This document shows positions 1 to 64,000 of a stretch of DNA of 64,000 nt, piece after piece. The number at the start of each line of letters is the position of its first letter. Within the stretch, counting starts at the first letter, position 1. Under the pieces are notes generated by a model. It was not told the DNA's origin. It worked only from the letters and a program-made list of their open reading frames with translations, and made no database searches. Position numbers and translations under genes: made by a program. The DNA is taken from assembly GCA_964016885.1 (NCBI GenBank), contig OZ024743.1, forward strand, positions 294,934,001-294,998,000, read 5' to 3'. Source of the stretch: Eledone cirrhosa. Lineage: Eukaryota.

Positions 1-11
1 TATATATACAT

Positions 12-91
<80 letters not shown>
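1..91. repeat. (TA)n microsatellite
   Basis: Direct reading of the sequence. Confidence 0.95.
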
Positions 92-95
<4 letters not shown>

Positions 96-99
96 AGTA

Positions 100-600
100 A
101 TAATAATAAATTTGAAGACTAAAATCCAAAGAGGGCTCGATAACGATAAATATATATCAGATATATAAGAACCGTAGAGCAAATATTTGTTAAAATAACA
201 GATTAAAGTTTAAGCAAAGAATCGCTGCTTTCACCCTTAACGGGATCTTCTGAAACTAAAAACGTCAATCTGTGAACGCAGAAGTACATATTTCAAAAAC
301 CGTTGCAACCGAAGGTAGACAGGAAGATAATACTTTGGTTCGGGGAAACGTTCCCTGGCGAAGAACTAAAAAAAAACGTAGATAATACGTCATTATTTGC
401 GACGGTGAAAACAATTACACGCAAAGACAAAATCACGTTGATTATATAAATGAAGTCGTAGACTAATATTCTATTAGGTGGTTCATGGATACGTTCTCTG
501 GCAATTAACGGAAAAAAACGTCATTATGTGGATCGGTGAGAACAATTACACGCAAAGACAAAACCACGTAAATGGTACAACTGAAGACGCAGACTAAAAT
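100..600 (-). mobile_element. pLTR-like dispersed repeat (U4A-hammerhead family), with an internal ~120-nt duplication
   Basis: Homologous to 50641-51022, 36640-36812 (opposite strand) and 34205-34345; carries an HHR motif; abuts (TA)n. Confidence 0.7.
207..257 (-). ncRNA. Type I hammerhead ribozyme, U4A core variant
   Basis: Reverse complement: AGTTT-CAGAAGA-T-CCC GTTAA GGG-T-GAAA-GCA gcgattctt TGC-TT-AAACT; stems I, II and III all pair. Confidence 0.7.
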
Positions 601-827
601 TCATATATATATATTCATTAGTTTAACGCTTGGGTCTTAATCGTTAGATATAAATCATTCGATATAAAATAAGAATTAGAAATATAGATGTGAGTAAGAA
701 AAAGAAAGGAATACGTTTGAAAGAGCGAAAGCGAAAAAGTATTTAGGTGAATTAGGGATCAAATTTCAAGGTATTTCAGATATGAGATGCTTGGAAAGGG
801 AGATAATCCTATATTAATTGGAACCCC

Positions 828-930
<103 letters not shown>

Positions 931-954
931 CGTATATGTCTGTATTTATATAAC

Positions 955-1205
955 TGACACTTCGTTGGTTCGGATCAACGCAACACACTACTCCTGAAAT
1001 CAACCTGAAAATGGGTGAGCATTCCACAGCAAGGCATACTCTTCAGCTTCACACAGAATGTGACAAGGCAGGCCCTTCAAACAACAGCTCCATCTCATTA
1101 TTACCACTTGATTGCACTGAAGCAACTTGTAATAAAATGTCTTGCACAAGGACACAACTTACCCCAGGTAATCGAACCCAACACGTTAGGGTCATGTTCA
1201 GATGA
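955..1205 (-). mobile_element. Degenerate tRNA-derived SINE (second family)
   Basis: Similar to 19270-19470 and 26015-26315; B-box-like GGTTCGATTACC on the minus strand near 1165-1178. Confidence 0.55.
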
Positions 1206-1365
1206 TATAGACTTTTACCCTTCCTTCTGTATATGTTTATTTTTATTTTTATTTGTACTTCTACAATCGTTTTTCCTCCCTTTTCTCCCCCCCCCCACCA
1301 TGTTTTTCTAAATGTCCTTCCACCACTACCCCATACACCCACGGAACTCTCTTCCTACCTGCTTT

Positions 1366-1398
1366 TCTCCTGATGAAGGCTTATGCCCGAAACGTCGT
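1366..1398 (+). ncRNA. Minimal type I hammerhead motif (stem I decayed)
   Basis: CTGATGA-A-GGC TTAT GCC-C-GAAA-CG-TC, the layout typical of Penelope pLTR minimal HHRs; stem I no longer pairs well. Confidence 0.6.
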
Positions 1399-1549
1399 CC
1401 CTCACCCACTCTCAAAACCTTGAACCTAATAAACTCATATTTGTACTGCCTCTCTGTTTTTGTTCCCGTCTAAGATTTAACTATATATATATGTGTGTGT
1501 GTGTGTGTATATATATATTATATACACATATATATACATATATATATAA

Positions 1550-1640
<91 letters not shown>

Positions 1641-1673
1641 TATGTTTAAATATATATATATATATATATATAT

Positions 1674-1728
<55 letters not shown>

Positions 1729-2226
1729 AGTGTGTGTGTGTGTGTGTGGTTTGGCCTTGTACCTAAATTAGAAATTATTATTATTATTTGTATTTTATCG
1801 AATATTTGTGATCGATTATCGCCGTAGTCTTTCCCTCGTTTCTTGATAGATAGCGGACAATAATCTTATACATGGGTCTCTGTTTGTGTGTACATTAGCT
1901 TGTATGTGTTTTAGGAGAGAACTCAGATTGAGAAGCTGCAAATACCGTCTTGATTTCTCCTGTTGTCAGTTTTTTCTTTAGGATTTCCTTCTTCGTATTC
2001 TTCGCCTTTAATTTCCCAATTTTTTATTTCTCCATGCGGGACCAACTGTTGGTCTTGCGTCTCCTGTTCCTCATTTCTTCCCTCCTCCTTTTCGCTTCAC
2101 CCGTTTAACTGCTGTTTTATGGTCACTGTCTACTTCATTTGTATATTTATGTGTAGCATGCTTGTATACCTATAAGTATTATATGAGATGAAACAGTTTT
2201 TTTTCTTAATAACTTCCATTTCATTT

Positions 2227-2312
<86 letters not shown>

Positions 2313-2404
2313 GATGTTTGTGCATTTTTATGTATGCCCACACACATATACATATATATAAATATATACATATGTGTGTGTGTGTGTATTTATATATACA
2401 CACT

Positions 2405-2445
<41 letters not shown>

Positions 2446-2812
2446 CAGAGACTGAGATAGAGAGAGAGATATGGGAGTAAGATATTGTAGTATATCTTTA
2501 CAAAATATTCAGTAATGCGCTGCAGTATGTTCTCTCAGATTGCTATCCGCCACTTCAATTAGCGAGTCAAGTAATCATATCTGATTGTAAGTAAACGATA
2601 TATATATTACGCGAGATAAGATTCAACATCAGATAAGAGCTTCTCGCAGTTTTAAATTTATGTGTAATGTACTATAAATTTTCTACTAAATAAATATTGC
2701 ATTGCACTTAGGAATTTTGTGAGGTATGTCATAATGTTTAAGCAGTAACTTATCTTGAGATAAATGATAGATATCAACGTAGCACTAAAAATGTATAGCT
2801 TAGTAGTGTATA

Positions 2813-2855
<43 letters not shown>

Positions 2856-2954
2856 AGAGAGAGAAAGAGAGAGACAAATGCATATACCTATGTGTGTATG
2901 TATATGCGTATGCATGCTTGCACACACACATACCTACATACATGCATAGATACA

Positions 2955-3352
2955 TGGTGCTGCCAACTCGTTTTCGAGTACGGCCACTACTTTATATACA
3001 TGTAGGAGAACCCCTACCGATGCGCTGAACGAGTGTGACTTTTTAGTCCCGCTAGCGACATGAAAACTCTAGTACGAACACTACACTTGTGACAATTATT
3101 GACACATAGTGCTGGGCCCATGGAACCATGTGATGACAAGTGCAGAGAGATCTCCAGATACAAAGCAATGCCTGTGCCGTGAAGCTTTTATAGTGAGCAA
3201 AGGCACTGCACAAATCCAGTCCCACTCTCTTAACGAAGATGATATTTACCAAAAAGAAGAACAAGTCAACATCATTGGATACCATCAGGGTTGCAGGTGT
3301 TATATCAGAGTTTTCTTTCTCCTAGAATTCTGCCTTGACAAAGGCTAAGGGG
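2955..3352 (-). mobile_element. Old dispersed repeat, probably an RTE-type LINE 5' region
   Basis: Aligns by eye to 25317-25635 (TTTTTAGTCC..GCTAG; TTATATCAGAGT..TTCTCCTAGA); the motif resembles RTE 5' UTRs (from memory, not searched). Confidence 0.45.
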
Positions 3353-3354
3353 TC

Positions 3355-3412
3355 ATACATACATACATACATACATACATACATACATACATACATACAT
3401 ACATACATACAC

Positions 3413-3459
<47 letters not shown>

Positions 3460-3515
3460 GAGAGAGAGGGGGAGATAGATAGATATATTGATAGATAGAT
3501 AGATAAATAGATATA
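3355..3515. repeat. (TACA)n, (TA)n and (GATA)n compound microsatellite
   Basis: Direct reading. Confidence 0.9.
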
Positions 3516-3520
3516 TACAT

Positions 3521-3610
3521 TTCTTTATTAGCCACAATGATCAAAAGAAGGGGACAAATACAAATGGGGAGTTTACATACAGGCATATGAAAATAAAACT
3601 GCTAATAACA
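3521..3610 (-). mobile_element. 5'-truncated 3' end of the Tx1-like LINE
   Basis: Matches 3635-3700 (TTTATTAGCCACAA..AAAAGAAGGGGACAAATA); flanked by GATA repeats. Confidence 0.8.
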
Positions 3611-3868
3611 TAGATAGATAAATAGATATGTTTGTTTATTAGCCACAAGGGCACAAAAGAAGGGGACAAATATAAAGGGAGGAAGTTTACATACAATAAA
3701 ATCGTGTAAAATATTATCACAAATGCAATCTAAAAATTAGTCGATTTTCCCCAATAGGGGGAGACATTACATATGGGTAACACATACCCCCGAAAAAAAT
3801 GTACAACCCTCATCTCCACGAGTACGAAGAGTTTGTACTCATTTCCTCTCCTCCTCTCTTTCCTCAAC

Positions 3869-6800
3869 CTACAGCCTGATATAGAGAGAAGGCCCATTCA
3901 CTCAGGCCATTCTCGCCACTTTCACCCACCTTTCATAAAACTTCCTGGGGTACAGCACCTCTCTCTCCATCCTGATTCTTCTTCTAAAGGGGTATTTGAA
4001 AAAAAGAATCAGTTGTTGGCCGGAGAGAGAGGTGTCTGACCTCAGCCCTTTCAACCTTGTCCATCATACAACCTCTTTCGCCATAGCTATCACACAAAGG
4101 AAAACCGCCTCTCCTTCGTTTTTGAAGGCGAGTGGCGGTTTGATCATGACATTGGCCTCGGTGGTCAACCGGATTGGTCCCACCTGCGACAATAGTCGTT
4201 CTACATAGCCCCACAGGTCGGTAACGCCCGGGTAGTGTATGAATGCGTGCGCGACGGTTTCTTCGTCACGCACACACCTCGGACACATCTTTTTTTCATG
4301 GTCCCTGCCCGGGCGCCCATGTCTGTAGAGCTTGTCTCGAACTGGTAGAGCTCCTCGGTAGCACTGCCAGGCCAGGGACTTTTGGAAGTTGTGCATCGGT
4401 CCCGGGTGGAAGGTCCTACCGAACAGACTGGCCAGTTCGTCTTCCTCTACGCCTAGAGTTTCCCCGAGCGCGTCATCGCACTTGCTGCAGATCAACCCTC
4501 TATAGAATGACGAAGTGGAGTCTCCACTGATCGCCGGTTCCGCCTGCCAGAGGGCTGTGAGCGACTGAGCACGTTCGATGTGCCAGTCGCCCATTTTCCT
4601 CGGTCTTTGCTTGACCCAGGCCTGCAGCTTGTCCAGCGAGACGAGTCGTGGGAAGGTTCGCATCACGAACCGGTTGTCCGGTGAGGAATACGTAGAGATG
4701 CCGCAGCCTGAGCGCGGGTTTGCGCACGTCAGCCACGGCAACCCCAGCCCACCGTTGGAAGGGTGTTGGCAGTAGTTAGATCTTCTCACCAAAAAAGCCC
4801 GCCTCTTCCAAAGGAATTGGAAGAGCGCGCGCTCCATTTTGGTGAGCGTTTTGGCTGGACAAGGCACGAAGGTCAAGCGGTAGTAGATGATGGACGCTAT
4901 AAAAGTGTTCGCCACTTCCGCTCGACCTGTCAAGGATAGTTTGCACTCGGCCTACTTCTGGGTGAGTGAAAACACCTTGGCCGTCACCTCGTTCCAGTTA
5001 TTCTCCACCTGGTGGTCCGGACCAAACCAGACCCCGAGCAGCTTTGCCGGTCCTTCCGTCCAGCGTCCGACGATGCCCTCGGAAGGTATCGGCCTGCCTC
5101 TCCACAATCTGAGTTGCAAACCGATGAACTTGTCCCGGTTCAGCTTCGCTCCTGTGAACCTTTCGTATTCCTTCAGTAAGGTACCGACTTCCTCGATTTG
5201 CGAGGCGCTCGACACCATTACTGACACGTCGTCGGCGTAAGCCTACGCCGCTTTCCGTAGTCCCGGTTCCAGAGGGATGCCCTGCAATAGCTCCAACTTC
5301 CGCAGTAATGGCTCGAGAGTCAGTACGTACAGAAGGGGGGAGAGAAGGCATCCTTGTCGAATGGAACGGCTCTGAGAGGTAGCCGTTCACCTTGACCCTT
5401 GAGCAGATGTTGCTGACGTGCATTGCAGCAATCCAGCCCCTTACCAAGGCTCCGAAGCCTGCCGGTTCGAGCAGCGCATCCAGGTAACGATGGTCAACCC
5501 TATCGAAAGCCTTAGACTGATCCAAGTTGATCAGGGCCCCATCGAAGCCGGGTTTACACCCTACGCTCTCTATGATGTATCGCATGAGGTGGAGGTTGTC
5601 GTGTATGGACCTGGTCGGGATTGCGCATGTCTGCGCTTCTCCCACCAGGTTCTCGACGACAAGCGCCAGCCTCTTTGCCAACACCTTGGCCAGAATCTGT
5701 AACTCTGTGTTTAGCAGAGTTATGGGCCGGAAGTTGCCTAAGTCAACCCCCTTAATCTTGTCCTTCCTGACTAGTGTGACTACGCCCCCGGTCACAGAAC
5801 TGGCAATTCTCCCGTTCTGTTGCCAGTTGCAGTAGACCGCTTCCAGGAGACCGGAGAATAAGTCCGGCATTTCTACGTAAAATTCGTAGGGTAGACCGTC
5901 GAGACCTGGAGATTTGCGTTTGCCGCATTGGCTCAGCGCGTCCCCTATCTCAGCGGCTGAAATCGGCTTAACGCAGCATTCGCCTCCCTGCCCGAGAGTC
6001 GCGATAGGCCGTCGAGGTATGGACCGAAATACATAGCCCCTCCCGGCGGGCCGCCCTGCCCGAACAGTTGAGCAAAGTGCCGCTGAAAGGCCGCACACAT
6101 CTGCTGCGGCTCACGTTCATTCGTCCGTCTTGGTCCTTCAAAGACCGAATCGTGGACTTGTTGCCACTTTTTGCCTCCGTCACTCAGGCCCAGCTAACAG
6201 CTTTGGCTCCCTCGTTTCCCAGAGCACGTATTTTGCTTCTGACAACGCAGCCCTCGTGCTTTGCGTCGAAGAACTGGTCCAAGGCCGTTCTCGTTGCTAG
6301 TACGCTGGCTACGTTACCACTTCTAATTGCCTCTTCTATTTATCTACCAGTTCCTTCTCGGTTCTATTTCTATCTAACGCTAATTCTTTACTAAAACTTA
6401 ACGAGTCTAATCTAACTTCCCCCTTGAGAGAGTACCACCATCTGTTGTTGACAATGGCCCCTGTCAAGTGCTGTTTAACTAAAGTGCTAATCTGTCTACT
6501 GTAGGCTTTGCATGTCGGTAACGACAAGTTCAGCTTCCAGTAGCCGGGTCCTTGTCTATGGGTTCTATCAAGGTTGACCATGCAGGTCACTAGTTTGTGA
6601 TCTGAATAGGCAACCATGATCATTTGTGGACAGCTTAACATGTCCCTATCCTTATTTCTAACCAGAACCCTATCTAGGTACGATTTAGATGTTCCGCGAC
6701 GATTAGTCCACGTCCACAGTGGCACATTCGGAAAATCTAGTCGATATCTATCGGCCAGGTCAAATTGGCTGATTAACTGTTTGAGGCTGTTACACCCCCC

Positions 6801-7269
6801 TTTATCGGGCCATGCTCCCACATAGTTCCAACGTGCATCTAGGATTCCATTCCAGTCCCCCACTAAAAGCAAGTAGCGGGACGTTCCCAGAAAAGTCTCT
6901 AGACGTTTGAAGAAGTCTGGCCGAGGTGTCCCAGATGGGGCATATGCGGCCACCAGCCTGAAGGCTCCACCTTCACTACCGTCAACATCAAGGACCACCA
7001 GTCGTCTCTCCGGGTCCAGATGTACCGTCTGTGTTACGAGACCCAGGTGTTTCCGCAGCAAAACGGCACCCCCCCCCCGACTGACAGAGAGACGCATAAA
7101 TCTCAAAGTCATCGAAGATGGGGGCCAGCTGTCGCTCGCTGTGGATCCTGGACTCGCAAATGGCTACTACATCCATACTGTGCGACCTGAGGTCGTTTAA
7201 GAGTTTGCCCTGTTTCCAGGGCTTCCCCAGGCCGCGTACATTCACACATCCAACTCTTATATTGGCCAT
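3869..7269 (-). pseudogene. Tx1-like ORF2 (APE endonuclease, reverse transcriptase, C-terminal zinc finger), frameshifted
   Basis: NVRGL, ICES, LVGDWN, SYLDR and SDHK (APE); KSPGLDGLPYEFY, NFRPITLLNTE, LDQSKAFDRVDH, RQGC and YADDV (RT); CPRCVRDEETVAH (zf-RVT); split over ORFs 6988-7269, 6336-7112, 4998-6098, 4952-5227 and 4064-4933. Confidence 0.93.
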
Positions 7270-7279
7270 GTTGGTTCTG

Positions 7280-9100
7280 AAAAGTTAAAAGAAGAGGAGA
7301 AGAAAACACTAACCTCTTCGTCTCCCGTGATTCAGGCCGCATGGTTTCCATGGGGGTGTTAGAGGGGTGGTCTGGTTGGGTGGTGGTTTCCGGCGGGGTG
7401 GGGAAGGAGATATTTGGTGGGGTGGGAGTGCCTGGGGTGAGAGTGGGGAAACTTTTTAAAAGGACGCGGTTAATGGGTTTAACATAAGGATTACCCACGT
7501 CCTTAGGAAAGTTTTCCTTTAAAGACTTATAGGTGTCCGTAGGGACCCTAATCATCTTTAAATTAGGTTTGTCTACACAGTTCGAAAAAGTTTTCCCTTC
7601 GGTTTTCACCGAAGGATCGTTGGAGATGACCTCCATTAAAGTTTTGTTTTTACTGTTTATGTATGTGTAATATTGTTGTTGTGTTGCGGTGGTTTTTGTC
7701 TGTTGTCCTTGCCGGAGTTTCGTTTTGTTGTAGGTGTTGGTGTTGGTGATTGTATGTTTGTAGTGATGTTTGTTGTTTTTTTTGTTTTTGTGGTGTCTTT
7801 TCTTCTTTCTTTTCGAACGAGAGGCCTTGCCTCATCGTCACTTGGTGATGATGTGGGGGGTCTCGTCCGTTGTGGTGTCTGTGTTAATTGGAAGGGGTAT
7901 GTTTTGGGGAGATGTGTTTGTGGGGGTTTTTGCAGTGGTTTTAGGTGGGACTGTGCTTGCAGGTTGGTTTGTTGTTCTTGTTTTGGTTATGTTTGCGTGT
8001 TGTTGCTGTTGTTGTTGTTGTTGTGGTGGTGGTGGTTGTGTTGTTGTTTTGGGTGTTGGCAGTAGTGCCTCTTTTTTTTGTAGGTAACTGATGACAGTAA
8101 GCCTTCAGGTGACCACTGCTTAAACAGTGGTAACATGAAGGCCGCCTACCCTCAACAGAAATGTTTATGTTTGAAATTCTATCCAGAGGCACACGTTGGG
8201 GGTATTTTAGCTATCCGTTCTGGCCTCATTTGGACCATAACTTCCATGCTTGCACAATTGAATGTGCCTCTGGAGGACTTTCCCACCGAAATGATTGTGT
8301 CTTCGCCGAAATCGATGAAGCCGCCAGTTAAAATCCACCAGACGTTTACATTTGGTACAATGTTCGAAATTTTTATTTTTTGTGTTCTTTTTCCCAAATA
8401 TGTGGGGAAAAAGGTGTAAAGGGGGGACACAATCGGCGATACAGAATATTTTTGTACTGTCAATTGGTCTTTCAACAACACCGAAATGCTTCCAAAAAGT
8501 TTCCCTTTTTGGATGAAGGCAATATCCTACATGGAATTCTTCAGAACCAGTTCAATATCGTTTTGGGATAATTGAACTGGTTTTTTCGACACTTTTGAAA
8601 CCGTCCTAAAAATTACTGTTTTTAGAACAGTTTCTCTGCGTAACTGTTGAGAAGTGATGCTGAAAGCACCACTCTCACCAAAAGTTACATATTGTTTTGC
8701 ATCGCTTAACATTTCCCTAGCATTGGAAATGTCAAGGTATGTGAACAGTTCCGTCTTTTGGACGGTTTGAGCAAACGAAATATTTTCCTTGTTCGTGGAG
8801 TTGTTCGTGTTGCTGTTGTTGTTGGTGGTGTTGTTGTTATCATTGTTGCTGTTGTTGTTGTCACATTATTGTTGTTGTTGTTGTTGTTGTTCTGGTTGGT
8901 GTTGTTTATATTTTGCATGTTATTGGTGTTTGTGTTAGTGTTGATGTTACAATCAACGTCCGACACCGTGTTTTCAAAACTGACGACATTTTCGATGTCT
9001 TTCAATGAGGTGGTGAGAGGAGGTGACTGCGAGCTTAAAACTCTTACCGCCTTTCCACCACTTCTAGTTAAGAACGCAGCGTTCATGACTGAATGCAAGG
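7280..9100 (-). pseudogene. Tx1-like ORF1 (gag-like nucleic-acid-binding protein), frameshifted
   Basis: VEGRRPSCYHCLSSGHLKAYC zinc knuckle at about 8095-8155; low-complexity N/T tracts; lies upstream of ORF2 on the same strand. Confidence 0.8.
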
Positions 9101-9311
9101 TTTGTTTACACTTTTTTCACCGGGGAAATTTTTTTCCAAACGAAAATTTCACCCCAGGGAGGGGTGAAGATGACTTGACCCACCGTCTGAAAATCCAGAC
9201 GCGGGGTCAAGCTATAAAATAGTAATAAATTTAAAAATAAATTTTTGATTTCTTACTTAGAAAATCAACAAAAACTTACCAGCGAACTGGCACACGTCTC
9301 AAGTAAAACAA

Positions 9312-9312
<1 letters not shown>

Positions 9313-9388
<76 letters not shown>
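9313..9388. repeat. (GATA)n microsatellite
   Basis: Direct reading. Confidence 0.95.
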
Positions 9389-9389
<1 letters not shown>

Positions 9390-9534
9390 TGAAACAGTAG
9401 GTTCAAAATAAAAGAATTAGAAAAACAAACGTAAAATAGAAAGGACTAAAAACAGAGACGTGTAATGCATACATATTATTCGATCAGATACCGACAATGC
9501 TGCTTCAATACTGGATTCATTCTTATATGCCTCT

Positions 9535-9788
9535 CATCATCACCATCGTCATCATCATCATCATCAATATCGTCATCATCACCATCATCAACATCGTCAT
9601 CATCATCATCATCATCTTGATCATCAACATCGTCATCATCATCATCATCATCATCTTCATCATCAACATCATCATCATCATCATCATTATCATCATCATC
9701 ATCATCATCATCATAATCACTATCATCATCATTATTATGATTATCTTCATTAGCATCATCATAATTTATGTCATCATTACCATTATTA
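9535..9788. repeat. (CAT)n microsatellite
   Basis: Direct reading; explains the poly-D, poly-I and poly-M ORFs. Confidence 0.95.
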
Positions 9789-10077
9789 GAATGACCAACA
9801 TATAACGTTTTCTCCAAGCTAAAGGATTGTCCTATATATTTATATAATGAGTCTAGCGTAGTATATACTTATGTGTAAGTCTTTGTTTCTCCATCTTCTC
9901 ATTCATTGAGTATTAGGTTTCAAGGTCTCTTACCTATATACATATCCTCACACATCTTTCCGCTATAAAATAATCTCTGTTTGAATGTAAATGTAGGTAT
10001 GATATTTAGTATTTACACAATTGTTTGTATATATATAAACACACACTCTCACACACACACACACGCACATAGACACA

Positions 10078-10118
<41 letters not shown>

Positions 10119-10262
10119 GCACACACAAACACCCCCCCCACACACATTAACATTTATATAAACGGTTGACGGAATACGAACTTGTGATTATTTATTTTCT
10201 CGTTTTGTTCTGTTCCTTTCTCAATATTTATCTTTCTATTTCATCTTTTATATCTCATTCTC

Positions 10263-10298
10263 TCTTCTTATGAACGACTTGTGTCCGAAAGCTTAAGA
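10263..10298 (+). ncRNA. Degenerate minimal type I hammerhead
   Basis: TCTT-CTTATGA(G5U)-A-cGAC TTGT GTCc-GAAA-GC-TT-AAGA; palindromic AAGCTT stem III. Confidence 0.55.
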
Positions 10299-10856
10299 TT
10301 CCTTTCATACCATTACTAAAATACTACCAGAAAAACCACTCGAGGGGTGGTTTTCTGCTGGCATGTAAATAAAATCGTAATTGAAAATATACGCAGAAAT
10401 TGAACGAAGACTGTGTTACACAGTCTGCCGTAATCAGTAATTAGTAACGTAAAAAAAGACGATATTATATATAAACTGCATTAGGAGAACATTAGTGACG
10501 GAAATATATGCGATTATAAGACTTATAATATAACGGCCGCTAACCGGAAGTGTTGAGATTTGACAATTTTAAAGAAGTGAATCTTTAAATAACCTATAAA
10601 ATATATTTAATCAACAGCCACGAAATTTAGTAGATAAATTATGTAATATTCATTCATTATTTATTCAAAGTAATCCAACTTATTTTACAAACGGGGTAAA
10701 AAAATATATTCTGGATGCAGTTCCGCACTCCTTTCTTTATTATAGTTAAGATTTCTTCATCGTATTGTGTCATTTACTTTGTTATTTCTGTTTACTTTTA
10801 CACATACACACAAACACACATACGCAAGTATACATATATATATATATATACACACG

Positions 10857-10887
<31 letters not shown>

Positions 10888-10890
<3 letters not shown>

Positions 10891-11160
10891 ACAAAGGAAG
10901 TGTGGTAAGGAACTAGATGGACCATAACGCACCAGAGTACTCAATACTTAGGGTAGTAGAGTGGGTAATAGGGAAATAGCCGTCGAAACGGCTTGAGCTC
11001 TGCCGTCGGGGTTAAACATTTTCCTATATATATATATATATATATTGGAAATGGTCTGGACACGAAGGCTGAGTTCTTGGCGTTTCAACAGCTAATCCCA
11101 GATTTGAATTAGCCGTCGAAACAGCAAGAGTATAGCCGTCGGACTCCGACTCTTTCTAAT
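10888..11160. mobile_element. Fragments of the U3-A8 hammerhead pLTR family with inverted pieces
   Basis: Homologous to 47941-48075; carries the 3' half TAGCCGTC-GAAA-CGGC..GCCG-TC-GGGGT. Confidence 0.75.
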
Positions 11161-11269
11161 ATATTCACACTCTACTATCACATTTATCGAGTAATCTGCT
11201 AAATAATGGGTTTACAAATTTATACATATATCAACAATTTAAATACGCTATGCTTTAAATTCAGGGAGT

Positions 11270-12990
11270 TTATAATGCTCTGAATTAGACCACTGCTTTT
11301 AAATGAAGACCAATTGATATTGTTATGCACCTACGCGAGAATCAACAATTTTCCAAGAGTTGGCGACTTCAATAGGCCTGTTTTTTCCGAAATAATTTTT
11401 AATTTCTGTTTCTGTGACTACCCTCTATCTTCTTATCTTTTCTTTGGTAGATTATGTAAATGAAGTGTTGCCAAAAAACGATACTGCAAACAGCGATGCA
11501 AACAGTTTGGAAGTGTCTGAGATTACCTCACCATTTTGGTCATGTATCTCTTGATTCGATTTTTAGGGAGGTTGAATTTTATCATTGAGTTGGACCCATG
11601 GACTCCAGATTAGATTTGCGAGACTAGAAAATCAGTTTTGGCTTGTTTTATGTGCCTTTTAAACTTTTTCTTTAGTCTCTTATATTTTCATAATTGGAAC
11701 CTGTTGACTGGTATTTCCAATATTTTAATGACTGGGTTATTTCACTTCTTAGTTGTTTTAGTTATTCACTCCACCATGCCTTATTGTAGTTGCTATCCTT
11801 ATTACTGTTATTTTTATCTGGATTGAAATAGGTAAAAGGTACTTTATGAATGATTGTATCCTGTATTGTGTCTATAAATATTTGTAGACTTGTTTTTAGT
11901 TATTTAACTGTTTGGACATTGTAAAATTTGTTTTGAGGGTGATAGTTCTATTTGTAAGTAATTACTAAACTTAATCCAATCAGTTTTATGAAATTGATAT
12001 TTTCTTACTTTAGGCTTTATTTGCTATACTTGACAATAGCTCAAGTTTTCGTTGATTATAGGACTTGCAATTTTAAAAGTGTTGGTGGCATGATCCGACA
12101 CTAGATCCATATTGTGGCTTAATTCCTAGTTTTCTATAAAAGGAGAGGCTGGGAGAGAAGACCACAAATAGTCTATTATTGAGGTTATGCCGTTAACATG
12201 TCGGTAGTTAAAGGATTCTGGTACTGTATGTAGAATAAAGTTGTGTTTATTAATAAATTCTAAGAGATATTCTCTTCTGTTATACTGTTTTTTCCAGATG
12301 TTAGTATTCCAGAATAGATGGTGTGCATTGAAGTCCCCTAAAATTATCGTTTTGATTTGTGGATTAGACTTATCTAGGAAGTCTTCAAGTTTGGTTATTG
12401 TCTCTGTGATTTGGGGGAGGGGGATATAAATATTTACTACATAAATATCTAGCTTCCATAAACATTATATCTAGGAAGTTACAGTCCCTTTGTATTATGT
12501 CTAATTTAGAGATTAGTTCTGATATAATCAATGTGAGGCGACTTGATGCACCATGGTAGCATGTATTGGATATAAAAAAGAGAAGTGTGAATTCCCTTTC
12601 GTGCAAATTCTAGCCATTTATTAGGGGTTCTTGAAAAAGAAATATGTCAAATGCTGAGCCATGATGGTTTTAACACAATTCCATTAGTTCACGCTGTTTG
12701 TTCAGGTTGATGTTTCATATCTTAATTTGGTTAATTATTATTACTGTGCTTCACATTTCCAGTGTATGTTTTTGAGCCAAATGTTGAAGCCCCTCATTTG
12801 AGCTTGTTTGGTTATTAATGGGTATATTGCCGTTTCCTGGTGTTGTGGTGATTGTTATGTTGATCTTAGTTAAATAGTTTTTGTTATAGGGGTGGGCTCC
12901 ATTGCACTTGTGGCACTTTGTACAGTCACATTTTACAGGACAGTTTCTGTAGTAGTGTGATGTGGTTGCACTTGTTATTAAAAAGAAAGC
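11270..12990 (-). pseudogene. Decayed APE-type LINE (I/Jockey/R1-like): gag knuckle, endonuclease, start of RT
   Basis: Manual minus-strand translation gives VNIYIPP..TIILGDFNAHHLFW..SIIDY..SDH (about 12075-12445), CHKCNGAH near 12895-12920, and KNRPI near 11370-11385. Confidence 0.75.
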
Positions 12991-13003
12991 TTCTATTCTA
13001 CTC

Positions 13004-13052
<49 letters not shown>

Positions 13053-13922
13053 CTCATAATCCAACACTCTTTTGTCGAGAACAGTTCATATAATTATATC
13101 CTCCTCTATCTTCTTGTGAAGATTAAGCAGAAACTGTTCGTCTCCAAAGTAAAATAAATTCCAGTTAGCGAGAGAAGATATTTTGGAGCTGGTAATAAAA
13201 ATACACAGCTAGTATTGGTAGTTAAATATATTATCAAAGATCTACTAACTATAAACAATGTATGGATGATTGTTTCTTATTATTGCTGTTTTGAATCAAT
13301 TTCTCTCTCTCATTCTCTCTCTCTCTATCTATCAATTTTTGTATTTTGTTATAAGGTGTATTACATATATTTTCCAGACTGTCATGGCTTACCGTCTCTA
13401 TTGGCACGTTTTAATTGAATAATTAAATATGTAGATAAATTTGCACGTATACAAATATATATCTTTTTATTCATAAAATTCACTGCATTTATACATAAAT
13501 AAATATACATTTGAATACTCATACACAACGCTGTATTTGTACCTGTATAAATATATACATTGCTTTACTCAAAACCTACAGTGTACTCGTTATACATAAA
13601 TATATATCTTTGTACGTATAGAACACATCGTATTTATATATAAGTTTGTCATCACAACCTATGCTAGATTTGTGCATATTTTAAGATATATAAACATCAG
13701 GTTGAGTTATAATACATTAGTGACATTTCAAATTTGGCATGTAGTCATGTCAACGTAAATGACATTCATAATAGGAGCTACTTCACTATCAGTGATAGCT
13801 GAAAATAGTGTATAAACTACACGAGGAGACGATACTCGCAGTACTTTTTCCTTCACCTGCTCTAATTTACCCGATTTTCTCAACAACTTTTGATAGTGAT
13901 TGATGTCGACCGACTATATTTC

Positions 13923-13959
<37 letters not shown>

Positions 13960-13960
<1 letters not shown>

Positions 13961-14760
13961 CCAATAATATCCACTTTCCGTGACTTACCATCTGATTAAT
14001 TGGTGAAATATATTTCTTTAATGAAATATATACAGGGAAGATTAATCATTAAAAGGTATATATTTTTGAAGTTCTAGTTAACTTTATTTATTTGTTACCT
14101 ACTAGCCATGCGTGGTTGTACGCTTGTAAAAATTATCTCCTGTGATTTATCATGTTTATATTTATTTATATATATGTTGATCAATTCCTAGTTATTATAA
14201 AATGCCCGTACCCACAAAGTCCTAGAGCTTATTTTCCGGGCGATATGGTGCATTCCGTTAAGGAATGACACCCACAATTTCGATTCTGATTGAATTCTTT
14301 TAATCTATCTTAATTTTGGATACAGATATATAAATAGTGCTCCTTAATTGTAGAGCTAACTCTGTTGAAGGGAATTGACTGCTATTTCTAGTTGTCGAAT
14401 ACCTATTCACGCCACTGAAACGAAGCCGCTGTGATGTGTAATATCAACACGTGGTAACGGCCAGTTTAAGATTTTGGCTCGAAGTGTAAATATGGATCGC
14501 TTGATATTATTCTTCCTTGTCGATAATCCAATAATATCCACTTTCCGTGACTTACCATTTGATTAATTGGTGTGTATATTTCTTTAATGAAATATATACA
14601 GGGAAGATTAATCATTAAAAGGTATATATTTTTGAAGTTCTAGTTAACTTTATTTATTTGTTACCTACTAGCCATGCGTGGTTACACGCTTGTAAAAATT
14701 ATCTCCTGTGATTTTTCATGTTTATATTTATTTATATATATATGCTGATCAATTCCTAGT

Positions 14761-14765
<5 letters not shown>
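13960..14765 (+). repeat. Two ~240-bp direct repeats (13960-14198, 14527-14765), period about 567 bp
   Basis: Near-identical copies; each has a decayed HHR-like CTGATTA..ATT/AAT-GAAA-TATATA; both outer ends abut (TA)n. Confidence 0.85.
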
Positions 14766-14796
<31 letters not shown>

Positions 14797-14943
14797 TTTG
14801 AGTATATGTTGGTTGTATACCAAAACCTCAGTAAGCAGATTGGAGCACTCGACGAAGTGCCCAGGTTGGTTTGGTTACTCCGGAGTAATGTAAAATAAAA
14901 TAAAATAAATAAGTCAAATGTTTAAAATTTGGCTGCGTTTATT

Positions 14944-15000
14944 ACTGCTATATATATATTTCGGTGACAGCCATCTTTGGCTGTGACCTCTTCAGGCAGT
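14944..15000 (-). ncRNA. Type I hammerhead ribozyme
   Basis: Reverse complement: ACTGC-CTGAAGA-GGT C ACAGCCA aaga TGGCTGT C ACC-GAAA-TATATATA-TA-GCAGT. Confidence 0.85.
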
Positions 15001-15567
15001 CCGAATTAGTGTGGTAGAGACGAGTACACATGTTGTTGAGGTGTTTAACTTTGTCAATACTCTGATATGCCCTGTTCCTGGTTGGGTTGTTGTTTCACTG
15101 AGGAACTGGAATCATATGAATTGAAACAAACGAATTTCAGCGTCAAAGGACATCTTCTCCTCTCATTGGTCAGTTGTGAGAACATTCCTCAGTCAAAAGT
15201 CTATAGAAATTCATTGAGGCAAGGCAATCTTTAGTGGTAGTTCTTGTTATTGTTAAGTACATCTGACCTCTACTCTTATATTGGTAGTGGTGTTGGTGTT
15301 AGAGTCAGCTCAAAAAAATGATAAAGTGGTAGAAGGAATAAGGTGATAAAGGAACAAAATAAAATAATCAAATAAAATGTGTGTGTGTTATACCAATCTC
15401 AATGTTATAAAAATGTGTATATGTATGTGTGTGTGTGTGTGTGTGTGTGTTTGTGTGAAATATAGTGGTGAACGGAAACAACAAAGTTGACAACACAGAT
15501 CAATGACGAAATATATTAGTTTAAAGCTAATATGGTAGGAAAAATGTCTTTCGGACATTAGCTTCTT

Positions 15568-15664
15568 CTCCTCCTCCTCCTCCTCCTCCTCCTCCTCCTC
15601 CTCCTCCGAAGAAGAAGAAGAAGAAGAAGAAGAAGAAGAAGAAGAAGAAGAAGAAGAAGAAGAA
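15568..15664. repeat. (CTC)n(GAA)n compound microsatellite
   Basis: Direct reading. Confidence 0.95.
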
Positions 15665-18600
15665 ATTGGTGGGGAGAAAAAGCACATTTCATTTTACAGT
15701 CTGGTATTTTAGGGATATATATATATATATGTATTACTAATAAACCACATATTCTATTGGTACGCATATAAATATATATATTTATATATAAACACATAGA
15801 TCAATAGTACAATTGCTACAAGTCTTCATCACGTAACCGAAAATTCATCAGTTTTACGTCTGAGATTATATAGATTGATAAATACTAGAACAAACAAAAA
15901 AGTGATTGAAATGTTGAAAGAAAAAATATATATCGTACAAAGACGTTCGGGACGAATACAAATTTGAAATGAACCTCTAGATAATTCTATATAATGTCTA
16001 TTGTTTTACTTTATTATTTACTTTTGTCATTGGAATAAATTGCACCTTTCTAAATAATACTCTTTAGGCTTTTATTGTTCAATTGTTTTTATAGTTTTTA
16101 TTAAAAAAGGAAAGAAATCGCATTATTCTAGCTAAGTATTATAGTTTCAATATTGATTTTTTGTCCTTCCTTTCTTTTTCTTTTCGTGTTGTTATGTCTT
16201 CTAAAGAATGCTGAAAGATGTTTTCCAATTTACTTGAATGTGATTTCGAAGAATAAAAGAGAAGTATGTTGATCACCGAGTCGTCTAAGTAAACTTTCTT
16301 TTCTTTTGTTTTAAACTTAGTTTTTAAAAAGTTATATATTCATTTAACTACATTTCATTAGGGAAATTTATATTTCTGGCTTAGTCGCAATGTCAATGTT
16401 TTTAAGTAATAGTCAATTTAATCGTTGATCGACTTGGTAAATTTAAAATTAAAATCTTTCTAGAGCATAGCTTGCAGTTTATATGGTTTTCAAGTGGCGA
16501 TATGTGATTGAATGTACGCAATTTCCCTGGTAGATTACTGAATCTTAATATATGGATAGCATAAACCATTAGAAATAATTCGTCACCCAGTTTAACAGCA
16601 AAACCTGGAATTTGCTTGCCTTTGGATAAAGTCTAATCTATAGGAAGCAGTCAACTCATTTTCAGGTTTGAGAAGACCTTGTTTTCCCTGTCACACGTCT
16701 CCCATTTATTCTTGGAAATAATAGCTCACACCTTTGCTTTTCCATACTTGAATAAAGGTTAATAATAAAAATAATATATTGATGAAACGAAATATATTTT
16801 ATATAATGGTCAATTAATTAGTTAATATTGAAATGAATTCTAGATTAAGTCAGCTCACATTTAAATGAAAATCGATTACAATTTTCCCCAGGATAAAACT
16901 CTAACAACGCAATTTATTTTTCTGTCATGTTGTCAGATATTTTCCAAATCAAGCAAACATCCCTCATCAACTAAATGCTAACATGTTCGGCAGCTAGCGC
17001 GCAGGAATCGTTGATAATGTAAGTTAGAGAACTAATTAATTGGGATTCAACCATTTCAACGCTGGCTGTCCTTTGCGGAAAATCAACATGACTTCGGAAC
17101 TAGTTGAAACAATTGAACAAATAACTGATATCTTCCTCTAAATTATATCTCTTTATATACAAAATGCAACCAAAAACCAGGTTTAAAATGCCGAAGACAA
17201 CGGTTAAAGCAGGTGTTACAAGTCTATTTATATAAACATAACAGTTAGAAATCAGACAAACAGTGAGTAGCCAAAGATTTACCACATGAGGAAAACCTTA
17301 TTTATGATATATATCATATTTAGACAACAAGAGAAACTGATAATAAACAGGTCATTTTTTCCACTCAACTGGCCCTCGAGGTACCTGAATAATTGAGTGC
17401 CTGTGAATCTGAATAAATATTCTCAGTTTGTCACTCTACTTCCTACCCCCCCCCCTCCTCTCTCTCTATACTATTCCGTTTACCCCTCAGCTTCCGATTC
17501 CTCTTCCTCTCTCTCTATACTAGTAAATACAATTCTAAATAAATGTTTTTCTCTATATATTAAGAACTATTTCAAGAGTAACTTACTCACTATTTTGAAA
17601 ATTTGGACGTGAACAACAATTATAATTGAGTGGCTGCTATTTGCAGTATAGCAATATAAGGTTGCACTTACCAATGAAACGATCGTAAATACCTGGATAA
17701 AATCCTTCTCTTAATGCTTACCTGTGTTTTCCCTTTTATACTATATATATATATATACATTTATTTATTTATTTATACGTGCATGTATATTTATATATAT
17801 ATATATATATGTACATATCTAAAACTCATCAGTTGATAGAAAATACTTAAATCCTTAAGACCCATAAAATTGAGAAGTAAGTAAATTTCAGTTACAGAGC
17901 AGGCACAGTTGATAAATGCCTTGTTTAAGAAATTAATATGATCCTTGTATAATATGTGTGTCTTGTTGCCAGAATAAGATTATCCCTGGTTATTTTAAAC
18001 GTTCTATCTGAATTATATTTCCCTGTATATTACCCATAATATTTTTACCCTTCCTTAAAAGCGAACACTTTCGGTTGTACATATAAACGCCCACTTAGAT
18101 CCATTTATAAGCCCAATTCACATTGTAGATTAAACTCCCGTGACTGACTATATTTATAGTGGAACAGAATGAAAACTTGTGTTTAACCATTCCAGCTACA
18201 GAAACCATTTGTTTTCGATGGTGTATCGGGTGGATAATCGTATAGGAATTTATCAATATTTTCTCTATGTGTTATATTCGAGATTCAGATTTTCCCTCCA
18301 TTATATTTCCATAGAATTAGTCTTGGAAAATAAATGCCTCATAAATCTGTTTTCCAATTATCATTATATTGGTTCTTACAAACCGAAAGGTTAACTTCTA
18401 AGTATCAACTCAAAAATAGTTGATGGACATGACAATCATCGTTTTTTAGACGTTTATAGCTATGATGGGATGAAAGTTTTCCAGACATAAATATATGCAT
18501 TGGTTCCTTATATACATTGTTACACAAATTTGGCAATATAAAAAGTTAGATGAATATGGTTCATTCCATTCAGTCTCAGTGAATGAATAGTTTATATATA

Positions 18601-19269
18601 TATATATATTTATTTATATATATGGTGATAGCCTGCGTTGCGACGAGCGGGAAGACACCAAATCAGAGTAGTACTCGATACATGGAATGATGGAGAATAG
18701 GTATATTAGTGAAATAGAGGATTGGTCGCAAGCCGGAACAAATAATGCAAGGAGTTTTGAAAATACCACAACTCCAACAGCTCTTGTCTGGTACATCATT
18801 TATTGAACCCGAAATAAAATGTTGAAAGGCAAAGTTGAATGTGGTATCTCAAATCAAAATGTTGATTCAAAACAAATACGACAAAGCTTGATTCTGATAA
18901 CCCTCACGATTCTACAAATTTGTTACTTATATATAAACTTTTTAGACAAATTATTCTTGAGAAGTCTCTTGATTGTATATAAATTGGATGCAATATTTTG
19001 CTTGGCACACAATTGTCAGTTCAGTTATACGTTGATATTTTTGTTATAAACAAAATAATATTTCTGTCCTCTTGTTCATCACACTCCAACATGAATATCC
19101 TAGGTTACTGATTAGGAATTAACTTGGGATTTTCTTTCTTTACTAACAAGCATCTGATCTCCAGTTTCTGGTACGGCGTCTTTCCCCCATTTCCCACTGT
19201 ATATATCTCTCTCTCTATATATATATATATATGAGCGGGGGTGTATGTGTGTATGAGTGTATATATGGA

Positions 19270-19470
19270 AGGCACTCTTTCGGTTACGACCTTGGGTGTT
19301 TCAGTTGATCCGATCAAGGGAACAGCCGGCTCGTTAAATTAACGTACAAGTGGAGTGGAGCAGCGTGAAATAAAATGTATTGTTCAAGAAACACAATGCA
19401 CGGCTGAGAATCGAGCTCAAGACCTTTCGATTGTGAGCCGAATACCCTATCCACAAAGCCAGGTGCCTTC
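19270..19470 (-). mobile_element. tRNA-derived SINE (second family)
   Basis: Minus-strand head TGGCTTTGTGGATAGG (A box) ... GAGCTCGATTCTC (B-box-like). Confidence 0.65.
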
Positions 19471-20239
19471 ACTATTAGTAGAATTTGTTTACCCAGGACA
19501 TAAACCGATGTTTCCCTACATGGACGATTTGAACTGCAGCTGAGAGAGAAGCTGCTAAACAGAAAATGGAGGGCCATTGGAAATTTTGTTGAGCGATATA
19601 GCATTTTGAGTATAAAGAATGTATTTCAACATGTGCTACCCGGAAAAATATTGAAAGGAAATATGCAAAGAAATTGTAAAAATAATAACAAGAGCCTAAA
19701 TGAGAATAACTGGGCCATATTCCTAAACATATAAACAACCCAGCATACAAGGAACTTTGTGGAATTTTCTATAGATGTAAGAAGGAACATTAACATTCAA
19801 ATAGTTATTCGGAGGAATTCACATTTAGGCGGATATAAATCACATAAGGGAAAACCAAGAACAACTTTGCCATTGAGTCTAAAATTAAGAAGTGACCTCT
19901 CAATAAGCTGAACAATGCCGTCAGCACCGAGAGATCAGACATAAATTTGACACTAGCGAAGGCCTTTAAGAACTCTGACGACACGCCGTAGAGAAGGAGG
20001 CGCGGACGGCAATGCCAGACAAAATATGGGTCCCGATCACATCGCAATATACATGCTCATATAAACAGACAACCACTTTAAGTTTTTGGATTGTATTTAT
20101 CGCCATATTGTTCTCGTAGTTTTGGATTATTGAAAACGAACGAGTAACAACATCAATCGTTGAACGAAAATATTATCTATAGTTTCTAATTCTTTCGTAG
20201 TAGTATTGTACGATTTTTAACCTCCCAATATCTCTTTTT

Positions 20240-20718
20240 AAGAAACGTTGTCATCAATACAGCATTGAGTATTTATCTTATGGATTTATCGTTTCTCCCT
20301 AGAGCAGTAAAGTAGCTATGTGTCTTAGGTGCAAACAAACTTTAAGCAACGAAGTTATGACGCCTTCACGTTTACAGTACCATTTATATTCTAAGCTTAC
20401 TGACCACAGGGAAAAGCTATTGTCGTATTTCTTATCACATAATATCTCATCTGAAAAGCGAAAAACGTTGTTCTCGAAATATCAGAAAGCAACTATGAAA
20501 AAGATAAGGGTTGATTGCATCGTACAACATTGCGTTACTTGTCACAAAGGCCAGTAAGTCTCACACTAAAGGAGAAACATTTCTTCGACCTGTTATTGAA
20601 GAATTTCTCTCGCCTATGGTGCATAATAAACCTGACACAATTATCAAGACAATTCGATGTAGTAATAAGTAATAACACAAATCCTCGACGAATAAATGAA
20701 ATGGCCACAGACTGTTAA
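20240..20718 (+). pseudogene. hAT (Buster/Charlie-type) transposase N-terminal fragment
   Basis: KRCHQYSIEYLSYGF..MCLRCKQTLSNEVMTPSRLQYHL (BED-finger-like region), ASYNIALLVTKASKSHTKGE, SNNTNPRRINEMA. Confidence 0.8.
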
Positions 20719-21455
20719 ACATCAACTGATCAATAATCCCTGGAGTAATGAATGTATGAATTTTAACTGGGACCGCACAAATCCCGAGAAGATATGGCCA
20801 ATTATCCTGTTAGAATCTGTAACAATTCCGTCAATTCATTGAATCGACTCGAGGATATGGTAAATGACAATTGTCTAAGATGCGACGCAGTGTGACCGAA
20901 TCCGGAACTTAATGATGGTGAAGTGAAGATCGTCTCCGTAAAGTCCATACACCGTAGTATGCACACTATACTTATGACTGGAAGATACACAAAATCATTA
21001 CTTTCCTTTTACGAATATTTAACTCATTTTAATCTACAGTAGTTAGAGAGGCAGATGTTAAATAATGCTTAGCTGTTGAGCGGCTGGAGACCTTCAGTAT
21101 TTAGAAGTTGCAGTTTCAAAATATACTCTTGCTAGTCTTGATCTTAATTAGTGTGTCAATAATTTATAGGAAAATATACAACATTTTCTATGCCATACGA
21201 ATTTAAAAAGAGGGATAAAAGTGCTTTATATAAACATTGTATAATTTATCTACTTTTACATTTATAGTAACGATCAATTATCTGATACTTTAAGCTGGAC
21301 GTCTACAATTTAAATCCTTTTTATAGGAGCAATATATTTCTATTATAATGTAGCTCACACAAACTAAACACGCGTATACATTGTATTCACACACATTTAC
21401 AGGTTTATATATCCTATACATATAAACTAAAATTTATTACATCTAATAATCTTTC

Positions 21456-21564
<109 letters not shown>

Positions 21565-21905
21565 ATGTGTGTATGTGTGTGCTTATGTTTCTGCCTCTCT
21601 CTCTTTCTCCCCCCCCCCTCCCCCTCTTTCTTATATATATATATATATTTGACGAAAATTTAGACAAGGATCATTTCTAAAAGCATTTGTCAGATTTTTG
21701 AACGTTTCGCTAGACTAAATGGAACGAATGGTCTATTCCTACAAGAATAGCTCATCAGAATTAGTCAAATAAAAATAATTTACATTACATATTTTAAAGA
21801 GTAGAATATTCATGCTCGGCAACTATAAATATTTTGCTAAATATGATATATCTTTAGCAGAAAATATACTCTATAATAGAGCTAGATTCATACTAATGGG
21901 AATTA

Positions 21906-22392
21906 GAGCTGTTCTGCTAGAGAACGTGAAGCAGGTGGCGGATAGCAACATGACGGCTAGTTGCGATGTACGCGGACAAGTGCCAGACGAATATGCAGCC
22001 CAGAACCAACAGCAGCAAACTACTAGGGGGGTGGAGCAAAGGATCACACCTGTAGCTCGTAAACTATCGCAACCCAGTGGCATAGCTACCACGTGGCGAG
22101 TAAATGCCGACTCTAAAAAAACCTAGTCTTTGCGGATCTGACAAAGTAACTTTTCCTGCTGCAAAACATAGCGATGGGCATAGACATCCGACAGGAGACC
22201 CAGGGGTATATCCAGAGCAACATGGTTGGATAACATCCATTGGCTTGGCTAGTCTCGCTTGGGGATCCATCCGGATCAATTTGAAACAGTTACTTCTGAC
22301 AGGACTCGCTGGAAGGAGTGTTTGAGGACTCTTCCCCCACAACCCTCAGAAATAAGTGGGGCGAAGAAGAAGAAGAAGAAGAAGAAGAAGAA
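21906..22392 (+). mobile_element. RTE-clade LINE 3' fragment with (GAA)n tail and 8-bp TSD
   Basis: RATWLDNIHWLG*SRLGIHPDQFETVTSDRTRWKECLRTLPPQP resembles RTE C-termini; GGGAATTA at both 21898-21905 and 22393-22400. Confidence 0.75.
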
Positions 22393-22461
22393 GGGAATTA
22401 TAAAGTGTATTAACACGTAGTAATTGAAGTTATAGAATATGATTAGAATGTACTATTCTGG

Positions 22462-22648
22462 CTTGGCAGTATCGGTAGAGCGATAGACACTATGCTTTGC
22501 AGCACAGAGTTATGGCCCTTTAGGTTCTGAGTTCAAATCCTGCCGAGGGTAACTTTGCCTTTCATACTTACGGTGTCGATAAAATAAAACACCAGTTTTG
22601 CACTGGAGTAATTGCTGGCCTTATGCCAAAAGTAGAAACATTTATTAG
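22462..22648 (+). mobile_element. tRNA-derived SINE with Nin/Deu-like core
   Basis: A box TGGCAGTATCGG, B box GAGTTCAAATCC, core TTTGCCTTTCAT..GTCGATAAAATAAA..CCAG, tail TTGCTGGCCTT..AAAGTAGAAAC. Confidence 0.85.
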
Positions 22649-22756
22649 AATATACTAAATAGACGTTTAAATTTATGGAATAATAAAATATTAGCTATAT
22701 ATATATATAACAATATTTGTTTCGACACACGATTTCATATCAAAAACCTCGCAAAA

Positions 22757-22793
<37 letters not shown>

Positions 22794-22900
22794 TATTTGG
22801 CAATATACCGTATGTTTAAAAACATGTATAAGACCATACGCTATCAGTTGTAAAGTAGTGACTATGTCACTTACATCTTTTCGGTGAAAGAACGGAGAGG

Positions 22901-22942
22901 AGCTGACCGTCTGTTTCACGCTGGTTGGCGTTCATCAGAGCC
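22901..22942 (-). ncRNA. Type I hammerhead ribozyme
   Basis: Reverse complement: GGCT-CTGATGA-ACGC caacca GCGT-GAAA-CAGACGG-TC-AGCT. Confidence 0.8.
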
Positions 22943-23216
22943 ACGTACTCCTCTGCTTTCGCCAAAAATTATAGAAGCAGGATTCTTATAGAATTCCATT
23001 AATAATCAGGAGCTGATTATACAGAGCGATTGCCGGTCCAGAAAAAATTAGGTATTAGGATTGGTGCTCTGAAAGAGCGATGTAAACATGAATGTATGTA
23101 TACTTTATTTGGCAATATACCGTATGTTTATTTAAAAACATGTAGAAGACCATACACTATCAATTTTAAAGTAGTCACTATGTCAATTACTTATTCTCGG
23201 CGAAAGAAGGGAGAGA

Positions 23217-23258
23217 AGCTGACAGTCTGTTTCACGCTGGTTGGCGTTCATCAGAGCC
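23217..23258 (-). ncRNA. Type I hammerhead ribozyme
   Basis: Reverse complement: GGCT-CTGATGA-ACGC caacca GCGT-GAAA-CAG A CTG-TC-AGCT; GUC cleavage triplet. Confidence 0.85.
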
Positions 23259-24204
23259 ACGTACTCCCCTGCTTTCGCCGAAAATTATAGAAGTTGGATT
23301 CTTATAGAATTACAGTAAAACTGATGGCGTATCGTCTTCTAAATGTTTTAATTAAACGTACGGTATACATCGCTATTTCAGAGCACCAATCCTAATATAT
23401 ACATATATAATTAAAATAAATGTTAAATAACTAAATAATTATAATAACTTAAACATATCAGTACAGAGGAGATAAACTATTTTAAGAATAAGGCTGCGAA
23501 TATAACATTTATATGATAAATAGTAAAGCAAAAGAAAACCATTTAGAACATTTGCGTTGCAAGTGTATGTACGTGTGTGTGAATTAAAATTTAGGTTTCA
23601 TTAATAACCAAAGAAGAGGAGGTACCAGATATGAATTTTGCAAAATAGTTACATATATGTATGGTAAAAATGTTATATGACATTAGTTATCTAATTGCTA
23701 ATAAAGGTACTTAAATGAAGGTGACTTTGCTATAATTAAAATGGTCAAAGATTTATAAAAGAAAAAAAGAAAATTATGTATATAGACAAGAAGGGATTAT
23801 TTCATTTTTCGAATTAAAAAAGTTAATGTATATCTCACCCAGAGAGTTTCTTATACTCTGGGTTTTAATAAATTTGCATAAGAAAGAAGAGTTTTATATT
23901 TTTGTTTTGTTTTGTTTTGTTTCATTCTAAAAGAATTTAGATTCTAATAAAAACGGATTCTAAAATTATTTTCAGTTGCTCCGATGTAATTGTAAGATTT
24001 ATTATGTGTAAAGTCTTCACACGTTTAAATTACCTTTGCCACTCTAGCATGGGTTAGACGAGTTATCCCGTTGTGAGACAAGCCAAGCAAATGAACATGT
24101 CTTGCACATACAGAACTGATTCTAGCTTGGATTCTATAGCTGAATGTCCTTCCTAACGCCAAAACATTTACAGTGTATACTATGTGGTTTTTGTCGTGAC
24201 ACGT

Positions 24205-24558
24205 AGTCTCGGGTCAAAAGTAATCGTAAACCCCGCCGCTTATTAATTTTTCAGATATTTTCCTCACACCCCAGCTCTTATCCAACCCCAACACTTATTA
24301 AATGTTGCTACTCTATCTCCAGCAAAATTTTATTTGACGTGTTAGCATTCCTGCAACAATTAATTTTCTTCATACATTAAAAAACATTATACTTGACAAA
24401 AAGAGGATTACGTTATAAAATAAATAGGTTGGCTTTGGGTTTCAATATGTAAACAGAACCACTAATTCTGGTTTTTAAAATAATCAACGAAGATACTCTA
24501 GAAAAATTAACGATCCCCTACCGCTAATTCCAACCCCCTTATTATTTGGGACACGAAA
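24205..24558. mobile_element. Possible degenerate MITE
   Basis: CTCGGGTCAAAAGTAAT at the left and ATTATTTGGGACACGA at the right form imperfect terminal inverted repeats. Confidence 0.35.
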
Positions 24559-25316
24559 AACACGACCGCTTTACAGTGTGAAGCGGTCACTTTTTGTTGT
24601 ATCAACAACACTACCACGTTCGAAAGTATATAATATTATTTATATGACACTTGCTGCTAAGTGAGCAAGAGTTAGGGCCACTACAATTACTCTTATATGT
24701 TGGAATATCTGTATTCTGAGGTCTATTTAATACATTATTGCAGTTAGATATTTCATTATTAATACTAGGCAGCCTAAGAGAGTTAACAGCATCATTAATT
24801 TGGTCATTATTATAAGTATCATCATTGTTATTAAATATATTATTTAAAACTATACGAGGGTATGTTTGTATGTTGTGATGTATGAGAATTTCTTGTTCAG
24901 ATGTATATTAGTTTATTTCTCTATGGTTACTAAAGGCCAAAACATCTGCTAGGGTTAGTGTGATTTCAAGCGATGGTTTAAGTATTTATTAAACTATAAA
25001 CCTTATGGTACACTCTCACACACACACAGAGCCATATATATATACATATATATGTGTGTGTGTGAGAGAGAGAGAGTGTGTGTGTTTATGTGTGTATGTG
25101 TGTGTGTATGTGTGTGCGCGTGTTTGTGTTTGTGTGTGTTTTGCTCCTGTCAGTCTACTAACCCTCAGCGAATACTCTAAACTGAACGTCAACCTGTACC
25201 CAGACTCAGCATACGCAACTAGACATTAATAGCCACCCGATGGGGAAGACAGTCATCAGCTTTCAAATATATTCATGTATATAAATATGTATACAGAACG
25301 TACATATATACATAAT

Positions 25317-26000
<684 letters not shown>

Positions 26001-26014
26001 TTTAAGAATATGTG

Positions 26015-26315
26015 ATGACCCTCTGTCGAATCCAACGTAAATGTGTGTTCCTGTTGATATGAACAACGGAACAGAGTTTTCGTGAAATTAATGTAGAAAT
26101 AGCTGAGCATTCCAAAGCCACGTTCACCCATGGTTCAGATCTCAGGGAGATTCCCTGTCACACGCTGCATGAAAAAGCTGTCCTTCGGATGTTTGCCAGC
26201 TGAGTGGAAGGGATCAACCCCAAAAATCTTTTTTTGCTCTAGAAGACAACATCAGAAATCGAAGTGATAGCCTAGTTGTCATCAGCTTAGCACCCTAGCC
26301 ACTAAGCTACGTTCC
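26015..26315 (-). mobile_element. Degenerate tRNA-derived SINE (second family)
   Basis: Minus-strand head TAGCTTAGTGGCTAGGGTG; body similar to 955-1205 and 19270-19470. Confidence 0.5.
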
Positions 26316-28646
26316 TTAAATATATAGGTGGACACGTCTCCGAATCCATCGGGATCAGGGTGCAAAGTCTGTTTTGAAAATGATCTGAATCTCGTGAAAT
26401 GGATCAACTTCCTTGACACGATCAGTAAATATTTGGTGTTGCACGTGACTAGCAGTAAAGGCTATGGCATGATAATATTAGCCGTTATCACCCCGACTTG
26501 AATGGAGCGGCCAAGCATCTTTAGGTGGCAATGGCATTCCTAGGAACGTCGCATACTTTAATATTGGGGGGAGATCGAATGATTATCTTGGAAACACACT
26601 GTGACTCTGTGGAGCTAGCTGATAACAGTGAGGGGTGCAAAACCACGCAAACCAGCTGAGACGTTTCCAGTTTCCTGACAGGGACCGACTGGTTTGCTCT
26701 AACGTTTCACTGTGGACATGAAGGAAATGTTTCTGCCCATCCAGATGCGTAATCTGCTAGACTAGCACCTGGAATTCCTTTAGAATTCATACAAATGCAC
26801 TAGAGCGGCATATTGGATGATGATGATTGATCCTTTGGTGAATCCTTCGTCAAACAACTCAGAAATTAACTTTCAGGTGTCGATGTTTATTCGGTAGTCA
26901 GGAGTATGCCCACTATAATCCTAATCACCGTCATCCTGACACACTACGTGGCGTTTGACTATTTAAATTCAATCGCTTCGACAGAGTTCAGAGAATTTCC
27001 CCTTACACAATTTTACACCTAGGGATTTGATCGACTCACGGCTGTTAGAAATGAACCCTGCTTAAGATAAATGTTATCAAAGCCGGGAAGCGTTCTTTTT
27101 TAACATACAAGCATGCTGCGTCCGTGGCCCATTGGATATTCTAATTCTAGATACACACATGAGTGATGTAGGAAATGAATATGGCTGGGTGTATTAACTG
27201 TCGGTTCGGATTTCGATTATCCAAGAACAGGAGTAATTGTAGTTATTAATTTGGTTTAATTAGGAAAAATCATATATAAACGATTAACACAAGAATTTTC
27301 CTGTGTACCTTTTGTATCTAATCCAACAAATTAGACAAAATAGAATATATTTCGCGTTTCTTTGCTGCTGTTGCAACTGTCGCAGCACTAAAAGATAAAA
27401 TTATGCGTTTAATAAATTTGCATATTGTTCTTAGTTTAGAAACTTTCCATCGCTTCTGTTAAATCTCAGGCGTAGAACTAATGTAGGAATTATTGAAGAA
27501 CAAGGACTACAAAACGAAAAGAAAAGTCAGCTATAGAAAGAAAATAGAGGTAAATAACGAGAGGCATACGCACAAATAATGAGAGGTGGGGGGGGGGGGA
27601 GAGATAGAAAAGTCCCTGAATAAATCGTACTTTGACAGATTTGCAAAGATATCCTAGAGAAAACAAATGAAAGCCAATAGGAAGACCAGAAACAAAAGCA
27701 ACTGCATTACAACCTGCTACCCAACAACAAAGGCTACAAATTCTCCATTAATAACATAAGTGGTAAAATTCTTCATTGAATTAAAGTGTTTGCTTATGCG
27801 TTGACAACCACAAAGGAAGTTGGTTTTATATTCAAATGATGATTTACCAACCGCTATTTTGATGTTCCTTTAGCGATTCACCATCGTTATATTTATCGTT
27901 TTCACTTTCTGTAGATAATTTTTTATTCTGTCTTTAATTCTTATATTTTCATTCTTTTTTTCTTTAGTGTCCTATGCCTTCGCCTGGTTTTGGATGTTGG
28001 AAATAAATCTGAAGTGGTTTGTTTAATTTGGTTTTGCTTTTCCACTTCTTGGCCTGACACTTCGTAACTCAGTGAAACTGGCTAGTAATAAATAGCTGTT
28101 CGCTTATATTAAATATATATTTAACGCCATCCTAAACCAACAAAAACAAATAACTATGTGAGCGAGACTCATCATTTGTGTTTATATGTCTCTCTGTGTA
28201 AAGGTACAAGCATACATGAATGTGTAATACATGAGCTCGGGTGTGTCAGTGTATCCGTGAGTATGCGTAACTACAGAGAAACCAACATTCTAAAGTGCAA
28301 TGTTTTACATTAAATTTCCGTATTTGTTCTCTTGAAAATCTTAACCTTGTTAAAATTACAATACTTTAGTTAGATAATTATGTCAGTCTCATCCGATTAA
28401 TATTCAAATTGTATTAATTTCAGTTAACTGGTTTCTTAGGTTGACATAAGTCTATTCATTTATAAGAGGAGAAAATGTGATAGATTGAAGGATATATCGA
28501 TTGTTACCATAGTCACAAGTTCGACCTCAAATTGGGTAAGGTTGCTACTTTGTTTTATCGATCCAAGAAACATTAGCGAGAAAGTTTATATATATATAAT
28601 TCAATGATATTAAATAAATGGAACTATATTTATAAAACCATATTTA

Positions 28647-28704
28647 TTCTATTATATATACTTCAAGGGTACCAAAAACTTTGGTACGCTTTCATCAGAT
28701 AAAA
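28647..28704 (-). ncRNA. Type I hammerhead (GAAA changed to GAAG)
   Basis: Reverse complement: TTTTAT-CTGATGA-AAG C GTACCAAAG..TTTGGTAC C CTT-GAAG-TATATA-TA-ATAGAA. Confidence 0.7.
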
Positions 28705-28839
28705 TACAAAGTGTGTTTTATAAATTTTGACATAGCCAAGGAACATACCTTATCAGTTGAATTTTCCTTGGATAGTCTGATATTCAACTGATAATGTATG
28801 TTCCTTGGCTATGTCAAAATTTATTAAAAACACTTTTTC

Positions 28840-28897
28840 TTTTATCTGATGAAAGCGTACCAAAGCTTTTGTTACCCTTGAAATATATATAATAGAA
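28840..28897 (+). ncRNA. Type I hammerhead ribozyme
   Basis: TTTTAT-CTGATGA-AAG C GTACCA..TGTTAC C CTT-GAAA-TATATA-TA-ATAGAA. Confidence 0.8.
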
Positions 28898-29351
28898 TTA
28901 ATATGATTTTATATATATAGTTTCCATTTATTTTCATATCATTGAATATTTACTCCGGAAATCTTTCGAGTGCTCTGAATCAGTTATAAATATTTATATT
29001 TGTTGAATTTCCAACAAATTAAATATCCCTTCTGCTTATATATATATATACATATATATATATTAGAGTGTGCCATAAATAGCAAGGTCACAATACTGTA
29101 TATTTCCCTGTTATAAATGCCCCACTTGGTAAAATAAAACATATTTTGTATAAAATAAATCATTTTGAGCCTTGCCCATATCATGGTGATTATAGTGGAA
29201 AGTGTGATTATGTTGCATAAAATCATGAAAATGTGAAACCAAATATGACCATACAATAATTGTTTATTTTATTAATCCATTATATTTAGTAAACCAGCTT
29301 TGAATATAAAGGCGTACAAGGAAGAAACAAGTTCAGTTAAGTTAACTCCAG

Positions 29352-31688
29352 TCATATTTTTTTCAGAGTTTCTTTTTTGAAATCTGGGACCTTGCGACAA
29401 TGAGCTTCGACTACTTGAAGAACACACTGCTTCTCCTCCTCATTCTTGGTGATGACAACAAAATCAGTTATCAACTTGACTGCTCTCTGCACCAGATCGT
29501 TGACTACCTTGATATTGTGAACAACAGCACATGCATTATTATATGACGCTTGTGATGACCAAGTTGCAGGTGACAGCTCAAGCCAAGTATCGTCGAGACG
29601 AAGGAGATCGAACAGAAGCCTTGACTTCAACTAAATTAAGCAGCTTCGTGGACGACTTCAACTCGGGAAATACTGGAGCACCACGGTCGAGAGGCCCAGA
29701 CGTTTTCGTTTTGACAAGACGTTAGGCTATTTGTTTCTTCTCGGACTCTTGGACCCGACTTGAAAACAGCGCTAGCGGAATGGCTTCTTCCGTCAGGTAC
29801 CAAAGATGCCTGCTCAGAGCAGTAGTGGCTGCCTGCGAGAGATCTCTATCAACCTTACTGTATTGTGTCAACTCCACGTAGAATTGAAGGTCATTGGATG
29901 GTGCATCAGCACACTTGACTGATGTCAGCCAGTATCGCACGTAGAACAGAGCATTGAACATACAGATCCGGCGCAACTTTTCCATTTTAACTTGATCGTA
30001 TTTGAGTCACTCATCAAATGCATACATCTTTGCACTATAGATGATTGTGGACATCCACCGAACGTTATGATGTGCACCAGGCAGCATCCAATGAATTCTG
30101 CGAGGAGGGGTGACACCAATCAAGATCAACATCAGCTCGGCACATTCTTGGTAGTCGTCCCGTGGAAGAGAATGCATTTGTCCATCGTCGGATGTCAGCA
30201 AATCTTGGAGGAACTTGATGTTCTCAGAACACAGACGCTTGAGTCTCCGGTCGACAATGTTCAATGTTTCAAAGTTGGTCTTGTCCGTGAGTGACACCAC
30301 CCAATCTTTGTTGAACTCCTTGAACTATGGGTGTCTGGACTGAACATTGCTCCGAATAGTTGTTCCGACACTGCACACAAGATACGCTCCATGGTGCCGA
30401 CAAGCAAAATAATACACCTTTTTGTTAAGCATCTCTTCTAGTTTCATGCAGGCACCATTTTTCCATCCAGAATTCGAAGCAGTTGTGTCGAAGACCAAGC
30501 CCACCACAGACCCATCAACATTCCAATCTTTAACAAGATCAAATGATGCTTTGGCTTGGGTGGTTCCAGTGCCATCAGGAATTATGGGAACACCGAGGAG
30601 TTTACCTTCTCTGAAGTCCGGAGTTCCAGCAACTAGTACACCTAGCCTCTCGTGGTCACCAGGAATTATTTTGCCATCCCAATGCAAGGTAACAAAGTCT
30701 GGTACCTTTATGTGTTCAGCCCCACAGTTCTGATCTTCTTAGCTGCACGTCTGCTACTATTCTTGGAGAGAGTTGTGGCGTCTATGTCGGTCCCACCCTC
30801 AGAAATAATCGATGCCATAAATGCTGTTCTCTGGCCCAGTGTCAGGTTTAAACGATCAGCCATTAGAGAAATCTTTGGACTTTGAAATGGATTCTTTGGG
30901 AGTTCCAGCTGGATATTTCGTTTCTTGTCTGACTTTAAGCTGTCTCTGGGTGGGCCTTGAGGCCTGATATTCAAGATCCTGTTCATCTTCAGTTTCATCA
31001 TTGGTTGAACTTTAATCACTCCGTTCATTACGTGGAAGTTGTGCTGCTACAGATCCTGACAAACGCTTTCCTTGGTTCTCTGACTCTCGACGAGCCACAG
31101 AAACCTGATCACGCTTAAACTTTGACGATACCTTTTTCTGGTAACCCTTGTGTTCAGCACCGAGAGTTACTTTTTTCTGGCAACGCAGGGCTTCGAGAAA
31201 TGTAGCATCTTCCATTTTTCTTGCTGGCCTTGTGCCTAAAGTAGAAACAATTATTACGAAGACTGTCTTTCAAACTTCTCTTTTCAGCATAAGTATGTGC
31301 AATGTAGAAATACGAATCCAATTCAGAAATAAATAGTGCTCCCTTTTCTTTGTTTGACTAAAAACCTTTGTTTTTTTTGTAAATTTCTGTATTCACTGTA
31401 CATGTTCATAATTTTCAGTTTCACTGTGTCTTCTCGTTGAGTCGCCACACCAGCTTTTTCCCACTGACTAACTACCTCCATCACAAGCCTATCCGCAATA
31501 GCACCATTGAAGCTCACATGCTTTCGTGTTTCATAGGACCATCTTTCAGGTAGAAGAAATATCTCAGAACATCCCCCTCTGTTGGTATTTTGTTTGGTGA
31601 AAAGGATGTAACATATTGCCCCAAGGACCCTATTACTCGGGCATGTAGCTACAACTAGGCCCACTGGTTTCCAGCATCATTCTGCCAT
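29352..31688 (-). pseudogene. hATm-like transposase, several frameshifts and stops
   Basis: HWDGK..FDTTASNSG..GAC..ACRHH; RDDYQE..PGAHHNVRWM; RHLWYLTEE; VVNDLVQRAVKL. Confidence 0.85.
31221..31256 (+). mobile_element. 36-bp SINE 3' tail inside the hATm ORF
   Basis: TTGCTGGCCTTGTGCCTAAAGTAGAAACAATTATTA, the same tail as at 48713-48746 and, with one mismatch, 43566-43601. Confidence 0.85.
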
Positions 31689-31831
31689 TTTGCAACTATT
31701 AGGCAAGGCTTAATTAGTCTGAAATAATTGAAATTACATTATAAATTGATAATATTCAAAATGGCATGAGAAAATGCACAGGGAGCTAAGAAAAAAAAGT
31801 TTTTGTGTAAAATGTGGGATTCTGGAACACC

Positions 31832-31896
<65 letters not shown>

Positions 31897-32075
31897 GTTA
31901 TAATGTTGTAGCGCAGAACACTCTAACTTTATACTCAGTTTTTATTTATATTATGTATATTATGTATGTGTACATTTATATATATATATAGATATAGATA
32001 TATGTGTGTGTGCGTATGTATGTATATATAATATATATATGTTTGTATATGTGTGTGTGTATGTGTGTGTGCGCA

Positions 32076-32134
<59 letters not shown>

Positions 32135-33262
32135 GTATATAGGATAACAAGACATCGTTATAGGTAATCCAGTTAGAGGTTGTGAATACTTCTTATTATG
32201 GATAGTTTTAGCGTACGGCGTTGTATGACTCAACAAGAGGTTTACGTAGATGACGAGTTTATGATTTCACTTGTATTCCTATGTAAGTTTATCTTGGAGT
32301 AATAAAATTGAAAAAGTTGAAAATAACATGGTCAACAGTGCAAAAAAAGGAGATTTATTTACAGTCTAACAATTCGTTCAATTTTACAGTAAAATTGAAC
32401 GAATTATATTATTCGTCGACATTAATCAGCAACCAAATTCGAGAACTTTAGACCACCTTAATTCCATCTTATCTATTCCATAACCCTGATTGTACCACTT
32501 GGATCTACTATGATATCACATTATCAGCATCATCATCACCATAATAATTATCAAAGAACAACATCTAATCCTCTTATATTTACATTCTTATTTTATATAT
32601 ATCTATATTTCACTCTCTATCTTGGCATGTCTCTCCCTAAACTTTTTTCATCTCGGTCATTTTATCGTATCATATAATATATCTTAAAACTAGTTTAAAA
32701 TAACCTATTAAAATAACCTATACACACATAAATATATTTAACATTATCATATTTTCAACTTAATATATTAACTTGTTTAAATATTCTTCGTACATTTTTA
32801 CTTCTTTTACATATTTATTTATTTATTTTATATTACATTAGATGTAATTTGTTTATTTATTTATTTATTTATTTATCTATCTATTTTTTATATATTTTTT
32901 ATATATTTTATATATATATTTTCATTTATTTCCTCATATTTCTATATATCTATCTTTATTTTTATTTACATTTATTCATATATTAACGTTTATTCATCTG
33001 TTTGCCCCTCTACCTTCATCTCTCTATCCTAGTTCTACTTGTGTTTGTCTATCATATTCTATACATCTTATTTTTAGCTGTAATAATATCTCCTTTTCCC
33101 TCTTCTTTCTCTATTTCTTTTTCTTTTTCCTTCTTCCTTTCCCTTATCTCTGTACTATATCTATTTCCCTTCCTTGTTTTCTCTCTATATCTTTATTATT
33201 GATATTATTATTGATGTTGTAATTTGAATTTTTAAATTTGTCGGTTACATATATATTTTTTA

Positions 33263-33369
33263 ACAGTTTCTGAAGATATGATGGAGCCAACATGTATTAT
33301 AAATTGAGTAAGTTTTCAGTGTTTAGCAATTTTTAGACAACTCTATCAGTGAAACAATTGTTAGAGTGT
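33263..33369 (+). ncRNA. Type I hammerhead with long stem II insertion
   Basis: ACAGTTT-CTGAAGA-ta TGATGGAG..(~54 nt)..CTCTATCA gt-GAAA-CAATTG-TT-AGAGTGT; the inverted partial copy at 32305-32375 restores stem I (AGACTGT). Confidence 0.65.
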
Positions 33370-33608
33370 AAATAAATCTCCTTTTTTGTACTGTTGACCC
33401 TGTTATTCTCCACTTTTTCAATTATATATATATATATACATTATCGGAGAATATAGCGATACTCCGACCAAATCCCAACTCACTCAACAAACATAGGAAA
33501 TAAGTGAGTATATTCCTAATTAAACGTTCGGAGTGCTAACTAATTGTATTGTGTGGAAAATTGGCTGTATTATTTCATATGAGATATATCGAATATGTCT
33601 CTTCTCAG

Positions 33609-33730
33609 ACGGACGTCTCGTTTCATGATAAGATTCCTACAATTTGGGTGAAATTATACCAATTTATGCAGAAGCTTGTATAAGATCAACAGATACTTAT
33701 TCAAGTGGGCTCTTATAATTCTTCAGTGGG
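33609..33730 (-). ncRNA. Hammerhead-like motif with very long stem II (stem I decayed)
   Basis: Reverse complement: CTGAAGA-ATTATAAGA..TCTTATCAT-GAAA-CG aga CG-TC. Confidence 0.45.
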
Positions 33731-34354
33731 TGCCCAATAATACTAATATTAATAATCAAATCAATATCAGTATCTAGCGGCGATAATTACCATCAGTGCT
33801 TGTGGTAGCTGCCAGGTTGCTATTCTAGCAGTTCTAAAGAAATTCTCAAACTGATTCAAAAATGAGGAAGTAGATTACCGCCAAAAAAACAATACAATAC
33901 GTAGGACAATGAATTCTAAAAGGAATTCAGGCCACGTGCTAGAAGACAATTGGAATTTGAAAAAAATATCCATGTGTGTACATCGTTTGATGTCACACAT
34001 AGATATTTCTCGGGCAAAATAAGAGAATGAGATACAAGAAACAATCAATATTCATATATAGAAAAAATGAACAAAGAGAGTCAAACCTTATATCGGGAAG
34101 TTCATATCTGTTGCACCAAGAGTAAATAAATAAATACATTTCGGAGAAAGCTTTTAGCGATACTCCGGCCAAATCCCAACTCACTCATATATATATATGT
34201 ATATTAAGCAAAGAATCGCTGCTTTCACCCTCTTTGATTAAACTTTAATCTGTTATTTTAATAAATATTTGCTCTCCGGTTCTTATATATTTGATATATA
34301 TTTATCCTTATCGAGCCCTCTTTGGATTTTAGTCTTTGCATTTATTATTATTAC

Positions 34355-34445
<91 letters not shown>

Positions 34446-34447
<2 letters not shown>

Positions 34448-35505
34448 TAAGAATAATGAGTTCTAAACTCAAGCAGTCATTTACAATGAAATAGCTCTAA
34501 GAAAGAAGTATTTCTGAGCCGTGTAATACAAGTTAATATAAATTAATATATTATGATGATGAAAAATACTAATTATAATAATACAGTTTGTCTGTCTCGA
34601 TTTAAAATAATAAATCAATAAAAACAAACGATATTGGCAAATGGCCATGGTACGTAGACAAATTTAAATTTCAAAATCAAACCTGTTCCGTAGATAAGTT
34701 TAAACTTCAAAATCCAAATAAGTTTCGAGATGGATTTTGAAGTTTAAACTTATCTACGGAACAGGTTTGATTTTGAAATATAAATTTGTCTAAGTACCAT
34801 GGCCATTTGCCAATATCGTTTGTTTTTATTGATTTATTATTTTAAATCGAGACAGACAAACTGTATTATTATAATTAGTATTTTTCAATCTAGCTAACTT
34901 AGTCTTTTACAATACAAACACTTATATGATGGTATTTGTGTTTCATCATATATATTAATTTATATTAACTTGTATTACACGGCTCAGAAATACTTCGTTC
35001 TTTGAGCTATTTCATTGTAAAGGACTGCTTGAGTTTAGAACTCATTATTCTTAGTATCACTGCTCCTTATGTAGTGCTAACTTTAGCTCCATGTAAATCG
35101 CTGTTATTTCTAGCAGAACGAGTATGCGGCAGCTAGAAACTGGAAAACATTGTGCGTTAAACAGTCTTTTTAAATATTTTGAAGTGAAGCATACCAATAG
35201 TTCAGGGTACTTACTGAAGAGAGCTGAACGGGGTATTCTTTCACTTTTCCATCTCAAAACTTATTGGATTTTGAAGTTTAAACTTATATACGGAACAGGT
35301 TTGATTTTGAAATTTAAATTTGTCTACGTACCATGGCCATTTGCCAATATCGTTTGTTTTTATTGATTTATTATTTTAAATCGAGACAGACAAACTGTAT
35401 TATTATAATTAGTATTTTTCAATCTAGCTAACTTAGTCTTTTACAATACAAACACTTATATGTTGGTATTTGTGTTTCATCATATATATGAATTTATATT
35501 AACTC
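34446..35505. repeat. Long inverted repeat (34446-35055) plus a third copy (35265-35505)
   Basis: Arms of about 270 and 325 bp around 34716-34731, the left arm internally deleted; abuts (TA)n at both ends. Confidence 0.9.
35211..35283 (+). ncRNA. Degenerate type I hammerhead
   Basis: TTA-CTGAAGA-GAG..CTC-[A]AAA-CTT..AAG-TT-TAA; G12 is retained in the homologous piece at 34717-34733 (reverse complement CTCGAAACTT). Confidence 0.45.
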
Positions 35506-35565
<60 letters not shown>

Positions 35566-35614
35566 GAATATATATGTATATATATATATCCATATAAATA
35601 TATATATATATATA

Positions 35615-35719
35615 TAGGAACCAGTAAGACCCCGACAGCTGACTACCCACTCTACTACCCCAAGTATTGAGTACTTTGGTGCGTTATGGTCCACCTGGTT
35701 CCTTACCACATTTCCTTCG

Positions 35720-35722
<3 letters not shown>
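35615..35722 (-). mobile_element. Fragments of the U3-A8 pLTR family between (TA)n tracts
   Basis: Homologous to 47941-48048 in mixed orientation. Confidence 0.75.
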
Positions 35723-35773
<51 letters not shown>

Positions 35774-35801
35774 ATATGAATATATATGTATATATATATC
35801 C

Positions 35802-35848
<47 letters not shown>

Positions 35849-36187
35849 GTGTGTGTGTGTGCATATTATTTGTAAGTAGATGTATGCGGATGCATATCGA
35901 TGTACATATGCATATTGAATGTAAATCCTCGCGCGGGTGTATATGCGTATATATGCGAGTATATGTTTGTGTATGTATATATCTGTACGCGCACATGCAA
36001 CGCACGTGCGCATACATGTGTACATGCACTCACGTAGAAGTTTATATAATAATACATGCATGTATAATTGTTATACACTCTATCTTTGTTTGCGCATGCA
36101 TCCACACCAGTCAGCGCATACTTATGTATGAGCCTAAATCTGAAAACAATAGTCTTAATGTTCTCATTATTGCTATTACAAGGACCG

Positions 36188-36364
36188 GATTGGCAGTATC
36201 GGTAGAGGGTTGGATGCTATGCTTTGTGGCATAGAGTTATGGCCCTTTATGTTCTGAATTCAGGTTAACTTTGGCTCTCATCCTTACAGGAACGATAAAA
36301 TAAAGCACCGGCATGGCATAGGAGTAATTGCTGACCTTGTTCCAAAAGCAGAAACAATTATTAT
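36188..36364 (+). mobile_element. tRNA-derived Nin-like SINE
   Basis: A box, core and tail as at 22462. Confidence 0.8.
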
Positions 36365-36692
36365 TTTTACCATTATTAATACTTCAGTATTTTAATGTTT
36401 AATCATTTTAACTTTTATTTATATCATTTTCATATATATTAGCTGGAAATCAATCGGCTATTCTGAAAAGAATATTAGTCTTCTGAATGTTTCATAGAAA
36501 AATGTGTTTTTTCCATAGCAAGAACTTTTTGTTCTAGCTCCACATAACGATGTAATTATCCTTGCATACAGTTCGCCCATCCCAAGAGAACGACTTCACT
36601 TACCGCCGTTATGTCTCCCAGTTTTCTAAAAGCAATATTTAGTAGTAACGTTTTTGAAATATTTACTTCTTCGTCTACAGACAATTTTTCTC

Positions 36693-36743
36693 AGTTTCAG
36701 AAGATCCCACTTAGAGTGAAAGCAGAAATGATTTGCTTAAACT
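36693..36743 (+). ncRNA. Type I hammerhead, U4A core variant (stem II decayed)
   Basis: AGTTT-CAGAAGA-tcccacttagagt-GAAA-GCA gaaatgatt TGC-TT-AAACT. Confidence 0.6.
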
Positions 36744-38279
36744 TTAATCTGTACTAATAATAAATATTTGCTCTACGGGTTTATATATACTTAAATATAT
36801 ACAATCCTTATCGATATATTTAGATATGAGTCAGGTAGATTAAATACATGAACGAATTATAATTATGGAATTGTTATATATACTTCATCTAATATTACAG
36901 CCAGTATTTTTTCATTAGATACAGTATAACCAGCCCCACCAAACTGCAGCCAGTAACACACATAGAGCGCACCTGTCTAACAGCAAATGATTGGTCGGAA
37001 TTCCCGGGGACTCCGCAAGGGCACTGGTATAGAAGTCGGCCAAGAATGAATGATCGATTGCAATGGATCAGGGTACTGAAGCATCACAGCGGGGACATCA
37101 TACGGTCAATAGCTTACATTTTTCATTTTCGTAAAATGGTAAAAAATAAAAGCAATAAACATCTTGTGGTGATCTGAACTCGGACCAAAAGTTGTAACAA
37201 TATAAGAAAAAAAAAATCAGACACTTTGATAGTTCAGCCAGACAGTAACACACCCTTAAAAATTTGCTTTAAATTTAATATACCAAAGCAAAAGACTATT
37301 TCTTTCTAACATATTCACGGGAACGTTGACACGAATATAACAATGCTACTTTTTCTAGCACTTTAACGATTCTTTCAGCTAGATACCCGACAATAGAACA
37401 ATATTTTTAGAATTAAAATATAAATTTCAGAGCCTAATTTTGCTATAGTATTCTGTGGGTTACGGTTTATTAGGTATAAGCTAAAAGAATTCTAGAAGAC
37501 CTGTTTCGAGTTAATATAGATTCTTTTCAAGAGATTTCTAAACGAAATTCTAATTCTAAATTCCAACCAATACTTCTAGAAACATTATATTGATTAATCC
37601 GGAGCATTGTGAGATATGTAATAAAAGACCGATAATTTTTAAAATGTATATACAATGCGGTAGAAAAACAAGAAAGGTAAATGATGACAAATAAAACAAA
37701 ACAGAGTAATGTTTTACCCAGTGTGTTTCAATATATTTCAGAGTTATCGCTCTCTTTTCAAATATGGAAATGAAATAGTTCAAAACAAAACGAACAATCG
37801 ATGTGCTCTTCCTTAACTGTCCTAGGTGTCTGTAATATGCATTTTCCCTTTGTATTTTTCAACTGCATTGTACCGGCTTTTTGAAAATTATCTGAATTTT
37901 ATTAGATTATTTATTTTTTGATTGGTGGTAGTTAATATTTTTCTAAACATGAAGATAGTAACTGGAATATAGCTTTCAATGCCTCTAATGCAACAGTTTT
38001 TCCAATGTTTTATATGGGAATTTTCCATGGAATGACTCCTACATTCCATGCTGAATTTATTTATTTATTCGGTATTTTTATTATTGATATTGTTATTTTT
38101 TGAAATATTGTTCCTGCTATTCGTATGACTACAGTTGCTGTTTCATTTAACCTTCCCTTCAATCCATGCAAACCTTACTCTGTGTGTTTTTCGTCCTTGT
38201 ATTGCCCATTGTATTATGTGTTGTGTCGCATAAAATACAATATCATTATTATATCTATTTATATCGATTATATCTATCA

Positions 38280-38897
38280 GGGTGGTGAATTGGCAGTATC
38301 GGTTGAGCGTTAGACACCATGCTTTGCAGCATAGAGTTACGGCTCTTTACGTTCTGAGTTCAAATCCCGTCGCGGTTAACTTTGCTTTTCATCCTTACGG
38401 GGTTGATTTAATCGACGTTTCCCTACTCCCAAATTACTGGCCTTGTGCCTATACTAGAAATCATTATTATATCTATTTAAATCTATTACATCTATCAGGG
38501 CGGTGACTTGGTATTATCGGTAGAGCGTCAGATACCTAGTTTATATCATAGAGCTACGGCCCTTTACGATATGAGTTCAAATCCCGCCGAAGTTAACTTT
38601 GACTTTCATCCTTACGGGGGTCGATAAGATAACGTACCATTAAGACACTGGGCTTGTGCCACAAGTAGAAACAACTATTATATCTATTTAATAATAAATT
38701 ATTATTATCGTGTCCGCGGTGGATTGGCAGAATCGAAAAATCGTCAGACAAAATACTTTGTGCCGTATTTACGGCCTTTTACGTTCTTCGCCTTTTATCC
38801 TACACTGATCGATAGAATAAAGTACAGTCAAGTACTGGGTCTTATTTAATCGACTTCCCAAAATGTTCTGGCTTTGTGAGTAAATTGGATATTATTT
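38280..38897 (+). mobile_element. Three head-to-tail Nin-like SINE copies
   Basis: Heads at about 38280, 38499 and 38716, each with core and tail; B box clear in the first two. Confidence 0.85.
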
Positions 38898-39213
38898 TTA
38901 TAAACGTGGAGGTACACGTTCACGGAGCTCTGCCTGGAAGATGAAAGGAACCCATAAAACAGTAAAAGAAATATGTAAATCTGTAACTTAAAATATGTAA
39001 CAATTTATTACATTGATTTAAGTGATCATGAGGCTACATAGTTGAGATATGGATATTCAAATACAACTTTAGATGGTGGAAGAAACCTTTATATACACTT
39101 TGGAACATTAAATTTTATTTTTATAACAAGCTACATATTTAACATGTAGTTCTTCTAGCTGATAGTAAAAAAAACAGACTTATAAAAAAAATCGAGATAG
39201 CGATAAAGGTTGT

Positions 39214-39606
<393 letters not shown>

Positions 39607-40486
39607 AGAGAGAGGGGGTAGAGAGAGTAAGAGAAATATAGAGAGAGAGAGACGGGGGTGGAGTAAATAGTGAGAGAGAGGATGAGAGAGGATAAGAGTG
39701 GAGGAGTTAGAGATAATGTGATCCTGCTTTTAGATGTATTTCTTCCTTTGCCACGACTTCCACACCCATCATTTTCAATTTCACCACTTAAATCTACCGA
39801 ATATACTCAGGCTTGTGGTAACAGCTTTTCAGTCACAAGCTACTTTCATAATATAGGAAAATCTAAAGAGAACATGTGATTGTAAAAAATGTATATATGA
39901 AGTAAAATGAAGTAATAACCTAGCAGAGCCATCAAATCATTGTTTATTTTTTCATGCGAGGATAAATCTGAAGGAAAGCACATTTTAGGGTTTGAATGCT
40001 TTTTATAAATGTGTAGATTCTATGTGCAAATATATAGATACACATGCACGCATTCACACACGCGCAATCACTCACACATATATTCATTCGTACTCTCACA
40101 TACACGTAAGTACACATATGTGCCTGAGTCTACACTTGTGCTGCGTGTGCGTCAGTAAAACTCTACGTAAATGTATTTATATTTGGATTGTCATATACGT
40201 ATATGTTCAAATATTATATCTAACCTGTCTCTCTCACTCTTTCTTTCTTTCTTTCTCTGTCTCTTTGTCTCTCTCTGTCTCTCTCTCTCTCACTCTGTAT
40301 ATATATATAGAGAGAGAGAGTGAGAGACAGGGAGATAGAGATACATGTGTGTGTGTGTACGTGTGATTCTGCAAAAAAGCTGCGTTTGAGTAAATCATAT
40401 ATATTTACCGTTTTATTTGCCATCTCATCCCAACTAGTATGCGTATATATATGTACGTGGTTATATATATATATATATATATATTT

Positions 40487-40614
40487 AACGAAGGAGTTGT
40501 GGTAAGGAGCCAGATGGACCATAACGCACCAGAGTATTCAATACTTAGGCTAGTAGAGGGGGTAATAGGAAAAAGTATGACCCCGACGGCAGAGCTCAAG
40601 CCGTTTCGGCGGCT
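40487..40614 (-). mobile_element. Fragment of the U3-A8 pLTR family (3' half of the HHR)
   Basis: Homologous to 47941-48072; bounded by (TA)n on both sides. Confidence 0.8.
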
Positions 40615-40815
40615 ATATATATATGTATATTGATTTATTTATTTATTTATTTATACACGTGCACACATGCATCACACACACATGCATGCCACACACACAC
40701 AAACATACATACATATATATGTATATATATATATATATATATAAAGAAAAAGGGATGAAATCGAAAATGCAACTGAAGTCTTATTTTTTTTTTAAATATA
40801 TATATTTATTTGGTT

Positions 40816-40853
40816 CCTTTACCGGTTTCGCAGTTCTTCTGCTTTTCAAAAGG
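40816..40853 (-). ncRNA. Minimal type I hammerhead, U3-A8 core
   Basis: Mirror copy of 40924-40961. Confidence 0.8.
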
Positions 40854-40923
40854 TGAGTTGAGATGGAGGGTCTGTGGTTTAAACCACAGAGGGTTTAAAC
40901 CACAGACCCTCCATCTCAACTCA

Positions 40924-40961
40924 CCTTTTGAAAAGCAGAAGAACTGCGAAACCGGTAAAGG
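40924..40961 (+). ncRNA. Minimal type I hammerhead, U3-A8 core
   Basis: CCTT-TTGAAAA-GCAG aagaa CTGC-GAAA-CCGG-TA-AAGG; palindromic ACCGGT stem III. Confidence 0.8.
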
Positions 40962-41092
40962 AACCAAATAAATATATATATTTAAAAAAAAAATAAGACT
41001 TCAGTTGCATTTTCGATTTCATCCCTTTTTCTTTATACTTCCACTCGTGTAGGACACCTCGGTTATTTTTCCTTTTGTAAAAAAAACCTCAA

Positions 41093-41167
<75 letters not shown>

Positions 41168-41212
41168 TGCATTGAAACATTAATCTACATCTAGTTTGTA
41201 TGTTTGAATGCA

Positions 41213-41298
<86 letters not shown>

Positions 41299-41350
41299 CA
41301 AATAACGAAACGAAATTAAATTTCGCTTCATTTGTATCTCACTTTTGTAT

Positions 41351-41649
<299 letters not shown>

Positions 41650-41650
41650 G

Positions 41651-41698
<48 letters not shown>

Positions 41699-41822
41699 TA
41701 AACGGAATAGAAATTGCTGACAAATTGTTCACAGTGAAAAATAGCTTAATTAGGAATAAGAGATAATTAGTAATAGTATTGGTTAGTATTAAGTTTTGGT
41801 TTTAAGTTTTACCGGGTGCCCA

Positions 41823-41874
<52 letters not shown>

Positions 41875-43431
41875 GCATTCAAACACACATCTACATATAA
41901 TATAGTCTACCTGTTTCTGCCTGTGTCGCTTTCAATTTCAACTTCTGTGAAATCCGTTATAATAGTTAACTACATTTGGCAGTGACACTATATCTTATAT
42001 TTTATTGTTTTTCTAGAACCTGAAAAGAAATGTATGTGTGTAATGTTCCATGTAACGCACTATTCATATAACAGGTTACATTTTGATTTATTGTATTGTA
42101 AACCATTTTGTGACACAATACATTGTCGAATATATCATGGAAATATATACATATTCTTAAAGGAAAAGAAATAGCCTTTTCTTTTATAGGATTCTATCGT
42201 TCGTTGTATGCATTCTTTGCATGCTACTTGCGTTGTAAGAGAAAGAAACGCGTTGTCATATTTTTTTCAAAAGAGATAATTGCTTCAAACAGTAGTTATG
42301 GGAGTTGTATAGTAGTTCCCATCTTTCTGTGCTATCAAGTCGAAGAATTGCTAATGGTGATACAGATATATAAAAGGATATATCAAACTCAATGTAAACG
42401 CTTATATATATATCAAATAACTTCCAGCATACATCATCAAAGTCCTTGACACGTTGTATGATTTGTAATACGTTACAAATGTGAATGGGTGTATCTGTAG
42501 ATTTTATGTATATGCAGTGTTGAATTGTAGTAAGAGTAACGTATGCTACTGACTGGCATACCCAGGAGTCTCAGAAGAATAGCTCTCTATTACTCTAGTA
42601 CTATTCTACTTTAAACTTATATGGATGGCTGTTTGTTTAGGGTGTCTCCTCTGAGATCAAATACATTTTAATTAATGCTTGTTTGTATCAATTCCGAATG
42701 AATGATTATGCACTTTTCCAATACTATTATGATAAATCGTCCAATTTTATGAACGACAGATTGCTTAATATTTATCCAATGCTTGGAATATTTTTGGGAT
42801 CCAATACACTTTAGATTAAACAAATTATAATAATCAAATTTCATTTTGTGTCGGATGCTAATTAATAGACTTGGTATTCTGCTTCTCTATTTCGATGCAT
42901 TCAATTCGTCGTAATAAGTGAGCTTAATTGTATTTCTCATAAATAATATCCGTTGAAGGAATCAGATTATTAGTAATTTAAAATAAACAACTTAAAACTA
43001 ACCTGCCATATTGAATTAAATTAGATTTAAAAGCGAATGACTTAAGAAGCTCTGGGAAATTTAAAAATTTGAAATATGTGCGTTCCAACGCAAATTACCA
43101 TATCAATAGTCGATCCCTATAGATATTTCAGTAAAAATATATTCCTTGAGACGGAAAAAATAGAGTGGCCGTGCAAGGAATTGAAACTAGTAGGCCCTAT
43201 GTCCTCTTTTTTCCGTCACCAATGTTACTTTATCCGATTTTCATAACTAATAACTACAGTAATTGATTATAATTTGGGGCATTTGCATTGTGGCCTACAT
43301 ATTTCGGTTTTAATATTTAAAACATTTTGTAGTGTAGCGTTTCTATCTTAATCTTTTTTCGTTAGCTAAATTATTGCAGAGATAAAATTGTAAAGTTTGA
43401 CCCATAAATAAATTTACATTATTATATATTA

Positions 43432-43601
43432 TTGGTAGAGGGTCGGACGCCATGCTTTACAGCACACGGCCCTCTACGGTCTGAGTTCAAATCCCGCCGA
43501 GGGTAACTTTTCCTTTCATCCTTACGGGATCGATAAAATAAAGTACCGGTAATGCACTGGGATAATTGCTGGCCCTGTGCCTAAAGTAGAAACAATTATT
43601 A
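43432..43601 (+). mobile_element. tRNA-derived Nin-like SINE
   Basis: B box GAGTTCAAATCC, core and tail. Confidence 0.85.
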
Positions 43602-44285
43602 TATATTAAAGAAGAATGTTTAACTAATTATTAAGTCTTCGTTGCTTCAGTAAAAACGTAATAATTCATTGATGACGTAACACTAAGCTTTAACATACTA
43701 CATTTAAGACGCCATTCTCCAGGTTTAACATCGTAATTATCATAATCCCCAATAGCTAGTGAATAAATAACACCCTTTCGTAAAATATGAAGCCTTTGAT
43801 AAAATGATAAATGGTGGATTCTTGCAATTGTGAAACTCATCGCATGACAGCTGTTATATATCCATTGGTTCTTCAAATATGATTCTTGGTATATAAATGT
43901 AAGTCTATTTCGATTATCCGTTGGAGAAAGCAACTCATAACCGATAGATTTGTGTCCCAGCGTCGACTGACTGCCGAATAGGTAGGAAATGGGTGTTTGA
44001 GTATGTGTGTGCGTGCGTCGGTAAAACATGACCGACACACTTGCTATACGTTAAACCTTTTCAGTTCCCTACACTAAATAGACGCAAAAACACACACTCA
44101 CATAAACAGACATTTCCAACATATTCGGCAATCTGTCGACGCTGGAACAAGGTAATGATTTGCTATCAGCAGAGGATAATAGAAATATACTTACATTTAT
44201 ATGCCAAGATGTATATTTGACGAACCAATGGATATAGATCAGCTATCGCGAGATGAGGTTCAAAATGTATTGAGGGAATACATTA

Positions 44286-44541
44286 TGCCGAGGTTGACTT
44301 TGCCTTTCATCCTTACGGGGTCGATAAAATAAAGTACCAGTAATGCACTGGGTAATTGCTGGCCTTGTGCCTAAAAGTAGTAACAATTATTTATCATATA
44401 TAGTTACGTCCCTTTACGGTCTGAGTTCAAATCCTGCCGAGGTTAACTTTGCCTTTCATCCTTATGGTGTCGATAAAATAAAGTACCAGTAATGTACTGG
44501 GATAATTGCTGGCCTTGTGCCAAAAGTAGAAACAATTATTT
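44286..44541 (+). mobile_element. Two tandem 5'-truncated Nin-like SINE copies
   Basis: Core and tail at 44286-44392 and 44403-44541, each followed by TTTATCATATATA. Confidence 0.85.
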
Positions 44542-44595
<54 letters not shown>

Positions 44596-44598
<3 letters not shown>

Positions 44599-44740
44599 AG
44601 TTATTCCGGGTTGAATCGGAGGTAACCACAGTAAGTAAGGTACTCAATACATAGCAAAGTATAAAAGTTTTAATATAGATGAGATTCTACAGGACTAGAA
44701 CTGTTTCATTCTTGAGAAATCATCAGGAATTCCTGATGAT
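44596..44740 (-). mobile_element. Solo pLTR-like fragment of the PLE at 58113-58680
   Basis: Nearly identical to 58547-58673; abuts (TA)n. Confidence 0.8.
44684..44730 (-). ncRNA. Type I hammerhead ribozyme
   Basis: Reverse complement: ATTC-CTGATGA-T-TTC tcaa GAA-T-GAAA-CAG ttctagtc CTG-TA-GAAT. Confidence 0.85.
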
Positions 44741-45173
44741 ATATGAAGAAAAGTGAGAACAGCCATTATCGTATTTAAATAGTGTATTAACTGTGAGTCT
44801 TAACACGTTTTCAACCAGGTCATGGCTGGCATATAGAGATAAAGAAGAATACACTTAACACATTTAAGGTTTGACCTGATACAGGCTTTTCTTTCAGACT
44901 GACACTTTATCTTTTGTAATTTGCTTCATAGCAGACGAAAATACAATTATATATAAAAAGAATACTTCACACAAGCAGTGATAAAAAAAAAGCAAACCAA
45001 TTCAATTGGACATTTCACAATCGTCTATGTTTAACCTGAAGTAAAATGTAATATGTTTTCTGAGGGAGACTAATTCACTTCACATGTGCGATATATTATT
45101 ACATTCATCCTTTTATCTCATCTGTTGATTTCTTACGAGTGAAGATGCAGTTACACATATATGTATATATATT

Positions 45174-45229
<56 letters not shown>

Positions 45230-45290
45230 TGTGTGTGTGTGTGTGTCTAATATATATGTGTACGTTTGTATATATGCACATGTTTATATG

Positions 45291-45321
<31 letters not shown>

Positions 45322-46497
45322 GTGTGTGTGTGTATGTGTGTGTATTTGTGTGTGTCTATGTATTTATGTATGTATGCATGTATGTCTTGCTTTTTAGTTT
45401 TCATTGTTTACATTATATGATTGAAGAGGTGTTTGATTTTATTTGCTCATATGTGTATAAGTTTGTGTCAAATTGTATGTGCCCTATATATTCGTATGTA
45501 ATCAGTAACTTGTTTATATGCCTTGATTACTGAGATATCGCCTTGCTTTATAGAATGGTGCCTTCATTCTTAAGATGTTTCCAAAATATTTAATTTATAG
45601 CGCCTACTAACATTTATCAATTTAGCAATGCAAAAAGGTGTTTGATTAGGAGTATCGGTAGAGCATTGAACAAAATATGTTGCAATATTTAATTATGACT
45701 TTCTAAGTTCTGATTCCAACCATGCTATAATGAATAACATAAAAGGAAATATAAATACGATAAGACATATCTGTACGTCTTATTTTAGGCATTTTCGCTG
45801 GATTATGACGATTCACGAACTATGCATTATGCACAATTTACACGCAACAAACACTTATTCTGTAGCGCAACACTTACACGAGGTTCCAAATATCACGAAC
45901 CACATTTCCTATATTTTGATAACACTTCCCAACCACCCTAGATTTATAAGACATTAAATGAAACAAAGTATATTTTACAGAGTGAGAATTTACATACGTA
46001 AGAAAAAGAAAAATTAGTCTTTCGTGAAACGCGCTGTAGGAAACTTTGACAGTATAACTATATTTTATCAATGTCTCTCTTTGTATTCTCTACTGATAAA
46101 TTCCTCGCTATATTCCCAGGTGGCTGTTTCCGGATCTTCTGGCATAAAAGCCATAAAGTAAAGCAATGTAATGCAGCATTTATATAAACGTACCAGATCT
46201 ATTTTAGAGCACCTGTGTTATTGATGCAAACTCAATAATTTCTGTAGGTCACTTATTTAAAACTACCTCCTCCTCTAAAATCTACAAATCAATAGATGTA
46301 GCTAAAATCCATTTCCATTACAGTAAGAAATTACATGTTGTGGTCATATTGAAACATTTTATATTAATCACATGAAGAGCGAAATATACGAAAATATTAA
46401 CAGTATTGGAGTATAATCTTAGCATCATAATATAAAATAGTTCTTTACTATTAAGTAAATTTTCCTCTAGCTTGTAAACATATATGTATAGATGTTT

Positions 46498-46604
<107 letters not shown>

Positions 46605-46614
46605 TGTATATAAA

Positions 46615-46790
46615 ACGAGGGAAGAGTGGTAAGTAACCAGCTGGACCATAACGCACCAAAGTGCTCGATACTGGGTAGTAGAGTGGGTAATAGGAAAAGA
46701 GTCAGGACCCCGACGGTGGGCTCCGGCCGTTTCGTTCAGACCTAGCTGTCGAAACGGCCGGAGCTCAGCCGTCGGTGTCCGGACTCTTTT

Positions 46791-46794
<4 letters not shown>
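46615..46794. mobile_element. U3-A8 pLTR family fragment with terminal fold-back
   Basis: Homologous to 47941-48065; 46691-46734 is inverted at 46750-46794. Confidence 0.75.
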
Positions 46795-46862
<68 letters not shown>

Positions 46863-47016
46863 TTGAAGTTGTTATTTTACTGGATAGAACTGGTCATTCC
46901 GTATAGTAACTATGAAGCAATATATTAGAAAAAGCACTCAACGTACGTAACTCATTCATCTTTGATGTAAGATTCTGTTGTGGTGCGAGAACGGAATTGT
47001 ATTATCATTGAGTAAA

Positions 47017-47432
47017 GTGACAGGAGGCCGAATTGTTGACATTCCTTTAAAGTTTCTATTTTTGCAGACACTATATATATTTCAATGGCCAGTAGAATTC
47101 CAGTGACATAATCAGGTATATTCCATAACAGTCATAAAGGAATTATCGTAACCACAAATTGAGAGGGTACACGGAGCCAAAATAAAGTTGTAGATATCTA
47201 GGGGTAGTCAGTCTAATCAACAGCACGTAAACGTAGTCCGCTCCTGAGTCAAATATCTCCAATTTTAATATTTTCTCCGTGTACCCTCTCAGATTGTCTT
47301 TACTCTAATTCCTATATTACTATTATGCAATACACCTGATATGTCACTGGTCCTTTAGTGGCCAATGAAATATATAGTATCTGAAAAAATAGAAACTTTA
47401 GAGATATTTCAACAATCCAGCGTCCTGTCACA
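47017..47432. repeat. Old diverged inverted duplication, each arm with a decayed HHR (47068-47119 minus, 47331-47380 plus)
   Basis: Consensus of the arms reads ACAC-CTGAT(G)A-TGTCACTGG..TGGCCATT-GAAA-TATATA-TA-GTGT; G8 is lost in both arms. Confidence 0.7.
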
Positions 47433-47784
47433 TTATTAAATAATAATTATATATTTATATATGTATATTTATATATGTATATTTATATATGTATATTTAT
47501 ATATATATATATAGTCCGACAAATATAAATGTTTACAACTGATTTAGAGCACTCAACAGTTTACTGGAGTAGATATTCAATGATATTAGATAAATGGAAA
47601 CTATTTATAAAACCTTATTTATGTGGCGTTTAAATGAACGGTTGTTTTTCAATTATTTACATATTCATTTGCATATACACACATAAGTTTGAATAATCCC
47701 TAATATATTTCCACTATCCAGTGAATTTCCAACCGATAAGGTATGATTATCATTGGCATGTCTCTATTTATAAAACAAACTTTC

Positions 47785-47848
47785 TATTTTATCTGATGAA
47801 AGCGTACCAATGTTGTCCTGGTACCCTTGAAATATATATAATAAAATA
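47785..47848 (+). ncRNA. Type I hammerhead ribozyme
   Basis: TATTTTAT-CTGATGA-AAG C GTACCA atgttgtcc TGGTAC C CTT-GAAA-TATATA-TA-ATAAAATA. Confidence 0.88.
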
Positions 47849-47893
47849 AATATGGTTTTATAAATATAGTTTCCATTTATTTAATATCATTGA

Positions 47894-47944
<51 letters not shown>

Positions 47945-48035
47945 CGAAGGAAATGTGGTAAGGAACCAGGTGGACCATAACGCACCAAAGTACTCAATAC
48001 TTGAGGTAGTAGAGTGGGTAATAGGAACCAGTAAG

Positions 48036-48129
48036 ACCCCGACAGCTGAGCTCAAGCCGTTTCGACGGCTAATTCTGGACTAAATGAAAATTTATCCTGG
48101 TATTTAAATAGCCGATCTTCTCAAGGGGT
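48036..48129 (-). ncRNA. Type I hammerhead, U3-A8 core
   Basis: Mirror copy of 48391-48484. Confidence 0.82.
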
Positions 48130-48390
48130 AATTCCATATATGGTCAAAGTGATTGTCAAAAATCAGTAGTAATTCTGTGGTTGCAAATTAGTAGGGGAGA
48201 TGGTGGCTAAACCTGCCAGTAGGAGAAAAAGGGGAGGGGGTGGAGTAGACCCAATCAACGCTTGATTGGGTCTACTCCACCCCCTCCCCTCTTTCTCCTA
48301 CTGGCAGGTTTAGCCACCATCTCCCCTACTAATTTGCAACCACAGAATTACTACTGATTTTTGACAATCACTTTGACCATATATGGAATT

Positions 48391-48484
48391 ACCCCTTGAG
48401 AAGATCGGCTATTTAAATACCAGGATAAATTTTCATTTAGTCCAGAATTAGCCGTCGAAACGGCTTGAGCTCAGCTGTCGGGGT
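48391..48484 (+). ncRNA. Type I hammerhead, U3-A8 core, extended stem II
   Basis: ACCCC-TTGAGAA-GA t CGGCTA..TAGCCG TC-GAAA-CGGC ttgagctca GCTG-TC-GGGGT; GUC triplet. Confidence 0.82.
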
Positions 48485-48494
48485 CTTACTGGTT

Positions 48495-48552
<58 letters not shown>

Positions 48553-48644
48553 AACATTAAACGGAAGAGTACAACAAAAAGCCAGTACAATGTTGGCACA
48601 TATTAGTTTAATGCTTGATATAGGTGTAAATGTTTTCATGCCTT

Positions 48645-48747
48645 TCGAGGTTGACTTTGCCTTTCATCCTTACAGGGTCGATAAAATAAAGTACCAGTAA
48701 TGAACTGGGTAATTGCTGGCCTTGTGCCTAAAGTAGAAACAATTATT
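48645..48747 (+). mobile_element. 5'-truncated Nin-like SINE
   Basis: Core and tail only. Confidence 0.85.
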
Positions 48748-48835
48748 TCATTAGCAGACAGATGGAGAAATAGTGCAATAAATATGAAGATACAAGAGAT
48801 TGATAGCAGCAAGGAACAGAAAATAGTTTATATAC

Positions 48836-48888
<53 letters not shown>

Positions 48889-48890
48889 TT

Positions 48891-48975
48891 TGTTTCCTGA
48901 CGATTTCGAAACTCGTGAACTTATCCTTGATCGGATATTTCCAAAGAGCGAATGAAACCTCATTGGGTAGAAACA
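48891..48975 (+). ncRNA. Type I hammerhead with stem II insertion
   Basis: TGTTTC-CTGACGA-T TTCG..CGAA T-GAAA-CCT catt GGG-TA-GAAACA. Confidence 0.8.
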
Positions 48976-49269
48976 TAATGTTGGTATGTTTATATACATT
49001 TTTTCATCTAACTTTGATTTTATACCTAATTGTGTATGGTTGACGATATATTTAATCGATTTCCACGTGCTATTAGAAATGCTGTGTAAATATTATATAG
49101 CTGTTGATCGCGGATAGATAGCTGTCGTTTAAATATCTATTATTTATTCATAGGTGTCTTTTAATCTTATAGCCTTGTTTAATTGTTTTTTTGTGTGGTT
49201 GATTATGGTGATTGGGAGAGGAAATAAAGTATATATTTTATCAAATGATTCTATGGACATACTTTATTG

Positions 49270-49362
<93 letters not shown>

Positions 49363-49748
49363 AGTTTATATACATATCAACTAGACAGAGCTATATATAT
49401 ATATATATATGTTTTTGGCAACCATTCACGGTGTGGCTCAATGACGAATTAATTAAAGAATTAACAATCATAGCAATATATAAAGAAGTAATACTAGGTA
49501 AATTTCCTGTGGCTGTGAATCGCGGATAAAAAACTATCATTTATTTATCTATTATTTGTTCATCAGTATATTTTAAACTTATAGCCTCGTTTAATTGATT
49601 TTTGTGTGGTTGATTATGCTGCTTGGGAGAAGAAATACTGTATATATATTTTATCTAACGATTCTATGGACACACTTTTTTATATATTGCTCTGATTATT
49701 AATTATTTAATTAATTCGTCATTGAGCCACACCGTAAATGGTTGCCAT

Positions 49749-49846
<98 letters not shown>

Positions 49847-50075
49847 CATATATAGCTCTGTTATATGTATATAAAGTTTTTAATTTTATATACTCCCGTA
49901 ATGTGAGTAAAACGTTAGGCAGTATTCGGCTGGGCTTTCTAGCACCCAGCCTACTCGCCGACAGGCACCAATCAAAAGCTTTCTGACTTGACCACTGGCC
50001 ACGTGACAATTCTTAGCCATTTTGAATTCGTTTCCGGTGGGGATCATTTAAGAAAAACATTTGTGCAATTGAATT

Positions 50076-50160
50076 TATCTCCTGATGATTTCCAAACTCG
50101 TTGATTTATCCAAGATTGGATATATCCAAAAAGTCAATGAAACCTCCGGGGGTAGAGATA
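50076..50160 (+). ncRNA. Type I hammerhead with stem II insertion
   Basis: TATCTC-CTGATGA-T TT..AA T-GAAA-CCT ccgg GGG-TA-GAGATA; stem I covaries with the 48891 copy. Confidence 0.8.
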
Positions 50161-50566
50161 GATTATGATGCTTTTGATATGTTTATGTACATATTTTCTT
50201 CTAACTTTGATTTTGTACCTAATTATGTATGGTTAACTATATATCAAGTCAATTTCTACAGGCTATGAGAAATACTAAGTAAATTTCCTGTGGCCGTGAA
50301 TCGCGGATAGAAAGCTATCATTTATTTATGTATTATTTATTCATATGTATATTTTAAACTTATAGCCTCGTTTAAATGATTTTTTGTGTGGTTGATTATG
50401 CTGATTGGGAGATGAAATACTGTATATATATTTAATCTAATGATTCTATGGACTTACTTTTATATATATATATATATATATAAAAACAAATAACGAAACG
50501 AAATTAAATTTCGTTTCGTTTGTAACTCACTTTTGTATGACTGACGCTTTTTTTTTAACTTAATTG

Positions 50567-50634
<68 letters not shown>

Positions 50635-50663
50635 TATATATATTTATTAAAATAACAGATTAA

Positions 50664-50714
50664 AGTTTAAGCAAAGAATCGCTGCTTTCACACTTAACGG
50701 GATCTTCTGAAACT
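50664..50714 (-). ncRNA. Type I hammerhead, U4A core variant
   Basis: Reverse complement: AGTTT-CAGAAGA-tcccgttaagtgt-GAAA-GCA..TGC-TT-AAACT, inside repeat 50641-51022. Confidence 0.65.
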
Positions 50715-51029
50715 AACAAAGTCAATCTGTAAACGCAGAAGTGGATATTTCAAAAAACGTTGCAGCCGGAGGAAGACAGGAAGACGATACTTTGGTTCGT
50801 GCAAACGTTCCCTGGCAAAGAACAGGAAAAAACGAATATAATACGTCATTAATAGGAGCGGTGAAAAACAATTACGCGCAAAGACAAACCACGTTAATGG
50901 TATAAAAGAGGTCGTAGACAAATGTTCTCTTAAGTGGTTCATAGAGACGTTCTCTGGCAATGAACGAAATAAAACGAAGATAATACGTCATATCTGTGGC
51001 GTGGAGAACAATTGCACGCAAATATATTA

Positions 51030-51277
51030 AAAATTTAGTTTTCGAAATTTTCCAAGAGTTTTTTGTACGGAGGATTTTTCCTAGATTTAAAAATATTCTC
51101 GAAATTATGGTTGGTGTTTTTCCTATTTCTTTCTTTATTCTTTTCAAAATTAAAAGCACGCCACCCCACTCTTCTTATGAAGGAGCTGCTTTGTCCAATA
51201 AGTTTTCTCATGTATTCTTCTTTAGATGGTAAAGGTATATCTTTGAGAGATGTAGAAACCTTACAGAATTCCATCAT
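51030..51277 (-). pseudogene. Penelope-like (Naiad-type) ORF N-terminal fragment
   Basis: SLKDIPLPSKEEYMRKLIGQSSSFIRRVGWRAF..FKSRKNPP..LENFEN matches the SxKNIP..F.+R+RW+A..FK...PP..FE pattern; HHR 200 nt upstream on the same strand. Confidence 0.8.
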
Positions 51278-51479
51278 TTATTAATTAATAATCTATTTCA
51301 GAAGAAGCGCTTTTCCTTCTAGGAGCTATATATGACCAAAGATTAATATGTTTCATTGATTTCTCAATGGATATAATTTTACAATAGATTAAAAGCTTTC
51401 TACAAGGAAGGTTTTATGGAGTTATTAATATTATTCAAAATATTAATAAATGAAGACGTTCACATAATAAGAATATATG

Positions 51480-51540
51480 TTTTATTATATATATTTCGGA
51501 GGTACTGTGTTTTTTTTCAGTACGTCCTCGTCAGATAAAA
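51480..51540 (-). ncRNA. Type I hammerhead ribozyme
   Basis: Reverse complement: TTTTAT-CTGACGA-GGA C GTACTG..CAGTAC C TCC-GAAA-TATATA-TA-ATAAAA. Confidence 0.88.
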
Positions 51541-51796
51541 TACATGAATACATGTATAACATACTTCAACTGTCTTGATGGTTCAATTCCAGTATTGGCA
51601 GTGATTTATTACAACAAATCTCAATATTTATATACCACAAGTAATAACATGATAAACTTAAATATGATGAAGAAGAAGGGGGTGTGGAGCGAGATATAAG
51701 TATAGGGAGGGGGGAGTATGAGAAAATGTAAGAAGAAATAAATAAATAAACACATGCATCATAAATATTTAAATGCGTAAATATCCGTGTTAGGGA

Positions 51797-51990
51797 AGAA
51801 AAATCCAGATAAAAAATGTCATACTTCATTATCACAACTAATATGGTCTTTAAAAGAGAAAAATATTAAATACTCAATTTCTTGGTATAAACTTAAGTTT
51901 TCTTATTCCTATCGGAACGCTTCAATTTCACCAAACTACAATCTTTGCAATTTAGAAACTCTTAATAATTACCAAGGGAAAACATATTGA
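51797..51990 (+). pseudogene. Penelope-like (Naiad-type) GIY-YIG C-terminal fragment
   Basis: TSLSQLIWSLKEKNIKYSISWYKL..SY..NLCNLE. Confidence 0.7.
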
Positions 51991-53132
51991 CTATTATTAA
52001 TAATTCTTGAAATATTATTGTTATTATTATTATTATATATATAATGTTTTGCCTTACCTTAAAAATTGTATATCGTTTTTATATAGTAAATTAATCTCAT
52101 GATGTAACTCAGTATCCTAAGTATTTAGTATTTAGAATGGTAATTGTATAACTAGAAATTTCTGAATTTGCGGTTTGAAATGTATTTTGGCTTTCAAAGA
52201 ACTTAGATAATATAAATGATCACATAAGTTGTACGGATAATCTTTCTTTGTTTACATTCTTCGTAAATAATTTTTCGTTCTATCCAAATCTATTATTAAT
52301 GTATATTTAACATGATTTATACCGTTTAATAATATACGAAAAATCCTTAAAGGGAAACTACATATATTAAGATGTAGTTACAGAAGTAAAATCGAAATAA
52401 TAATACTTTTAAGAGTAAATGTAACTACTTATTAATTCTGTAAATAAATGACAACTAATGAATTGAACTGTTTTATAATGAAAAAGGAATAATTCAGATA
52501 ATAATTCTAAACATTATATACAATGCATATACTGATGGTGATATGCGCAAAAGTTGTGGTAAATATACTTATACATATTTAATATGTATGTAAACTTGCT
52601 TTATAGATAAAAATGTTTTTGAATTTTGTAACAAAATATTTAATATATATTAATTAAAACTATGCTTCTGATTATTATAGAAAATAATTTTATATTGTTG
52701 AATATTGACATAATATATTAGCATAATTAGCTTAACCGTAACCGAATACAAAAGATATAAAATTTCATGGTATTTAATTGGTCGCTTCTATTTGACTTAA
52801 TATTTGAAAACAACGGTGACGCTTCATGTCACTTTCTTTCTTTCTTTCCTTTTTGCAGTTACGTTTTTCCACTTCTCTCTTCTATCTCTCTCTCTTTTTC
52901 TTCTCTCTTCTCTTCTTTCTTCTCTCTTCTTCTTTCGCTCTTCTCTCTCTCTCTCTCTCTCTTTCTTTTTCTTCCCTAACACGGATATTTACGCATTTAA
53001 ATATTTATGTATGTATGTGTTTATTTATTTATTTCCTCTTACATTTTCTTATACTCCCCCCTCCTTATACTTATATCTCGCTCCACATCAGCCGTACTAA
53101 CAGTGAGAAATGAAATTTCATTTTTTCCATTC

Positions 53133-53169
<37 letters not shown>

Positions 53170-53499
53170 TAAATTTAGTCCTTCAGCCTTCATTGGTATT
53201 TCATCGCTTTAAAGACCATATACCACCGGTTGGTGCGAGCAAGGTCTAAAGAATGTCGTTGGGACACGTAAATAGGGGGAACGAGCGAGACAGTAAACAA
53301 ACAAAGATGGTAATACAATGAAAAGTGAGGAAGAAGGAGTCAAGTCCCTGAAATCGATGAACATAATTTCTGTGAAATCGTAGACGAGAGAGAAAAAAGA
53401 CCATCCGACCATCCGATATATAGTAATTAATATCAGTCGATCACTATGAACATTAGATATAATAGAATTATCAGAGACAAATAGTCAATAGACATAGTC

Positions 53500-53690
53500 A
53501 AATAATTGTTTCTATTGTGGGCACAAGGCCACCAATTAATCCAGTGTATTACTGGTACTTTATTTTGTCGACCCCGTAAGGATGAAAGGCAAAGTTAACC
53601 TCGGCGGGATTTGAACTCAGACCATAAAGGGCCGTAACTCTTTGCTGCAAAGCATGGCGTCCAACCCTCTACCGATACTGCCACCGCCAC
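53500..53690 (-). mobile_element. tRNA-derived Nin-like SINE
   Basis: Complete A box, B box, core and tail on the minus strand. Confidence 0.88.
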
Positions 53691-53919
53691 ATCTATAGGG
53701 AACAATTGCGAACATGGTATCTTCCGATTAATGGCTACTGCACACAAGATTATTTAAAGCGATCAAATGTTGTTACATTTAATTTTAGCGTTTGAAATGC
53801 CCACCTTTTCAAATTAAAAATTATACAAACGCTATGATAACTGTGTATTTAGCCATCCATATTTTTTAACACTAATACATACACACGCAAGGAAACTCCC
53901 CCCGCGCTATATATTATAT

Positions 53920-54075
<156 letters not shown>

Positions 54076-54511
54076 ATATGTGTGTGTTTGTGTGTTTGTG
54101 TGTTTCTGTGTAAATGCTTGTGTATTACAATTTACAGACGCAGTGCCTGAAAAAGACATCATGTTGTCATTGTAATCAGTAGCGATATTGAATTATCAGA
54201 AAATGTATTTCGATATCAAAAACGTAGTGCTACCATGTGGTGCGATAGTGCCAATTAATGCGACCTCCAGTTTCACAGCATATTAACAGGACCGATTTGC
54301 ATTTGTCATTGTATCTAATATAGAAAAGATTCATGAAATCGAATTCATACCAATACCTCGTTTCCAAGATCTCAGTATCAGCATACCTATCTACCTACTT
54401 ATATGTCTAGACTATCTATCTATCTATCTATCTATCTATTTATATTATCTAACCACTTATCTATCAACCTATCTATCTTACTATTTAATCACACACACAC
54501 ACACACACACA

Positions 54512-54551
<40 letters not shown>

Positions 54552-54589
54552 TATATATATGTATATATTTTTATATATCTATATATATT

Positions 54590-54740
<151 letters not shown>

Positions 54741-54868
54741 TGCCTATCTATCCATCTAACTATCTATCTATCTGAAAGATATCTATGTATCTGTCTATCT
54801 AACTATATATCTATATACATATCCGTCTGGTTATCTATCTATGCATCTACTTACCTATCTATCTATCT

Positions 54869-54906
54869 TCCCCTTCTTTTGTGCCCTTGTGGCTAATAAA
54901 GAAATT
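54869..54906 (+). mobile_element. Extreme 3' end of the Tx1-like LINE inside (TCTA)n
   Basis: TCCCCTTCTTTTGTGCCCTTGTGGCTAATAAA is the exact reverse complement of 3635-3666. Confidence 0.88.
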
Positions 54907-54965
54907 TATCTATCTATCTAACTGCCGAACTATATTTCTTTATACCTATCTACCTATCTACCAAC

Positions 54966-55037
<72 letters not shown>

Positions 55038-55060
55038 ATATATATATATGTGTGTGTGTG

Positions 55061-55144
<84 letters not shown>

Positions 55145-55172
55145 TGGTTACACAACAGTTAGTTCACCATAC

Positions 55173-55210
55173 CGAGAACAATTGTTTCACCTTAGCGGAT
55201 TCTGAGCTCG
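55173..55210 (-). ncRNA. Degenerate minimal hammerhead
   Basis: Reverse complement: CGAG-CTCAGAA-T CC gctaa GG T-GAAA-CAATTG-TT-CTCG; two core mismatches. Confidence 0.4.
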
Positions 55211-55782
55211 TAATGGACGTGGTTATACGAACAGGAAGGACAACCGCACGAAAGCGCATGCGTAGAAACGATCACTTCACACAGGCAATACTAAAATGCG
55301 TGCGAGAGCTGAAAGGGAGATAACTGCGAACCTCTGAAAAGTTTCTAGTTGATAAGAAAGTTAGGATGTTGTTGTAATTCCAGTATTCTAGCACTACATA
55401 TATATATATATATATATACAAATAAAAATTCACCGACAATCGCATTTTCGGCGGGCAGGAAAAGCGAAGCGAAACGCAAAAATCAGAAATGATGCTGGCA
55501 AAGTGCTCAATAGTTAAAAACCAGAGCTAAACATATATATATATATATTTCCCTCTATCACTATCTCTCTGAAACAATGCTGTTAATAAATTCCCATTTT
55601 GATTTTAGGGGTCATGTTTACGGTACATTTTCTTCCTTTCCATCCAAAATATATTATTATACTTCAATTGTTACGTATTTTAACAACCTACGATTCCACT
55701 TATCTTTGCTTATCTAATTCTGACGACGTTTATATATCTATCTCTCTATCTATCTATCTATTTCTTCACCGAAATATTTATC

Positions 55783-55818
<36 letters not shown>

Positions 55819-56061
55819 GATATATATATTTATTTATTTATAACTGTAACTATACATATTATGTGTGTGTGTGTAATAAAGGAAGATGCATATATTTTAG
55901 TACCGCACCTATATACGCCTTTAAATATATACGGAGAGAATTGTCGATTTTAGATTTTCTGTATGAACATGGATGCGTGCCCACACACACACACATATAT
56001 ATTTGTGTATATATATATATATTTTACACATTTCACAATGCTTCAAGCAAACTTTAACACC

Positions 56062-56143
<82 letters not shown>

Positions 56144-56325
56144 GATTTATATATATGCGGGTGTGTATGTATGTATATGTGTGTGCATAAATAACATAAA
56201 TACATAAATACACAAATGCATAGTTGTTGAATGATGAAAATGTCAGCATAAAAGTTAGAGAAACTAAAAGAATATGCAATTCTCATATTTTTGCATCATA
56301 TTACGTATAGAATGTTTTAATATGC

Positions 56326-56360
<35 letters not shown>

Positions 56361-56371
56361 TCTATATATAC

Positions 56372-56421
<50 letters not shown>

Positions 56422-56739
56422 GCGAGCATGTGTACATGCAGATGTGAATGTATATGCATACATTTACAAGTAAATATATATTTTAGTGGTTCTGTGTGTG
56501 TATTGGTTTGTGTATGTAAGATTGTGCATGCATATTACATATTAACTCTTGCATTTGGTTATTAACTCCCCAAATCTCTCAACCGTCCACCTGTATTGGA
56601 ATTTTCTTTTATATCTGCTGTCTTCCATTCTTCTTTCCCTATGCCACGCAGCATCTCTAATTATAGAGATCCAATCATCTACACCCAGCAGCAACTCCAA
56701 CCTATATCTTCACTTTTCAAATTCTCACATCAATTTATT

Positions 56740-57489
<750 letters not shown>

Positions 57490-57763
57490 TATCTATACAT
57501 TTGGCACTCTTTTTTTATTTAATATTCTTCATATTTTCCAGCGTTTCTAAAAGTAAAATTTATTTTTGTCGATCAGTTTGGTATGGATAATCTTTGTACA
57601 TATTTAAACGTCTTATTTTTAAAACCTACTCTCTTCTAGCACATATTAATACGCTGTTGTAGGATTGTAGTGTCTTATATAAATAAGAAAACGCATAAAA
57701 TAAACGTTTAGCGGCAAAGCGAATTTTTGCACAAAATGCAAAAATTGTATTGTATACGCAACG

Positions 57764-57802
<39 letters not shown>

Positions 57803-57902
57803 ATGTGTGTGTGTGTGTGTGTGTGTATAATAAGATACAGATACACAAAGATACATAAGTATATACATATATATAAATATGTATATATATATATATATAT
57901 AT

Positions 57903-57953
57903 CCATGTCTCCTCCGATAAAACCAAAAACGTTTACGAGGTAGACCCACAGAC

Positions 57954-58007
<54 letters not shown>

Positions 58008-58051
58008 TCCTCCGATAAAACCAAAAACGTTTATGAGGTAGACCCACAGAC

Positions 58052-58058
<7 letters not shown>
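57903..58058 (+). repeat. Two ~56-bp copies of a PLE ORF segment, each running into (TA)n
   Basis: ATGTCTCCTCCGATAAAACC..CAGACCTATAAT at 57905 and 58003; inverted at 58113-58170; also at 59011-59068. Confidence 0.9.
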
Positions 58059-58112
<54 letters not shown>

Positions 58113-58119
<7 letters not shown>

Positions 58120-58502
58120 GTCTGTGGGTCTACCTCATAAACGTTTTTGGTTTTATCGGAGGAGACATGGAGATTGGGGAATATTTTTATATTCCGCTAT
58201 TCAGTATTTAAGTAGGCCTGGAATGGTGTGGTGGCTCTACGGAATTTGATATCTTTGATCAACTTGAAGAGGTCTTCCTCAAATGTTTCTAGCAGGCGGT
58301 TGGTGGGTGGTGCCTTATTCGTTTTGAAACCGAACTTCTCATCATTGGTAGATGCTACATCAGGGTTGTCGAGCAAGAAGGCTCTCCACCTAATTCGCTT
58401 GATGAACTCGTCGGTACGTCTGATGAGTGTTTTTAGGTAAAGTTTCCTTGAAGGATGGGGATGTTCTTCATGGAGACATCAAGGTCGAGTTTGGTTCAGC
58501 AT
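58113..58502 (-). pseudogene. Penelope-like (Naiad-type) ORF N-terminal fragment
   Basis: Manual translation: [80 protein letters not shown]. Confidence 0.85.
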
Positions 58503-58626
58503 AGTTTCTGGTGATGGTTATAAGGGGTTGTAAGAGTGCTAAAAGGTAAGTTATTCCGGGTTGAATCGGAGGTAACCACAGTAAGTAAGGTACTCAATAC
58601 ATAGCAGAGTATAACAGTTTTAATAT

Positions 58627-58673
58627 ATTCTACAGGACTAGAACTGTTTCATTCGTGAGAAATCATCAGAAAT
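58627..58673 (-). ncRNA. Type I hammerhead ribozyme upstream of the PLE ORF
   Basis: Reverse complement: ATTT-CTGATGA-T TTC tcac GAA T-GAAA-CAG ttctagtc CTG-TA-GAAT. Confidence 0.85.
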
Positions 58674-58989
58674 CTGACTGTCCAAGTAAATATGGTGGTA
58701 TTTATATCTTTTCTGGTGGTAGGAGAGGGTGGGGAGTGGGATGGCTGGAGGCATTGGTTGAAAGAAATGGGAATTCATTAAAAGCTAATTCTTTAAAGCT
58801 ATAATTTATATTTAGAGTGACAAATGCAGAAAGAATTCTATAAACAAGTTCAAATTGGGGTGCCACTACTTATTTTTAAGTTTCTCTTAAGCTAACAATG
58901 CCTATATTTCAGGTGCCTATAAGATGGTTGGAGGTTAGTCGTGGTTGATGGGTATAAAGAAAGAGGAAATCTTTAAAAGCTAATTCTTT

Positions 58990-59128
58990 ATAAAAAAATT
59001 CCCCCAATCTCCATGTCTCCTCCGATAAAACCAAAAACGTTTAGGAGGTAGACCCACAGACCTATAATAAGCTGGCAAAAAATGCCATCACGACCACCTA
59101 CAAAAAGGTAAAAGATATGGCATTGACT
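58990..59128 (+). pseudogene. Inverted PLE ORF fragment
   Basis: [37 protein letters not shown]. Confidence 0.8.
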
Positions 59129-59131
59129 GAG

Positions 59132-59197
<66 letters not shown>

Positions 59198-59450
59198 ATA
59201 TATTTATATAAATAAAAGTTAGAGTTAATAATTCATACTGAAACCCTGTAATTAACAAGCTCAAAGTATAAATACTGAGCATTATAATAATAATATATGT
59301 AGTAATAAACACACGATTTATGGGTGTTTATTACTACATATATTATTAGGATATATATATATATGTAAAAGGTAAACAGAAATAACAACACAATCGGTAC
59401 TGTATATGGAAGGGATATATTAGGTTAACGCTTGATATAGCAGGAAGAGG

Positions 59451-59488
59451 TTCTTAACAATTCGGCAGCTAGTCCTTCATCAGAAGAA
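59451..59488 (-). ncRNA. Degenerate minimal hammerhead
   Basis: Reverse complement: TTCTT-CTGATGA-AGGAC tagct GCC-GAAT-TG-TT-AAGAA; similar layout to 10263. Confidence 0.5.
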
Positions 59489-59550
59489 ATAATAAAAAAT
59501 AAGATAGCTTGAGGGGACGGGCGGGTTGGAATTGGAAAAAAAGTATTTAG

Positions 59551-59616
<66 letters not shown>

Positions 59617-60231
59617 GAAGAGAGAAGAAACATTTAGATATAATTAGTAATAAAATGTATCATACCTAAACTGTTCCTAAATTCCTCGACTACGTAGTTT
59701 CGTGGCATAAACAAAAACAATATATCAAAGATATAGAGTCCTTGCGAGGTCTGCCGACTTATCAAGAGGATACCTCATTTTACTAGTCTCAAGAACGCGT
59801 CTACACGACGTGAGAAAGAATCCCAAAAGGCGGAGGGGGAGATAGTCACGCGATATAACGGTCGAGAAACAGAGCTAAGCCTCTTATAACCACGAAGAAA
59901 ATACCACGGAGGCGGAGGGGGTATTCATATCGAGGCCGTAGTAGAGGTAGTGAAGAAGGCGAGAAGTATGAGTAATGGAAGCTTTCCAGTTGTCCCCACA
60001 CTTCAAAGATTGCTCGACCAGAGGGAGTTATTAATATATTTAGAAACACACAGATACATGCGGACACACACATATATACATGAATGCATCCGCACCCAAC
60101 TGTGAGTTAAGGGTGCCAACTTCACCGATGTTGCTCAATGAATGACTGGGACAGACCAATTCAGTTTGAACCAGACTGAACCAGTATCAGAGTTAAAAAT
60201 ACATTATGAAGAGAGAAGAAACATTTAGATA

Positions 60232-60267
<36 letters not shown>

Positions 60268-60282
60268 AAAAAAATGAAAAAA

Positions 60283-60378
60283 ATGACTTCATTTGTAGTT
60301 CTAAATAATTTGATTTAATTTTATATTATAATATTATAAAATTAAATCAAATTATTTAGAACTACAAGTGAAGTCATT
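60283..60378. repeat. AT-rich near-perfect palindrome, about 95 bp
   Basis: AATGACTTCATTTGTAGTTCTAAATAATTTG.. mirrored as ..CAAATTATTTAGAACTACAAGTGAAGTCATT. Confidence 0.85.
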
Positions 60379-60429
60379 ATTTTCCTTTTTTTTAAATATA
60401 CCTAACTGTACCAAGGATCTCACACATTT

Positions 60430-60470
<41 letters not shown>

Positions 60471-60634
60471 TGTGTGTGTCTGTGTTGTCCCGACTGTAGA
60501 GTTTTGCCGACTGGTATGCAACCAGAGTACAACTAAAGTGCACCAGGACACTGTGGCTATCGGCTTTTCAAGAGACCCTTCGATGAAGGTACGAATTCTT
60601 CAACAGATCGCTAAAAGTGAAAAATTCCTGGGAG

Positions 60635-61085
60635 GGAGAATTATCTGAGGGTTCTTTTGAAAAGCAGATAGCCTCTAAATTTGCACATCCTCCTCTCCCT
60701 TGCGTCGTTAGTTATTTTTATGATCTTGTTATTTTTGTATGTCTAAATCTTTCTTGCAGGAGGATGAGTATGTATTGCGATGTTTTTTGATGCGGATATG
60801 GAGCGATTTAACGGTATTACTGATGTACATGTTCATGCATTTGTTGCATTGGATGTCGTATATAATGTATGATTTTTTGGCGCATACCTGTGTCATGAAT
60901 GGGGATTTTTTCTAGCGTGTATTGGCTATTGTTGTCCTTGGGTCGCATTTTCGATGGACGGTTTCTAAGTGAAGTGCTGGAGTGAGCTAAATGCCTGTCT
61001 AGCCGCTCTTGTGAATGGTTCGGCGAATCGCCTTCCTTGATTATATATTCATTTTGTGCTACATTCAGGATGCAGGTGCTGGGGA
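60635..61085 (-). pseudogene. Penelope-like GIY-YIG endonuclease 3' fragment
   Basis: Manual translation LYDIQCNKCMNMYISNTVKSLHIRIKKH (VY-I-CxxC-YIG-T-R-H pattern), then LEAIC and KNPQI. Confidence 0.72.
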
Positions 61086-63007
61086 GATCTTATGTTTCCG
61101 ACGTCTGGGACCCCCAGAAACTCACTATGTATGTGTGTACGTGTGTGCGTTCGTGCCTATCTGTCTGTCTGTCTGTTTTATTTTGTATAGTTATATTAGA
61201 TACATTATAGTTATGGATGTTTGTAACCAAGGGAATTCAGATAAAGGCTTCGAGAGAAAAGTTGGTTGTATTAAATTCGGTGACGAATTATGAATATCAA
61301 TGCTAACAACGTTCCAAAACAACAACAATTGAAGATAGGACTAATCATGTTACCTTTAAGTATTTTTAGCGATTACGCGGTTTATGGTTTTTTTTATTTA
61401 ACTTAATCACAATCTTTTTTGTTGCACGAAATCTTAATCTGTGAGCATGTGTGTGTACCTTTACTGACTGCATATTTATTTGGTATAGTACGTTAATGTG
61501 GTGTTTATGATGCATTTAGATCTCTGTGATGAGACGATAGCCCCATGTAAATGAGACAGAACACACGATACAGAAGATAAAAGAAAGGAACATAAAATAA
61601 AAAAGGAAATAGGTATGTGATAAGAGTAGAGCAAAATGACAACATAATAACCAATAATAGTAATAACAACAGCAGCAAGAGTAGCGGCAACGAAAACACA
61701 AACCGCAACGATAAGAGTATGAAAGAAATAAGTCAACATAACGAAAATACATTAGAGTTCTTGCTACTCCATTAATATAGAGCTAGATTGCAGAATATCT
61801 TGAGATAAGAAAGAGGACTGTTATAGTTGATAAATCCTAAATTGAGCAGAATAATTCCTCACTTAATCTGTTTATACTTTTATCTACTGTAGTTTAGCCC
61901 TAAGACACTGCTGATAAAGCAGGCTTTTCCATACCGTCTCTCTTCAGCATTCTGGAACACATACTTCCTTTTCTGTAAAGATATTATTGAGAGAGATATG
62001 GCTGGTATCGGTAGCAAATCTTGCATTGGTTTGTGCTGTTGGTTAGTGTTCCTGCTGTTGTTGTTCATGTTGTAGTTTTTGTGGTTGGCCTTATAGTTTA
62101 GGGGTGAAACATCCCTGTTCAAGAAGACGTATTAGAAAATGTACCACGCATGACAATTCCGTTTTTTCTCCTACGTTGCCCGTCTTTGACACCGTATTCA
62201 ACTTGCTTTAACAAAAAGTATGAAATCTGCAGAAACATTCGCTGCTCAATTGTTAATGCTCTAATCAGAAACACAAGGTCAGTACATATCACCATTTCTC
62301 AGAGACTTCGAGAATGGTGTCTAGATGAGGCGACGTTGTGTGGATTCTACTAAAGGCACCCAATGGCTAGCAGGTGGGCTTAAACCGAATGACCGATTCA
62401 ATATTCCACACAAAACCAGGATAACACTTCTTTGGTTTGAAGTTTTATAAATAGTCTAATTTGATACATATACTTGCTTTTACGGAGTTGAGTCTATGTT
62501 TCCTCGCTATCTCCAATATGCTGCATATCGGCAGATATATTGTACTCTATCATATATTTGTCATAAAGGATTCAATTACTTTTTCCTGACTCAAACATTT
62601 TATTTGGGTTAGGTTTTTTCTTTAGGTTAGATTTTTCAGTAGCTAACACTCCTCCTACGCATAGTACCTTCTCTCTAATTGAGATGTTTTTCACTTGTAT
62701 ATGTCTTGTGTGTGGCTGACGAGGGAGACGACGCTGTGAGCCAAGACATCAGATGTTTGAATCAATAATTGATACGTACAATAACCAGTAATGAAGAGAT
62801 AGGGACCTTTGTCTGAGCAACATATACTTTTTATCCTTTTGCAATGAGCTGCAAGGACCAGTACATTTAGAAGCATTTGTATGCAGATCTATGTGAACAT
62901 ATTCAAAGCTCGAGGCTTGCAAGGTAGGCCATTTAGCTCAAGATTGTAAGGTTGTGAGATCAATTCCCTGTGTGTCCAAGAGCAATACATACTAGTTAAC
63001 ATTATTA

Positions 63008-63219
63008 TTGGCAGTATCGGTAGAGGGTCACAAACCATGCTTTGCAGCATAGAGTTACGGCTCATAATGATGTGAGTTCAAATCCCGCCGAGGTTAACTT
63101 TGCCTTTTCTCCTTCCGTAGTCAATAAAATAAAGTACCAGTCACGCACTGGGGTCGATTTAATCGACTCCCCCCTCCCCCCGAATCGCTGGCCTTGTGCC
63201 TATATGAGAAACCATTATT
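63008..63219 (+). mobile_element. tRNA-derived Nin-like SINE
   Basis: A box, B box, core and tail. Confidence 0.88.
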
Positions 63220-64000
63220 GCAGCTGAAAATAACGATTTGTACCTGTAATTCAAAACATCAAACATGTCACTCATTGTGTTTCAGTTAATCATAGAGAAC
63301 TATTTGTTGTTAACAATTTAAGGCAGAATGTATCTGGAATTCTCCGTCAATATCACATTATGTAAAAATAACTAAATATATAAATAAACAAGTAAATCGA
63401 ATACAAAATACATAACGTATAAGGACTAATATAGAAACTAGAAAAAAATAACAGTAAGTTGTATTTTACTGTATTATTTAATTTCTTTTACAAATGTCAA
63501 TCTATAATATAATAAAGGGAGGAGTGCGGGACAGCGTTCGTTTTTATATTTTTTTATCCCGTTAGTAAAATATGTTGCATTACTTTGAATAAATAATGAA
63601 CGAATATTATGTAATTTATCTACTAAATTTCGTAGGTCTTCATTCAACATAAATATTCTTATATATAAAGTATTGCTTATTTTAACATTCACTTCTTTAA
63701 AATTTTCAAATGTCAATACTTCCGGTTAGCGTCCCTTATATCATAACTAACACTCGTCACATTGCTTATATAAACTTTCATATATTCGCATCGTTATATA
63801 AGGTTTATATTTCCGTCACCAATTTTCTCCTTTTTCATAGCATTTTAGTTCATGATATATGCAGTTTATATATAATATTGTCTTTTTTTTAATTTATCAT
63901 GGATTACTTTACTGATTACAGAGTGTAACACAGATTTCGTTCAATTTCTGTGCATATAGTCAATTACGATTTTATTTGACGTATCATATCCATATGCATA

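What the first reader, a model, noticed from the sequence alone, without database searches (positions are those of the whole stretch)
48391..48484. Abundant pLTR-like family built on a U3-A8 hammerhead with a palindromic loop III
ACCCC-UUGAGAA-GA(U)CGGCUA..UAGCCGUC-GAAA-CGGC-uUGAGCUCA-GCUG-UC-GGGGU is a complete fold with GUC site, U3-A8 swap, a ~37-nt stem II loop and a self-complementary UGAGCUCA in loop III. Fragments recur at 10888-11160, 35615-35722, 40487-40614 and 46615-46794, with stem III kept as CGGC/GCCG or CGGC/GCUG. It is the most repeated ribozyme family in the window, but only this locus retains the core, and a CUGANGA search would miss it.
Basis: partly seen in the sequence, partly recalled or inferred. 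Interest (0 to 1): 0.8.

Follow-up and report, generated by a model that had tools for sequence, protein, structure and literature searches.

The report
Shifting hammerhead core in Penelope retroelement
This is a real hammerhead-shaped RNA motif carried by a very abundant young jumping gene of a known kind; its U-A core swap is already in print, but older subfamilies of the same element kept spreading with a mispaired core, which suggests that self-cutting is likely not essential for jumping.

Summary
Confirmed: 48391-48484 is a complete type I hammerhead with a U3-A8 core. It is the pseudo-LTR of a Hydra-clade Penelope-like element: 3.54-kb tandem units, a 719-aa telomerase-like RT plus GIY-YIG ORF, and 52,348 exact genomic matches to the 3' half. 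Of 6,586 core matches, 4,954 are U3-A8, 1,521 are mispaired C3·A8 and 8 are C3-G8. U3-A8 in Penelope hammerheads was published in 2014, so the headline feature is not new. What looks new is a tree built from the ORF alone: G8 lineages, then U3-A8, then C3·A8, then U3-A8 again. The C3·A8 subfamilies are predicted to misfold, yet their ORF stayed under purifying selection. Insertions end about 20 or 100 nt past the cut site, not at it. Cleavage is untested and no RNA data were available. This copy is probably inert. Stem III is stable in a monomer, so obligate dimer cleavage is unlikely.

The parts
48391..48484 (+). Type I hammerhead motif, U3-A8 core; predicted cut after C17 at 48479
48396..48402 (+). 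Core UUGAGAA (U3 48396, N7 48400, A8 48401)
48403..48456 (+). Stem II (G10.1-C11.1, small internal loop, CGGCUA/UAGCCG) with a 37-nt loop that can form an inner hairpin
48460..48478 (+). Stem III (5 bp) with 9-nt loop; palindrome UGAGCUCA at 48466-48473
48036..48129 (-). Second, identical hammerhead on the opposite strand (predicted cut after 48041)
48262..48499 (+). Right arm: inverted, 5'-truncated pLTR copy ending at the short 3' end (about 20 nt after C17) in (TA)n
48021..48258 (-). Left arm: 5'-truncated pLTR copy, exact complement of the right arm
47942..48020 (-). Tail present at one end only; ends at the long 3' end (about 100 nt after C17) in (TA)n
10885..11045 (.). Tail plus inverted 3' half of an older subfamily; no core
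11106..11193 (+). Degenerate 3' half of a diverged copy; no core
35614..35726 (.). Minimal insertion: last 29 nt inverted against the tail; no core and no whole stem III
40486..40615 (-). 3' half and tail of an older subfamily; no core
46614..46794 (.). Inverted pair of 3' halves from the older sister family (loop III CGGAGCUCA); no core

Best explanation
The motif is the hammerhead in the pseudo-LTR of the youngest subfamily of a Hydra-clade Penelope-like retrotransposon, and it is likely a slow or protein-assisted self-cutter whose cut is probably not needed for insertion. Shown: the fold, the linked intact ORF in 3.54-kb tandem units, insertion into (TA)n, two fixed 3' ends about 20 and 100 nt past the cut site, and an order of core states on the ORF tree (G8, then U3-A8, then C3·A8, then U3-A8). 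Inferred from published work on another PLE: the element's protein nicks (TA)n and starts reverse transcription inside the RNA at these two ends, so it copies uncut or re-joined RNA straight through the ribozyme; early stalling and strand switching give short inverted inserts like this one. Inferred: cutting, where it happens, trims tandem transcripts into units; it gives a modest advantage, enough to hold the core and to restore U3, but the lineage kept multiplying through a phase when the 3-8 pair was broken. This window copy is probably inert, because a read-through RNA would fold into a 238-bp duplex.
For: Five cores at 3,542-3,543-bp spacing, units differing by 2-7 mismatches. An open frame of 786 codons (719 aa from the first Met) starts at the hammerhead; model pLDDT 93, best fold match telomerase TERT, E 2.4e-8; Hydra-clade motifs present (against PMC8557442). 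With the core left free in the pattern, the first 100 of 5,586 matches have U4 100, G5 99, A6 100, A8 100, A9 100, while N7 takes all four bases and N3 is U 77, C 22, G 1 (my count). The ~120-140 nt ending just past the hammerhead are 79-94% identical to the reference across older subfamilies, while whole-UTR matches of B and C copies are about 67-82%. Stem II has 3 pairs changed on both sides against the sister family. Of 228 distinct copies, 117 end 15-25 nt and 93 end 95-106 nt past C17, 1 within 10 nt; independent DNA runs show (TA)n joined at the same ends. ORF tree of 23 copies: one clade of U3-A8 copies is rejected (p-AU 4e-85), key branches 100/99; a pLTR tree with position 3 masked gives the same broad order. 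Fixed ORF differences are mostly silent (A vs C 76:20; C vs D 15:5), private ones are not (61:101; 36:53). Median predicted probability of the open-core fold: E 0.23 (6 copies), C/D 0.01 (19), B 0.07 (11), A 0.46 (8). In vitro, hammerhead mutants of an anole PLE still insert, and the ribozyme needs the protein (PMC11167929).
Against: No cleavage data. Folding energy is not better than shuffles. The predicted fold depends on context: stem probabilities are about 0.75-0.95 with 50 nt upstream, near 0.01-0.06 with 100 nt upstream, and 0.39-0.47 with 100 nt upstream plus the tail. Stems I and III show no change on both sides, and the stem II covariation is essentially one event among related sequences. 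Arm-to-arm divergence orders A 0.7% < B 1.9% < C 2.8% but does not separate D (3.5-6.1%) from E (3.5%), with 3-4 pairs each. The root rests on 3 G8 copies; a protein tree with distant outgroups put the root inside the C3·A8 part, with weak support. I could not read the biochemical papers on 3-8 exchanges, so the cost of C3·A8 is inferred from other mismatches and from recall.
Confidence: 0.72

Rival explanations
1. The motif no longer cuts in any subfamily. It is kept as a folded handle that the element's protein binds to place the two starts of reverse transcription.
For: Insertions do not end at the cut site. The lineage passed through U3·G8, C3·A8 and an A·C mismatch in stem II. The 3' half is far more common than the core.
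Against: U4, G5, A6, A8 and A9 stay fixed while N7 drifts through all four bases, the pattern expected of a catalytic core. The newest changes (C3 to U, the base after G10.1 to A, GCCG to GCUG in stem III) go with a higher predicted probability of the active fold. The core lies 80-160 nt upstream of the two starts.
Confidence: 0.17
2. It cuts only as a dimer, two copies pairing through the palindromic loop III, as minimal PLE hammerheads do.
For: A GAGCUC palindrome is the commonest loop III in every subfamily and in the sister family. A self-dimer of stem-loop III is predicted 14-16.5 kcal/mol below two monomers, concentration ignored. Tandem arrays exist.
Against: Stem III has 5 bp and a 9-nt loop and forms with probability about 0.75 in a monomer, unlike the 1-2-bp stems described for dimer-dependent motifs (PMC4209133). 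Neighbouring copies in an array are 3.5 kb apart.
Confidence: 0.15
3. C3·A8 is a tolerated wobble pair, so all subfamilies cut well enough and the U/C switch at position 3 is neutral drift.
For: Position 3 is almost only U or C and position 8 stays A. The C3·A8 subfamilies reached 1,521 core matches with the rest of the core intact.
Against: C3 also favours a slipped stem I that pairs the core with the cut site (median probability 0.62 against 0.06 in subfamily A). Single changes at 3 or 8 abolished cutting in the anole PLE ribozyme, though with other bases.
Confidence: 0.25
4. C3·A8 copies are dead or passenger copies, made by mutation after insertion or carried by U3-A8 masters.
For: Most fetched C3·A8 ORFs carry stops or frameshifts.
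Against: They share diagnostic flanking changes, lie on the trunk of the ORF tree and show silent-biased fixed differences. Both arms of an insertion carry C3. 23% is far above what 2-3% divergence would give; C3-G8 arises from them at only 8 of 1,529.
Confidence: 0.05

Closest known systems
Hydra clade of Penelope-like elements (Craig et al. 2021, PMC8557442; read: abstract, Introduction, the Hydra and RT/EN sections, passages, supplement parts 1, 2 and 7 of 59)
   Same: C-terminal GIY-YIG endonuclease, RW(K/R), DKT, CxCx5C linker, CxxC and CxH around the conserved E and N, no CCHH motif, (TA)n target, 3' type I hammerhead, tandem and inverted copies with a tail at one end.
   Different: All 26 Hydra hammerhead rows in their File S2 have a C3-G8 core, short loop II (3-10 nt) and loop III of 1-3 nt. 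Here the core is U3-A8 or C3·A8, loop II is 37-39 nt and loop III 9 nt. The unit is 3.54 kb against 'generally <3 kb', and the tail about 80 nt against 30-40.
U3-A8 minimal hammerheads of Schistosoma mansoni Cercyon PLEs (Cervera and de la Peña 2014, PMC4209133; read: parts 1-2 of 4 of the text; its supplements were not opened)
   Same: Type I motif in the pLTR, U3-A8 instead of C3-G8, large stem II, 5-bp stem I, G10.1-C11.1, palindromic loop III, mostly truncated copies, close pairs on opposite strands.
   Different: Those have almost no stem III and work poorly even as dimers; about 1,300 hits. Here stem III is full, the host clade differs, and the core state can be followed across subfamilies.
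Poseidon element PAc of the green anole (Frangieh et al. 2024, PMC11167929; read: parts 1-2 of 4)
   Same: Two internal starts of reverse transcription bounding a tail, AT-rich target, hammerhead just upstream of the starts, insertions not ending at the cut.
   Different: Canonical C3-G8 core, Penelope/Poseidon clade. Dispensability was shown there in vitro; here it is inferred from genome history.
Natural U3-A8 hammerheads (Perreault et al. 2011, PMC3088659; read: passages)
   Same: U3-A8 covariation in nature, cited as active in vitro.
   Different: The passages seen mention no amplified C3·A8 mismatch.

Membership tests
Type I hammerhead ribozyme | Three helices around the core, open at stem I | tested here: met
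Type I hammerhead ribozyme | Core U4 G5 A6 N7, A9, G12 A13 A14, A15.1-U16.1, H17 | tested here: met
Type I hammerhead ribozyme | Watson-Crick pair between positions 3 and 8 | tested here: met
   U3-A8 in this copy and in 4,954 of 6,586 matches; not met in 1,521 C3·A8 matches of older subfamilies
Type I hammerhead ribozyme | Compensatory changes in helices | tested here: inconclusive
   3 pairs in stem II, essentially one event; none in stems I and III
Type I hammerhead ribozyme | Self-cleavage after H17 | not testable with these tools
   needs a bench assay
Minimal (dimer-dependent) PLE hammerhead | Stem III absent or 1-2 bp with a tiny palindromic loop | tested here: not met
   5-bp stem III, 9-nt loop, probability about 0.75 in a monomer
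Penelope-like elements | Single ORF with telomerase-like RT | tested here: met
   719-aa ORF; best fold match TERT; Pfam gave no family for it, one of 7 homologues scanned hits RVT_1 below the cut-off
Penelope-like elements | C-terminal GIY-YIG endonuclease | tested here: met
   VIY at 591 and YIG at 606, on two strands of the model; motif-level evidence, no separate fold search of the domain
Penelope-like elements | Tandem units, pLTRs, inverted truncated copies, tail at one end | tested here: met
Hydra clade | RWK-like motif, DKT instead of DKG, CxCx5C linker, CxxC and CxH, no CCHH | tested here: met
Hydra clade | Insertion into (TA)n | tested here: met
Hydra clade | RT phylogeny places it inside the clade | not tested
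   reference proteins in the supplement were cut and were not aligned; likeness of the N-terminal part to Hydra-1_Obim is by eye only
Hydra clade | Canonical (C3-G8) hammerhead | tested here: not met
   U3-A8 here; canonical in 26 of 26 published rows and in the 5 metagenome relatives with a detected motif, of 8 loci. A described trait, not the clade's definition

The most novel reading that the evidence does not exclude
One autonomous retrotransposon lineage largely lost its ribozyme activity (C3·A8 plus misfolding), still spread to well over a thousand core-bearing copies, and then rebuilt an active U3-A8 ribozyme in three steps. Its fossil copies would record a full walk of the catalytic 3-8 pair (C-G, U·G, U-A, C·A, U-A): a natural in vivo test showing that hammerhead cutting helps Penelope elements but is not required.
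Probability: 0.35. Interest if true: 0.72.

Novelty: new variant of a known kind. Interest (0 to 1): 0.45.

Why it matters
What hammerheads do for Penelope-like elements is openly stated as unclear (PMC8557442), and dispensability has been shown only in vitro for one element (PMC11167929). This family offers an ordered series of natural variants of one ribozyme, each attached to an ORF whose success can be counted in the genome. Measuring their cutting rates would link ribozyme activity to spread in vivo and show which intermediates a catalytic base pair can pass through. It also shows that CUGANGA searches miss an abundant element. The U3-A8 swap alone is ordinary.

Tried and rejected
DNA search of the genome with the 171-nt motif found nothing, because common words are skipped; patterns were used instead. 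Rfam listed no hammerhead among 150 of 311 matches shown. Pfam and PDB sequence searches did not name the ORF. No RNA holder was listed among public runs, which is no evidence on expression. Stem III probabilities had an index error and were redone; one search stopped after its first sequence. A pattern for the 11106 variant gave 3 matches, so it is not a family; a first pattern for the sister core gave 1 useful match of 6. The 8 C3-G8 matches were considered as an ancestral subfamily and rejected: the copies inspected fall among C and D types. A midpoint-rooted tree with a short degenerate fragment put the root inside C3·A8; I set it aside after G8 outgroups were found. In the pLTR tree two U3 copies (L101, L105) nest inside C; a second reversion is possible but not claimed. 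Three papers were not held (PMC5785218, PMC1986816, PMC2271363); they may already describe C3·A8 rates or variants. Searches for C3·A8, U3·G8 or G8A/C3U hammerhead variants and for loss of ribozyme activity in PLE subfamilies found nothing relevant; the library lacks most subscription journals. Look-ups of earlier findings by place and by sequence were empty.

Full report
The observation. The motif is as described: stem I 48391-48395/48480-48484, core UUGAGAA at 48396-48402, stem II around a 37-nt loop, GAA, a 5-bp stem III with loop UUGAGCUCA, and C17 at 48479. The minimum-energy fold is the three-helix hammerhead, but it is no more stable than shuffles (z = -0.25), and Rfam lists no hammerhead among the 150 of 311 matches shown. 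Both ends run into (TA)n. The four fragments are real and none has the core; one belongs to an older sister family.

The family. In the 3.0-Gb genome a 24-mer of the 3' half matches 52,348 times against 0 for the control. These are arms, not insertions: of the first 30 loci, 22 have an inverted family piece within 400 nt upstream and only 7 keep the core. Full-length copies exist. At G000:C1:91.47-91.49 Mb five cores lie 3,542-3,543 bp apart and the units differ by 2-7 mismatches. Each unit has an open frame that starts at the hammerhead, 719 aa from the first Met. Pfam does not name it, but a confident model (pLDDT 93) has telomerase TERT as best fold match. It carries the motifs that PMC8557442 lists for the Hydra clade: RW(K/R), DKT, CxCx5C, CxxC, CxH, no CCHH. 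I did not place it on a reference RT tree.

Is U3-A8 the norm? With positions 3, 7 and 8 free, 6,586 cores match: 4,954 U3-A8, 1,521 C3·A8, 8 C3-G8, 103 other. With the whole core free, the first 100 of 5,586 matches keep U4, A6, A8 and A9 in 100 and G5 in 99, while N7 is G 76, U 13, A 8, C 3 and N3 is U 77, C 22, G 1 (my count). This is the conservation pattern of a hammerhead core. The motif region is also better kept than the UTR upstream of it. An older sister family has U3-A8 with three stem II pairs changed on both sides; this is essentially one event, and stems I and III show none.

History of the core. A tree of 23 copies built on the 3' 1,257 nt of the ORF, without the ribozyme, is a ladder: three G8 copies, then U3-A8 (E), then C3·A8 (D, C), then U3-A8 (B, and A, the window's subfamily). 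The branches into C3·A8 and back are 100/100 and 100/99; a single U3-A8 clade is rejected (p-AU 4e-85). Copies were chosen because they kept an ORF end next to a core. A pLTR tree with position 3 masked gives the same broad order. Divergence between the two arms of an insertion rises from A 0.7% (21 pairs, some from one locus) to B 1.9% (7) and C 2.8% (8, one duplicated); D (3.5% and 6.1%, 3 pairs each) and E (3.5%, 4) are not separated. Fixed ORF differences between subfamilies are mostly silent (A vs C 76:20, B vs C 27:11, C vs D 15:5), private ones are not, so the C3·A8 elements were the replicating lineage. G8 occurs in 7 of the first 100 of 407 matches of the older stem II type: 5 with U3, 1 with C3, 1 with A3; one of these is a sporadic change in a sister-family arm. 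The oldest state is therefore thinly sampled, and a protein tree with distant outgroups placed the root differently, with weak support.

Predicted folding follows the same dip. Median probability of three helices with an open core: E 0.23, C/D 0.01, B 0.07, A 0.46. C3 favours a slipped stem I that buries the cut site, and an alternative GCCGU/ACGGC hairpin competes in B, C and D. These are isolated 94-96-nt folds. With 100 nt of upstream flank even subfamily A is predicted to misfold, so activity probably needs co-transcriptional folding or the protein.

How it likely works. Of 228 distinct copies, 117 end 15-25 nt and 93 end 95-106 nt past C17; 1 ends within 10 nt, 12 have no (TA)n within 140 nt, 5 end elsewhere. 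Contigs of independent runs show (TA)n joined at the same ends, and depth far higher at the tail than at the ORF start. This matches the two internal starts of reverse transcription shown for an anole PLE, where hammerhead mutants still inserted and the ribozyme needed the protein (PMC11167929). The template must be uncut or re-joined at the 3' hammerhead. I infer that cutting trims tandem transcripts and is helpful but not required. The window copy has no ORF and a read-through RNA would form a long duplex (stems I and II probability 0.0), so it is probably inert. The loop III palindrome is conserved and permits dimers, but a 5-bp stem III makes them unnecessary.

Comparison with what is known. 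PLE hammerheads with U3-A8 were described in 2014 (about 1,300 hits in Schistosoma, PMC4209133), and natural U3-A8 in 2011 (PMC3088659). Earlier notes of this scan on other genomes say the same. All 26 Hydra rows in File S2 of PMC8557442 are C3-G8 with tiny loop III, so this architecture is new for that clade as published there. My searches found no report of an amplified C3·A8 subfamily or of core states followed along one lineage, but three key papers were not available. The hammerhead position numbering and the expected cost of a C·A pair are from recall.

Verdict. Real, and a variant of a known kind. The ordered series of core states, with a mispaired phase in an active lineage, makes an open question testable. 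Interest 0.45.

Noticed in passing
window 1370+, 14995-, 22938-, 23254-, 28846+ (with an inverted relative at 28725-28614), 44726-, 47793+, 51534-, 58669-: Nine canonical CUGANGA hammerhead-like motifs from other repeat families; four have a palindromic (UA)n stem III. The one at 58669 lies 200 nt upstream of a Hydra-like ORF fragment.
   Followed up: partly
window 58460-58113, 51259-50996, 51799-51963: Degenerate fragments related to the element's ORF (33-43% identity), from older Penelope families.
   Followed up: no
window 4067-7163, minus strand: Three successive reading frames (275, 370, 295 aa) that look like a broken L1/Tx1-type LINE endonuclease and RT; assignment by eye and recall.
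   Followed up: no
L063:1173-4757: A 55-bp piece of the ORF is repeated head to tail more than 60 times at the 5' end of the tandem array, perhaps by RT slippage.
   Followed up: no
L243:2622+, L245:3985+: An older lineage has an A·C mismatch in stem II (CAGCUA/UAGCCG), intermediate between the A-U pair of the sister family and the G-C pair of later subfamilies, and a shorter 3' UTR (about 690 nt against about 1,100).
   Followed up: partly
L101, L105: U3-A8 copies with C-type flanks; either the intermediate between C and B or a second reversion.
   Followed up: partly
L197-L199, L201, L202: Metagenome relatives (37-44% protein identity) carry canonical C3-G8 hammerheads with tiny loop III downstream of the ORF.
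   Followed up: yes
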